Of a DNA stretch of 64,000 nucleotides, positions 1-64,000 are shown in pieces (position 1 is the first letter of the stretch; every line of letters begins with the position of its first letter). Below the pieces are notes generated by a model, which was given only the letters and a program-made list of their open reading frames with translations, was not told the origin of the DNA and made no database searches. Source of the DNA: Chrysomallon squamiferum (lineage: Eukaryota > Animalia > Mollusca); NCBI GenBank assembly GCA_012295275.1, contig CM022665.1:23808001-23872000 (forward strand). Reading direction: 5' to 3'. Position numbers and translations under genes: made by a program.

Positions 1-3000
1 CAGCATTCAGTTTTTCCATTGTGTGGAAGATTATTGAGATTAATAAAGTGTTAAAAATTATAATTTCATTTGTTCCTATATGTGCAAGATCATTCCAAAT
101 TTTTATCTTGTTTCTTTATAGATATTTTTGTCTTGCAGCCTTTTTTTTTCAATTCAGCAACTGTTGACAATACAGATCTCTAAATTTGTATGTATTGTTT
201 TTTTCCTGTACATTGTTATGATTCAGTGAGTCTTCCACATTAAAATAATCTAACCATACTTGTACTGAAAATAATATAGTTAATGCACTGCAAATGAAAG
301 CATGCCCACATGACTGAAAGTGTTTGCACAAGCATGTTTCTTTTAAAAAAATGTGGTTTGGCCATTTTCCTCTTTATTATTGATTTTAATTTCTGTGCAG
401 TGTTCTTGTTAAATTCCAAACCACAATTTAAATAGCTCTCTCTAAATGAAAATGTTGATTTTATTTTCAGTTTCATTAATACTGTATCAGATTAATAGAA
501 ATCTGAGAAGCCAAATTTAATAAAATATTTTCTATTGCTAACATTAACAACTAACAGAAATACCATCCTTTTTGCATAACTCCAACAGTTCAGTCATTTT
601 ATCTTGTCTTTAACAGATTTTTGTTTTTGTCACAACTGTTGAATATTAAAAATCCAAAAAAGTAAATAAATATTAGGGCTTAATTTTTAATACATTATAG
701 TTATTGTGTTAATAGCAGCAATATCATGTTAGTTTGTCTAAAGCTGAATAATACCAAAATAACTGCAAATTATAATTTGAATATCTTTTAGTTTATAATA
801 AACAGGGATTGGTCAGTGAAGGCTGAAAATGCACATCACATATACATGCTAACAGGCTTTTGTTCATCCTTTATTTATTAGGTGTTTTTAAAAAAAAAAA
901 ATTAGCAGATTTTTTGGTCAGTTTCATATTGCATATTTTACTGTCACAACTGATTTAGTAACTGGTATATTTCTTGCAAGGTTATTTTTCATTAGCTGTT
1001 AATATCTTTCAGTTAATTGGATGATCATCAAAATTGTATTATTGTGTTTCTGGGAGTTTTTATTTTGATGATACTCAAGTTCCTTTGAAAAGATATAACA
1101 TTAATTAACTGACGTTGGAGATTTGTTGAAAACTGTAAACTTCACATCTGAAATTGCTTTTGGTTCCTTCTTGGTCCAGAACATATGGGTGAAATTAAAT
1201 AGCAATATACATCATTTAAATCCAGGTTATCCTCTTACATACATAAACACTATGATACTTTTTAAAAAGGCAGTTCACATGGGTTTTGAACCAGGAAGAA
1301 CCACTATTTATATTATGATCAAAAACAGAACAAATAGCACAGAGGCAGGGTTTTATTGTGTAGCAATAACAGTTTTGATATTTACATTGTCTGTATGTGG
1401 CTCTAAGTTATGTGAAAGAAGCTAATACTGAACAAATGATTTTGCTCTGTTTATAGTGTAGAATATATCACACATATCACAGAGATAAACACAGCAGAAA
1501 GAATTGTCTGCAGTTATGTGGTGTACAAACAAAACCAATGTCAAAGCAGTTACTCATGAAAGAAGACTCTTAAAGACAAACAAAAAGCTAATGTTTAAGT
1601 CTAAAACAAAAATGTATGATTTTATAGTATAATATAATTAAAAAAAAACAATAACAACAACAACAATTATTTGTATAATTACAATAAAGTTTATATTTTT
1701 TATTCACCCTTTAAATGGTTAATGCCTTGTGGTTATAATTCCAAAACCTTAAGCACATATATGTAATCAGATATTTAAATTTATAACATGCACAACAAAT
1801 GAGGCTAAAAAGGTGTTTAGAAGTCAATAAAAAAATGCATTAATTTATCAGAACATTTGTTGCCCTAATTTGTACCATACGGAAAGGTTTTTATTTTTTC
1901 TGGTGTACTTTTTGAATGATGAATGACTAATCAGATAATCAGAATACACTAAACACTAATATTGCAGATAAAATAAAATTAAAGGAATAAATATTCCCCA
2001 ACTGTTATCTTGATAATGCAAAGTTTTATTCTCTTCTATATAAAATCAGTGCTGTGCCAGCCAGCAAGATACAAGTTGATATAATAACAGATGGTATATT
2101 TTAAACTTTAATTAAGGAAAAATGATTATAAAAATTAAATGGATTAAATGTATCTACATTAAAAAAAAAAATAATATGTTGCAAGAAATGATATATTTTT
2201 AAAAATAATATATTTTTAAAAATATTAAGAAAAATGGATAAAATTACAATGGTATAAATATAGCTGTACAAAAAAGATGGATAGAAAACATTAACAGGTG
2301 TATATAACTTCTGTTTTAAAAAGTTTCCAAATATATGTACTTCTGTACTACTTTTTTTTTTTTTTTTTTTTTTTTTCAAAAATAAAATGATTTCATTAAA
2401 TATTTTTCAATGAAGGCACTTGATTTAAAGATTCAATTTTATTTGTTTGTTAAAGATCAATATTGGCATACAGTAACTGTCATATATTTTACATATTATT
2501 ATTATCGAAGATGAAACATTTACTGCAGTGTAAAGGAATAATAAAGCTGATTCGTATACAAAATTATATCGACATACACAAATATATTGTAAATTATCTA
2601 AAATAATTACTCCAGTCAACCATGCATTTCCTCTATAAATGAAAATACCTATTTTTAAAATATATTTCCAGCATGAAAGGACTGAACTGTTAGTTATTTT
2701 CTGCAAGATATTTAATAAACATTACAAATGGGATCAACTTTCCAACTTCAGTTCTAAAATAGTATTTTAATAACATCAGTGAATTACAATAACAAAGAAA
2801 TTGTAACAATACAAAACCTTTTTCTAAACTCTGCTGTAATCTTTAATAGACATAAAATAGTAGAATGGTAGTTTTAACTCTTACATAGCTAAATTACAAC
2901 AACAACAATAAAAATAGTAGTAGTGGTAATAATAAAAGATAATTATCAAAATCGTAACATTTTTCCTTTAAAATTATTAAGTAGAACAAATGTGTTTCTG

Positions 3001-3628
3001 TGGTAACAGTTTCAGCAAGATATACTAAAACGTAAAAGTCTATAAATATAAGACTAGTTGATTTACGACTAGCTTTATAAGAAGGCTGGCAAGATAAAAA
3101 ATAAAACTATAAAGGTGATATGCTACTAAACCTGTTAACAGTTAAATTAACACCAACTTGAACACATTAACAACCAATTTGTGTACCATTACAAATAAAT
3201 TAAAGTTTGATTTTTGTTCTCTTTTTCTAAGAGGTAGAATTTGGTTTTCATCTAAGAATAATTTTATTAGAAGATAAAACAAATAATTTTTAGAAACAGT
3301 TTTTATTTTTTTTTATTTTTATATGATGTATATTCCAGGGTGGATGGGTGGATAGGTGGATGGATTGAGCTGGTAGACATTTTCTACAGATGTTTAAAAA
3401 CATTCCACAGAAATGTTTTTCTTTTTTTTTTCTTTTGACAAATTATTTTTCTTTTCTTCATATTCAAATACTTACAATTTTTTTGTTACCTGATACAAAA
3501 TGAAAATACATGAATGTTTTATATGACACAAAAAGTCACTAAGTCATTGATGCATTTCTGTCTCTCATTTTGTAACATTCTAAGATGAATAAACTGTTCA
3601 ATGTAAATCAAATGGTACTCTGGATTTC

Positions 3629-6600
3629 TCAAATTAACCTAGTATTTTTCAAATACTGAATGAGTGTTTTGTGAATGAACTGATACTGTCCCAAAGTCTG
3701 GACCATGAACATTCGCTGTTGCCGAATTCCAGCAAGAGCTTTGGGTAGATCAACACTCTGAAAAAAACAACCAACAGAAAACTTTTGTAATAACAGATAC
3801 TGGAATTCAGGGGAATTTGGGCCCTTTCCTCCTAATTTGTATTTGTGTCTTGTGACTTTTCAGTGTACCTATGTATTGTGTCTGTTCTTTGCTGCATGCG
3901 ACTGAGAATTATGTGACAGAATTTGTGTATTTGTGTATTATGCTTTATTCTGACATGCTTTTGGTTACTGTGATTTTTCTTTGTGTGCAGATGTGTGCTT
4001 TTTTGTTTGTTTGCTGTGCTTTTATATGTTCGGCTATGGGATATACATTTGAAAGGGTTAAATAATTACATGGTTGTGTTCCAAGCACCACTTCATAACC
4101 ATTGTCAAAATGACAACTCCTGAGCGACCAACACCAGCACTGCAGTGTACAACAACAGGAGCTTTCTTTCCACTTCCTTCCTCACTTTCAGCTAATCTTC
4201 GCACAGATTCTACTTCATCTAGAAAACCTGAATATTTTACAGAAAATCATTAATATTTAAGAAAAGAAAATAAGGACATAATTATAATACATCAAACCTG
4301 TTAATTCTCTTCAAAAATAAAATTCTGAAGAACTATATTTTTTAAATAGAGTACATAGGCAAATGTGTATTAAGAATTAAAAAAAAAAAAAAAAAAAAAA
4401 ATATATATACATATATATACATATTCACATACCAAGAAAGCCATATACATCTTCTGGACATCCATGATCTGGCCAGTCTGTGTACTGGAGATGCCACAGA
4501 ACTCTCTCCTTGTTCATAGGAACATAACGAACAATGATGCGACTTGTAACATAGCATAAGGAATTATCAGTAAATTCCAGGAAAATCTCATACTGCAAAT
4601 AAATATATAAAATACTAATTTTAACACAATGCATATGATAATACCAGATGTTAGGAGTTTCTTCTACGTATTTATTTCTGCTCAAGAAAAATGTTTAATA
4701 ATTATACCCTAAGAAGTGTTTAATTTTCAAGTACTGTTTATTGTTGTCATTAAATAAATTTAAAAGCTAGAGAGATATGGGATATGTAAGAACCCAGTTT
4801 CTTCCTCTTAATTTTCAAAGAAGTGATTAGTTCTTTCATACATTTCTTGGGCAGTTTAGCCTTCTTCAAATTTTTTGTAGTTGTTTTCTTTTTATATCCA
4901 AGAATTTTTTTCAATTTTATTCCTATCAATGTCTTTCATTTCTTTTTCACCTTCTAAAATGAAACCTAACATATCTCCCCAATCTTCACAATAGAAACTT
5001 GGATTATTACATTTTAGTATAACTTTTATTTCATACATTTGATATTGGGCACATCTTGCCCTTGCTTCTAGCTCTTTAATCGTGATAAATAATTCATTTT
5101 TATATACCATCATCTCTTTGAATTCATCGATGATATCATCAACATCACCATCTTCAATAGCTATCATTGGAGGAACCGTTGTTAATTCTCCCTTTTCATG
5201 CATAGGTACTTTATCACAATCTGGAAAATCCCAATAAGTTATTTTTTTTTGTTCATCCGTGTATCTTTTATATGCCTCATCTTCATCTCTACCTCTTTCA
5301 GAATATTCATCATCTTGTTCAATTCTTTCAGATCTACAGCCTTCTGCCCAAAAATGAGTTGGATTTAACCAATCCATTTTTCCATCATTCCAACTCCTAT
5401 TAAGATGAATGTCACTGATGGTTAAATGATGATTCATGTTTTCTTTTGAGCTGAATGCAACAATCTCGGCAATGGGGTATTTCAATATTTCCACAGAAGA
5501 GACAATTGGTTGTTCCTTTAATAATTTGTTGGCTGCTGGATATTTTTTCATTAAGTTCTCTGAAATTTCTTTGAAGAAAATCACAGAACTCTCCTCTGAG
5601 GATATTTTCTTTTTCTGTTTCTCTGGTGTCTTGGGTGGTGAAATTGGTTTGACTTCCTCTAGATATTCTGACAAGTTTTCTTTTTGGTTCATCTTCTCTT
5701 TCTGTCTGAGTTTCTCTTTCACATACAAAGTAACCGGTTTGAGTGTTGGTCCAAGTGTCGATAGTAGAAACTGGCTGTGCATTGCTTCTTGAAGTTTCTT
5801 GATTTTTTTTAATTCTCTCTGGTTCTTTGAAACATGATTCCATACAGTTAGATGATGTAGATTGTTTGTTCCCAAGAATAGAAATGTGTCTTGGTGACTT
5901 TTCAGAAACACTAGGAATAGTGTCAGTGCAGATACCAGTGACAATTGTGTTTCCACTGGATATGGTTGTAGATTGTCCACTAAAATTGTATAATCCACGT
6001 TGACTTCCATTAGATATGCTGTGTCCAGTGGATTTGTTACTGGAGTAACGATTACATGAAGATGTGATAGTTGGGGGCAATCTTCGATGTTTGGCCTCTC
6101 TTGATACGGCACTTGATGTAGAAACAATATCATTTTTCTTGCTACTGCTTTCACTTGCTGTCCTTGATACGACAACATTTGTTGGTCCTGTATATTGATG
6201 AAATTTAACATTACCTCCAGGACTTTTTGTGAGTCTCTCGACAGTAGATCCATGATTTCTTCTTGACATCCCCATTGACTTACTATGTGATAACTCTGTT
6301 CTTCTTCTGTCATCAGTTCCATTGTTGTCTCTACTGATGGAATGGTGGTTACAGTCATACCTGGCATGATTACTATTTTCTTGGGTTGAAAGCAAACTGG
6401 TGAGAATACGTTGCTGCTCACACAGGTATTCTTCTGCAGATCTTGCTTTAGGTTGACTCGGAGATGATAATATTTCTTGTGCATCAGATCTGATAGATTC
6501 ATAGTAATCCTTTTTTCTAGTTCCAAGTTTTCCATTTTGACTAGATGTATCTTCATCAATAATAACTAAATCAGTAAATTCGACTGCCATAAATTCTGGG

Positions 6601-9450
6601 TATTTTTCAATAGTTTAAATTTAATTTAATTTAATTTTATCAGTTTTTATATATTTTGTTAATTATGTAGTTGTATTGCACAATTATTTAAAATTAATAC
6701 TACGTATAAAACCAGGAACTTCCCATACACACCTAACCAATCCTCTTCCTTGTTATATTGCACAACCATTTGTCATAAAATGTTATTTTATATATAAAGA
6801 AATTTTTAGAAATTTTGAATTTATATTATTTATTCAGAATGGCTGTTAAATATTCTTTATATTTGGAGATGAGTTTTATTTTTATTTTTATTTTAAACAT
6901 TTTTACTAATTTATCATTGTTGATTATTTTAATAAAATATAATTTTAAATTTATATGTTAATTATATTTTTAATATTATTTAATAAATTTATTTAATTTT
7001 TATGTTTTAGGAAGAATATTTATCTCCAATTAATATTCTGTCCAATTAATATATCTCCAATAAATATTCTACTGACAAATTTTAATGCTGATATGAATTT
7101 GCTTTAAAACCAAAAGAAAATATAAAATAAATTTTTTCAAAAAGCAGGCATAGAAGGAAGAGTGAATGCCATTGTTAATGGTAATGCTACTCTAACATTC
7201 AAAAGTCGGATGAAGAATGAAATGGTAAAACGTCTTTGTTAGAGAAAGAGAAGCAAAAGATTTCCAACTTTATTGTCCTCCACAAGAAAGATTCAATCAG
7301 TTGATGACACAGTTACACAATCTTCAATATCTTGGAGAAGTTGTAGGGAACTATAATGTTTCTAAAGATGATGTAAGAAAATGGGTAAGACACATTTTAC
7401 CATTACCACTTCAAAAAAGGAAAGGTTTTTCTGATGAATTACCAACTGCAGATCGACGTCTTCTAACAGATAAAGAATTTGATACAATGCAGATGTCAAA
7501 ATCTGACAGATTTGTCTATAAAATGAGACAGCTTATGGATGAAAGTAAAACAACCTCAGAACTGGATTTGAATCGATGGGTTCTGAATCCTTATTATTTT
7601 ATCTTCAATTCCTCCAATACATTTTTACAGTTAAATATTATTCAAATTGATAATGGAATATGCAATGATATTCATACACACTAACTATCTCTTAATAAGA
7701 TAATTCATACTTACATCACCAAAACATTCTTTTCTGCCTGACTCTGAAGGCCAATATGGATAACATTTCTTTTTTCCTTCTTCCTAAAATTATATATATA
7801 TATATATATGTTTTAGAAAATTATATGTATGTATGTATTTATTTTTGTGTGTGTGTTTGTGTATACAATAATAATAATTTAACTATTAGTAACTATATTT
7901 ATTTTGCGGACTGTAATATAAAACAGAATTATATATTTATTATTTAAGATAAGGAACAACATAAAATTTTTAATATATTACAATAGTGAGAAATTTACAT
8001 TACCATTTACTAGAGTGTAAAGAATAAAATTATTAATATAACTGACACACACACACACACACACACACATAATGCAATTTATTTACTTTGTGAATATATT
8101 ACTGTACACTCGTTTAATCAGGTTTATTTTATTATTATTAATATAATTATTTTCTGCTTCACAATTCTAAATACTTTAACAATGTCAGTGGAAATGTGTT
8201 TTTTGATGTGTTTCTGAGGATGGATGGACAAAGTTGTTACTATTATTATTATAGATGGTTGCATGCATTAACTGAATAAAGAAACAGTCATATCTCAGTT
8301 TAATTAATGTAATTAATGAACTGTTGGACATCTGGTAATAAAAGCGATAAACTTAATTCTCTTTATTATTAACACAAGTTGCAATATGTTGTCTAACCTG
8401 GAAAGCTGTCAGCATGGCAATCACATCTACTTCTTGTTCCCAAACCATCTGCCAGAAATCAACAACAGTATTTTCCAAAGGAGCCTGAGTGGCAATAAAC
8501 CACCATTCATTGTTTTCTGCAGACAGCTAAAGAGACAGAAAAATATTGTAGAAATTAGAGTGCAATTATGTGGCCACTAATTAGTAAGAGCATGATATGA
8601 ATGAAAAAATCAAAATAATTGCCGTCTCACTAAAATTTACCAACAACCACTGAAAATTAATCCCATATCTGTTTACAACTTTATTTAAAGATTTAAAAAA
8701 AATAAAAAAATTAATGAATTATCTGATTCAAAAGCAGTTATTATTTAATCCACACAAAGACAGATTATAATGTACCTTAACATGGGATGCATTGATGTAG
8801 CCAGTTGGGTTGTCTTTCTTTGGTGTTAACTTCACTCTACTGTTGTCATAAGGCAATATGTCTTTGAAACGGTTTCTTGATTCATTGGCTTGCATCTTAG
8901 CAACAGTGCATTCCAGATTAGGAGCACGTTTTGGAACTTCTTCGAACTCCACAAACACCTGACCTTCAGATATTTTGCTTTCTAGAATTTTTCTCTGAAA
9001 TTAGAAGTTAACATCAAACATATAAAACATAATGAACAGTGTTTGTAACTTAACTTTCTCTTAAACAGTTACTGTCATTTGCTACAAATCAATAAATGTC
9101 TTAGGTCAAAAATAATATTCTTAGAATCCATAAGTAAACTTATGGCCACAGAAACCACTTTTGCTTTTTTAATGGAACTACTTTTGAAAATAAGTTATTT
9201 ACTCTTTCATCTTTTGGAGCTCTGCTTTCATCATTCATCAGAGCCAGAACCATTGGTCTAGACAAAGAAAGTCCATTCATAGCAGCCATCTTCAGTGGAC
9301 CTATGTTCCGACGAACTGTTGCATCCTGCAATATAAAATATAAAACTGCTAGCAAAGTCACTTCTACAAAATCAGTAAGCATCAATTTAGAAAATGTCAA
9401 ATAATGTTATTAAATATTTATTGGAAGTTCTACCAAAACAAACAAACAAA

Positions 9451-9486
<36 letters not shown>

Positions 9487-11872
9487 AATGATAATATATA
9501 ATTGCTATGTATTAAGCTCTAGAACAAATTAAAAAAGTTCTGCCAACAATATTTTGCAGAAAAAAATAGATATATTATTTAGATGAAACTAGTCTCAAAG
9601 ATTTTATTCTGTATATATTCATAGATATGCTTGTCATATTTGTTAAAATCCTCAGTGAAATTGTCTTGTTCTGAATGTAGCATTCATGCACTAATGGAAT
9701 GCATTTTACAATGAAGAGATTTAATTCACACTATTCAGTTTGTTTAAATTTGGTGAATTTTGTTTTCAGTAAGAAATATGCAATGTTATGAAAGATCATA
9801 GAAAATTCCACAAAAAATATGGTTGTCTATAAAAGAGATGCATCACATCCTACCAAAACAAGGATCATTTCATTAAGTATTTGTCATCCACAGCAAACCA
9901 ACAATAAAAAATAATTATTTGAAAATGTTAACTTACATCAACTGATGCTGTATCACTGTCAGAATCTTCTTGCGAATCATGCAAGGAATCAGCTGAATCC
10001 ATAGAATCTGTAAGCTGATGGCCTGCTACATTTGGATCCATGCCGACACTGGAAATATCTAAACACTGAATACTCCCAGAATCACTACCAGATTTCACAG
10101 AAATCTGATCAGAACCAATTAATACACTTGCAGGCTGATAAACTCTGGTGTCTGGTTCCAAAGTCTTAGGAACGTAAGGTGGTGGAGGCTTCATCATTCC
10201 AATAGGAACAACTGTGTTTAGATCGAAATTTGCAGAATCAGGTTGTTTACAAACTCTGTGAGGAGACTGTTCTTCAACTTTTGGAAGACCTGCCTCTGTA
10301 GTAGTTGATTTTGAATCTGTGACATCTAAGCCTGTGGTTACTTGAACATTTATTTTTCTTTTACTACTGTTCAAAGAACTAGATCTTGCTATCATCATTC
10401 TGCGAAAACTCTCCCTCAGTGTTGCCACTTCTTTCAGCTTGGATGGTGGTGGTGCCTCCTTTGGTGTGACAAGATGGATTTGAATTTTGGACCTCTCTGA
10501 TCCACATCTTTGTTTGAGTTTCTCATTTTCATTTTCAGATTCAGAGTCAGTTTCCTTGGCATGAAATGTTGCATAAGAGTTTTCACTTGATGTATCTTCC
10601 TTATCCTGCTCACTTTGGATATTTTCAATTTCCTTAGCAACTGGCACTTCTTCTGATAAGTTCTCGACACTTTTGTCAAGACGTGATTGAGCAGCCAGAT
10701 TGTTTGGAATTACCTGTTGAGGGAGAAGGTCTGGAGGTTCATTAGCTGAACATCCTCCTGTCTGGACAGCCAAGTCTGGTGTGCTACTGCTGGTTCTTGG
10801 ATAAGGAGGGGGAGGACGGTATTGATAGTTTAGAGACTCAGTTATCATGTTGTCTGAAGAGTACTGTTCAGGAAGACTTGGTGTATTCAGTTCTGGTGAA
10901 CTGTATGTTGGATGAACTGCAAGGTTATTAGCTCTTTCTCCAGATCTGTATCCATAACAGTTATGTCCATCGTGAAAAACATTTGCATAGATAGAATGAC
11001 TATAGTTTCGTATAGCAGAAGCATTCACATACTGTGTTTCACTGGGATAATCAGACACTTGCTCTACCTGTCTGATTTCAGGCTGGCTGTAGGCACCACC
11101 ATCAGCATGGGAGTAAATCTGTGATTTGCTTAAATTTTGTGGATTACCATTTGAAACTGACTGCTGAGCATTTCGCATTTTCATGAGAGTCTCATAATCA
11201 GGACTAGGTCTGTAAGCTGGCAGCTTGGCCAGTCGACTAGCATACTGAGGATCAGTCTGTGCAGTTGGAATGGTTGGTTGTTGTACTCTGTACATTCCTC
11301 CATTGATTATCATCTCTCCTTCAATATTCTGCTGCTGTATGTCGGGAACCTGGTCCAAACTTTGTTGAGAGTGTCCATAATACTCTTCAGCTGTAATGGT
11401 TTGCTGTGCATCTGAGAGTTCAGTGGTAAAAAAAATTAAATGAATACAAATAATAATAATAATAATATATATATGACTGTTATAAAATTTTAAAACAAAT
11501 AATTTTATTTTAATTTATTAAAACCATGTGTGTTTTATAAATTATTAGTGTTATTACAGAAGCACATTAATGTACTGAACTTGGTGACATACATCTGGTA
11601 CTACAGCTAACCTCACCTTGAGTGTAGCGTTGATCTTGGACATAAACCAAAGATGACTGTGAATTTGTCTGTCAAATGAACAAAAACTTTATAAAATCTT
11701 CTGTACACTGCAAATACTTCTAATAAATCAATATTAATAAAAGCTAAATGAAGGAAATTAAAATGGTGAAAAAAATAAAAGATGAAATACATAAATGTGC
11801 AAAATAAGTAGATAAATGCTCATCAAATTAAAATACTAAGGAACACATGCTGATTACAAAAAAATATATATA

Positions 11873-11912
<40 letters not shown>

Positions 11913-14900
11913 AATTAATTAATAATAATAAATAAATAAATAAATAAATAAAATAAGTAACAAGAATAATATTTTAATTTTTATAATTTTCCTTACCAGT
12001 TCCTGCTGAGAATCAGTCCTTGGTGATACTATATGTTGAGCATCCCTAAAATAAATGTTATAATTGTCTAAGTAACAATGTATTGATGTGAACTTGATAT
12101 ACAAGATATTGTGTATTAATAATATAAGATAAAAAAATAAACAATAACATCCCCACCAGAAATGATTTCATCCAAGAAATGAAAATACTTAAATAAACTG
12201 GAAGGAAAACAAAAACATAAAAAATTAAAAAGCAATAAATTAAAAAACACCATTCCTAGAGACGGTAATAAAAGCAACACCACGAAACTTTATTTTTTTA
12301 AATAAATTATGAACTGGGAAAGAAACATTCAGTTACTGCATGTGATCTGTAGAATGATCATTTTAATTTTTTAATTTATTTAGTAAAATGAGTTTTGAGT
12401 TCAATAATCCAACATTAATGCATTCAAACAACTTATAAATCATTTCTACATTTAGTAAAACAGATGTTATCTTACTGGATGTAGGCATTATCCGCATCAA
12501 TGTTATCAACACTAACATCAGTCATGCTTGCACTGAAAGAAAACAAACACATGCACAACAAGATGCACAAGATACCAACGATATCATTTTTAACTAGAAA
12601 AATAATGAACTAAATCAATAACAAAACAATAAAAATAGCATTAAAAAAAAAAGTATTTAAAAGAATAAAATATAATAACAGAATAATAATGTTAAAAAAA
12701 TGATAATAAAGATAGTAATAAATAACAATGTTAAAAATTATAATAAAAATATTAATAAATAACAAATAACATGAACAATACAACAGTCTTTACAAAACAT
12801 TCTAATTAGTTTCAAGTCATTCATTATTAAAGTAAAGAAACAACCATTTACTTTACAGGAAGGAATTTCTGTAGAAATGTCACTGACATTGATAAGCAAT
12901 CAAATATTTTAAGGTTGATACTGATAATGCTTACTTTCTATTGAAAATAAACAAGCTACAAATTATTTATATCATTCATCTTCTTCTTCTTCTTCTTCTT
13001 ATTAATAATTATGCAAACATTGTAATATGTAAGCTAGGTTTATCCCAAATATTCTTGAAATTAAAGTGTTCTGCTGGAATTTTCTACACTCAGATTTTTA
13101 ACTATGTATTTAAAACATGTAGAAATTGATCTATAAGAGAAATTTACTGCACTTATTTGCACCACTTGTCACTGAGGTGACAGTTGTAAATTTAAAAAAA
13201 ATGTATTTAGACAAGAATGTCATTTATTTATCTCTTGTTTCACAGTTATAAATCTTGTTTCCAACACATTCACCGCAAATTATATTTCAGTACTGAAGTC
13301 CATAATTATCAGAATCATTCTGTATTAAAAAAGGAAATCTTGGTATTTAATATATAATTCTGTATTTCAAGTTAAGAGGAACTTTATGACATATGGTGCT
13401 GTCAATAAAAATTCATGCAGCAAGAAAAATAAATTTTACCCAGATGCTTTGAAAAAAACAAAAAAACCCACCCCAAAAATGGAATACAAATACAACACAC
13501 ATGGAAATGCATGGCATGAGATGAACGATTATAATAAAACACACCCCCCACAAAAAAAACAAAAAAAAAAACAAGAACAATAAAACACTGTACAATAAAT
13601 TTTAATATCTAAATATCCAATTAAATCTTTTAAAATGTAATTTTTTTCTTCTTCTGAAATTTTATTTAAATTAGCTTTTACTTCATAAAGAACACAACCA
13701 TGCAAACATTTTTGCTAATATTATATAACAGTATAACTGTAGGCCCTAAAATGAACTACAATTAATCTAATCACATGCACACATCTGTTAACTTACTTCA
13801 AATTGCCTTTACTTGATTTGTAGAATTTCCTCTGCAGGTGAGCCATTCGACAGAAATATTTGGCGGTCTCTGTATCGTCCTAAAAATGTGATAAACATAG
13901 ATCACTTATCAATAAACTGGGCACATTATTCCAAGGAAAAAAATCTCAATTATTTTAATTGCTGTGTTAAATAATATGTTTTACTGAATTTGAAAACAAG
14001 ATAGTCATTAGATGTTATCTATATATATATAAATAAAATCATTGTAGTATACACTGTAAAATAATTTAAACACATCAAAAACTAGTCATAAAAATAAAAA
14101 ATAAATAAATAAAATAATAAATAAATAAATAATAAAAATAAAAATTACTACTGTACTAATAAAATAATACTACTAATAATAAAATTATTAATTAGAAATA
14201 TTTTTACTCAATCTGAATTCTGAAATACTTTTTAATGTGTCATATAAAGTAAAATTAATTTACATACCATCTGATACTGAACAGAACTCTTGGATGTGTC
14301 AATTTGTAACATTTTTTTATTTTGTGATAAATGTGCTATTTCACTCCATCTGGAAGTTACAAAAGAGTTATAATGAAATATGCATGTTTAATACTACATA
14401 AACACTTAATAAATGTTGTTTCAGTAATTGATTAATAAGAGCACAAGAGAGAATACCCTGTGATCCTTCACCTGATGTTTTACATTATTTTGCATGCACA
14501 GGAATCTGACTACATCTGTCACTAACACAACAATGTGATTTGATACATCTGTTTCTGCATCCATACTATGCTATTTGAAATAACTATCTGGGTGTAATAT
14601 TGTGCAATTTGATACACCAGTTTGGTGTACTGGTTGGATATGAAAATAAGGCCAGTGGACACAAATATACCTCCTCAAGTAACAGCATCAATAACCCGAA
14701 TAAAATATCTTTAACTTCAGTTTTTATTAACAATTAACAAAAACCTTTAGAAAAAAATAATGTAAACCCGTTTTTTTCCCCCCCTATCCTATAAAACAGG
14801 ATATTTTGAAGAACATATAATTTTTTTTTTTTTTTTTCAAGACGAATTTATTCTGGGTTTTATAAGTTGTTAGTAAATATTTTCATAATTGCTCATCTGC

Positions 14901-16840
14901 CTTTAATATGTTCTATAACAAACAGTGTAATTCAATACATCATTAAAAGAAAATGGGACAACATATATATATGTATATGTATTAAAATGCACATCATACA
15001 AAAGCAACATACCTGACAAATGTGGCAGGCTGAACATCCAAATATCGAGCAAATATTCCAGTAAAAGATGATCCCAAATACAGTTCCTTTCCTCGATCAT
15101 CCTTAACAAAAAGGTATAAAAATATATATTAAAAATGTAGTGAGAAAAAGAAGTGGTTTGTTGGTAGACATCTGGAATACTGACCATTTTATTACACATT
15201 ATAACAGTGATATTTTACTAGATGTTTTGGACCTTTCTTTACTTTAGAAAATTAAAGATTTTCCTTTGGGTATTCTTTCCTTGCATATTCATGTTTATGT
15301 ATTTCAGTGTATGTTCAAAACACTATTAATATAATTAGTGCTGTGGCTGTATTTTTTAAAATTATTATAATACTTGTTACTGTAGCTGTATTTGTTAAAT
15401 TATAATATTAATGTTTGCTGTGTCTGTGTTTTAAAATTATAATACCATTCACGGTGTCTGTACTTGTAAAAGTATTCTAATACTGGTTACTGTGGCTGTG
15501 TTTATACAACTGTTGTAATACTAGTCATTGTGGCTGCATGTTTTAATTGAAACTTTATATGGTGAAAAAAAGTTATCATTTTTTATGCTTTTAAAACATA
15601 TATTATGACATTATTAACAATTTGTATTGTTCTGGAGGCCATTTTATTTAATGTCAATAGATGACTCACTTTTGCAGTGTAGTATTCCATTCCATAGCCA
15701 TCCATAAGTTGTACCTCCTTGATATATTGAATCTCAGCTTTGACTGGATGGCAGGTCTGCAAACTGGCATAAGCACTGATAACTTCAACCAGCAATTCCA
15801 TCTGGGTTGTTTCATTCTTTGTCATAGCCTACCAAAATGAAACAACAAATTATGATGAAATTTTGTTCCACATAATAAACGCAGTATAAATAAAATAATG
15901 TGAAATTATTCAGAATGAAAGTGAAGAAGATTCGTGATGAAACGATATTAAACTATCCATTTCACTGATCATAAATGTAAATCAAAATGTTTTTCGTTAG
16001 TGTTAAAAAAAAAATTATGACAGATAAAGTATCCATTTTATTGATTAGAAATGTAAAATAAAATGCTTTTTTATTACTGTTACAAGGAGAGTCGTTATAT
16101 TTATATATTTCTGTTGAGTATCATTAAAGATTCCTTTATTGAGTATAAGTAATTTTGTTACCTTTGGCAGAAGGACATAGTTTTCTCTGAAATATTCCAC
16201 TGTTTGTCTCTCCAAGTCATGATCACCACATTCAGCTGAAATAACACACACCAAATGTTAATAATTTTATATTAATATGTCCCTAATGCATTAGCGATAC
16301 TCCAAATACTATCTCTATTTTATATTGCTATACAAAATTTAACATTATCAGTGCTTATTAATAAGACATTAATTTCCCATAAGAAAAGCAGGAAAAATGA
16401 ATAAAGATAGAGATAAAGCTGTAGTCATTATTTCTGTAGATATTTCACACAGTGTGATATTAAACTGTCAGACCTTGGAGACTGTAAGCTGCTAGTCTGA
16501 TAGCCTGTTCCACTGTGACTGGAATTCGCCCATCAATAATATCGTTCTTTAACTGGAGGTAGTAGTGATACCTGGAGAAAAGGAACAATTAAAAAGTTAA
16601 TGTATTCTGGTTAAGGGATTAAAAAGAAACAACCATCAGTATCAAAAATAAATAATTTGTTTCCTGACAAAGACAAATAATTAACAAAAATAGTGAAAAA
16701 TATTTAAATTAATATTGTCTTGAAAAAAGCATTTAATGATTATATATATATATGTAATTGCAAATAACTGGTACATCTAATGAGTAATATCTACTCATAA
16801 AGAAAGTAAGACAATAAAATAAAGATATATGAAGGGTGAT

Positions 16841-16900
<60 letters not shown>

Positions 16901-19600
16901 TTTATCATTTTGCACACAGAAATGTGAAACAAAATCTTTGATAAAACAAAATATTGTATAATCATCATTATTTCCTTAGTATATAACTGAAAGGTACACA
17001 CATTAAAAACAATTTATAAATTTTCTATGTTCAGAAATACAAAAATTCTCACCTTGCATTTTCGTCAGGAATCTTGTGGGCTCCAAGCACATAGAACATG
17101 ACACCAAAGTAAAGACATGGTGGATGATGAGATGTCTCAGCATTTTTATCAAGCTGTTTTTTTAGTGGTTTATCAAGATCAACCCATTGAAACTGTAGTT
17201 TTTTTGTCACATAACGCAAGCCAAAGAAGTGGATCTGAAAGCAGAATAGACTAATAAATTATTTTTATTTAATGAATTTCCAAATATACATCTATACCTA
17301 CTGATCTATGTATATCTGTATCCATAGAGATATAGATATAAAATTACCCCAAAGAAGATGGCTACTATTGTATCCTTATTGTATTTAACACCAAGGGACC
17401 TTTGTATTATCAAGAAAGGATGTATCATGTTTTTTTTTAAAAACAGTCTTAGAGAACTGCTTGGAATGGGAAAGACGAGTGATCACATCAAAATGATTCA
17501 GTGATCAAAGTTTTATGTTCCCATAAAAAAATGCAAGTTTAATTTTATGACAATGTCACAAAATGGAAAAATAAATGTATGTTGTTAGTATCTATTTCAT
17601 CAATCCAAACAATTTTAAATTCAACATGCAAGCAGCAAAATTCACAAATGTAGATTATTTTACTTTTATTCTTTTTTTTTAAATAAATGGGTAAAATATA
17701 TATATATATATATATAACCTATACAATATGTTTTATTAAATGAATAATGTAATGTGATCAGAATTTAAATTAATGGTTGGTAAGAAAAAATGTAAAATTT
17801 GCTTTTTAGGCTTCTTTGTTGTTTTATACAAAATTAATATGTATGTTCTTCTTTTAAGTTATTTAATTTTTTTTTATAAACATGAAAAATATTTTACAGA
17901 GCATTAAATGTCCACCACTCAATGTTTTATTAGCCTCTATTTCCTTTCATTGCTTTTTAAATCTTTTATACTTTTTTGTTTTGTTTTTTTTTGCTAACTT
18001 AACAGGCCTTTAGTTTGTTTGGGGTTTTATTTTTAAAGTAGTTTCCTTATTTCCCTGGTTTATTCCTTTTCTTTTTTAACATAATTTGAATAAACCCAAA
18101 AAACATTTTGTTTCTTTTCTTTAACTTTTTGTTTCTTATTAACTTATCTGCAATTTAAAAAAGAAGAAAGAAAAAAAAATCAAACAAGCCATATTTCAAA
18201 AGTTTTCTTTGTTTGTTTTCTTTAATATACCACTGCATTGAATGTTTAAAAAAGAAAGTTGGGTTTTTTTTAGTTTTCTTTAAAATGTATTTTTTATTTT
18301 GTGTTTCCTATGAACTAGTAAATCAGGTTATTTGATCCCAGGTTTACGCACAAGTAGTTCTAACACATTATATTAAAAAAATAAAAAAATAAAAATAGAA
18401 ACTACCTTTAACAAATATAAAGATAAAAAAAAATATAAAAAAAAATTGACAAGTATTTATTATTATGCCTTCTATACTTGATATTCTAAGGACAATCCAA
18501 CATGAGTCATAGCTTTCTTCCTGTTGTTCAGAAGGTAATGGGTACATTTTTGTTATACAGCCAGGTTTCCAATTACTAAGGTGGTAATTACTAGCTTAAA
18601 GCCCAAGCAGGTAAAAAGGTCACCACTCAACATAAACAATAATAGCCAACTTTTGGACAATCTCTAACAAAACAACATTACCCTTGCCAATTAGATCAGT
18701 GATATCTTAGTTATTTGGCTACATGCACTGCCACAAAGACTTCAGATTGCAATGCAAACAATTTGAAGGGGATATTAGTGGATGAAAATAGCTTAGGTGT
18801 GGTACAAAGATGGATATGAAATAATACAACTGTTTGAAATGCTGTGTTTCAGTAAAGGTTTAAAATCTTGGGGGTATCTCTGTTCTTTTAGTTAAGTTGT
18901 AAATACAGTTATAGAATAGGAGAGAAATACCAAAAAATAACCAGTTAAAAATGATAATTAAAAAATATAAAAATGAATGAAAGGAAAATGCCTTTGATAA
19001 AATAAAAAATGTTTTAAGAAAGGTTTATTGTATTTAAAATAAATGAATTAGAAATTTTCAAGTATAATTTTTTCTTTGAAACAAAACAAAAACAAAATTA
19101 ATAATAATAATAATAAAATAAATAAGTGAATGAATTAAAAAAATGTATAGTTTAAAATACTAATACATACATATTGATTAATACTGTTAAGAAGTGTATA
19201 CAAGTGTACTGCTGTTTCACATGTTTGTGTTCTTACTCATTCAGCCAATCCCTTCAGTATTAACATATCTAAAATGAATTATTTAATACTGATCAATGTT
19301 AATATCAATCAGTGTTACCTAAAATCATATGCATATATGAAAACAATTTGTTTACAGCACACACACACACACAAAATTCATTTTAATTAACTATTTTATC
19401 TATTTTAGCACAATAACTATACTTACATCAGTGATTTCACTTCTTTGAGCTATGCTTTCCAGACATTCCTGTCCTGTACTTTCTGAGGTAAGTGTACATT
19501 CCAGAAAGTTATTATCCAATAAATATACACCAACAATGAATGAGTTCTTTGAAGAAATTTCGTATCTCCGAGTCCTCTTTAATCGCCACTTGAAGGGCAT
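3629..19600 (-). CDS. PTPN14: FERM-domain protein tyrosine phosphatase, PTPN14/PTPN21 (Pez) orthologue; 19 coding exons, about 1186 aa
   Basis: Exons (high-low): 19600-19427, 17234-17053, 16571-16474, 16235-16162, 15828-15670, 15101-15013, 14349-14268, 13879-13797, 12532-12476, 12045-11997, 11668-11617, 11411-9937, 9325-9203, 8994-8776, 8526-8398, 7783-7715, 4592-4433, 4227-4070, 3757-3629. All junctions are GT-AG with consistent phases; the sum is 3561 nt. N-terminus [25 protein letters not shown] motifs ([28 protein letters not shown]), PPxY linker motifs, and PTP motifs [45 protein letters not shown]; ends KNTRLI*. Probably co-orthologous to vertebrate PTPN14 and PTPN21. Confidence 0.93.
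4892..6556 (-). CDS. Intronless ORF-B (about 554 aa from the ATG at 6556) of the intronic insert; HUH-like motif, loosely resembling a parvoviral NS1 N-terminus, with an acidic unknown C-terminus
   Basis: ORF track 4892..6559 (TTG start; first ATG at 6556; strong-context AAAATGG at 6535). SHLHVIV is encoded near 6047-6067. No Walker A motif seen. Confidence 0.55.
   Translation of the reverse strand: MKIHLVKMENLELEKRITMNLSDLMHKKYYHLRVNLKQDLQKNTCVSSNVFSPVCFQPKKIVIMPGMTVTTIPSVETTMELMTEEEQSYHIVSQWGCQEEIMDLLSRDSQKVLEVMLNFINIQDQQMLSYQGQQVKAVARKMILFLHQVPYQERPNIEDCPQLSHLHVIVTPVTNPLDTAYLMEVNVDYTILVDNLQPYPVETQLSLVSALTLFLVFLKSHQDTFLFLGTNNLHHLTVWNHVSKNQRELKKIKKLQEAMHSQFLLSTLGPTLKPVTLYVKEKLRQKEKMNQKENLSEYLEEVKPISPPKTPEKQKKKISSEESSVIFFKEISENLMKKYPAANKLLKEQPIVSSVEILKYPIAEIVAFSSKENMNHHLTISDIHLNRSWNDGKMDWLNPTHFWAEGCRSERIEQDDEYSERGRDEDEAYKRYTDEQKKITYWDFPDCDKVPMHEKGELTTVPPMIAIEDGDVDDIIDEFKEMMVYKNELFITIKELEARARCAQYQMYEIKVILKCNNPSFYCEDWGDMLGFILEGEKEMKDIDRNKIEKNSWI
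5412..6590 (-). CDS. Intronless ORF-A (392 aa), overprinted on ORF-B; Ser/Thr/Arg-rich and probably disordered, with TQT motifs and a C-terminal CxxC-x7-CxxC
   Basis: ATG at 6590 lies about 55 nt downstream of a TATA box. 1179 nt are open in AT-rich DNA. Motifs TNTQTG, RETQTE, GSQTN and [16 protein letters not shown]. Confidence 0.55.
   Translation of the reverse strand: MAVEFTDLVIIDEDTSSQNGKLGTRKKDYYESIRSDAQEILSSPSQPKARSAEEYLCEQQRILTSLLSTQENSNHARYDCNHHSISRDNNGTDDRRRTELSHSKSMGMSRRNHGSTVERLTKSPGGNVKFHQYTGPTNVVVSRTASESSSKKNDIVSTSSAVSREAKHRRLPPTITSSCNRYSSNKSTGHSISNGSQRGLYNFSGQSTTISSGNTIVTGICTDTIPSVSEKSPRHISILGNKQSTSSNCMESCFKEPERIKKNQETSRSNAQPVSTIDTWTNTQTGYFVCERETQTEREDEPKRKLVRISRGSQTNFTTQDTRETEKENILRGEFCDFLQRNFRELNEKISSSQQIIKGTTNCLFCGNIEIPHCRDCCIQLKRKHESSFNHQ
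6644..6653 (-). promoter_or_regulatory. TATA box candidate for the nested ORF-A/ORF-B unit
   Basis: The minus strand reads TATATAAAAA, about 55 nt upstream of the ATG at 6590. The AT-rich background makes chance matches likely. Confidence 0.35.
7011..7070 (+). repeat. Short imperfect tandem repeat (about 15-16 nt, tctccaattaatat) at the start of the decayed ORF
   Basis: tatctccaattaatattc / tgtccaattaatat / atctccaataaatattc. Confidence 0.5.
7092..7684 (+). pseudogene. Decayed divergent ORF of the intronic insert (unknown protein)
   Basis: The open frame 7229-7684 ([25 protein letters not shown]...ELDLNRW) can be joined to [31 protein letters not shown] (7141-7233) and [12 protein letters not shown] (7092-7127) by assuming frameshifts and a stop. 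Confidence 0.4.
8045..8068. repeat. (AC)n microsatellite
   Basis: Direct reading. Confidence 0.9.
15337..15545. repeat. Degenerate minisatellite, unit about 36-40 nt, about 6 copies
   Basis: Recurring ctgtggctgt(a/g)ttt...aaattataatac(t) units in a PTPN14/21 intron. Confidence 0.65.
16839..16898. repeat. (TA)n / (ATATCT)n microsatellite
   Basis: Direct reading. Confidence 0.9.
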
Positions 19601-22095
19601 TTTGTCCAAGTGCGTTTAAAACATAGCAGAACAAGGACAGTTCCTAATAAACATAGCTTCAGCATGTCACTGTACTAGAAAAAAAGAGAAAAAACGAAAT
19701 ATAAATAACATTACTTTTTTAAGCAGAGCATATGGGGATTAAGAAAAACCACTTGATGTAAGCCATCACTCTTTTTTGCCAAAAGTTGTCTTTTTTTGTT
19801 TTTTAATTTTACAGTCAAAGTGATTTATTCTTGAAAGTTGTATTCCACTACAGTAATGTGTTTTCAGAAATCCAGGATGTATCTTTGCATGTAGAACATT
19901 TTGTGCTTAAATCAGAGTAAAATGGAAGGACAGTCACGTTAGTCATCAGCTAATTATGGAGACGGTTCATTTAAAAATAATTTGAATTTCAAAAGGAGTG
20001 ATTCTTAATAAAAAAATAAAAAAATATATATATAAATAAATAAAATGTAGTAATTTTAAAATTTTATTATTGAATCTATCAAATAGGAAAATATATTCAG
20101 ATTGAATGATTAAATTAAATTTTAATGACAACACAAACGGTAATCTGTAAATCAAAATTTCTCCAGTCCACATTTAATCTACAAGTATCATTTTCAAATT
20201 ATTATGTTTTAGTTACTGTTGAATAATTCATTATAAAAACAACATTCCAAGGAATGAATGTGTAATTAGTTTTAATTTACATATTCATAACAGTAAACCA
20301 CTTGACTCTCGGTCTGCATTAACTATGAACAACAAGAAAACATTACCTTCTGAAACAGTAGACAAACTGATATTAAACAGATATAAAAAACAAATGAAAC
20401 ATTATTCCCAAAGTCATAAAAAAAATGTAAACTAGGAAAATATCTGCTGTTTGTTACAAATCTGTTATTATTTTTAATATTATTATTTTTGTTTTTCATA
20501 AATATATCAAACTATAACAATAAGAAACAAGGTTATGAGGATGCAGTGACACTGACATTTTCACTGTTATTATCATACTTTACTGTCATTAACATACCTC
20601 AATACCATAAAAATAAAATGCCAGAAACACACAGTTGCTTGAAAGTATACAGAATGCATTTAGGTTTGTAGGTTTTTTTCTATTAGTACTACTACAGGTG
20701 ACCTTTAACATCCACAAGCACTCTTTCACAGTGTAATCAACAGAAGATAAGAAAAACACATGATTTCACAGGAACCAACCTTTCAGTTTCATGTACATCC
20801 TATAATATGATAATAATTAGCAGTTACGCCTAATTTGGATTTAAACAACAATAACAGGATAAAACCATACAAAAGTTTTACAAATGTTAATAAATTTGTT
20901 CTTCAGAACTGCTAATCAAAACATATTGATCTGTCCACCCATGGCCTTTAAACAAACAATTTTATTTCTGTTTAATGTATTCACAGCAGAGACATTACAC
21001 ATGATGTTGACACAATGAATTTCTATTGATTCAAGCTTGTTACTCACCTGCACATTTCCACATGTTAAATGTACTGTTTGAACAAGAATGATAATTCAAA
21101 AATATTCATGTCATGCTTAAATTATCATTTAACAAATTGGGATACCTGCTGACAGTGAATGATGCAACAAAAAAACAACGATGAAAGAAAAATAAAAGAA
21201 ACTGAAAAAGAAAATAGTAAGAAAAGGAATTATGAAAATGTAGACCTCTGCTGTTATAATAAACTCCAACATGCAAAGACACAAACACACACTAAATATA
21301 TATATATATATACAGAAATGAAAAAACAATCTGTTGTACAGTTGAAAAATACAATAAAATTATGTAGATATAAACATTGTATAGCTCAGTTTCAAAATGA
21401 TAAGTAGCTGAAGCATTAGATTTTATGGTTAGGATTTGTTTTCACTGTTTAACAGGAAATAAAAGTAAATATTTTGATTTATGTAGTCATGCTGATTGTG
21501 GTTATTTTAATATAAATATAGAAATATAAACACCCATATCAGACTACTGTTGTTACAAAAGTTGTATAGAAAATACAAGTGTCATTTTTGAATGTACGTT
21601 TACATACAGGTATGATGAAATCAGTGAAATAATATAAAGGCATGAAAAAGAATATCTTAAAATAAATGGACTAAAATATGTGAAAAACACAACAACAAAA
21701 AAACTACACTTATTATTGGAAATGTTTTATATTTTAATGTTGGCTTTTTTTTTTTTATACAGATTTTATTATGATGATGATTAGTATTATTATTTTTTTA
21801 AATATGATATCACAATAATATGCTATTGCAGTTTAAATTTTAAAGACAAACACATTTTGTTGTGTTTAGGGGCACAAATAAAATATTTTAAATTCACAAA
21901 TCATTTATACACCTTTCATTTCAGTTTTAAATGGATAGACAAATATTAGCATCAATGAAAAACTATTTAATTTAAGGACTTTTTAATTCACACAATTTTA
22001 ACAATAGAAAAACCAACTAAAACAGTATTAAAATAACCCTTTTGGTAAATTTATGTTACTGTTCTATTAGAAATGCAAATTCATTTAGATGAATA

Positions 22096-22815
22096 CAGTG
22101 GTACCTTGACTTATGGGTTTAATTCATTCCATGGCTGAGCTCACAACTCAATTTGCTCATATATCAAATCAATTTTCTCAAATGAAATTAAATGAAATAC
22201 CATTAATCTGCTCCAGCCCCCCAAAAATCACCCCAATTTTTTTAACATGTTTTTAAATAAGAAAAATCTTTAAAATGTATGTAGAAATGACAAATAAAAG
22301 ATAATGTAATGAAATAACTTGGTTTTGTAAAATGTACAGGGTTAGGGTTTCTCCATCTTTTCATGGACAGAGGTCCGTACCTTAGAAACTATTTTAATGC
22401 CTTTGGCTGGAGATATAACCTTTATCGACTCCTTCTGCTTCAGTATCATACATATTGCAAAAATATTACACTTGTACTGCCTAGCCATGTTGACTACATG
22501 CACACCTCACTCATGTTTTTGTATTATTTCATGCTTTAATTCAATGGACATCATATACTTCTTCTTCTCAGCACAGTCTTTTGCACTCACTTTCTTAGAA
22601 TCCATGGATATTTTGCAAAACACAACAGAGATGCTTCCATGGCCAGGTAACCATGTGAAGCAAACAAGTGAGACATGCCATGCTGGGCGGATGTTATGGT
22701 GTTCATTGCGCCAACTAGCGGCAGCATATCTGAAGCTTGTTTATAACTTGGATTTTGGCTCGCAACTCCAACAAAAAATCGATGGGGTGACTGCTAGTAA
22801 CTCGAGGTACTACTG
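22096..22815 (-). mobile_element. Internally deleted Tigger/pogo-type (Tc1/mariner superfamily) DNA transposon
   Basis: Left TIR CAGTGGTACCTTGACTTA vs reverse complement of the right end CAGTAGTACCTCGAGTTA (15/18 identical). TA precedes the left end; CA follows the right end (mutated TA target duplication). Minus strand 22605 to about 22345 reads MDSKKVSAKDCAEKKKYMMSIELKHEIIQKHE*GVHVVNMARQYKCNIFAICMILKQKESIKVISPAKGIKIVSKVRTSVHEKMEK, a TIGD1-like HTH N-terminus with an internal stop and no DDE domain. Confidence 0.85.
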
Positions 22816-25293
22816 CATTTGATTTTTCTTTCTTTCGTTCTTAAAAAAAAAAGAAAAAAGAAGGCAAAAACCTGAAACAAAAAATAACCCACAATGCTGA
22901 ATCTGAGTTAAATTTTTGTGTGACCTACTGGTATTATGCCTCTGAGCTAAGACTCATTCTAAAACATCCAGCACTTTCAACATAAAGACTATAAATGAGA
23001 CACAAATGATGTTATCTTTAGAACAGCATTATACTATAGGCTACATCAGTTTTCCTGAATTTTTGGTTCCTAAACCTTTCAGTGTTGTCATTTTTTTCTT
23101 GGCTAGGAGTAACATAATAATTTAATAAATAATACTTCTCACTCTGAGCAGCTAAATGTGCATCTCCTGTTTAGAGCATCATGCACTACTACTAATTAAA
23201 AAATATTAAATATAAATTAAATGATTTTAAATGCCTGGTGCTAATTTTATCCAGTTTAAAAGAGGTTCCAAAACCACCTGTATCTGAATAATCAATTGTA
23301 ATGTTGTACAAATCACATTTCTGTTGGAGAGGCAAGCCATAGATATACACTGTCAATGTGAAAGTATGAAACATAATTCGTTTCCTGTTTCAATCATGTT
23401 CACTGCACCCTTGGATTACTGAACATTCCGCTGGTTGAGTTTATCACAGAATGAGTTTATCACAGTTTATTTGCTTTTTTTGTCATTGTTAATTAATAAG
23501 AACAGTACATGGAGTGTAATCCGTTATCGACAGAACAAAAATCACTTGACACTTAATAACGATTAAGATACGCTGACATCTTGTTAATGAAAATAAATGC
23601 TCCAATGAATTTTAAAATTTTACAACATATACCCAAATGTACATGGATAATGTATTCAAGTTATTAAATAATGATTTTCATTTGAAACAGTTGTATAAAT
23701 TACATAACATTTTTCAGATACTTATGATTCTAAAACATGACAGCATTAGCTAAAACCAAGAGTATAAATTGTTGTAATTTAAAACAAAGCTGAACAAAGC
23801 ACTGTAGAACAAAATATTGACCACAATACATAAAGAAAGAAAACTATTTTATAATAGCCTGATTGGTTTTTATTCTCCTTAATAAGTTTAATAATAAAAG
23901 CAGAAATTTAATCAATTTTAATATACACAACAGTTTATGGTGCTATTTGAAATATAAATGAAATTTATCATTAAATATATACATACATATAAAATTTTAA
24001 CACATCACTGAAACAGATCATGAAATTTCAAAGAAAATATATTTATAGTTCAGAATAAATAAATGAGTGTACATAATTTTCTACATCCAGACTATGAAAA
24101 AGAAATTAATGGTGACAAAGACAGAGGCATGTTACGTTATATTAAAACAAATTATATTAAATATTTAATTTTTAAAGTCCAATCAGTGATTTTTTTCTGA
24201 ATAAATTACTGTAGTGCTGTGTTAATTAATATTTTAATGATCACTGATAAGCTGATTACAAAATCTAAAGAACAAAAAGAGAAAGAAGAAAGTATAAAAG
24301 ATAACTAATAAATGGCCAAAAAATAAAATCATGTAATTGCTAACAACTTTAAATAATCATATAAAATTTTAATATACCCTATCTTTCAAAGTCCATAATT
24401 AATTTAAATTTTGAATATATATATATATATGAAAATTAATTCACAGACAAAAAAATATATTATAACTTATTTTTATATCGAAATTGGTTTCTTCATAAAT
24501 GGTTCTGTAGCAGTGATTAATGTATTGTCTTAGAATGTGAAGGCCTCAGGACAAATTATACAGTGGACTATTTCTTTTTTTTCCAAATTGTAATGTCATA
24601 TATATTTCATTGCATATCGCCATATGTATCAGAATCAGCTGCAGAATTATTAGATGATCTAAAAACAATGTGCATAAAGACAAATTTAGTTTTATTAAGA
24701 TTATATTGATAAATGTAAAATACTCAATATTATGAAACAATTTAAATACTTTCAAATTTGTATCTCAATCAAATGAAACTTTAAAATGATTTAACTGATC
24801 TTGGAACCTGTGGAATAAAAGCTAAATGTGTACACCGTATAAGTAGTACTACTGGTTAACTATGACAAGCATAATATTGATTAAATTTAAAGCTTCTAAA
24901 CGTGTGTACATTCTTAAATTAAATACATTTTATGTGGATGACACTGTCATAAACTGATAAACAATACATATATTTTCTTAAGTCAGTTGATTGTAATACT
25001 GAAAACATTTATTAATACAAAATTGACATTAAAGTTTTTTGTGTTATTTTTTTTGTTTTTTGCACCTCTTTTTTTTTAAATTAACTGGTATTTACACTAT
25101 TAAATCTATTTTAGTCATTGCGATACACACACCCATTAAAAAAAAAAAAATTCATAGAATGATAGACAAAAAAATAAATGAAAAAAAAAAAAGAAAGAAA
25201 AAAAAAGCCCCTTAAATTAAAATCAAAAATAAATTACATTATTTAAATGAGCTTCCTAATGTATTTCGCTAAAACATATTTTAATAAACTTAC

Positions 25294-25450
25294 GATTTAC
25301 ATTAGAAATCCAAGCAGTTCAAGTATCAAGTTGAAATAGCACAACCAAACCTATAAACATAGTTGACATTGTCACTACTATGAGCAACTGCTGTTTAACC
25401 TGTTAATACGCTGCTTTTGCGATTGAAAACAAACGGGAAGTACCAGTTAG
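25294..25450 (-). other. Candidate non-coding first exon / TSS region of the PTPN14/21-like gene
   Basis: Consensus donor ATC|GTAAGT at 25294/25293 next to a CpG-containing patch. The first coding exon has a splice acceptor at 19675-19676, so an upstream exon is expected. Confidence 0.4.
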
Positions 25451-25471
25451 TTTGAGAATTAATCATATTGG

Positions 25472-25473
<2 letters not shown>

Positions 25474-25535
<62 letters not shown>

Positions 25536-25615
25536 TATGTATATATATATGTATATATATATATGTATGTATATATATATGTATATATATATGTATGTAT
25601 ACTATATATATATAT
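25474..25615. repeat. Compound (GT)n-(TA/TATG)n microsatellite
   Basis: Direct reading; it explains the spurious ORFs 25452..25673 and 25468..25707. Confidence 0.92.
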
Positions 25616-26184
25616 ATTATTATTTTTTTTTTTTTTCATTTGTGGTGAGGGTATATACTTATTATACTACTAGTGAAAATAGACACATATTATTAAATAT
25701 TAATTAATTAATTAAAACATTTAAAATTATTTTAACAGATTTGTAAGATATAAATGTTATAATTTACAAACAAAAGAAACAACGTAACACTGATTTGCTG
25801 GTTAAAATATTTAATATATATTTTTTTTGTTCAAAAAAAAGTAAACTTATTACATTTTAATTTCACTTTTCGATCAGTGCTTCAAGATGATATACATTTT
25901 ACTTATCTATTTACTTTTTTTGTTTGTTTTTGGTTTGTTGATGAAAATTAAGTTGGAAAGAAACATATGGCATATTCATACTCATCAAATATAGCTGTTA
26001 TATATTTTCTTATCTAATTACTTTCTATTCGTTTCAATTTTGTTTAAAATTATTAATATAACTATTTTCGCCTAATTTTCGATTTTAAAACTAATCAGAG
26101 CAAATAACAGAAATTTAGAGTTCAGATTTTCTTAAGTTCGTTTGTGGCTCTTTACGGTTGAAACACAGCACTGTAAATTCATTA

Positions 26185-26211
26185 TGCGCATGCGTAAGCG
26201 GGAAATTTGAA
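26185..26211 (+). promoter_or_regulatory. NRF1-like site + E2F site + CHR element (cell-cycle promoter module) upstream of CENPF
   Basis: TGCGCATGCGTA (26185-26196), GCGGGAAA (26198-26205) and TTTGAA (26206-26211). A donor AAG|GTAAAA at 26292/26293 follows, consistent with a short non-coding exon 1. Confidence 0.65.
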
Positions 26212-27869
26212 GTTCGATGAATATTTTTTATTTGTATTATATGTTTAAATAACACAATATAGAATATTTTTCAACATTACTAACTAGATAAGGTAAAACT
26301 ATTTTATTATTTTTAACGATGATTGTGGCAGTATAAAACTCCATTAATAATATATAAGTGTAAATATGAAAGTGACAGAAACAGAAAGTTCAAAAACAAT
26401 TTGAATTCTGATTTCAGTTGGCTATTCGGAGTATTCCGATCGCTGCAAAACAATTGCCCGCCGATATCGGACGATCGTTTTATTACTTTGCATAAAGTGA
26501 TATTTGGAGTTATATCATGGTTAAATATAATTTCATGACATATACATAATAATGATAATACAATAATTTTAAAATTATTTTTGAAAAGTAATTTGTATCT
26601 TATTTATTTGCGGTTTTTAATACATTTTTATGATTTAAAAAAAAATTATTTATCGATATAATCATAATAATGGAAGCCGAAATTTAATAAATGCATTTAT
26701 TGGTAGAAAAACATTATTTATATTTAACTAGTTATTTGAAATTGTATTTGATTATGGATATTATTAATGAAATGGTATCCTTCACTTGTACCTTACTATC
26801 TTAGGTTAAGACTGTAACAGTAACATTGTAAATGTAACATGTTCAATGATGTTGAAGTGAATTACATATAATGATAAATTATTCAAATATTGGTTATTGA
26901 ATTACTCTCTGCCTGGAAATGTATTTTCAGTTTAACACATGTGGTAACTGAGAAATTAAAAACTAATGATTTTTCAAAATTTGTTTTTATGTGTATTTAG
27001 AAAAGTCTACATTATTATTATATTGGTTAGATCTAAGGTCTGAAACATGATTATGATAATGATAGATCCTAGATCATACCTTTTCAGTCTAGTCAATATA
27101 TTCACTAGGTTAGTTTTTAATCCAAAACTGATTTATTGGCAACAGTTATCTCTTTTTTTGTGTTATCATTTTACAAAAATCCCACCATTGACACCTGTAA
27201 ACCATTAACACTAACGTGTACAAGTGTCATTAAAGAAATTTGAAATTTTAGCAGAAATGAACCTTCATCAGTCGAAATCAGATACGGAATCTTTGTGTTT
27301 TCAAAGCATTCACCAGGTATGAAATGCCAGAATGAATAAAATATAGGCAGATTGATACATTTGTTAACTTGGGTTTTCTCTTTCATTTTTTTGCCTTGTG
27401 TTAAGGTTGGTATGATATTAAACATCAAATTAACCGATATTTTTTTTTCAATTTGGCAAGATGATTGGAATAGTGCAGTTGCAAACAAAGTTCTTTCTGT
27501 CAAGGCAGCCTTTGGAGACTAGCAGGATGGTATAGTGTTGTGTCATTGTTGCACTGGTTATACTTATTTGACCAGTTCAGTTATCCTGAAAAGGGATCGT
27601 TGACCTCAGTGTGAACACTGTCACTATTCTCTGACAATACACCACATTTTTTGGAATGTCATTATCTTAAGCAGATTAGGAAAGTTATGTAATGGAATCA
27701 TTTTGATTCCATCCTGAACTTATTTGAAAATATTTAAGTTACAACATATTACTTTAAATTTTAATTTAATCAAACCCGTACTTTTAATTTTGCACAGCTT
27801 TTTACACTGTGTTTTAATTAATTTTTGAATTTTTCTGTATAATGTAATCACCATTTTTGTTGTATTTAC

Positions 27870-27935
27870 CTTTGGTTTGACACCCAGTAGCTGATATTTA
27901 TACTATGCTGGGGTGTTTTAAATATCCATTCATTC
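27870..27935 (+). repeat. SINE-like 3' tail, copy 1 (stem-loop + CATT tail)
   Basis: tttgacacccagtagctga...tgctggggtgttttaaatatccattcattc; similar to 53686-53752. Confidence 0.55.
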
Positions 27936-28259
27936 TTTATTTTCTTTTTTCTTTTGATTGTTTGATTGATATCGTTTTCTAAAAGTAGTCAAAGTTTGGC
28001 ACAGTTACTCAAATGATGATTAAAAATATTAGATATGTTAAAAAAACAATTTAAAAAATTGCTTGCATTTTGATTTCATTATAAAATTATACAGATGTCT
28101 ATAGCATTTTAACAAAATCTAATTTGATGAGACTTGCTGCTGTTTAATACATACCTTTTTAAACTTTCCAATTTGGAAAAGTACACTCTAAAAATATAAA
28201 AGATAAAGTGTGCTTATATGGTACTAATTTGTATTGATAATCTTTTCAGACATGCCAGC

Positions 28260-31200
28260 ATGAGTTGGGTGGCAGATGAATGGAAAGATGGATTACCAGC
28301 TCGGGCATTACAGAGAATAGAACAAATTGAGAAACAGTTCGAACGCATTAAAAAAGAAAGAGATCAAAAGCAGTTTCAATTAGATAGTCTAGAACAGGTA
28401 ATCCATATATTTACTAAGACACAGTTAGTGAAAAAAAGAAATGTTTTTGAACCTGTACTTCAAAAGAGTATTATTACTTAATATTTGATAGCCTTTGGAT
28501 GTGTATTGTTGTTTAGATAAATATCATTACTACATTTTTCTTTGCATGAAGAATTATTTATACGCCCCTGATAACAATAATGAGAATAACTAATTTATTT
28601 TGAAATGTAGTGAAAGGAAGAGTAAATGTGTTATTATAAGATTGATTGTTTCATCTTTCATTATCCTGAAACAGATAATGTTGTAATGAAAATATGAAAT
28701 TGCAATTTTATATATAATTTTATATATAATTACTGGAAACATCTACTGAAATGTATTACTAACTTTGTATTCTCCTCAACTGCAGGCACTACAGAATCAG
28801 AAGCGTAAATACGAAGAAGAAAAGAATGAACAAGTACGTCTAAAACGCGAAAACCAGTCTCTGTTGGAGTCTTGTGATGACTTAGAAAAGAAGAGAGAAA
28901 AACTTCAGCAGGAACTACTTACAAAAACAAACCACCAGTCATGCTTGGAGGGACAACTGTCACACTGTAAACAAAGTATTGACACAGAGACTCATAAGGT
29001 ATATTATAATAATTTGTAGTGAAGGAGAAATTTGGTTGTTATCTATGACAAGGAAGCAAAGTAATTTTGTTATTTTTGTGGCTTTTTTTTTTTATAGAAA
29101 TTACAAATAAATTAACTACTATTAAAACAATGTTACTTGCTAAGTGGTTTTTGTTTTTGTTTTTCTTAAGACATTCAAATGTAGTCATACTTTCAGAAGC
29201 ATAAAAAACACAACAAAAAACCCCCACAGAATTATTATGATTTAATGTAGCTTAATATACAAATATTTCTTTTTTGTTTTGTTTAGTTTCAGAATCACAG
29301 ATGTTATAAAATTAAATTTATGTGTTTTGATTTTAAAGGCCAGTCAGCTGAAACATGAACTTGAACAGTCTCAGAATGCTCATAATGAGTCACTTAAAAA
29401 GCTGGAGAAACTTTCAGCAGATCACCAGAAATTACAAGAATATTCTAACCACCAAAAATCACAACTTGAAACTCAAAATGAAAAGATTCGCAATTTAGAA
29501 GTTGAAGTCAAACGACTGCCTGCAGTGGAAAACAGAGGCAATAATAATAGATTGCCAACCAACACAATCAACAATGATGGTAAAATTTTAAATTAATTTT
29601 TAAAAAAACAACTTTTGTATCAACTTTATCCTTTATGTAAAGTGTTCAACACAATATAATAATAATTTTTGTCAAATGTGAACTTTTATGATAGCCAGGC
29701 AGAGACATAGTCTGATCATTAGATCTTAGATTCAGCATGTATTTCTGTTGGGAAACTAATATAAGATTTATTTGTAGATGTATTGATTTAATTTCATTAT
29801 TTTCTCCAGCTGACACTGTTAAACAATGAAGCTATATGAAAGTCTAAAGAAATAATGTTTCCCTATTTCTGATAAGAATTAACCATTCTTAACTTTCCTG
29901 TTTTATTTTGCAATTTTTAATTCTAATTTATAGGTTTTTATAAGCTACAGATATCATTTGAAAATAAGTTTCCACTGATTTCATGTTACATGCATTGTAG
30001 CTGATAACATAAAATATTGTGGACGCAGTACATTTTGCACACACACACAGGCACATGCATACATACACTTGTGTAATATTTATAGTGAATACAGAGGAAC
30101 TAAAGAAACAACTTACAGAGGTGATGTCACAGAGAGAAAAGGAACAAGAAGAATATAAATATCTTAAAGATCAGCTAAATATCCTACAGTCACAAGTAAT
30201 TATATTTATTTAAACAACTAAATAATATTTCTTTTATTTAGATTGAAATAAATCATAATAAAATTTTACATATTTTCCGACAACTACTTTAGAATTTTGT
30301 CAGTATTAAATTTTAAAAATTACTGTTTTTTAAAAGTAATATTATTTCATTTACTTGTTAATATTAATGATCAGTGTTTGAGGCAGCTTCAGTAAAATTG
30401 TGATTCAGGTTCATTGCTTAAAAAAAAAAAAAAAAAAAAGGTAACAAATTCATTAAATATATGTTAAATTATTTGTAAATTTTCAAAAATTAAAAAATAG
30501 TAAGGGTTTATTCTTTATTATTATTACTTATTTTAGAATAATCCAGATTGTAACAAACTTCTGTTGGAACTTGAAAGTTTGAAGAGAGAGAAAGATGAGT
30601 TAAATTTAAAGCTGACTCATCAGAAGCAAACAGCTTCAACCCAAATACACGAGAATCAGTCCAGCACTAGTGGATTGTCCAGCCTGCAGTTTGATCATGT
30701 TGAACAAAAGGATAAATTCAAGAAAGAAAATGATGGTGAGTAATTATTTCATCACCACTGAACATTTAATACAGGTAGGTGTTTATCAAATGTTTAGATT
30801 ATTATAATTATATTTCTTGTAAATTATTTAGGAAAAATATCTCCATTACAAAATTAATAGATTTAATGAATCCAGTTTTGACAGTGTCCACTATATATAG
30901 AAGGGACTGTCAAAACCAGATTTACAAGGGACCCATGAGATATACTGTTTTAAACAGAGTGCCAGTTTATAAATATTAAACTTGAAACTGGAAGATGTTT
31001 TATTATAAATATTACAGTTTAAGATCTATTGAGTGTCTGCTGAGAAATAGTCTGATGACTCTGTTTTTGGGTGTTTTTTTTATTATTATTATTCATATTA
31101 CTTTCCAAAGCAAACTTCTATCATGGCCTCCATGTTTAACATTGGTTGCAAAAGTCTGCTTTCTGTAGAAACAGCAAAACATTTAATTTGTTTTATTGTT

Positions 31201-34200
31201 TTAAGAATGTGTGTATATGAAAATTCTGTCATTGGGTCATTGTGTGTACTATCAGTCCATTCAGATTTTTTAATTTGTGATTGTTACTCACTGCAGAAAT
31301 GTTGTTTCTGTCAAATTATGTTTATTAATGAATCATTAATTATATCAATAGCTGCCAAAAATGGATTGTTTTACTGTTGTGATTAGAGATTGACAATAAA
31401 CACAGTTCTTTTAAATTTGTATACAAATTAAATTAATTGAGATGGACATGATAACTACAGAATTACATGTACAGTGAAGATTACAATTAACAAATGAACA
31501 TAAGTAGAGACTCAAGATATCAGGCTTCAAGTATCATAAATCAAACATAAGAATAAAACTTTTGTTAAATAATTTTATCAGTTATGGCATGAATCTATAT
31601 AAAATACCCTGTTAAAGGCCCTGTTTTGTTATAGACAGCACATTGATGTATACAAGTAGATGTTTAATTTTAGGTTTGTGACAATGTCTTGGTTATGTCA
31701 TATTACTTCATTTCGCCTTTACAAAACCTCACTGCTCCCTATTTTTCATGCCTATAGTGATTCTGCATAACTAATTCTTTCTGTTTACACAGTGGGTTTG
31801 ATGGCAACTTCTATTAATTTTGCTTTAGAAAGTTTGATTCAGTGCCATTTTTTAGGATGCTCTGCCATTACAACGAATTCTATAAGACAATGCAAACTGT
31901 GCACCATACATATTTATGCAAACTTCAGCTTTTTGATTACCAAATCTAAATGAATGAATTCACTTAGGTATCAACACACACTAATAATAATCTTGTTCCT
32001 TTAGATGCATATAATAATTACAAAACGTTTGACAATATTGTTTATTAAGCCTTCAAAGACATGCACATATATATAAACATATAAAATGTATTTTTGCATT
32101 ACTGTTTGACTTTTATTTGGATAAATGATGAATGTATGTGCATGTCAGTTTTCAAAACATATAGACTGTATTTCAGCTTTGAAAATTGGAAATGCCAATT
32201 TGGAACTGCAGATTCAAGCCAAAAATAAGCAGGTGCAAGAACTGAATGCCAGGCTTCAAAAGCTTGAAGCTGATATGAGTCAAACAGATTGTGCCATGAT
32301 TAATAAAGACAAACTGGTGAATCAGTATAAGGCTGAGTGTTCCAAACTGAAAACTGAGACAGACCAACTGCAGAGCAAGGTACAGTTTAATATATTTATA
32401 CAAAATAGTTTATCATCAATTGGTTTGTCTTTTGTCTAATTCAGCAATAGTAGGATAACAATTAAAATTTTTGGAGCTTAAAAGAAACAAAAATTGCATA
32501 TAATTATTGAAACAGAATAATTTAAAGTAAAAGCCATGTCAGTAGTATTCAAGAAATTTAATTACTTTTCTTTACTAGGTATTAGAATTAGAAAATAAAA
32601 ACAAAAAACTTAAGCAAGAAATAGCATGCAGTCAACACAATGCAGAGGCTGCTCACAAGGCTTTGGAACAGAAACTAAAGGAAAAAGAGAAGGAACTGAA
32701 ATTAGAACTTTCAGAACAGATGCAAGAAGCCCAAACAGCTGGAAAGTTATTGGAGGAGACAAAACACAAAATGCAGCAAGAAATTAACCAGGTATATCTT
32801 GGTTTATTTTCAGTAATTTGTAATTTAAAAAAAAAATGTTATCTATTAATAGAACATGAAAACTATGTATACCTCTTCATAAATAATGGTGATAACTGAA
32901 GATATATTTTTTGGTTACAATGGCAAAGATGTTAACTACTGAAAGGAAGTTAATTTATACTTGGAGGAGAGTAATACAATGAATAAAATAGTTTTTGTAT
33001 ATTACTGATAGAAAAGTTTTAATTTACTTTGAATGGTCTTAATATTTGTAAAATTTGACTCATTCATTTTTTATATTTCTGAAATAATACCAATTTTAAA
33101 TTATTGTGTGAACATTAAGATTATTATATTTAACATTTTTAGTGTTCTGTTCCGTAAAACTAATATACTTTTTTGTTGTTTTTTGTTCATAGGAAAAAAA
33201 TGAAGCAAACAAAGTTCAACATGAGATGGGCCTGCTTCAAAAAGATCTCAGTTTACAGACTAAGAAAATGGAAAAACTGAACCAGGAGATGACTGAAGTA
33301 AGACAGAGTAGTGAGAAAAGGGTAAATTCTCTTGCTGAAGAGAAGAACAAATTGGAGAAGCTGTATCAGATGCAGCTTACAGAAAAGGAGGAGGAGCTGG
33401 CTACCAGAGATGCAAAAGTAAATCAACTTGCAATGGAACTGGATAAAGTAAGACATTGTTTTTCTGAGTTGCAAGTGACATATGACAAACTGAAGACGGC
33501 ACACAATGAGCTAAAAGAAGAGAAAATGGATTCAGAGAAAGCCTGCACAGGTCTTGGTGAAAAAGTGGAGGATTTGAAACGAGATAGGACCATCTTGGAA
33601 GACCAGCATACAGCACAGCTGCAGAACATGAAGACTAGTTTGGAAATGTCTCAACAAACACTACAGAGTATGTATTACAAATATTATTTGAATGTTCAGA
33701 ATTTATTCCACTGTTATTAGAAACTTTAAAATTGTTATTATGATGTTACTTAAAATTCTTATTATTATGTCACTTAAAATATTTATTGAAAACGATATAT
33801 CAAAACAGTTGGCATCTTACTGAACAAATGATTGTTCATTTGTATATACATTTATTTAAATTGCTTTTTACATATTTTATGTTTGTGTTTTTTGTTTTGT
33901 TTTTTTAGAATCTTCTTAGTATCTAAACTGTTGTATTTGTTTCAGTTGTCATTATTTTTTTTAAATGATTATTTCAGAAATGCAAGCTGAACAAAAGTCA
34001 TCTAATGATCAACTGTTGTCTTGCACATCAAAACTTTCAGAGATGGAGAAATTTGTTCAGTCCTTAGAGAGTGAAAAAACATTACTGAATGAGAAACTGC
34101 AACATTCTGAGAGTTCTCTTGTGCAGCTTACACAGGAACACAGGTGAATTGATATTGGTTTTGTTATCTTTGATTTAATGTGTTCATTTACTAGATCTGA

Positions 34201-37200
34201 ATTTCTGCTTTGCTTCACAGATATGTGGTAAGTTGTTCCAATATGTTTTAAGAAATCATTGGTCAGGCATTATGTATTTTGTCAAATATAAGTGAAGAAA
34301 TAAATAGGAATTCAAATCATTCTGTGTAACTGCTTTGGCTGTATTATTTTTAAGGAGCATGTTCATGTGATTATTTACCATATGGTTTATTTTATGCAGA
34401 GAAAAAGACCAGTGTAACAAGTTTTTATTCTGAATATGTATATAATATTAATTAATACTGCAATTAATTAACATTTTAATTTTTAAGAATTTCTTTTTGC
34501 TTTTTTTTAAAATGAAAAGTGCAATAGTCTCATCAGTGGAATCATTAAAAGTGCAGATAACAGAAAAAGAAGAACAGTTAGAGAAAACAACCTCAGAGCT
34601 AGAATCTTTAAAGGAGTCAATGAAGCATAAGGACAAACACCTTGCTGGTAAAATAAAAATTTGAAATACACTAGTGATAAAACTTTTAAAAAATTGAAAG
34701 AAGTGAAAAATATTTAGAATATTTAAACAGAAACAGATTATATTAGCAAATAGAGTAGTCTAATAGACTGAAAAGTAAAATGTTTGAAAAGTTTGTTTGA
34801 ATATTTTAGATTGCAAATTCTTGGCATGTCTGTTTCTTATAAGATTAATAAAACAGTATTATCGGAATATTGGTGGTTCAGTATCATTAATGTTACTTAT
34901 TTATTTTGTTTTCAGACAGCAAAGAAACTTGGCTGGAAACTACTAAAAAACAGCAGAACATTCTAAATGAAAAAACCCAAGTTATTATTGATCTTGAAAA
35001 GAAACTGAATGATCAACAAACAGAAATGGACAAGTTACAGTGTGAGTACAACATTTCACTTAATCAGATTGAGGAAATGAAACATCTCCAACAGACAAAA
35101 AGCAGTGAAATTGAAAATATGAAAGAGAGAATTATTTCTCAAGACATCAACCTCTCAGAATTTGCTGAAAATTTAAGTCAAAAAGATTCCAGATTGTTAG
35201 ATATTGAAGCTCAGAATTCTAGTTTGCACAGCCAGACTGTTGCACTGAAAGATAAAGTAGAAACACTTCAGCAAGATTTTCAGAAGAAGGTTGCTGAATT
35301 AGATGAGACACAAAAATCCTTGGATACAGTTCATTCATCAACAGGTAAACAGTTGTCTCAGCTTCAGACAGAGCATACTAATTTGATAGAAAAATTAAAT
35401 CAAGCTGAAGTTGCTTTACAAGATAAGACTCATCTCTGTGAATCCCTTGAAAATGAATTGTCTAATCTTAAAAAAGAAGCTGCTGAGATTAATGCCCAAC
35501 TGTTAGACAGAGAAGAAGGTTTGAAAGAAAAGCAGAGACAGACTGAAGAAGAAAAGGAAAAATGTGACAGTGCTTTGAAACAAATGACTGATGAAAAGAC
35601 TGTGCTTCTTCAGCAAATATCAGATTTGAAAAATACCAACTCACAAATGCAGTCAAAGTTAGACACAATTCAGATGGATTTGGAAGATTATACAGAAACT
35701 TCACAAGGACTAACTGAGCAACTGCATCAAGCTGAACAGAACATCCAAAAGTTGAATGACTCCTTGGCTGAAAAACAGAATCATTTAGATGAAATGCAGC
35801 AAAATCTTGATCAGGCATCTAGAAGAATTAAAGAATATGAAGATTTGATCCAAGAATTGACCCAACAAAAGCATCATGTCAGTGAAGTGCTGGAACAACA
35901 GAAATCTCTTATAGAAAAAAGTAATAGGCAGATAAATCAGGAACATGATAGATACCAAGAAATATTAAAAGAATGTCAGATGTTGAAAGAGAATCTTCAA
36001 GCTGCACTAGATAATAATGCTGAACTCATGAAAAAAATAGAACTGTATGAAAGTTGTATAGCAGATAAGGATAACACTATTGAAAAACTACAGATTCTGT
36101 TGACAGAAAAAACAGAAATGATCAGTAATTTTGAGGCAAAATGTTGTAATCTCACTGAAGAATTAGAAAAAATACAAAAAACCCTTGAGCAAAACCAACA
36201 ATCAAATGAAAAACAAACAGAACTGAACTCACACTTGAGTGAAAAAAATGCTTCTCTAGAGACTGCATATTCATCATTGGTAGCTGCCTCCACCAAAGAC
36301 ATTGAAAATCTAAATGTCAGATTAATTTACAAGCAAGAGGTTTTTGATAGAAAACAAGAAGAATCCAGACAAAAGCATAAACAGCTTGAAGAAGATAAAT
36401 TTGCTTTGCAGAAACAAATTAAAAAGCTACAAGAAGAACTTTCAGTGTCTCAGACTTCTTTTTTCGAAATACAAAATGAAATGAAGCTGTTGCAGAAAGA
36501 AATGGAAGCTGCTGATAGCAATATTAGGTCAAGAGAAGAAAATCTACATCTTAAACTGACACAGGCAGAAAACGAAAACATGGATTTGAAACACAGTCAA
36601 CAGGATACTGAACAGAAAACCATAGCTCTCATACAAGAATTGAACAATCAGAAGGCAACCACTGAAGAAGCTCAGTTGAAGATCACCAATATGCAAGAAG
36701 AACATGACAAGAAATGTGCTCAGTTGGAAATGCAGTGTGAAGAACTGACAGAAAATCTCAGGAAAATGGAAGCTTTAACTGAAAATCTAAAACAAAGTTT
36801 ATCTGCAAAGGAAAATAGAATAGCTGAATTGGAACAGAATGCACAAGAAGAAACACATGTTCAGAATTATTTGAAAACACAACTGGATGACAACACTAAG
36901 TGGTATAATCAAGAAAAATCCAAATTACAAGAAAGAATAATTGCTCTTGAAGCCCACTTACAAAATAGTGAAGAAAAAAGACAGCAACTTGAAGTAGATA
37001 TTACTAACCAGCTTATGGCTAAAGACAATGAATATCAAGATAAGATAACATCTTTGATAAAGGAAAATTCTTCTGCAACTCTGTTAGTGACCAGAAAGGA
37101 TGAAGAAATAGAACATCTGAAACAACAATTGATGGCAAAAGAACAAGAAATTAATTTACAACTAGAAATAAGTGTTGCAGAATACAATTTAGTAGAAAGT

Positions 37201-40200
37201 GAATTAACTGTACTGAAAGAAAAACATCAGTCATTGTTGGATGCATATGACATGAAGACCCAGGAGACAGAACTTGAAAAACGATATCTGCAACAAAAGC
37301 TTGATGAACTGAATTTAATGAAAGATGAAGTGGAAGAAGAAAATTTGTGTTTGTCTGAGAAACTGACAACTAACAAAGTAGATATTGAGGTCAAACAAAA
37401 TCTGATCAATTCTTATGAACTGGAATTAAGTAATCTGAGAATCGCCCAACAGAAACTTGAAAGTGATGCTGAAGAAGTGCAAAAAACTAAGCAGGCTGAA
37501 ATTGAAGAATTAACTGTTAAGTGTGAAAAGCTGGAAATAGAACTGGAAAAAAATAAAAGTGAGATGGTATGTTTTGCATCTAAAATTGATTTGAAGGATT
37601 CTGATCTGACTGCTAGAGAGTCTGAAATGGAATGTCTTGTTCAAGAAATTGCTTGCTTGAAACAACAACTTGCAGATACTGACCTTGAGTTTTGTAAGAG
37701 CAGAGAAGAAAATGACCAACTGAAGAAACAAATTGAAGAAATGAAAAATGAAGCCAGGGATATTTCTTTATCAAACCAATCTCTGCAGACAAGGCTAGCA
37801 GAGCTGGAAACAGAACGTGAAAGTATGTTAACATCATCAGCCAATGAAGATGAAAAATTTAGAGAACTGAATTTTGCTTTTACAGCAAAGGTTGAAGAAG
37901 CTAAATCAGTAACCTTGGAAGTAGAAAACCTGAAACTCAAGCTGACAAATGTTGAAAATGCTCATAAACAATTACAAGAAGAACATGAACACTGTTTACA
38001 AGAACACGAAATAGAGGCACTTTTATCATTAGATGAAAAAGAACATTTGAAAGATCAGTTACTGGAATCAGATACTGATTTAAAAAAGATGTCTTTGGAA
38101 TATGAAGAACTTAAAAGTGGTAGAATTAATCTTGAAGAGCAAATTACTTCAATTACCAAAGAAAAAGAAATGGTGACAATAAAACTGGAAGAAGCTTTAT
38201 GTGCTGTAACCGACATGGCAAACAAAATGAACTGTTTACAAAATGAGAGTGAACATTTAAGCAATGTGGAAAGGATAAAAAATGAGTTTCAAACTATGCT
38301 AGAAAATTCTGTCAAAAACCATGAAAATGATTTAATGCTGGCACAAGATACACAGATGTCCCTGAAGCAGCAATTGTCTGAAATGGAAAAGCAGCTGAAA
38401 ATGAAAGATGAAGAATTAAAAAACCTGCAAAATAATGTTGCATCCTTGGAGCAAGAAATTGCCAGGTACATTTTGGAAAATGAGCAGCTGACATCTGATC
38501 TTCAGCAAAAAGATGAAAACTTCCAACAGGTGAAGATATCATGTGAGAAACTTTCAGCATCTGTAAAAAACAGTGATGATGAAATTGCTGTATTGAAAAC
38601 TAAGGAACAGGCTTTAGAGGAAGAGAAATCAGACACAGTAGTCAAGTTAGAAATGGTTGAAGCAGCCAGACTGGAAGCAGAAGCAAATTTAAGAGTGTAT
38701 GAATCAGAAATTTCCTGTTTGAAACAAGAATGCCAGCTTAACTACCAACAACTCCAAGATGCTAAGAGAGCTTCAGATGAATTATTTAAACAGGTGAAAG
38801 AGTCAGAATCAGAAACAGAATTGTTAAAAGCTGAAATTCAAGAAAAGAACACTGAACTACATAATAAGAATATTGAACTGAGTGTCCTTTCATATGAGCA
38901 AACAGAGTCAAATAATAGACTTAAAGAGATTAATACAAATCTAACATTGTCTTTAGAACAACAAGAAAAGAAAGTAGCTGAATTAAATGAGCAACTAGAA
39001 AAAGTAAATGAACTGCTAACAAACAAAAATGAGAAAATTGATAATATGAAAGAAGAACAAAGGGGCATGCAAAGTGTTCTAGAAGAAAAAAATAGGCATA
39101 TTATTCATGTTGAAAAAATACTTGAAAACTATAAAGTGGAAAAGGAGAATCTGAAGACTGAAATTGAAAAGGTGACTGAAGATGTACAAACTAAAAGAGA
39201 AAATATTGAAAAGCTTGAAAGCACCATTCAAAATTTCCAGTTGGACCATTCTGTTCTGGAAGAACAAATCCAAGTACTGAAAAGCACACTGACCTCCAGT
39301 GATCATGAAATAACGGAAGTGAAAGATACTTGTTTGTATCTGAAAAAAACTATTGAAAATCAAGACGATCTTTACAAAAAAGATTGCAGAAAACTGAAAG
39401 AAGTCAAAAACATGCTTGAAACATTGAAGGCAGAGAAGCAGGATCAGGATCAGAAATTAGAGAAGGCATCTCAAAATGAAACAAAGTTAAGTGAACAGAA
39501 TAAAATGCTTAATTCAAAGAACACTGCTCTGGAAAAGGATTTGACAGCAGAAAAATCAACAGTGAAGAAATTAAGAGAACAGCTAGCAGCTCTGCAGACA
39601 AAAGTGGTAACTCTGCGAACAGAAAACAGTCAGAATAAAGATAAATGGAAAATACAAGAAAATGAAAAAAAACAACTGCTCAGCCAATTCTTGACATTAG
39701 AAGATCAGAAGGCAAACCTGGAGAAAACCAATCATTCTCTTACTAAAGAAATTGAAGGCTTGAAAACCGAACTTGCAAAAAATGTTGTAAATGTAGAGAA
39801 GATCCAGAAACAATTTGCTGAAGCAGAGAGAAAGTGTGAAATGACCGAGAATGAAAAAATAAAAGCAGAAAGCCAGAGCAAAAAGCTTCTTGAAGAAGTC
39901 ACAGGCTTGAAAAACCAGATAATGGAAATGGAAACAGAAATCAGTACCTTAAAAAACCATTGTAAAGAACTGGAAATAAAACTGAAAAAAGTGTTGGAAG
40001 AGAAACTTGTGAAGTCTGAAGTAAAAACAAGAGAAGTTCAGCCATCAGTCAGTTCAAAAGCTAATGTGTTGGGAAAAGATCTTGTCAAGTCTGAAGTAAA
40101 AACAAGAGGAGTTCAGCCAACAGTCAGTTCAAAATCTAATGTGTTGGAAAAAGATCTTGTCAAGTCTGAAATGAAAACAAGAAATGTTCAGCCATCAGTC

Positions 40201-42336
40201 AGTTTAAAAGCTAATGTGTTGGGAAAAGATCTTGACAAGTCTGAAGTAAAAACAAGAGGAGCTCAGCCAACAGTTGGTTCTAAATCTAATGTGTTGGAAC
40301 ATAATCCTGTTGAGTCTGCACAGACTTCAAAATCTAACGTAAGAAGATCAGCAACAGAGTCATTAAAGGTATGTCAGTTATTTTAAATAATTCAAAATAT
40401 TTTGTATGAGATCAGGAACAATACATGTCTGTCCACTACACAGTAATCACAGGGGTGTTCAGTTCTGATCCATATTTAGTGAGTTTGTGCTATAAATAAA
40501 TCCCTTGCTTAATAATGAAACTGCATGCAAATAAGGTTATGGAAGTAAAATGTTTTGTATATGTGCACTGGAAATACAACTGTCTGTTGAAAAATTACGT
40601 AATATTTTGATCAAAAGCTAAGTTAACATATATAAATTAAAAGAAGATTCTGGATAAAGATATAATAATGGGAGGAAACGTACACAATCTTATTAAATGA
40701 TATTGTTAATAAGAAAAACAAACATAAAATATTGTTTTTATAAAAAATGTATATGTTACAGTAATTGTTATTTATTTTTTAAATACAGGCTAACAAACTG
40801 AAAGAACAAACCCAGTCTATGAAAAGAAAACTCTCAGAACAACCTTCACAACTAAAGAGAAGTGGTATGTTTTTAATGTGTTTTAATCTGAATTTAAATA
40901 TAACAGCAAAAAACAATTTCTTTTCTTTTTCAGGAATATTTGTTGAAGTAATAAAAGCTTTAAGAGAAAGGCCTCTTTATATAAAAATTTAAGTTTTGTT
41001 TGGGTTTTTTTGTGGCAGAGGATAACCTTTTTGGAAGGTTTTTATTATTATTATTATTTTTTTTTTTTTTTTTTTTTTTCATTAATATTTGGAAGGTGTG
41101 AAATCTTGTTATCTTTAAGCATTCTGCAGGTACCTTGAGAACAACATACTAATAATTTGTCTTGCCATCATAATCATAACTGCTGCAGATAGATTTGAAT
41201 ATGGATGGTTGAATATAACCTCAAGAGATCATTCATATTAACGTTATAATGTTTCAGCTTTGATTTCCTGTGCTTCTTAGAGTTGTTGATGGGTATTTTA
41301 TTTTGTTAAATCTGTGTCAAACAGATACTTAACTAACACAATATGTTTTAGCTTGATTAATATTATTTTTCTAGATTTAATAATGTCTTTGAATTCACTG
41401 TGACAGTAAGATTAAATGAAATCTATGCTATAGAACTATTTTGGATGGCTTGGTATTATGTGCTTAGCATTTAACACATTTCATTTAAATCTACAAATAA
41501 CTATTGATCAGAAACAAACTTTGCAGTTTGTGCCTTCCAAAAAGACTAAAGTAGAAAACTGCAGGTAACACAAGTAAATGTATCTGTTTCAGATGGAACT
41601 AAGACAAAGATAGAATTCTTTGAAAGACAAGCTGAAACAAATAAAAAGCGTAGAGCTGCATACATACAGTCAGTAGTTAGTGATACAACCATCAAGGGTT
41701 TGTACTGTGTTAGTTTTGTTCAAATGTCAGTTATTCTGCACTTAATGAAAAAAATACATTACCACAAAGGAGGAAAATGTTGAGAACTGCACTCATTATA
41801 ACATCTTTGCTTATTTCACAATTTGTTTATTTTTGTATTATGGTACTAACATGTTAGTATTGTATTGGTGCTTGCTGGCCAAATCTAAGAACTTTTATAA
41901 AATCTTTTTAACTTACTAATCTTCTAACCCTTTTATATAATAGTTTTGACAACAGCAATTTCTGTTGTTGAACAATGATTAACTGCTTTTGGTTTTAGTT
42001 GCCACATAATAATAATAATTTAAAAAAAAAAAAAAAAAATTATATAAATTCTTTTAAAAGTCAGTGTATTTGATATTTTATAAATATTGTTATTATATTC
42101 CAGGCACAGACAGAAGTCCAAAGAAAACAACACTAGGAATTGGGAAAGGATTTTGTCAAGACATTTCCAACAGCCCTAAAAAGAAATTTCCTAAAACTGA
42201 CAAGGTTAAAAAAGCTGCAACACCACAAAGGTGTCTCAGTTTAAACAAATCACCTGAACTCAAACACCAGAAACGACCAGTGTCAAAACCAGACAAACCA
42301 ACAGAAGATGTTGAACAGGAATGCAATGTGCAATAG
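28260..42336 (+). CDS. CENPF: Centromere protein F-like coiled-coil protein; 14 coding exons, about 2650 aa
   Basis: Exons: 28260-28397, 28786-28998, 29339-29579, 30086-30195, 30537-30735, 32177-32379, 32579-32791, 33193-33667, 33978-34143, 34520-34647, 34916-40368, 40789-40864, 41593-41697, 42104-42336. Phases are consistent; the sum is 7953 nt. N-terminus MSWVADEWKDGLPARALQRIEQIE...QFQLDSLEQALQNQK matches the CENP-F N-terminal motif; long coiled coil; C-terminal CAAX box CNVQ*. Confidence 0.9.
40006..40305 (+). repeat. Coding tandem repeat, 4 x 75 nt (25 aa), in the CENPF giant exon
   Basis: Units start at 40006, 40081, 40156 and 40231, each like LVKSEVKTREVQPSVSSKANVLGKD. Confidence 0.92.
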
Positions 42337-43913
42337 TTATCTCTGAAATCATTTCTTCACTCTCCACATCTTCATTATTATGACTATGTAGTGCTACCAC
42401 ATGACTTTTGACAGGAATTGAATTATAATATTAACCTGTTTATAACCATATTTTTTGTTCATTACAATTTTTAAACAATTTTTTTTTTTTTTTTTTCCAC
42501 ATGTAGTTATATCTTCTGTGTTAGGATGTTACTGATTTAGACTGCTATGTGGCAGAATTTTCATTTTATTTTTTTTTTTTTTTTTTTTAATAAGATATAA
42601 AGACATCTTTAGAAATAAATACGATGTGACAATATAGAAGTCTGTCATGCATCTTGTAGATGCAAATTATACTCAAGTAAGTAAATGTGCAACTGTTCAT
42701 CTGCTAATAATCATTTTTTAAATTTTTTTAGTTTAATCTTTTATTATGTTTGGTCACAGTACTTGAAAAAAAAATGTTCTGCATTTGTTTTATCCTATCT
42801 TGTCTGAAGTAATATATTAAAATTCTTATCACTTTGTTAGTATGCTTAAAACAGATGATTTGAACACCTCACATTTATTCTTTCATTTCCAGTATTTATA
42901 TTAACTACCTGATTTAGTATTATGGACGAAGTTAAAATAATTTTAAATTTCATGTTTCATTCTCATTAACATTATAGCATTTTTAACAAGTTTAACTGTC
43001 AAATACATTTTAGGGTAATGTATATTAAGCACTGTTAAATCAAAAAATGTAAAGTTCGATATGTACTCATGTTCTCTACTGTCTCATCTATAGGAATGCA
43101 TAGATTCTTATTAGTCTAGGTTTATGCATAACATTTTAATTGTGTATTTAATACACTGAAAACAAGGATACTAGATTTATAAGTTGTTAAAAACATCTGA
43201 TAAGATTATTCTTCATGCAAATGATAAAAGTATAATCTGTAATGAGGTTATTATGTAGTTCTTAAAGATTGAACAGGAGTAAAATGGGAATTATATAACA
43301 TCTATATGAGGTAATTTGCAATTTATAATTTTTTGTGTATGTTTCCCTTTTTTTAAATTTGTATTTGGATGGAGACAAAACGTGTCATATACCTGATGTT
43401 TGTCTGCCATCACACAGCAATTCATTCATGATGTTTTGAAATTACATGGGTGGGTTTTTTGTGGGGGTGGTTCTTGTACATTTTTAATTATGTTTACATT
43501 GTTCAGGCTACTATTATTTTGAGAGGGAAAAAAATTGAAAATCATTTTGTACCAAGCCCATTCAAATTATTTTGGCATGAGTAAATTACATATTTTTATT
43601 AATCATTCCTGTGTAAATCAGCCTTTGATAAACATGATCATAATTTCTTGTAAATAGTTCTTGTATTTATTGTTTTAATAAGTGCTTGAATATTTCAGTT
43701 TACAAATGTCATTTTTGTTTGTAATTCATAGTTAACGAAGCCACACATGTAATGTGGAAAAAAAAAAAAAATTCATTGATGCAGAACATCTGAGGTTTTC
43801 TGTTTACACAGATGTTAATTTCTGATGACATCTTTCTCAGATAAAATAGCATCTTTGATCTCTGTTTGATATTATATATCAGTTATGTGCTAATTCCAGT
43901 AATACTTTATCTA

Positions 43914-43985
43914 CTGTTTTGCTTTTGGACCTCATAAATTACTGTGTCTCCTGTTTTGTTTTTGGACCTCATAAACTACTATGTT
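43914..43985. repeat. 37-nt tandem duplication between CENPF and TMEM223
   Basis: ctgttttgcttttggacctcataaattact / ctgttttgtttttggacctcataaactact. Confidence 0.75.
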
Positions 43986-44659
43986 ATTATGTAGACTTTA
44001 AGAAAATGGCATTTAAAGAATGTTTTCATTTTAGGTTAAGAATGGACATAAATTTATAGCTTAAATGTTATAGATGATTTTGTGTCCTTTTTCATTTAAT
44101 AAAGCAAACTGCCATGCATTTATTATTGTAATGCACATTCGTTATTAAAAAATTATCATATTTGACTCTGTTTTGCTGTTTATTTAGCCATTCTATAATA
44201 AAACAATTTATATATATATATATATATACATCAGCATATTATTGAACTATAACAACTGTTCTACAAACAAACAAAAAACCCAGACATGTCAGTGGTTTCA
44301 CCAGCTACAGAAGTATTTTATTTTTAATCTACTTTTCAAAATATCCTTTTATTTAGTACTGGCAATATTAATCTTAATATAAGAAAATATATTTTATATG
44401 TGTCCAGCAACAATTGATACAGTTTTCAAATATCTCTTCCAAGGTAACTGCTGAACAGCATAAAAAGAAGCCAAAGCATTTAGGAGTTATTAAATATTCT
44501 GAAAACAAAATTAAATGTCACATTTTTTGTCACCAATCCTAAATATTTATTCTGCACAATTGTCAGTATGACCTAAATGTAACACATTACTTCTGGAAGT
44601 AAAATATGTGGTTAAACAACTTTATCAGTTTTACAGGAGAGTGTCTACTCCAGTTATGC

Positions 44660-45606
44660 TTACTTCAGATTCCTCATCAATCCAATACTATAGTCAAAGA
44701 GTTCAGTATTGTGAAATGTTCCGTTCTTATCAAGAAGGAAGAAAAGATGTTTTCCTTTCACCTTCATTGGAATATAAGCTCCTGGACCTTCCCGAGCCTG
44801 AAGACAACTTATATTTTCCAAAGCTGTCTGCACCTTACCTCCTCTTCCAAACCATGTTTGAGTTTCTATTTGTACTTCCCGACCTCCTTGTAACAACCAC
44901 AAGTTGCGTACTGATCTCAGTGGATATATTATTGTGATAATGAGAAAACCAGTTCCTGGAAACAGGAGAAAAGGTAATTTAAGTAAATTGAAAACAAAAT
45001 TTGTTTAAAAATGTTACATTCTTTATTACACATTAAACAATTTTTAACTCTCATCAAAAATAATTTAAATGAGTTCAAGACTAATATTTTATATATCTTT
45101 ATGATTGTGACTCACAAGCTAAATTAAGTTTTATTCATATATACGTTTATGTTTACAAATGTAGCTTAACTAGACTTAATACTCAAAGGATGTATAAAAT
45201 TACCAAGAACGAAACACAAAAATGAAACTCCATTTTTGTATTTTCCTTCAGCTGCATTAGTTAACTTCTGTGCAAACCAAGATAAATTGCTTCCATCATC
45301 TAACTGACCAATTCGTTTCTGCTGTTCCTCTACTGGTTCATCTCTAAGATGGTAAGCTGTTATTGCTAGATAGGTTAAACAGGACCACTGGACAACACCA
45401 CAAATTGTAAGCATTCTATAAAAGGAATCGCTCGTATAGTTCGAGTATACATGAACATCTTGTTTAACACGTGGATCAACTTCAAACGGGCGGGTTGATT
45501 TTGCTCTTGTCGTTCTTAAAAACAATATCTTCTGTTTCGCGAGATTTTGACTTGTTATGTACGTTTGTCTACAGACTTGTCTGATTAAAGGCAGCAATCC
45601 GATCAT
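44660..45606 (-). CDS. TMEM223: Transmembrane protein 223 (mitochondrial); 2 exons, about 232 aa
   Basis: Exons 45606-45204 and 44955-44660 (phase 1). Arg-rich N-terminal presequence-like region, two hydrophobic segments, and C-terminus PMKVKGKHLFFLLDKNGTFHNTELFDYSIGLMRNLK typical of TMEM223. Confidence 0.88.
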
Positions 45607-46272
45607 GATGGATATTGTCAGTTGACACTGAGTTAATGAGAAACAGTAAATTACAATTCCTTTTTAATCATCTTTTCTTTTTTCAAGCTCAGGATATTTT
45701 CATCAATTATTTAAATACCAATTCAATTCAGTTTACTGCTTGCTCTTGAATATAATCTGACATTAAAACGTGCTTTCCGTAAAAATCCAAGGTCTCGAGT
45801 CACATGTCAAAAAAATAACTGAATGTTCCTTATATTAATTAATAGTCAGTAAGAATCAAATAATAAAGTGACATTGATGTTCTCTGTATTTATAAAGTAT
45901 TGTTAAACTGAAATAAACTTGCACTCAGCATCTATATTCTAATCGCCATATAAAATCGAAATCTGTCGAAATATTCCGAAGAATTACGAATGTGGCAAAA
46001 GGAAGAAAGGGAACAATAATTGTTCAGAAAAGATTTGTAAAAAATAACAACAAAACGATGGTTCTGTTCTATAATTATATCATAGTATGAAAAAAATAAT
46101 AGATTTATGTAATTTGTTTTATGACATTAATATTTTTGTGACTAGATATATTCTATAACTGAATAAACAATTACATTACAATAGTTACTCCCGTTACATA
46201 TTTCCTTTTCTTGTTTACCTTAGAAGCTGAAGGCTTTCAATTTTATATCGATAGTAGCATACTTATTACAGA

Positions 46273-46763
46273 ATGGATGACGAAGAATTTGATTTTGGGG
46301 CAACAAAATCTAGAGTTTGTATTTTTTTTGTTTTTTAGAACCTAAAATAAATATATTTTCTTTTTATCAAAGGTGTTCTAGCCCGATGAACTTTAGTGCA
46401 GTAGGACACTAAATTATAAATAGGATGATGATGATCAAAAAGCAAACTACTAATAATATTACAGTATTATAGTATATATATATAATATATACAGGCAAAG
46501 CTAGAGACATCAAATTACATATAATCTTTTACTTCACAGTTACGTTTATTTAAAATAAGTCAGTTAAAGTTTATCATGTAATTCAGGTAAATATGGACAT
46601 TATAAAAAATGTTATTATAATTAATTAATAATTTGAATTATATTTTTTATTTATTTATGTATTTATATTTATATTTATATTTATTTATTTTTTTTATTTA
46701 TTTATTTAAAAATACAAATTAAATATAAAAATGTTTTCCTCAGAGGAAAAAATAATAATAAAA

Positions 46764-46796
<33 letters not shown>

Positions 46797-49496
46797 TGTT
46801 GCAGATTTGACCCAAAATGGCACATGAACTAAATTGCTTAATATTTCTGAATTTCAGACAAATTAAATTCAAAAGAAAAAAAATATTTTGTTTTCATAAT
46901 ATAAAATTCTATTTTATATTCCATTAAATATATTATATGTCATTTATTATTTTTTAAGGAATATTTTTATTGTTGATTTACATTATAACAAACAATTTTG
47001 GAGAAAAACACCAAAAAACCTCCAAAAAACCAAGAACATAATAATAATAATAATAATTTTGTATTCTTTAAACATGAAACAAAAATAAATACACAAATAA
47101 GTTTAGTTCTCCAATCTAATTTTTAGCATAGTTTTATTATTTATCCTTTTTAATGGTAACAGTTATTTCAGTCATACAGATAGATGCTAAAAATAATTAA
47201 CAAATGACAATATTTCAGAGTGCAAAGCAAGGGCGGCGAGCAAAAAATGTTCCTGATAAAGTGGCAGATGAACCACAAGATGAAGAAGAGGCAACCCATA
47301 CACCTCCAACATCAAAACAGGTATAATAATAATAATAACTTCTGTCTATTTTATTAAGATTTCAGTAAGAAAATTGTGTAATATTTTAGAAAGAAATGCA
47401 AATTTGGATAGCACCACCTTAAACATTAATATTTTTAAGGTAGATACATTTATTATCTATAGTGGAAACTACAGTGAAGATTATGACTTCAAACTGGCAA
47501 ATATTAGTTGTTTTATAACAGTTTGAATTACAGATGATTATTTCTAATTTATTAATGAACAGAAGTTTAGACATTTTCCATCAGTGAATTTTTCATTTTT
47601 TTTAAATTTTTCATTTTGATAATTAAACATGATATATGAAATGAATTAAAATGTATTAACTTTAAAAAAAACAAAAACAAAAACTAATAATAATTTGTGT
47701 TTCACACAGAATGGGCCTCCAGGTCGACCTGCCAAAGCGATGTCTGGCTGGGGAGAAGAAGCACCTAGGTCAAGGGGACGGTAGATATTTGGACATTTTT
47801 AATTATTTTTTTTTAATATGATGTATTTTATTATTTAGCAAAAAAGAAAGAAAATGTTTCCCACATGGACTGCATTATTTGAATACTGAATATAAAAATG
47901 TTTTTGGTTGAAATTATTTATTTTTATATTAATCTAATGCAAATTATTGTAATTGACTGTTGCATACAGAAAAGAAAGACCAATTTTGCCATATCGATTG
48001 CAGCATTTTAATACTAAACACAAAATTGAAAAATTATTTCTTTTATATTAATCTAATACAAATTAGTGTAATAGAACTCTTGTATATTATGTGATACATA
48101 AAACAACACTAAACAGTAGATACTACTTTCACTGATTAATGAATGACTGTTATATTTATATTGTACACTCTTTTCATAATTAGTTTCATTAACAGTTGAT
48201 GGACATGGAAACATATTTGAAATATATATGCATATAATAATAAAATTCACAGTGTACTGCATTAGTTTGCATACTTGCATGTCATAGCTAGAAAATATTA
48301 CCCCTTATAATAACAAATATTTGCATGTTTATCTACTTACTATTCTGACAGTAAATATGTTAATTTTGTACCCATTTAGCTGGGGCTGGTTTTTTGATTA
48401 TTTATTTGTCACTAAAGTTAATCAGTTTTATTTTTATGGGTTAGTAAATATCAGTTACAATCAGTTATTTATAGAACAGGACTGTAACTGTCATCCACCT
48501 CTGTTTCTGGCCCCAGTTTTGGTTTTCTGATTCTCTACTGAAATAGAAGTCAAATTACAGAGAAAAAAGAAACACTTTCTGAAATAGGATTTTGTATTCA
48601 AACAGTTACGCTCCATATGCTGTATCCAAAAATGAACCATTTATTTATTATTATTATTTTTTGTTGTTGTTGTTTCATGTTTAAAATATGCAGAATTATT
48701 ATTCTTGTTTTTATTGTGATTGTAATATTTTATACTGGTTTGCTGGGACTGTTCACACTATTCTAATATAAATAAAGAGGACTGGGAACAGTTTTTCTCA
48801 CATTTTATCAACCAACCTTCTGAAAAGAAAAGAAGTCTTAAAAATATGATGTAAATATTCTGTTATCCCAAACTAGAAGCAGCAAAGCTGGTTTGATAAT
48901 TCATACTTGAAATTTGTGATATGTATTTTAATTACCAAGGAAATGTTTAGATATGTTATATGCTTGACCTGTACATGTATGTAGCTTTGTGCTGTCTTGT
49001 TTTGTACCTGCCTCCTGCCTGTTCCTCCATCGATGTGTGCTGTTTTTTGTCCATATATCACAGTACGAGGCAACTTGGAGAAGGATTTGAGACGTTTGAA
49101 GAGTAAGTTTAGCATGGTGAAGTCTTGAGTGTTGTAGCTTCATAGACCAGTTTGTGTGTGAATAATTATTTGAAAACTTTAAATACAGGTCTTAAGTTAC
49201 ATTTTATAACATATTCTTTTCAGTCATTTTATTATAACATTCAGGTTCTTTTTTTTTCAGTTTTTATAATTATATGTTGAATTGAGAAGTGAAAAAAAAT
49301 AAAAATAAAAAATAAATGCAGTTTTATATATTTAGTGGAATACTTGTGTTATTTAAATTATTCAACATGTTCTATCAGCTTACATTTCAATTTTTGTTTT
49401 CTTGTTTAAAGTTAAATGTGAGAAATAAATTCTGGTTTGCTCTTATGTGAATAATTTTATCAATGGACTGTGTAATTTATACATCTTGGGGATATT

Positions 49497-49536
<40 letters not shown>

Positions 49537-52500
49537 CCCCGTCTAGTGGGTTTTATTTTCAAATAATTATTCATTTAAATAACCTGTATTTAAAGATTTT
49601 ATAGTAAAAACAAACTCTTAATTTCTTTTTTTTTTTTTTGTTTATTTTTAGTCATTTCTGTATTGGCTTTTTCACCCCTTATTCTCTTCACTATTAATAA
49701 ATCTCAACTTAGAACGTAATATCTCCATTTTGTTGAAGTTATAGTCACTTTAGTGTTTGTGATCTTAACTGTTAATACATAGCATTGTGTTATCTTGATT
49801 CTGAAGTTTTATCATTTATGTAAACATTTGGTATTATTTACTTTACTTTATAATAGTTTATGTTTCATACTGATAAAAAAATAATTATTGTCAGAAATTG
49901 TTAGATCCTGTGCAATTCAATGTTTCAATAATTATAAAATTTTAATCAAATATAAAGTAATTAATTCTTTTCTGTGTTCTTCCCAATGATCACATTCTCT
50001 GGACATTCACGTGCATGTTCTTGTTGCTTTCTGCTTCCTACTCTTGTAAAGATTTATGCTACATTTTAATTGTATGCTTAATTAATATAGTTTGACTTTC
50101 TCACCATGTCATTTATTCACTAACTTTCTTTATTTGTATGTATTTTTTTAATTATTCAGTGATCTACTTTTTGACATAGATGCAAGTTATTTTTCTTCAG
50201 GGTAATATATGGTTGAGTGGATTCTAAGCAAGAAGTCTTTTTTCATGTTTTTGTCACTTCACATTATTATCTGAGTTATCTGCACTATTCTGTATTTCAG
50301 TGAAACAGTGAAATTCTTTTGTGTGAATTGTTTTGTTTTTATTTGTGTGTGTGTGTGCTGTGACTTTGTTGCTAACAACGTAAGTACATACAAAAATGTT
50401 AAAAAATTTCTGTTAACTCTGAATAAAGAAACCAGTCCAAACTCCTAAATATATTACATTAAAGAAATAAATATGCATCACATTTTGAAAATTGAAATAA
50501 CAATAACGTCTTTAATTTTGTTCACTGGTAAAAATATATAAACAAATAATAAAAATAATGAAAACTCTATCTACTATTGAAATTTGTTTCTCATGTAAAA
50601 TTCATAAATAATATTCACATCTATATTAAACTATTTAATGATAACAAGAAGAAGACAAATTAAATAATGATAACTTTTACTGATTGATGAAAATATTTTA
50701 TTATTAAATTTATAGTGAATGTGCATATTAATACAAATTAAGAAATAGCATTTAGATTGTCAGTTTTCACTTTTGCAGTTTAATAATTAAATTAATTATA
50801 TGCTTTTCAAAAACTATATGACAAAGAATAAGAAATATACAAAATGTATTAATATCTGTATAATTTATATTGTTAAATAACATAAATTGTTGTTTGTTTT
50901 GTTGAATATACTAACATGTACCATAATGGAAGTGAAATGAGATTTATCATCTTTGTCAGTTCATTGCCTTGTGTATTTTGTATCAGCAGTTGTATCTATA
51001 GAAAATTAGTTAATGCTTAATTATTATGTTTTTCATAACCTTTTTCATTTTTCATTCCTATTTCATTTTTAATTCATTTTTAAATAATTATTTTGTTTTA
51101 AAAGTATCTTTTATTGTTCTCATTTTGATTGTTTTGGTTACGTAATAATTTTAGCATGTCATTTCTTAAAAACAGTTTCCCCCGTTTTCCTTTTTTATTT
51201 TTTTAAACTAATTGCAACTAACCAGTTTTCATGGAAAATTCTTTTTCAAGTTGCTATCTTATCTTTATGAAGAAAACATATTTAGAAGCATGTTTTCTGT
51301 TTTAGGTAAAGTTTTATAGATTTTTAGCATGTTTTAAATTTGCATATTATATTGATATTTAATAACTGTTATGTTTTTAAATTTGTTTTTTTTAGTGAAA
51401 GACTTCGGCCAAGATCTCCAGAAAAGCAAGATTCAGATTCAGATTCTGGTATTTAAAATTTTTTAAAAGCCGATCAAGAACTTTAAAAATAATAATTTTT
51501 TGAAAAAAAAAAAATAAAGAAATATGGTGGTTATTGTTTGTCCTCAACTTAAATGTCATATTATTCTCTATTTTATTTTATTTTATTTTATTTTATTTTA
51601 TTTCATACCTGTATGAATGTTCCTGCTTTATCTGATAAACACATATGAGGTTATATTTTGAATTATTTCAGAGATTCCTGCCATACCTGAATTAGAAGAC
51701 CAACAGGAGGAGGATTTGTCCTCCAAAGTAGCAGTTGCACCAAAGTAAGTTTAATTTCCTCAGTTTGACATACAGTCGTTAAATTTGTTACAGTCAGAAG
51801 ATTTTATAGAAATGTATTAAAGATCCATATTTATTAAAAGATGAGAAATTGATAAGATTCTTATAGATATTATCTACTTACATATTTTTCTGCCTTTGTT
51901 TTAAGGTTGTTGTTTCGTTTTATTTTTCTCACTTGAAACATATATCAGCTGATACTGGAACAGAAGTGTTTTATATGTTTAGAATTTCATTGACTTTTGA
52001 AATTTTGTTTCTTAACTGATGAATGAAATTTAAAAACTTGTATTAATATTTTTATTATTTTTATTTAGTGTTGCTGTTAACAGGGTGGCAACTTATAGAG
52101 AATTGGACAGTGACCTTCTTAGACAAGCAGCATTTCTTACTTTGGTAAATAATTGTAAAAAAAAAATTCAACCAACAAATTTGAATTATGTTATTAAGAT
52201 AACTGAAATGATCTTATTAATAGTATAATTAATTAATTATTTTATAAGAAAGACAAATAATTAGTAGTCTTTCTTCTTTTGTTATTAACTTAACTTCTTA
52301 TAATTAGTTATATAATTGTACATATATATAAAATCAAAGTTATTCTAATTTAGAATGAAATAAAATTTAATGCACATTGAAGTATATTCCCATCATGTCT
52401 GCTGTCTTTCTACATATTTTTTTTTCTAATTAATTTCCTGAATTCTAATGAATTTAGAAAAATTATTATTACATTTAGTTCAGCATTTATTATATATAAA

Positions 52501-53074
52501 ATTTACATTATATAGTACTGAATGTATTTTATTATTTTTTTCAAAACATTTCAGGATGGTGAAATTGATCTCAAATTACTGGCTAAGTCTTTGTCACCAG
52601 AAGTAGATGTGATTGAGGTAATTACTTGTAAAAATAAGTGTAAAAACTACCTTCCATTCCCATTTAAAATTTATTTTTAAAAACTCTTATTTAAAAACCC
52701 TAGAAAATATATCTAACATTAAATTGTTGTTGGTTTTTTTTGGGGGGAGGGGTTTTGTAGTTTTTTTCAGTTAAGCTTCTTTTTTGTTGATATGTCAGTG
52801 GAATTTTAAAAAGTCATAAAATAAATAAAAACAGTATGTAGATAATCATTATTTTATCCATATCAAGTAACTGGTGTTTAAAATCAGCTAAAAGATCTAC
52901 ATGGAATTCAAATTACTGAATGTTATTTTATCAGTTTTTTTTAAATTGATATTTCTACAGGAAGACAGGCCATGGGACTGGGATAGGTTGTTTACTGAGG
53001 TGACATCAGAAATACTTATGGAATTGGAAAAAGACGAGCGGCCTGAAGCAGACCAGCCTGTTGGAATAGTCTGA
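46273..53074 (+). CDS. IFT43: Intraflagellar transport protein 43; 9 exons, about 210 aa
   Basis: Exons: 46273-46314, 47219-47320, 47710-47780, 49064-49102, 51396-51448, 51672-51744, 52069-52144, 52555-52617, 52961-53074 (sum 633 nt). Motifs AKQGRRA, GWG, IPAIPELED, VAVAPNVAVNRVATYRELDSDL, DGEIDLKLL, EDRPWDWDRLFTEVTSE. Confidence 0.88.
49498..49528. repeat. (AC)n microsatellite
   Basis: Direct reading. Confidence 0.9.
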
Positions 53075-53685
53075 GTCACTGATTGGTTGTTATTGTTGTA
53101 ATTAAATTTAATAAACTGTTATGCAGTATCTGCATGATGCAAGGAAAAGCAAAATTAATAAAAGAAGTAAAATGTTAAATTTTACGATGACAGTTTATCA
53201 GTTTCTGTTCAGAAGTTATAATCATTTGAAGAAAACCGTCCAAATCAACACAAAAAAGAAATATGTTGTGTCACCAGCATTTACTTCAGTTTTGTTATTT
53301 AATGTTTGTTTATATATGTAACATCTGCAGTCAATAAATTTATCTGCATTTAAATGTTATTTATTATTTATTTCTTTACACACTTTTATGTGTGTAGTCA
53401 AGGACAGTTATTTTTATTTATGGGACATCTGTTGTTAAAGATTAATAATTAGTTATATTAACAAGACAGAATTTGACCTGTAATAGTTTTTTAGTATTGA
53501 TCATAAATTTTCAAAATATCTCCTCCTTTTACAAAACAAGACTTGCCCTCAAACGAGATTTTGTGAAGCCTTTCATTTGTCATTTCTACAACCACTTTTG
53601 TGCACACTAGGTTACATGATTTCAAATTAGTACATATTCTGAATCCAAATGCCAATATAAAAAGCATTTTTGGAAATTGAACTTT

Positions 53686-53752
53686 CTTTGACACCCAATA
53701 GCCAACATTTTTTGTCCTAGGGTGTTGTTAAACATTCATACATTCATTCATT
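53686..53752 (+). repeat. SINE-like 3' tail, copy 2
   Basis: ctttgacacccaatagcc...tcctagggtgttgttaaacattcatacattcattcatt; similar to 27870-27935. Confidence 0.55.
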
Positions 53753-54786
53753 ATATAGAATGTTAGCTACTGTCTTAAACTACAAAAACCATTTGGTGAT
53801 AAGCTTAAAAAGAAAAGAAAAAAAATAAATTAAAAAAACTCCAAGAAACCATGCCTTTTGTATTAAATTATTTTATTTTAAAGTTTTGAATTAATTACTT
53901 GTATATATTAAAAGGTTGTAAGTATTGTTATATTTGTTATGTGTTTGAAACAGCATTTTTTATCTGCTGTGATTAGAGTATGGGATAAGTGATAAAATAT
54001 ATCAATAAAGAATAACTTGATAATAATAAACAACAAAAACAACTTGGATCGGTTGAAATTTGATTTATTGAGACCTTCCATATACATATGTAATTATCCA
54101 GAACAGTTTCAAATTATCTGGTGATCACATCAGAAAACATAAAAATACTGATGAGTTTTATTATAAAATACATTTTCAATTTATATACATACATACATAA
54201 ATATAATAAACAATGAAGCTCCATCTTTTCTTTTAAAAACATCTATTACTATTAATAAAAATAGACTGATTAAATATTCTGTACACCGATATCTTGCACA
54301 TGTTAACATCTACAAAATGTTATCTTTTTAATAAATAAAAGTGCTCACATAACACACCAAACCATTAAAGACAACAAAGGTATATATACTTGATTTAAAA
54401 ACAATATACCTGTTATAAAGTAGTAAAGCAATAGAACAGAATTGAAAAAATACATCCATTTCTTTTCTTCTCAGATATAAATTATCTACTTATCACAAAC
54501 AATAAAACTTACTTAATCACAGTTTAACAGCAGTGCAAGGCAAAAGATGAAATATACTTTGTGAATTAAAACAAAATGGTAAAATTGGTAACTAATACTG
54601 TTTCCTTAAGAAAAATATTTAAAATAACATAACAGTTTTGTTAACATAACAGAACTGTATAAACTTCTGTCTAACTTCTGTCATTTGAACATTAATCATA
54701 TTCCACATCTGTCATACAAAAATGTAGCCATTACATTAACATACAGCGAACTGATCTTAAGATAAAACGATCTTCTTGAAATTTAT

Positions 54787-57700
54787 TTAGACTTGACCTT
54801 TTGAATATGTGTCATTTAACTTGCTGAATATTGGAATTGGTGGCACAATCGTTTTAAATGGCTGAAATGAAATAAAAACAATAATATTGTAAGGTCATTA
54901 AAACAAAAAAGTTGAATTTTGCTAAATATTAGGTTCATAAATATCTGAAATAACAAATGTATGTCATACAATTAATTATTAAGCTGAGTGTATGTGTGTG
55001 TGTGTGTGTGTGTATATTTTTATTTTTCAAAGAACTAAAGTATTTTATTAACAATGATAAATAGACATACAAAAAATAAAAATGACAGCCACAACCAAAT
55101 CATTTATTTAATTTTGCAAGTGTATTATAAGATAACACATAAAAAGGATATATTTGATTATTTTTTTTTAAAATCACAAAACAAATACCAGGTTTCTTAA
55201 AAGGTTATAGTTTTTAAGATAAAACTCACTTAAAACCTTTTAATTTCCTTAAAAATAATTCATATTTTTCTCTGAAGAAGACAGAATAATTAATCAGAAA
55301 CAGAAACAATTTTCATTTCAAGCCAAGATAAATACCTCATGAGTAATATGTTTCTGAGGAAATTCTTCTCGGAAGTACTTAGTGCCATAAGGTAGATGAC
55401 CATATCGTGATGTTGAATATAGTAGTGGTTCATATGGTTTCTCACTCTTCACAAATGGAATGAACCTGTAATAATACATTTTCATTGAGACAAGGAACTA
55501 AAAAAATAAAATAATAAAAAAAATTAAATAAAAATCTAAAATAAAAAAATTAAAATCTTTTTCCATTATGTAAAAGAAAAAAAAATTCTGCTACTCCTAA
55601 CAATCATTTTCATACAGACATTTTAAATTGAAAATCCTTAAATGTTTTATTTTTTTTATTTTTATCTTATTACATGTCATAGATATCTTCAACCTACATT
55701 ATTTACAAAATGCCTAAAGGTATAAAGTAGTAAATTTATCAGTGTTAAAAAACATACTTGTCATCAATCAGACGGGTGACCCATTCTTCAGCTTTCATCT
55801 CTTGTCTTGCTTTTTCTAGAGAATAGAATGAAGTGGATACCCGCAGGGATGGCTGGAATGGCTTGTATCTTTGATTCTGGACCTCATCTGGATCACGGAA
55901 TGGTCCCTGTAAAAACATTTGTGTTTTTTTTGTTATTCTGAAACCTCAGTATCACACTATCACAGTCAAGGTAATGCTTCAAAATTAACAAGCTATAAAT
56001 ATCTGACTCATAATAACAGACATGCATGATTTTTAAATAATAATTATAATATAAATTTTTGTAAATGTTTTAATGTAATAAGAATTAAATATTAACATTA
56101 TCATTTCCAGACAATTTAAGAGCCAAGTATAAAGTCTGCACAAACAAAAGAGGAATATGTTATGTAATTAAAAATAATACAAGAATATTTTATCTAATTA
56201 ATAATAAATATCTGTAATAATAATTAAAACAGTCAAAGCTAATTCAGCCATTTCATTTAATTTTGTAAACATTTAAAATATGAACATATATAACATGTGC
56301 ACACACACACACGCACATACCATCCACAGAAAGTATTACAATTATATTAGATTACATTTATTTTCAGTAAACTGATTAAATGTTAACATTTTTAAAATCC
56401 AGTTACTTCTGAATGAACAAAACAGTACAATACAACATGTCTTGAAAGGAATGATATCGAGTTTCTAAGGATAAAACACATTTTTGCCTGATACAAACAC
56501 ATACCTGAGGTTTGTTGGGAAGGGGTGGCAAAGAGTCAGGCCGGGGCAAGTTGTAACTTATCCATGCAGGATCATATAAATGTTCTTCCTTTGGTTTCTT
56601 CTTCCTTCGGATAACTGGCTTCACACTTCGCAAGAGTAATTCCTCATCTGTTGGATACCTAAAAATTTGCCACAAAAATGTCAGATATTCTGAAATATTC
56701 AATAAATGAATAATTATTTATTTAACAAAATCTCAAAATATTTTGCATATGACCAGCAGTTAAATGTGAATGTGAATTTTTCTTTTAATGAGTCTAAAAA
56801 GGAATCTGAACTATTCTATTGATTTACATTTGTAAGAATTTGCTTTCAGAAAAGATAGTATCTCTTGATACATCTTCATGGTGCCTAGATTAAAACTGGA
56901 AATTATCCTATGCACCCATAGCTACCTATAGCCTTCTATCTTTATGCTGAATTAGTTTACATACCTTACATCAGTGTATACCTTGTAAGAATTTACTAAC
57001 AAATTAATTAGATAACAACTATTTTTTTTAATAGTAATTTAAAAAAATAGCTAAATGTATGTATGTATGTATGTATGTATGTATGTATGTAGTAAATAAG
57101 CAGGTGTGTATATATGCATATCTATTTTTATAAAAGTATGTTTTTGTTAACATACGGTTGAAATGGAGAATTGTAGATTCCTGGAATACATTCTGTACTG
57201 ATCAGATAATGTGTTCTCATAGCAGCCATCTCCTGCATTTTCCTTTTTCTTTGTTCTTCAACTTTTTGTCGAATCTGAGCTTGGTGCTCTGCAAATTCAG
57301 CCAGCTCACTTCTGAATTTTTGTTAAAAATGATAAATTATTATAATATTGATAAAATAATGTGGTTTTTTTTTTTTAATAAAACACATGAATCCACATTA
57401 TGAATTAAGGTAAGCTATTTATATAATTATATATTTTTTATAACTTTTGTGTTAAAGAACTACAAAACTCATACATTTTTAATTTTAATAAACTATTAAA
57501 CTAAGATGATTACATTTTGGTGTAAAAAAATATTTTTTAAAAAAAGAAGAAGAGAGGTATAGTATAACTCATAAACAAAATCTGGAGTTTTATCATTCAG
57601 ATCAAAAAACCCTTCGAAGCAACAACAGTTTTTCATAATTCCAAATTTTGTTATGCAAACGTCTGTACTAACCTGAATATTTCATTCTTGATTTGCAAGG

Positions 57701-60285
57701 CTTCAAGGTAGCGCTTTCTACTGTAATAGTTGGAGATGTATTTCCTTACATAGTAGCCACGCCACATCTTTTGGATCTGTTTTAGAAACAACTTAATATA
57801 TAATCTGAATAAAACATACTAAAGATTCTTTGTCAGCATAATTCATATTAATCTAAAATTATAAATAAAAACACTTACAAATGGCCAAATACACAAAACT
57901 GTTTTTTTTCTTAAATGCTATTGTTTAAACCTTTTAAATGTTGATTTCATAGTAAAATGAATGTGAAATCATAACAAATTTTAAAAAATTTCCTTGCCTT
58001 CTCTTCTTAGGAATAAAATGAAATATTAATGAAAATGTGATCAGAATCAGTGATATCAGTGCACTACCTACAAATGATTGACAATTAAAGAAAAACATCA
58101 TTTGAAGAAATAAACATATTTACTCTTGAGGCCATTTCGTTGTAGTTGTTTAGCTTCATAATAAAAACACTGTTCTGAAAAAAGGAAATAAGACAAATAG
58201 AAATGATTCAACACAATGTTATTACTGGTAAATGGAAATACTTTATAAACTGACAAAACAGAGATTCTCAAAAAATATGATAAGCAAAACTGGATCATAT
58301 TAACAATCTGGTTTTCACATATTAAAGTAACAAGATAAATAACTGCATAATTGTACATGTTGGTGTGCGCCTGAGAAGTAATAGATGGAAGGATCAATTC
58401 TTCAACTGGTTTTTCACAGGATGTAGCATTTTCTTACCCACTTAATGATGCAGTGTGTATAAAAGATCCCTTCTTCTAATCAAGGGCTGACAGGGCTGGA
58501 TTTAGATACTGTGAGACCCATTTTGGTAAATGCTACTATCAGATAAATTTAACACATGGAATGAAATTACTGAAGGCTTCTTCAGATTGACAGGCCTGAA
58601 GCTGCTGTTTGTCAATAAGGATATTACTAAATAAATAAATGTGACCAATAATTTAAATTCTGAATTTATTAAATGTTTACTGTTGATGTTAATGAATCTT
58701 AACTACCTTGACCAGTATTCTGAAATAGCGTCTCCCCAGAAAACCTCGCCAGGCTTTCTGAACATTTGTGGCACATCTGTTTAGGAATCTGAAAGAAAAC
58801 AAACCACTCACTGACAATGAATATAAAAAATAAAGGTTTATGTAAGAAAAACATCTATATATTACATTTAAGTAAGATTTAAAACTGATTATAAATAAAT
58901 TAAACAGTAGAAATGCTTTTATATAAAAAATTGTTTGGTGAATTGTTAAATAGTTTATAATTATGTGTTTGTGGTTGTTTTTTTTTATAAAATAAATGTT
59001 TTAATTGTAGTAAATATAATAATACAGTTGTAAAAAAGCTATATCTCTGTGATTAAACTGCAGCTGAATACTTATCAATTCAATTTCAGTTTAATATGAT
59101 CAAATGGTTTATTATTATTTTCTTTCTTTCTTTGTTTTATGGCATTCTAAACTTTTTTTTTTTTTTTTTTTGCTCTTTTCACCACTGAACTTTTAAGCAG
59201 AAATTGCTTGTTGGTCAGTGAATTACTGTCAGTTCATAATAAATGGTTGAAATATAAACAAACAAATAAGTAAATGAAAAATACTTGAATTATCTTCTAA
59301 TTACATTTCAGATGAAAAATGTAGACAAATAGTTAAATATGTTATCTTATTACTGATATGATATACTAGTGTTTTATTAGAGTTCTATTTAAAAAGTTAT
59401 ACTTCAAATAACATCTGCATCTTGTACCACGAAACCAAGCCTGAATTCGTCTTGCTGCTAAGAACTCCAGATTCCTCTGTTCTTCAGCTTCACTGATTGA
59501 AAATAAATAAATAAACAAATAATGAAAAATTATTTATCTGTCACACAACAAACATCTGAAATTTACTGGCAGAATATACCTTGACACATGAAAAATACTA
59601 GTTTATGTGTGAGTTTATTTAATTCAAAATTAAAAAATTAAATATAAATAATATGTAATGAGGTTATTCTATCTTGTACATATGTAGAACTTGAAACTGC
59701 ATATTATATGAGATGTTTTAAAATTCTATTGTAATGGATCTTTAGTGTACTTCTGTTTATGATCTGAAGAATAAAAAATTAACATTTCAGTTTCATTGTA
59801 TCATGGTCCAAAAGTCTCAAAATAGAAATACATGAATGATCATTGATTGGAATAATTTTCACTGGAAAGCCTCTTTATCTGGGAGACTCCAGATATTCTG
59901 TTTTCCTTTCAATATAAATTGTTAGGCATCAAGTTTGGGACTGTCAATTTTGAAATTCTGAATAGACATTAGTGCTGAAAGGGTCATATTTAAGGTTATT
60001 TCGATTTCATAATTACAAGCTGAATGTTAAGAAATGAATGAAGCTTTTTAATGGACAAATAAATAATATGTATAGAGGATTAACTGATGAAGATGTTTTG
60101 ACAGCATTCACTACCTGTAAATCGTTCAGTTAATAAACATGTACAAATACGAAAATTATATATAACAGAACAAAATATAACACAAAAAGTATATTCTATG
60201 AATAAAAAATACTTTACTTTTTCAGATCATAGGTGATTTCCACTATCTCGCCAACTTGTTTCAACAATCGAACCATAGCCGCCAT
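54787..60285 (-). CDS. SPATA17: Spermatogenesis-associated protein 17 (IQ-motif protein); 10 exons, about 352 aa
   Basis: Exons: 60285-60218, 59492-59403, 58788-58707, 58174-58124, 57776-57673, 57311-57156, 56658-56505, 55906-55758, 55465-55336, 54861-54787 (sum 1059 nt). Three IQ motifs (IQAWFRG, VQKAWRG, IQKMWRGYYVRK), plus HYLIST..IPGIYNSPF and KPQGPFR..EV..QRYKP. Confidence 0.88.
57057..57090. repeat. (TATG)n microsatellite
   Basis: Direct reading. Confidence 0.9.
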
Positions 60286-60381
60286 TGCTGTTGATTCTGT
60301 TGTCAAGATAGTGCTATTGCCATTTCCGTTGTTATGTAGTCTCGGTCAGTACATTCGTTTTTATTGAAAATGATTGGGACT

Positions 60382-60395
60382 GTCACTTTGGTAAC
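60382..60395. promoter_or_regulatory. RFX X-box candidate in the SPATA17 / C2orf73-like bidirectional promoter
   Basis: GTCACTTTGGTAAC vs the consensus GTTGCCATGGCAAC, midway between the two ATGs; ATTGG (reverse CCAAT) at 60373-60377. Confidence 0.55.
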
Positions 60396-60471
60396 CAGTT
60401 GAAAACAATATGGCGATAGTATAATACAATATTCGGTAGTTCAAGCATAGATTTAACAACAAAACCTCAAA

Positions 60472-60796
60472 ATGGCAATCTATATGCCCCCGCTTGCAAG
60501 AAAGAAAAAAGTGCCAGAGAAATATCAGTATGTGAATCAGAATTAGTTCATGTTTTTATTGTATAGAATAGTCAAAACGTTTTAAAACTGTTCTTTTGAT
60601 CTTTTGAGCAGGTGTTTTATTTGTGTCAGCAATCGTAATTATGATATTATGTTTTCTTATTTACATTTATATATTTTGATTTTGTTAAAATTATATGTTG
60701 GTTTCAAACTTGAATTGCATTAACATTAAAACAATAAATTATGATTTAATGTACATGTCGGCTCAAATATTAAATGTATTTACATTCATGTATGAA

Positions 60797-60837
<41 letters not shown>

Positions 60838-60967
60838 ATATCAAATAGATTATAAATAGGGATGCTATAAATAATAATAATAATATTATTAATATTAATA
60901 ATAATACTGATATAGATTATATCACAAGAAAGAGCACAAACTACTAAATAACTGAACTGTTTTTGAA

Positions 60968-61014
<47 letters not shown>

Positions 61015-62824
61015 GCATGTTTTATAACATAGTCGATTCGAGAAAATGCGGTGTTCTAAATAATGGAAATATACCGTTATTCGGTATATATTAAGTCTTT
61101 CGGAAATTACATCTTTCGTCATTGAACAAAAGTTTATCCCGAAATCGGAACTATACATTAATTAAATTTTTATATTTTTTCACGTGTAACAAATGTGGAT
61201 GGTTCAAATAACCTAAATCCATTGCGCTCTTTATTTATCATATTGACACACAGAATACATGCACATACACACAGAGAGAAAGAGCATAAATATGTAATAC
61301 AAATATAATGATAGTGGCCTTTAATAAAATGTTTTATGTGGTTGTCAATGTATTGCGAAGTATATATGTGTATGTGTGTAAAATGCTGCTTTTTAGAAGA
61401 CAAAAATCTCAATATTTTTCTAAAATAACAACTATATTTAAATAAACACGTTGGTTTATAGATCATAAATTTTAGAAAATCCTAAACCCCGTTAACGGAT
61501 ACACATACATAAACACCCAGATAATCAAGTAATGTATTGTAAATTGTTACATGAGATTTCGTTGACAGTGATGGTGTAATTTCAATCCAAAACACTTACA
61601 CGCATACGTATACATCCACAGAGACACACACACGCATATATATGCATACGTACCATCTTATTAAATATATGCATATATGTATTGGTTTTGTAAACCGCAT
61701 TTTGTTTTTTTACAGTGAACTTGACCATAAGAGAAGTACTCTTCATGTGTGTGTGTGTGTGTCTGAATGAATGAGAATCCTTCGGACATTTATGATATTT
61801 CAGAGAGTAAAGCGGACAGGTTTGAAAAGTGGAAAAACAAAACAAAAAAACAAACAAACTTAGCCGATGAAAGACTGATTATAGCTAAGTACAGAGGTCC
61901 AAATACTCTGTTCTGTAGACCGTGAGCACAAGTTTCAACCAAAAGTTTTATCGTACAGTATTTTTTCAGTTTTTTAACATCACTTATACATTTAGACTTA
62001 TATAAAAAAACGTACCCTTACAAATTTGTTTAATTTTCAAACCAGAATTTAGAAACGTATCAGAATATCCTGTTTTCCAGCAGGTATCTGGTCTTTCGTT
62101 TATCGTACTCATCACATTACATTTTTCTCCAAATTACATAACCAACCAACCAAAATAAAGATACGTTTATTTTTCTTATTTAATTAGGCTTACTCAATTG
62201 TACGTTATGACATGCAACACATTAATCTGAACATAACGGAAGAGGTGCCCGAGCAAATCAAGTTTTTTTTTTGTCATTTTAAACTTACAAACGTAGATCA
62301 GCTGCCATTTACATATAAAGTATAGAGCACGAAAACAAAAACAAACATCCTTTTTAAAACGGAAAAATAATATGCGTAACAGTACATCAATTTTGACGCA
62401 CGTTTTATAAATTAATGACACAAAACAACTTATAAATAAAACAAAATACAGATGTTTCTGATCACGATTTTTTCCCTTCACCAAGGTCGAAACAAGAAAA
62501 GTACATGGAGAAAAAAGGTGGAATTATTTTAAATATGATATATAAATCACAAATATGGGATCCTGAAAACGCTAGCGGAAAAATTACGTCACTGCGATTG
62601 TTTAGCTGTTACGCCATCTACTTATGGTAATTAAAACATTCAAACGTTATCAGTTAGAAGTCCAAACGGTTCGATGGGCAGAAACAGATTTTATTCCGAT
62701 GAATAACATTTAATAAGGTATTTAAATTTTATGAAAAATAATTTGATTAATACATGGTACCAACAACATGACGTTACAATATGTATGACATAAATTAAAA
62801 CAAGACTTTGCAAAATGAGTAATA

Positions 62825-62884
<60 letters not shown>

Positions 62885-64000
62885 TAAATAAATAAAAAAT
62901 CGAGAGAAAAAGTATGTGTGTGTAAAAAGTGTAAGTACAAAAAAAAAAAAAAAAAAAAACACCCCCAAAACCCCCATTAAATGTATTTATTTTCCATAGT
63001 GCCTAGAAAGTATGCATATATATATAATTATTTTTGTTATTGTTATTATTTTTCTTTAATATTACAGGCCAGACAGCTTTCGTGTCATTAGCATGGATGC
63101 TGAGGAATATCACCCCAAATATCCGGACTGTGAGGTGAAACCAGTATATGAAAAGGACACATTACCAACCAGAAAACTACTTCCAGATATTCCAGTTCGA
63201 CAAACAAGAAGCCTGACAAAATCAATTTCTGACTTCAGAGCACATAATCCACAGCCAAAAAGTTGTAGTTTCATCTGTCATGATGTTAGGTTGTTAAATG
63301 AACCAATCTGTACAGTGGCTACATGGGACACACAACAGGATCAGGCAAATTGGTGGCCAAGTGGAATGCCAAGGGAACCACTGCCACAGCCACCACACAC
63401 GTTAGATTCTACATACAGAAAAGATTTTCTTTACCGAGAATCCAGTGTACCATCTGGATCAACACGACATCTTTCCAATCCTAACAAAGTGCCAGCTTTG
63501 GGTACAGGTCAGAAGTTTATCATTGTTTATTTTATTATGTTAATGTATCACTACATATCATAAATTAATATTCTTTTCACTTTATTTTATTTTATTTATT
63601 TATTTATTTTTTTGAAAATTTGTCTTTTAAAAATAATAAATATTTCTGCCTTTTGCAAAGAAAAATGTTCACAGAAAAATTAGCCTCTCGTCAAAAGACT
63701 GAATTTTACACTAATCACGTATGTTTCAGAAATTGTTTAATTCAACTTATTGATAAAAAGATGTCAGAATTAAAACTTTAAAATTTTTATCTTGTGAATG
63801 ACATATTAAAGTTATGAAATGATGGAATTTGAATAATTTTTAAAACTTACTGATAATTATAATATAATCATTATTTATATATTTATTTTATTTTCTTTTA
63901 TTATTTTTTTCTTTTCTCAGTTCCAGTTAATCATTTGAGACAAAAAGATGGAAAGCAACGTTTCTTCAAAGAGGATATATCTTATCAGCACATATACAAC
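60472..64000 (+). CDS. C2orf73: C2orf73 (CIMIP6)-like ciliary microtubule inner protein, 3' part outside the window
   Basis: Exons 60472-60527, 63068-63507 and 63921 to the window end, with consistent phases: MAIYMPPLARKKKVPEKYQ-PDSFRVISMDAEEY...FICHDVRLLNEPIC...NWWP...DSTYRKDF...G-VPVN...EDISYQHIYN. This resembles C2orf73-family motifs; the identity is recalled, not searched. Confidence 0.65.
60969..61011. repeat. (TA)n microsatellite
   Basis: Direct reading. Confidence 0.9.
62834..62878. repeat. (AAT)n microsatellite
   Basis: Direct reading; it explains the poly-Y and poly-L spurious ORFs. Confidence 0.9.

Follow-up and report, generated by a model that had tools for sequence, protein, structure and literature searches.

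The intron of a PTPN14/21 (Pez)-like phosphatase gene in the mollusc Chrysomallon squamiferum is filled almost throughout by a foreign-looking insert, in which two reading frames of the same strand overlap for 1,145 nt, far beyond chance. On balance we favour its being a piece of a compact DNA virus, or of a virus-like element, that has yet to be described, with leaky scanning as the likely way in which both frames were read. The origin is probably viral, judged by analogy of layout rather than by homology. The insert appears to have entered the genome fairly recently and to be drifting now without selection, not used by the animal. All coordinates refer to the window, the whole 64,000-nt stretch of DNA that was analysed, and strands are given as plus or minus.

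THE HOST INTRON AND ITS INSERT

The host intron (4593..7714, minus; 3,122 nt, GT..AG) separates the exon encoding CYPYWP (7715..7785, minus) from the exon encoding the WPD loop (4431..4592, minus; E 6e-18 to PTPN14 and 1.5e-15 to PTPN21). The initial annotation had placed it there from the sequence, and RNA confirms it, with the splice joint from 4592 to 7715 exact in both RNA runs examined (X8 and X9). The insert occupies nearly the whole intron; neighbouring introns measure about 0.2 and 0.6 kb. The host tolerates it because its own splice sites remove the insert whole, a clean case of 3 kb tolerated inside a phosphatase catalytic-domain gene.

Chromosomal integration is evident from these spliced host exons and from a contig of run X2 (4411-6704, 3 differences) that joins the host exon to both reading frames, so that the left junction is genuine. 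An assembly chimera, which the initial annotation had named among the outcomes that would refute its reading, is thus answered on the left; the right junction has no bridging contig among those listed. No joint skipping the insert, the sign of an empty site, appears in the four same-species DNA or unlabelled runs examined. In organism B the host exon aligns with 22 differences in 165 nt and the intron is only partly seen: towards the intron, 679 nt of the contig fail to align at 80%, and among the records listed the reading frames are without cover at 80% likeness.

TWO OVERPRINTED READING FRAMES

ORF A (5412..6590, minus; 392 aa) runs from 6590 to 5412 and ORF B (4892..6556, minus; 554 aa) runs in the +1 frame from 6556 to 4892, both on the strand of the host gene, the first ATG of B lying 34 nt downstream of that of A. 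Neither frame has an internal stop within the dual-coding overlap (5412..6556, minus; 1,145 nt), whereas the third frame has 40. The original claim, of two same-strand frames overlapping for about 1.15 kb without stops and unlikely by chance, holds in both its parts. When the codons of A are shuffled (20,000 times; mean 10.3 stops) or A is recoded synonymously (3,000 times; mean 15.1 stops), the B frame never stays open; in the reverse test the A frame is open in none of 20,000 codon shuffles of B (mean 22.3 stops) and none of 3,000 synonymous recodings (mean 16.2 stops). Given A's own codons, an open B frame has P = 1.4e-7, and when the overlap is split in thirds every third is separately open beyond chance (P 0.002-0.03). 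As a control, the second frames of the window's two long host exons are open for at most 52 and at most 91 codons. Since the double frame is so far beyond chance, both frames were held open by selection at some time.

The oddity is the double frame only. Long uninterrupted reading frames are ordinary here, with host exons of 5.5 and 1.6 kb, and the contrast once drawn between unspliced long ORFs and spliced host genes therefore falls away. Codon usage hints, weakly, that A may be the older frame (r 0.73 versus 0.58). A run of eight A residues in the overlap (5803-5810, minus) is a possible slippage or frameshift site between both frames.

PREDICTED PROTEINS

Protein A is basic and Ser/Thr-rich with few hydrophobic residues, a composition from which we infer disorder. 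The first ATG of ORF A has a weak context (T at -3). Three [ST]QT motifs (aa 283-315; 5646..5744, minus) are candidate LC8 dynein-light-chain sites that fit the LC8-binding motif as described (PMC3078936, PMC12057147); their clustering is matched in 0.0004 of 20,000 shuffles, for a motif chosen after seeing the sequence. At the end of ORF A a CxxC-x7-CxxCC pattern (aa 363-378; 5457..5504, minus) is a predicted zinc site and may bind zinc.

The likely start codon of ORF B is Met8, whose context is strong (position 6535; A at -3 and G at +4), giving 547 aa. The first half of protein B is hydrophobic, the middle charged and the tail ordinary and coding-like: the 172 codons of the tail have a GC pattern of 0.44/0.30/0.20, as in an ordinary gene. 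The closing codons of ORF B include an AATAAA (4916..4921, minus), a candidate poly(A) signal. A candidate HUH motif, HLHV, stands at residues 165-168 of B; such a motif occurs in 0.019 of shuffles. A 19-residue hydrophobic stretch (aa 200-218; 5903-5959, minus; mean hydropathy 1.64) is a borderline membrane anchor. The 61-codon Lys-rich frame over the end of ORF B (4750-4935, minus), with no codon-position signal and no Pfam match, is probably noise.

SPACER, OPPOSITE-STRAND REMNANT AND INSERT ENDS

ORF A and an opposite coding region stand head-to-head around an AT-rich spacer (6591..7125), a candidate two-way promoter. Three tandem 15-16-nt repeats (7021..7070, plus) each contain CCAAT, and sites that we take to be kB-like (6715-6724) and C/EBP-like (6675 and 6757) were chosen after the fact. 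Matches to the CRESS-type nonanucleotide number 32 in the window; the one at 6702, TAGTATTA, does not sit at the apex of a predicted hairpin. Ahead of ORF A, in its RNA-covered leader, are also a second ATG at 6726 (minus) and a 36-codon upstream ORF with a hydrophobic stretch (6661-6769, minus).

Across the spacer, pointing away from A and B, lies a coding-like remnant (7126..7684, plus) of 38 codons in one frame and then 151 in another. Two stops stand directly upstream of it, the frame changes once, and the remnant reaches to within 30 nt of the host donor site; it looks more damaged than A and B. Its GC1-GC3 of 0.21 is reached in 0.0001 of 20,000 shuffles, and a frame as long occurs in 1 of 1,000 shuffles. 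A Pfam match of the remnant to DUF507 (E 0.004) is below the cut-off of that family and was rejected.

Neither terminal repeats nor a target-site duplication were found at the insert ends, whose longest shared repeat is 8 nt, so the ends are undefined. Likewise, the insert, present only as a fragment of ∼3 kb, yielded no terminal hairpins, no jelly-roll capsid gene and no other replication or capsid hallmark, although a mere fragment would not be expected to carry all of these.

SEARCHES FOR RELATIVES

Pfam has no family for A or B at E<=1 and NCBIfam no significant match; in both, PolB, integrase, ATPase, protease, capsid and transposase families were absent. No relative of A or B was found among PDB sequences. 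No significant match came from word searches of 5.8 billion proteins (with B, A and the B tail, over limited length ranges), from HMMER over 1.84 billion representative proteins or the ESM Atlas (B only in each), from JGI metagenomes, GTDB and phages, or from Rfam; nor from IMG/VR, where one stretch passed tblastn without a locus. The best PHROGs hit, phrog_3819 (unknown function), reached E 0.0014 on the charged stretch of B and is not significant, and two JGI loci, L024 (inspected) and L025 (the same match), are 8-residue chance matches. Single-sequence folds were unusable (pLDDT 34 for the second half of B, 38 for the plus-strand remnant). Foldseek, which the initial annotation had proposed, returned noise from these folds. 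A match to a cellular gene, retrocopy or transposon protein, which would have refuted its reading, was not found in the databases searched, and homology to a known virus, as expected of an endogenous viral element, was not found either (IMG/VR, HMMER over 1.84 billion, Foldseek). The literature searched listed no description of this element.

A G-x4-GK P-loop is absent from A and B. We built profiles from 18 of 23 densovirus-motif loci and 23 of 25 CRESS-motif loci, dropping large contigs and loci without a long frame, and on these densovirus and CRESS profiles B scores within shuffled controls. On the SF3 profiles B's score is reached by 21, 28 and 101 of 300 shuffles, although power across families is low, a true densovirus SF3 scoring only ∼3 bits on the CRESS profile; on the N-terminal (HUH) profiles it is reached by 48 and 62 of 300. 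The B tail had been considered, by eye, as a degenerate SF3 helicase; our profiles gave this no support.

SAMPLES, TRANSCRIPTION AND A SECOND COPY

Of the 11 runs listed, 9 carry the insert; these 9 represent seven samples, all of the same organism and spread over three studies (six samples if the one that is possibly the window's source is set aside). In five samples, DNA or unlabelled, 0.86-0.96 of the words of 4700-7650 are present. RNA run X8 has two contigs that cover 4880..6772, and run X9 gives scattered pieces over the insert, including 7246-7418. The word share of X8 is 0.47, with 0.51 expected if 4880-6772 alone were present and 0.87 if the whole were. This hints at a separate transcript over 4880-6772, against which stands the X9 piece at 7246-7418; the alternatives are drop-out of AT-rich sequence, pre-mRNA, or DNA carried over into the library. 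Runs X4 and X5 have almost no contig cover of the locus despite high word shares, so holes in cover prove nothing.

The species also has a second, diverged copy at another place, seen as collinear blocks in both runs examined at 80% (X5 and X3). Its longest block (5436..5522; 87 nt, with 11 differences in X5 and 13 in X3) spans the cysteine cluster of ORF A, and two short blocks are common to it as well (6186..6213 and 6378..6406). If unconstrained, the 87-nt block has a chance of 0.002 where the copies are 70% alike overall and of 0.07 where they are 75% alike. In X5 (record 26; record 19 in X3) a single contig of 4,674 nt carries the copy, and none of the joints listed leads to the phosphatase exons; in X3 the copy has a nonsense change in the A frame (depth 4.5, may be error). 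Separate insertions of related elements fit the second copy better than a lone host oddity does, and the earlier claim of an integrated virus or virus-like element gains from a copy that fits a mobile or viral lineage. This copy and the plus-strand remnant across the AT-rich spacer are new in this analysis.

ALLELES AND PRESENT SELECTION

Samples differ from the window by 0.1-0.7%. In ORF B 3 of 13 distinct substitutions are synonymous (0.23 expected) and in ORF A 2 of 8 (0.24 expected), although 13 variants carry little statistical power. ORF B has a nonsense allele at codon 538 in X3 and a 1-nt loss at codon 503 in X8, each in one contig (depth 7.75 and 5.6) and both within its last 52 codons, while ORF A at this locus has no lesion among three other haplotypes. 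Zero stops among the 8 changes in the overlap is the chance expectation (0.093 per change). Without selection the frames would stay open with P about 0.5 at 0.5% change and 0.001 at 5%; with divergence between samples so low, the open frames require no selection and a young drifting insert is enough. The initial annotation had left a choice between recent insertion and domestication. Neutral synonymous shares and the two B-tail lesions favour the young insert; domestication is not favoured, and as far as the data go the insert is probably not domesticated. At 5923 and 5987 all four variant combinations occur among the window, X2, X3 and X8, by recombination between alleles or as mosaic contigs.

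COMPARISON WITH KNOWN SYSTEMS

The insert resembles the overprinted cassettes that small DNA viruses carry, yet by replication hallmarks it does not qualify for the Parvoviridae, Polyomaviridae or CRESS-DNA viruses. As in densovirus and hamaparvovirus NS1/NS2, a same-strand overlap of ∼0.8-1.4 kb has staggered starts with the second ORF in +1; the overlaps of 16 densovirus loci span 789-1,368 nt, so that 1,145 nt falls inside, and that of brevidensovirus NS1/NS2 is given as 1,122 nt (PMC3744397). Endogenous copies of such viruses, for example the IHHNV EVEs of crustaceans, are likewise integrated in animal genomes, but those described are mostly SF3-bearing NS1 pieces, unlike the insert here (PMC12287923). 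The layout also differs. In 16 of 18 densovirus NS loci NS1 is the longer frame, begins first and encloses NS2. In the insert it is the shorter ORF that begins first, and the overlap is terminal, B running 520 nt beyond A; in addition, the partner gene is head-to-head and there is no NS1 or NS2 profile match. The NS1/NS2 model of the initial annotation fails on this layout, on the missing P-loop and on profile scores within shuffles, and its polyomavirus LT/ALTO model on the missing P-loop, with no Pfam family and no PDB relative.

Compared with polyomavirus LT, the insert has no J domain, origin-binding domain or SF3 helicase by Pfam. Its opposite-strand genes diverge from a non-coding region as in the polyomavirus early region, a layout common to many unrelated elements. 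A +1-overprinted leucine-rich frame is shared with LT/ALTO and with Abscondo/Arnao of the ‘adabscovirus’ as described (PMC11071296), and in that description Abscondo too is without HUH and P-loop motifs (PMC11071296). This replicase-less element is the nearest precedent in spirit, by description (PMC11071296), although the insert has no adomavirus-type virion genes and Abscondo/Arnao were compared by description only. Against CRESS-DNA viruses, we find no Rep (HUH + SF3) match and no nonanucleotide at a hairpin apex. Polintons and adintoviruses likewise insert into animal genomes, with orphan genes among their accessory set (PMC11071296), but this fragment shows neither their hallmark genes nor terminal inverted repeats, and compared with a standard transposon or retroelement it shows no transposase, reverse transcriptase, terminal repeats or target-site duplication. 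Viral overlapping proteins are described as enriched in disorder, with leaky scanning a listed expression route (PMC8227390, PMC3744397); compared with viral overprinted genes generally, neither frame here has an assignable ancestor.

ORIGIN OF THE INSERT

Under our preferred reading the donor would be a compact nuclear DNA virus, or an element resembling one, whose AT-rich spacer acted as a two-way promoter. One spacer-derived mRNA would give both proteins by leaky scanning: going by start-codon context, some ribosomes would start at the weak ATG of A and the rest would reach the strong ATG of B 55 nt further. Protein A would be a disordered phosphoprotein scaffold, predicted to bind LC8 through its three TQT-type motifs and to carry a C-terminal zinc site; protein B would go back to an ordinary gene that was lengthened at its front until it overlay A; and a third gene would have been transcribed the opposite way from the same spacer. 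This viral-type reading is supported by head-to-head coding around a short AT-rich spacer, by the AATAAA inside B's last codons and by an overlap length within the densovirus range. What the initial annotation had called a fragment of an undescribed virus stands as a genuine foreign-looking insert; its viral origin is argued from layout, with no relative in the databases searched.

Four rival explanations were weighed. The insert might be an accessory-gene piece of a larger known element (a Polinton or adintovirus, another midsize DNA virus or a DNA transposon) with its hallmarks outside the fragment. Such elements carry many unrecognisable accessory genes according to PMC11071296, a second diverged copy exists, and with only about 3 kb present the absent hallmarks weigh little; even so, we hold this origin to be unlikely, given no PolB, integrase, ATPase, protease, capsid or transposase family match and no terminal repeats. 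An overprint of 1.1 kb is also more typical of small genomes, which counts against such a piece. Rather more doubtful is a nested host gene, either domesticated or particular to the lineage, in which selection maintains ORF A and perhaps ORF B as well. It would account for an insert present in all seven same-species samples listed (samples found by carrying it), for RNA-run contigs over both ORFs and for an A frame without lesion in three other haplotypes while the plus-strand remnant is broken, since selection on A and B could also explain the greater damage there; but the synonymous shares sit at the neutral expectation, B has lesions in two samples, the absence of stops among the overlap changes is expected by chance, and the second copy in X3 has its possible nonsense change in A.

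The make-up of A, Ser/Thr-rich with TQT motifs and a Cys-rich end, resembles that of viral phosphoproteins, and the A8 run could permit slippage, as would suit a DNA copy of an RNA-virus phosphoprotein gene of P/C/V type (disordered, overprinted, with a cysteine-rich end). We consider this very unlikely because of the head-to-head partner gene, a coding remnant on the other strand across a promoter-like spacer; RNA-virus genomes are not known to have such head-to-head coding on opposite strands, and there is no Pfam match and no poly(A) tail after B. A chance double frame or an assembly artefact is largely refuted and extremely improbable: Ser/Thr-rich frames do have fewer +1 stops, and the right junction is without a bridge among the contigs listed, but the P of 1.4e-7 was obtained with A's composition kept, the left junction is bridged in X2, and five DNA or unlabelled samples carry most of the words of the insert.

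Tentatively, the viral reading extends further, to the fossil of a family of small nuclear DNA viruses that infect invertebrates and have gone unrecognised, of which two related viruses entered the germ line of the same host separately, one of them recently; we regard this as possible, though the odds are somewhat against it. If true, the main cassette of the family overprints two orphan proteins over 1.1 kb without known replication hallmarks, and the viral lineage may still circulate. Virus discovery leans on few hallmark proteins, and the insert would be a handle on a lineage that such searches miss; double open frames offer a means of finding such elements. With the second copy the question can be tested straight away, through a two-version profile, a fold and dN/dS per frame. 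Were the insert an accessory piece of a Polinton-type element, its significance would drop to modest.

OTHER FEATURES OF THE WINDOW

A long host exon (34891-40386, plus) is a single 5.5-kb open frame of 1,831 aa with coiled coil, a weak CENP-F leucine-zipper match (E 0.004, below cut-off) and, near its end, a 75-nt tandem repeat of 4.1 copies (39991-40297). Pfam matches on other host exons are to Solute_trans_a (22346-22822; below cut-off), the TMEM70 family (45166-45663), the IQ motif (58689-59000) and CMIP6 (63060-63563).
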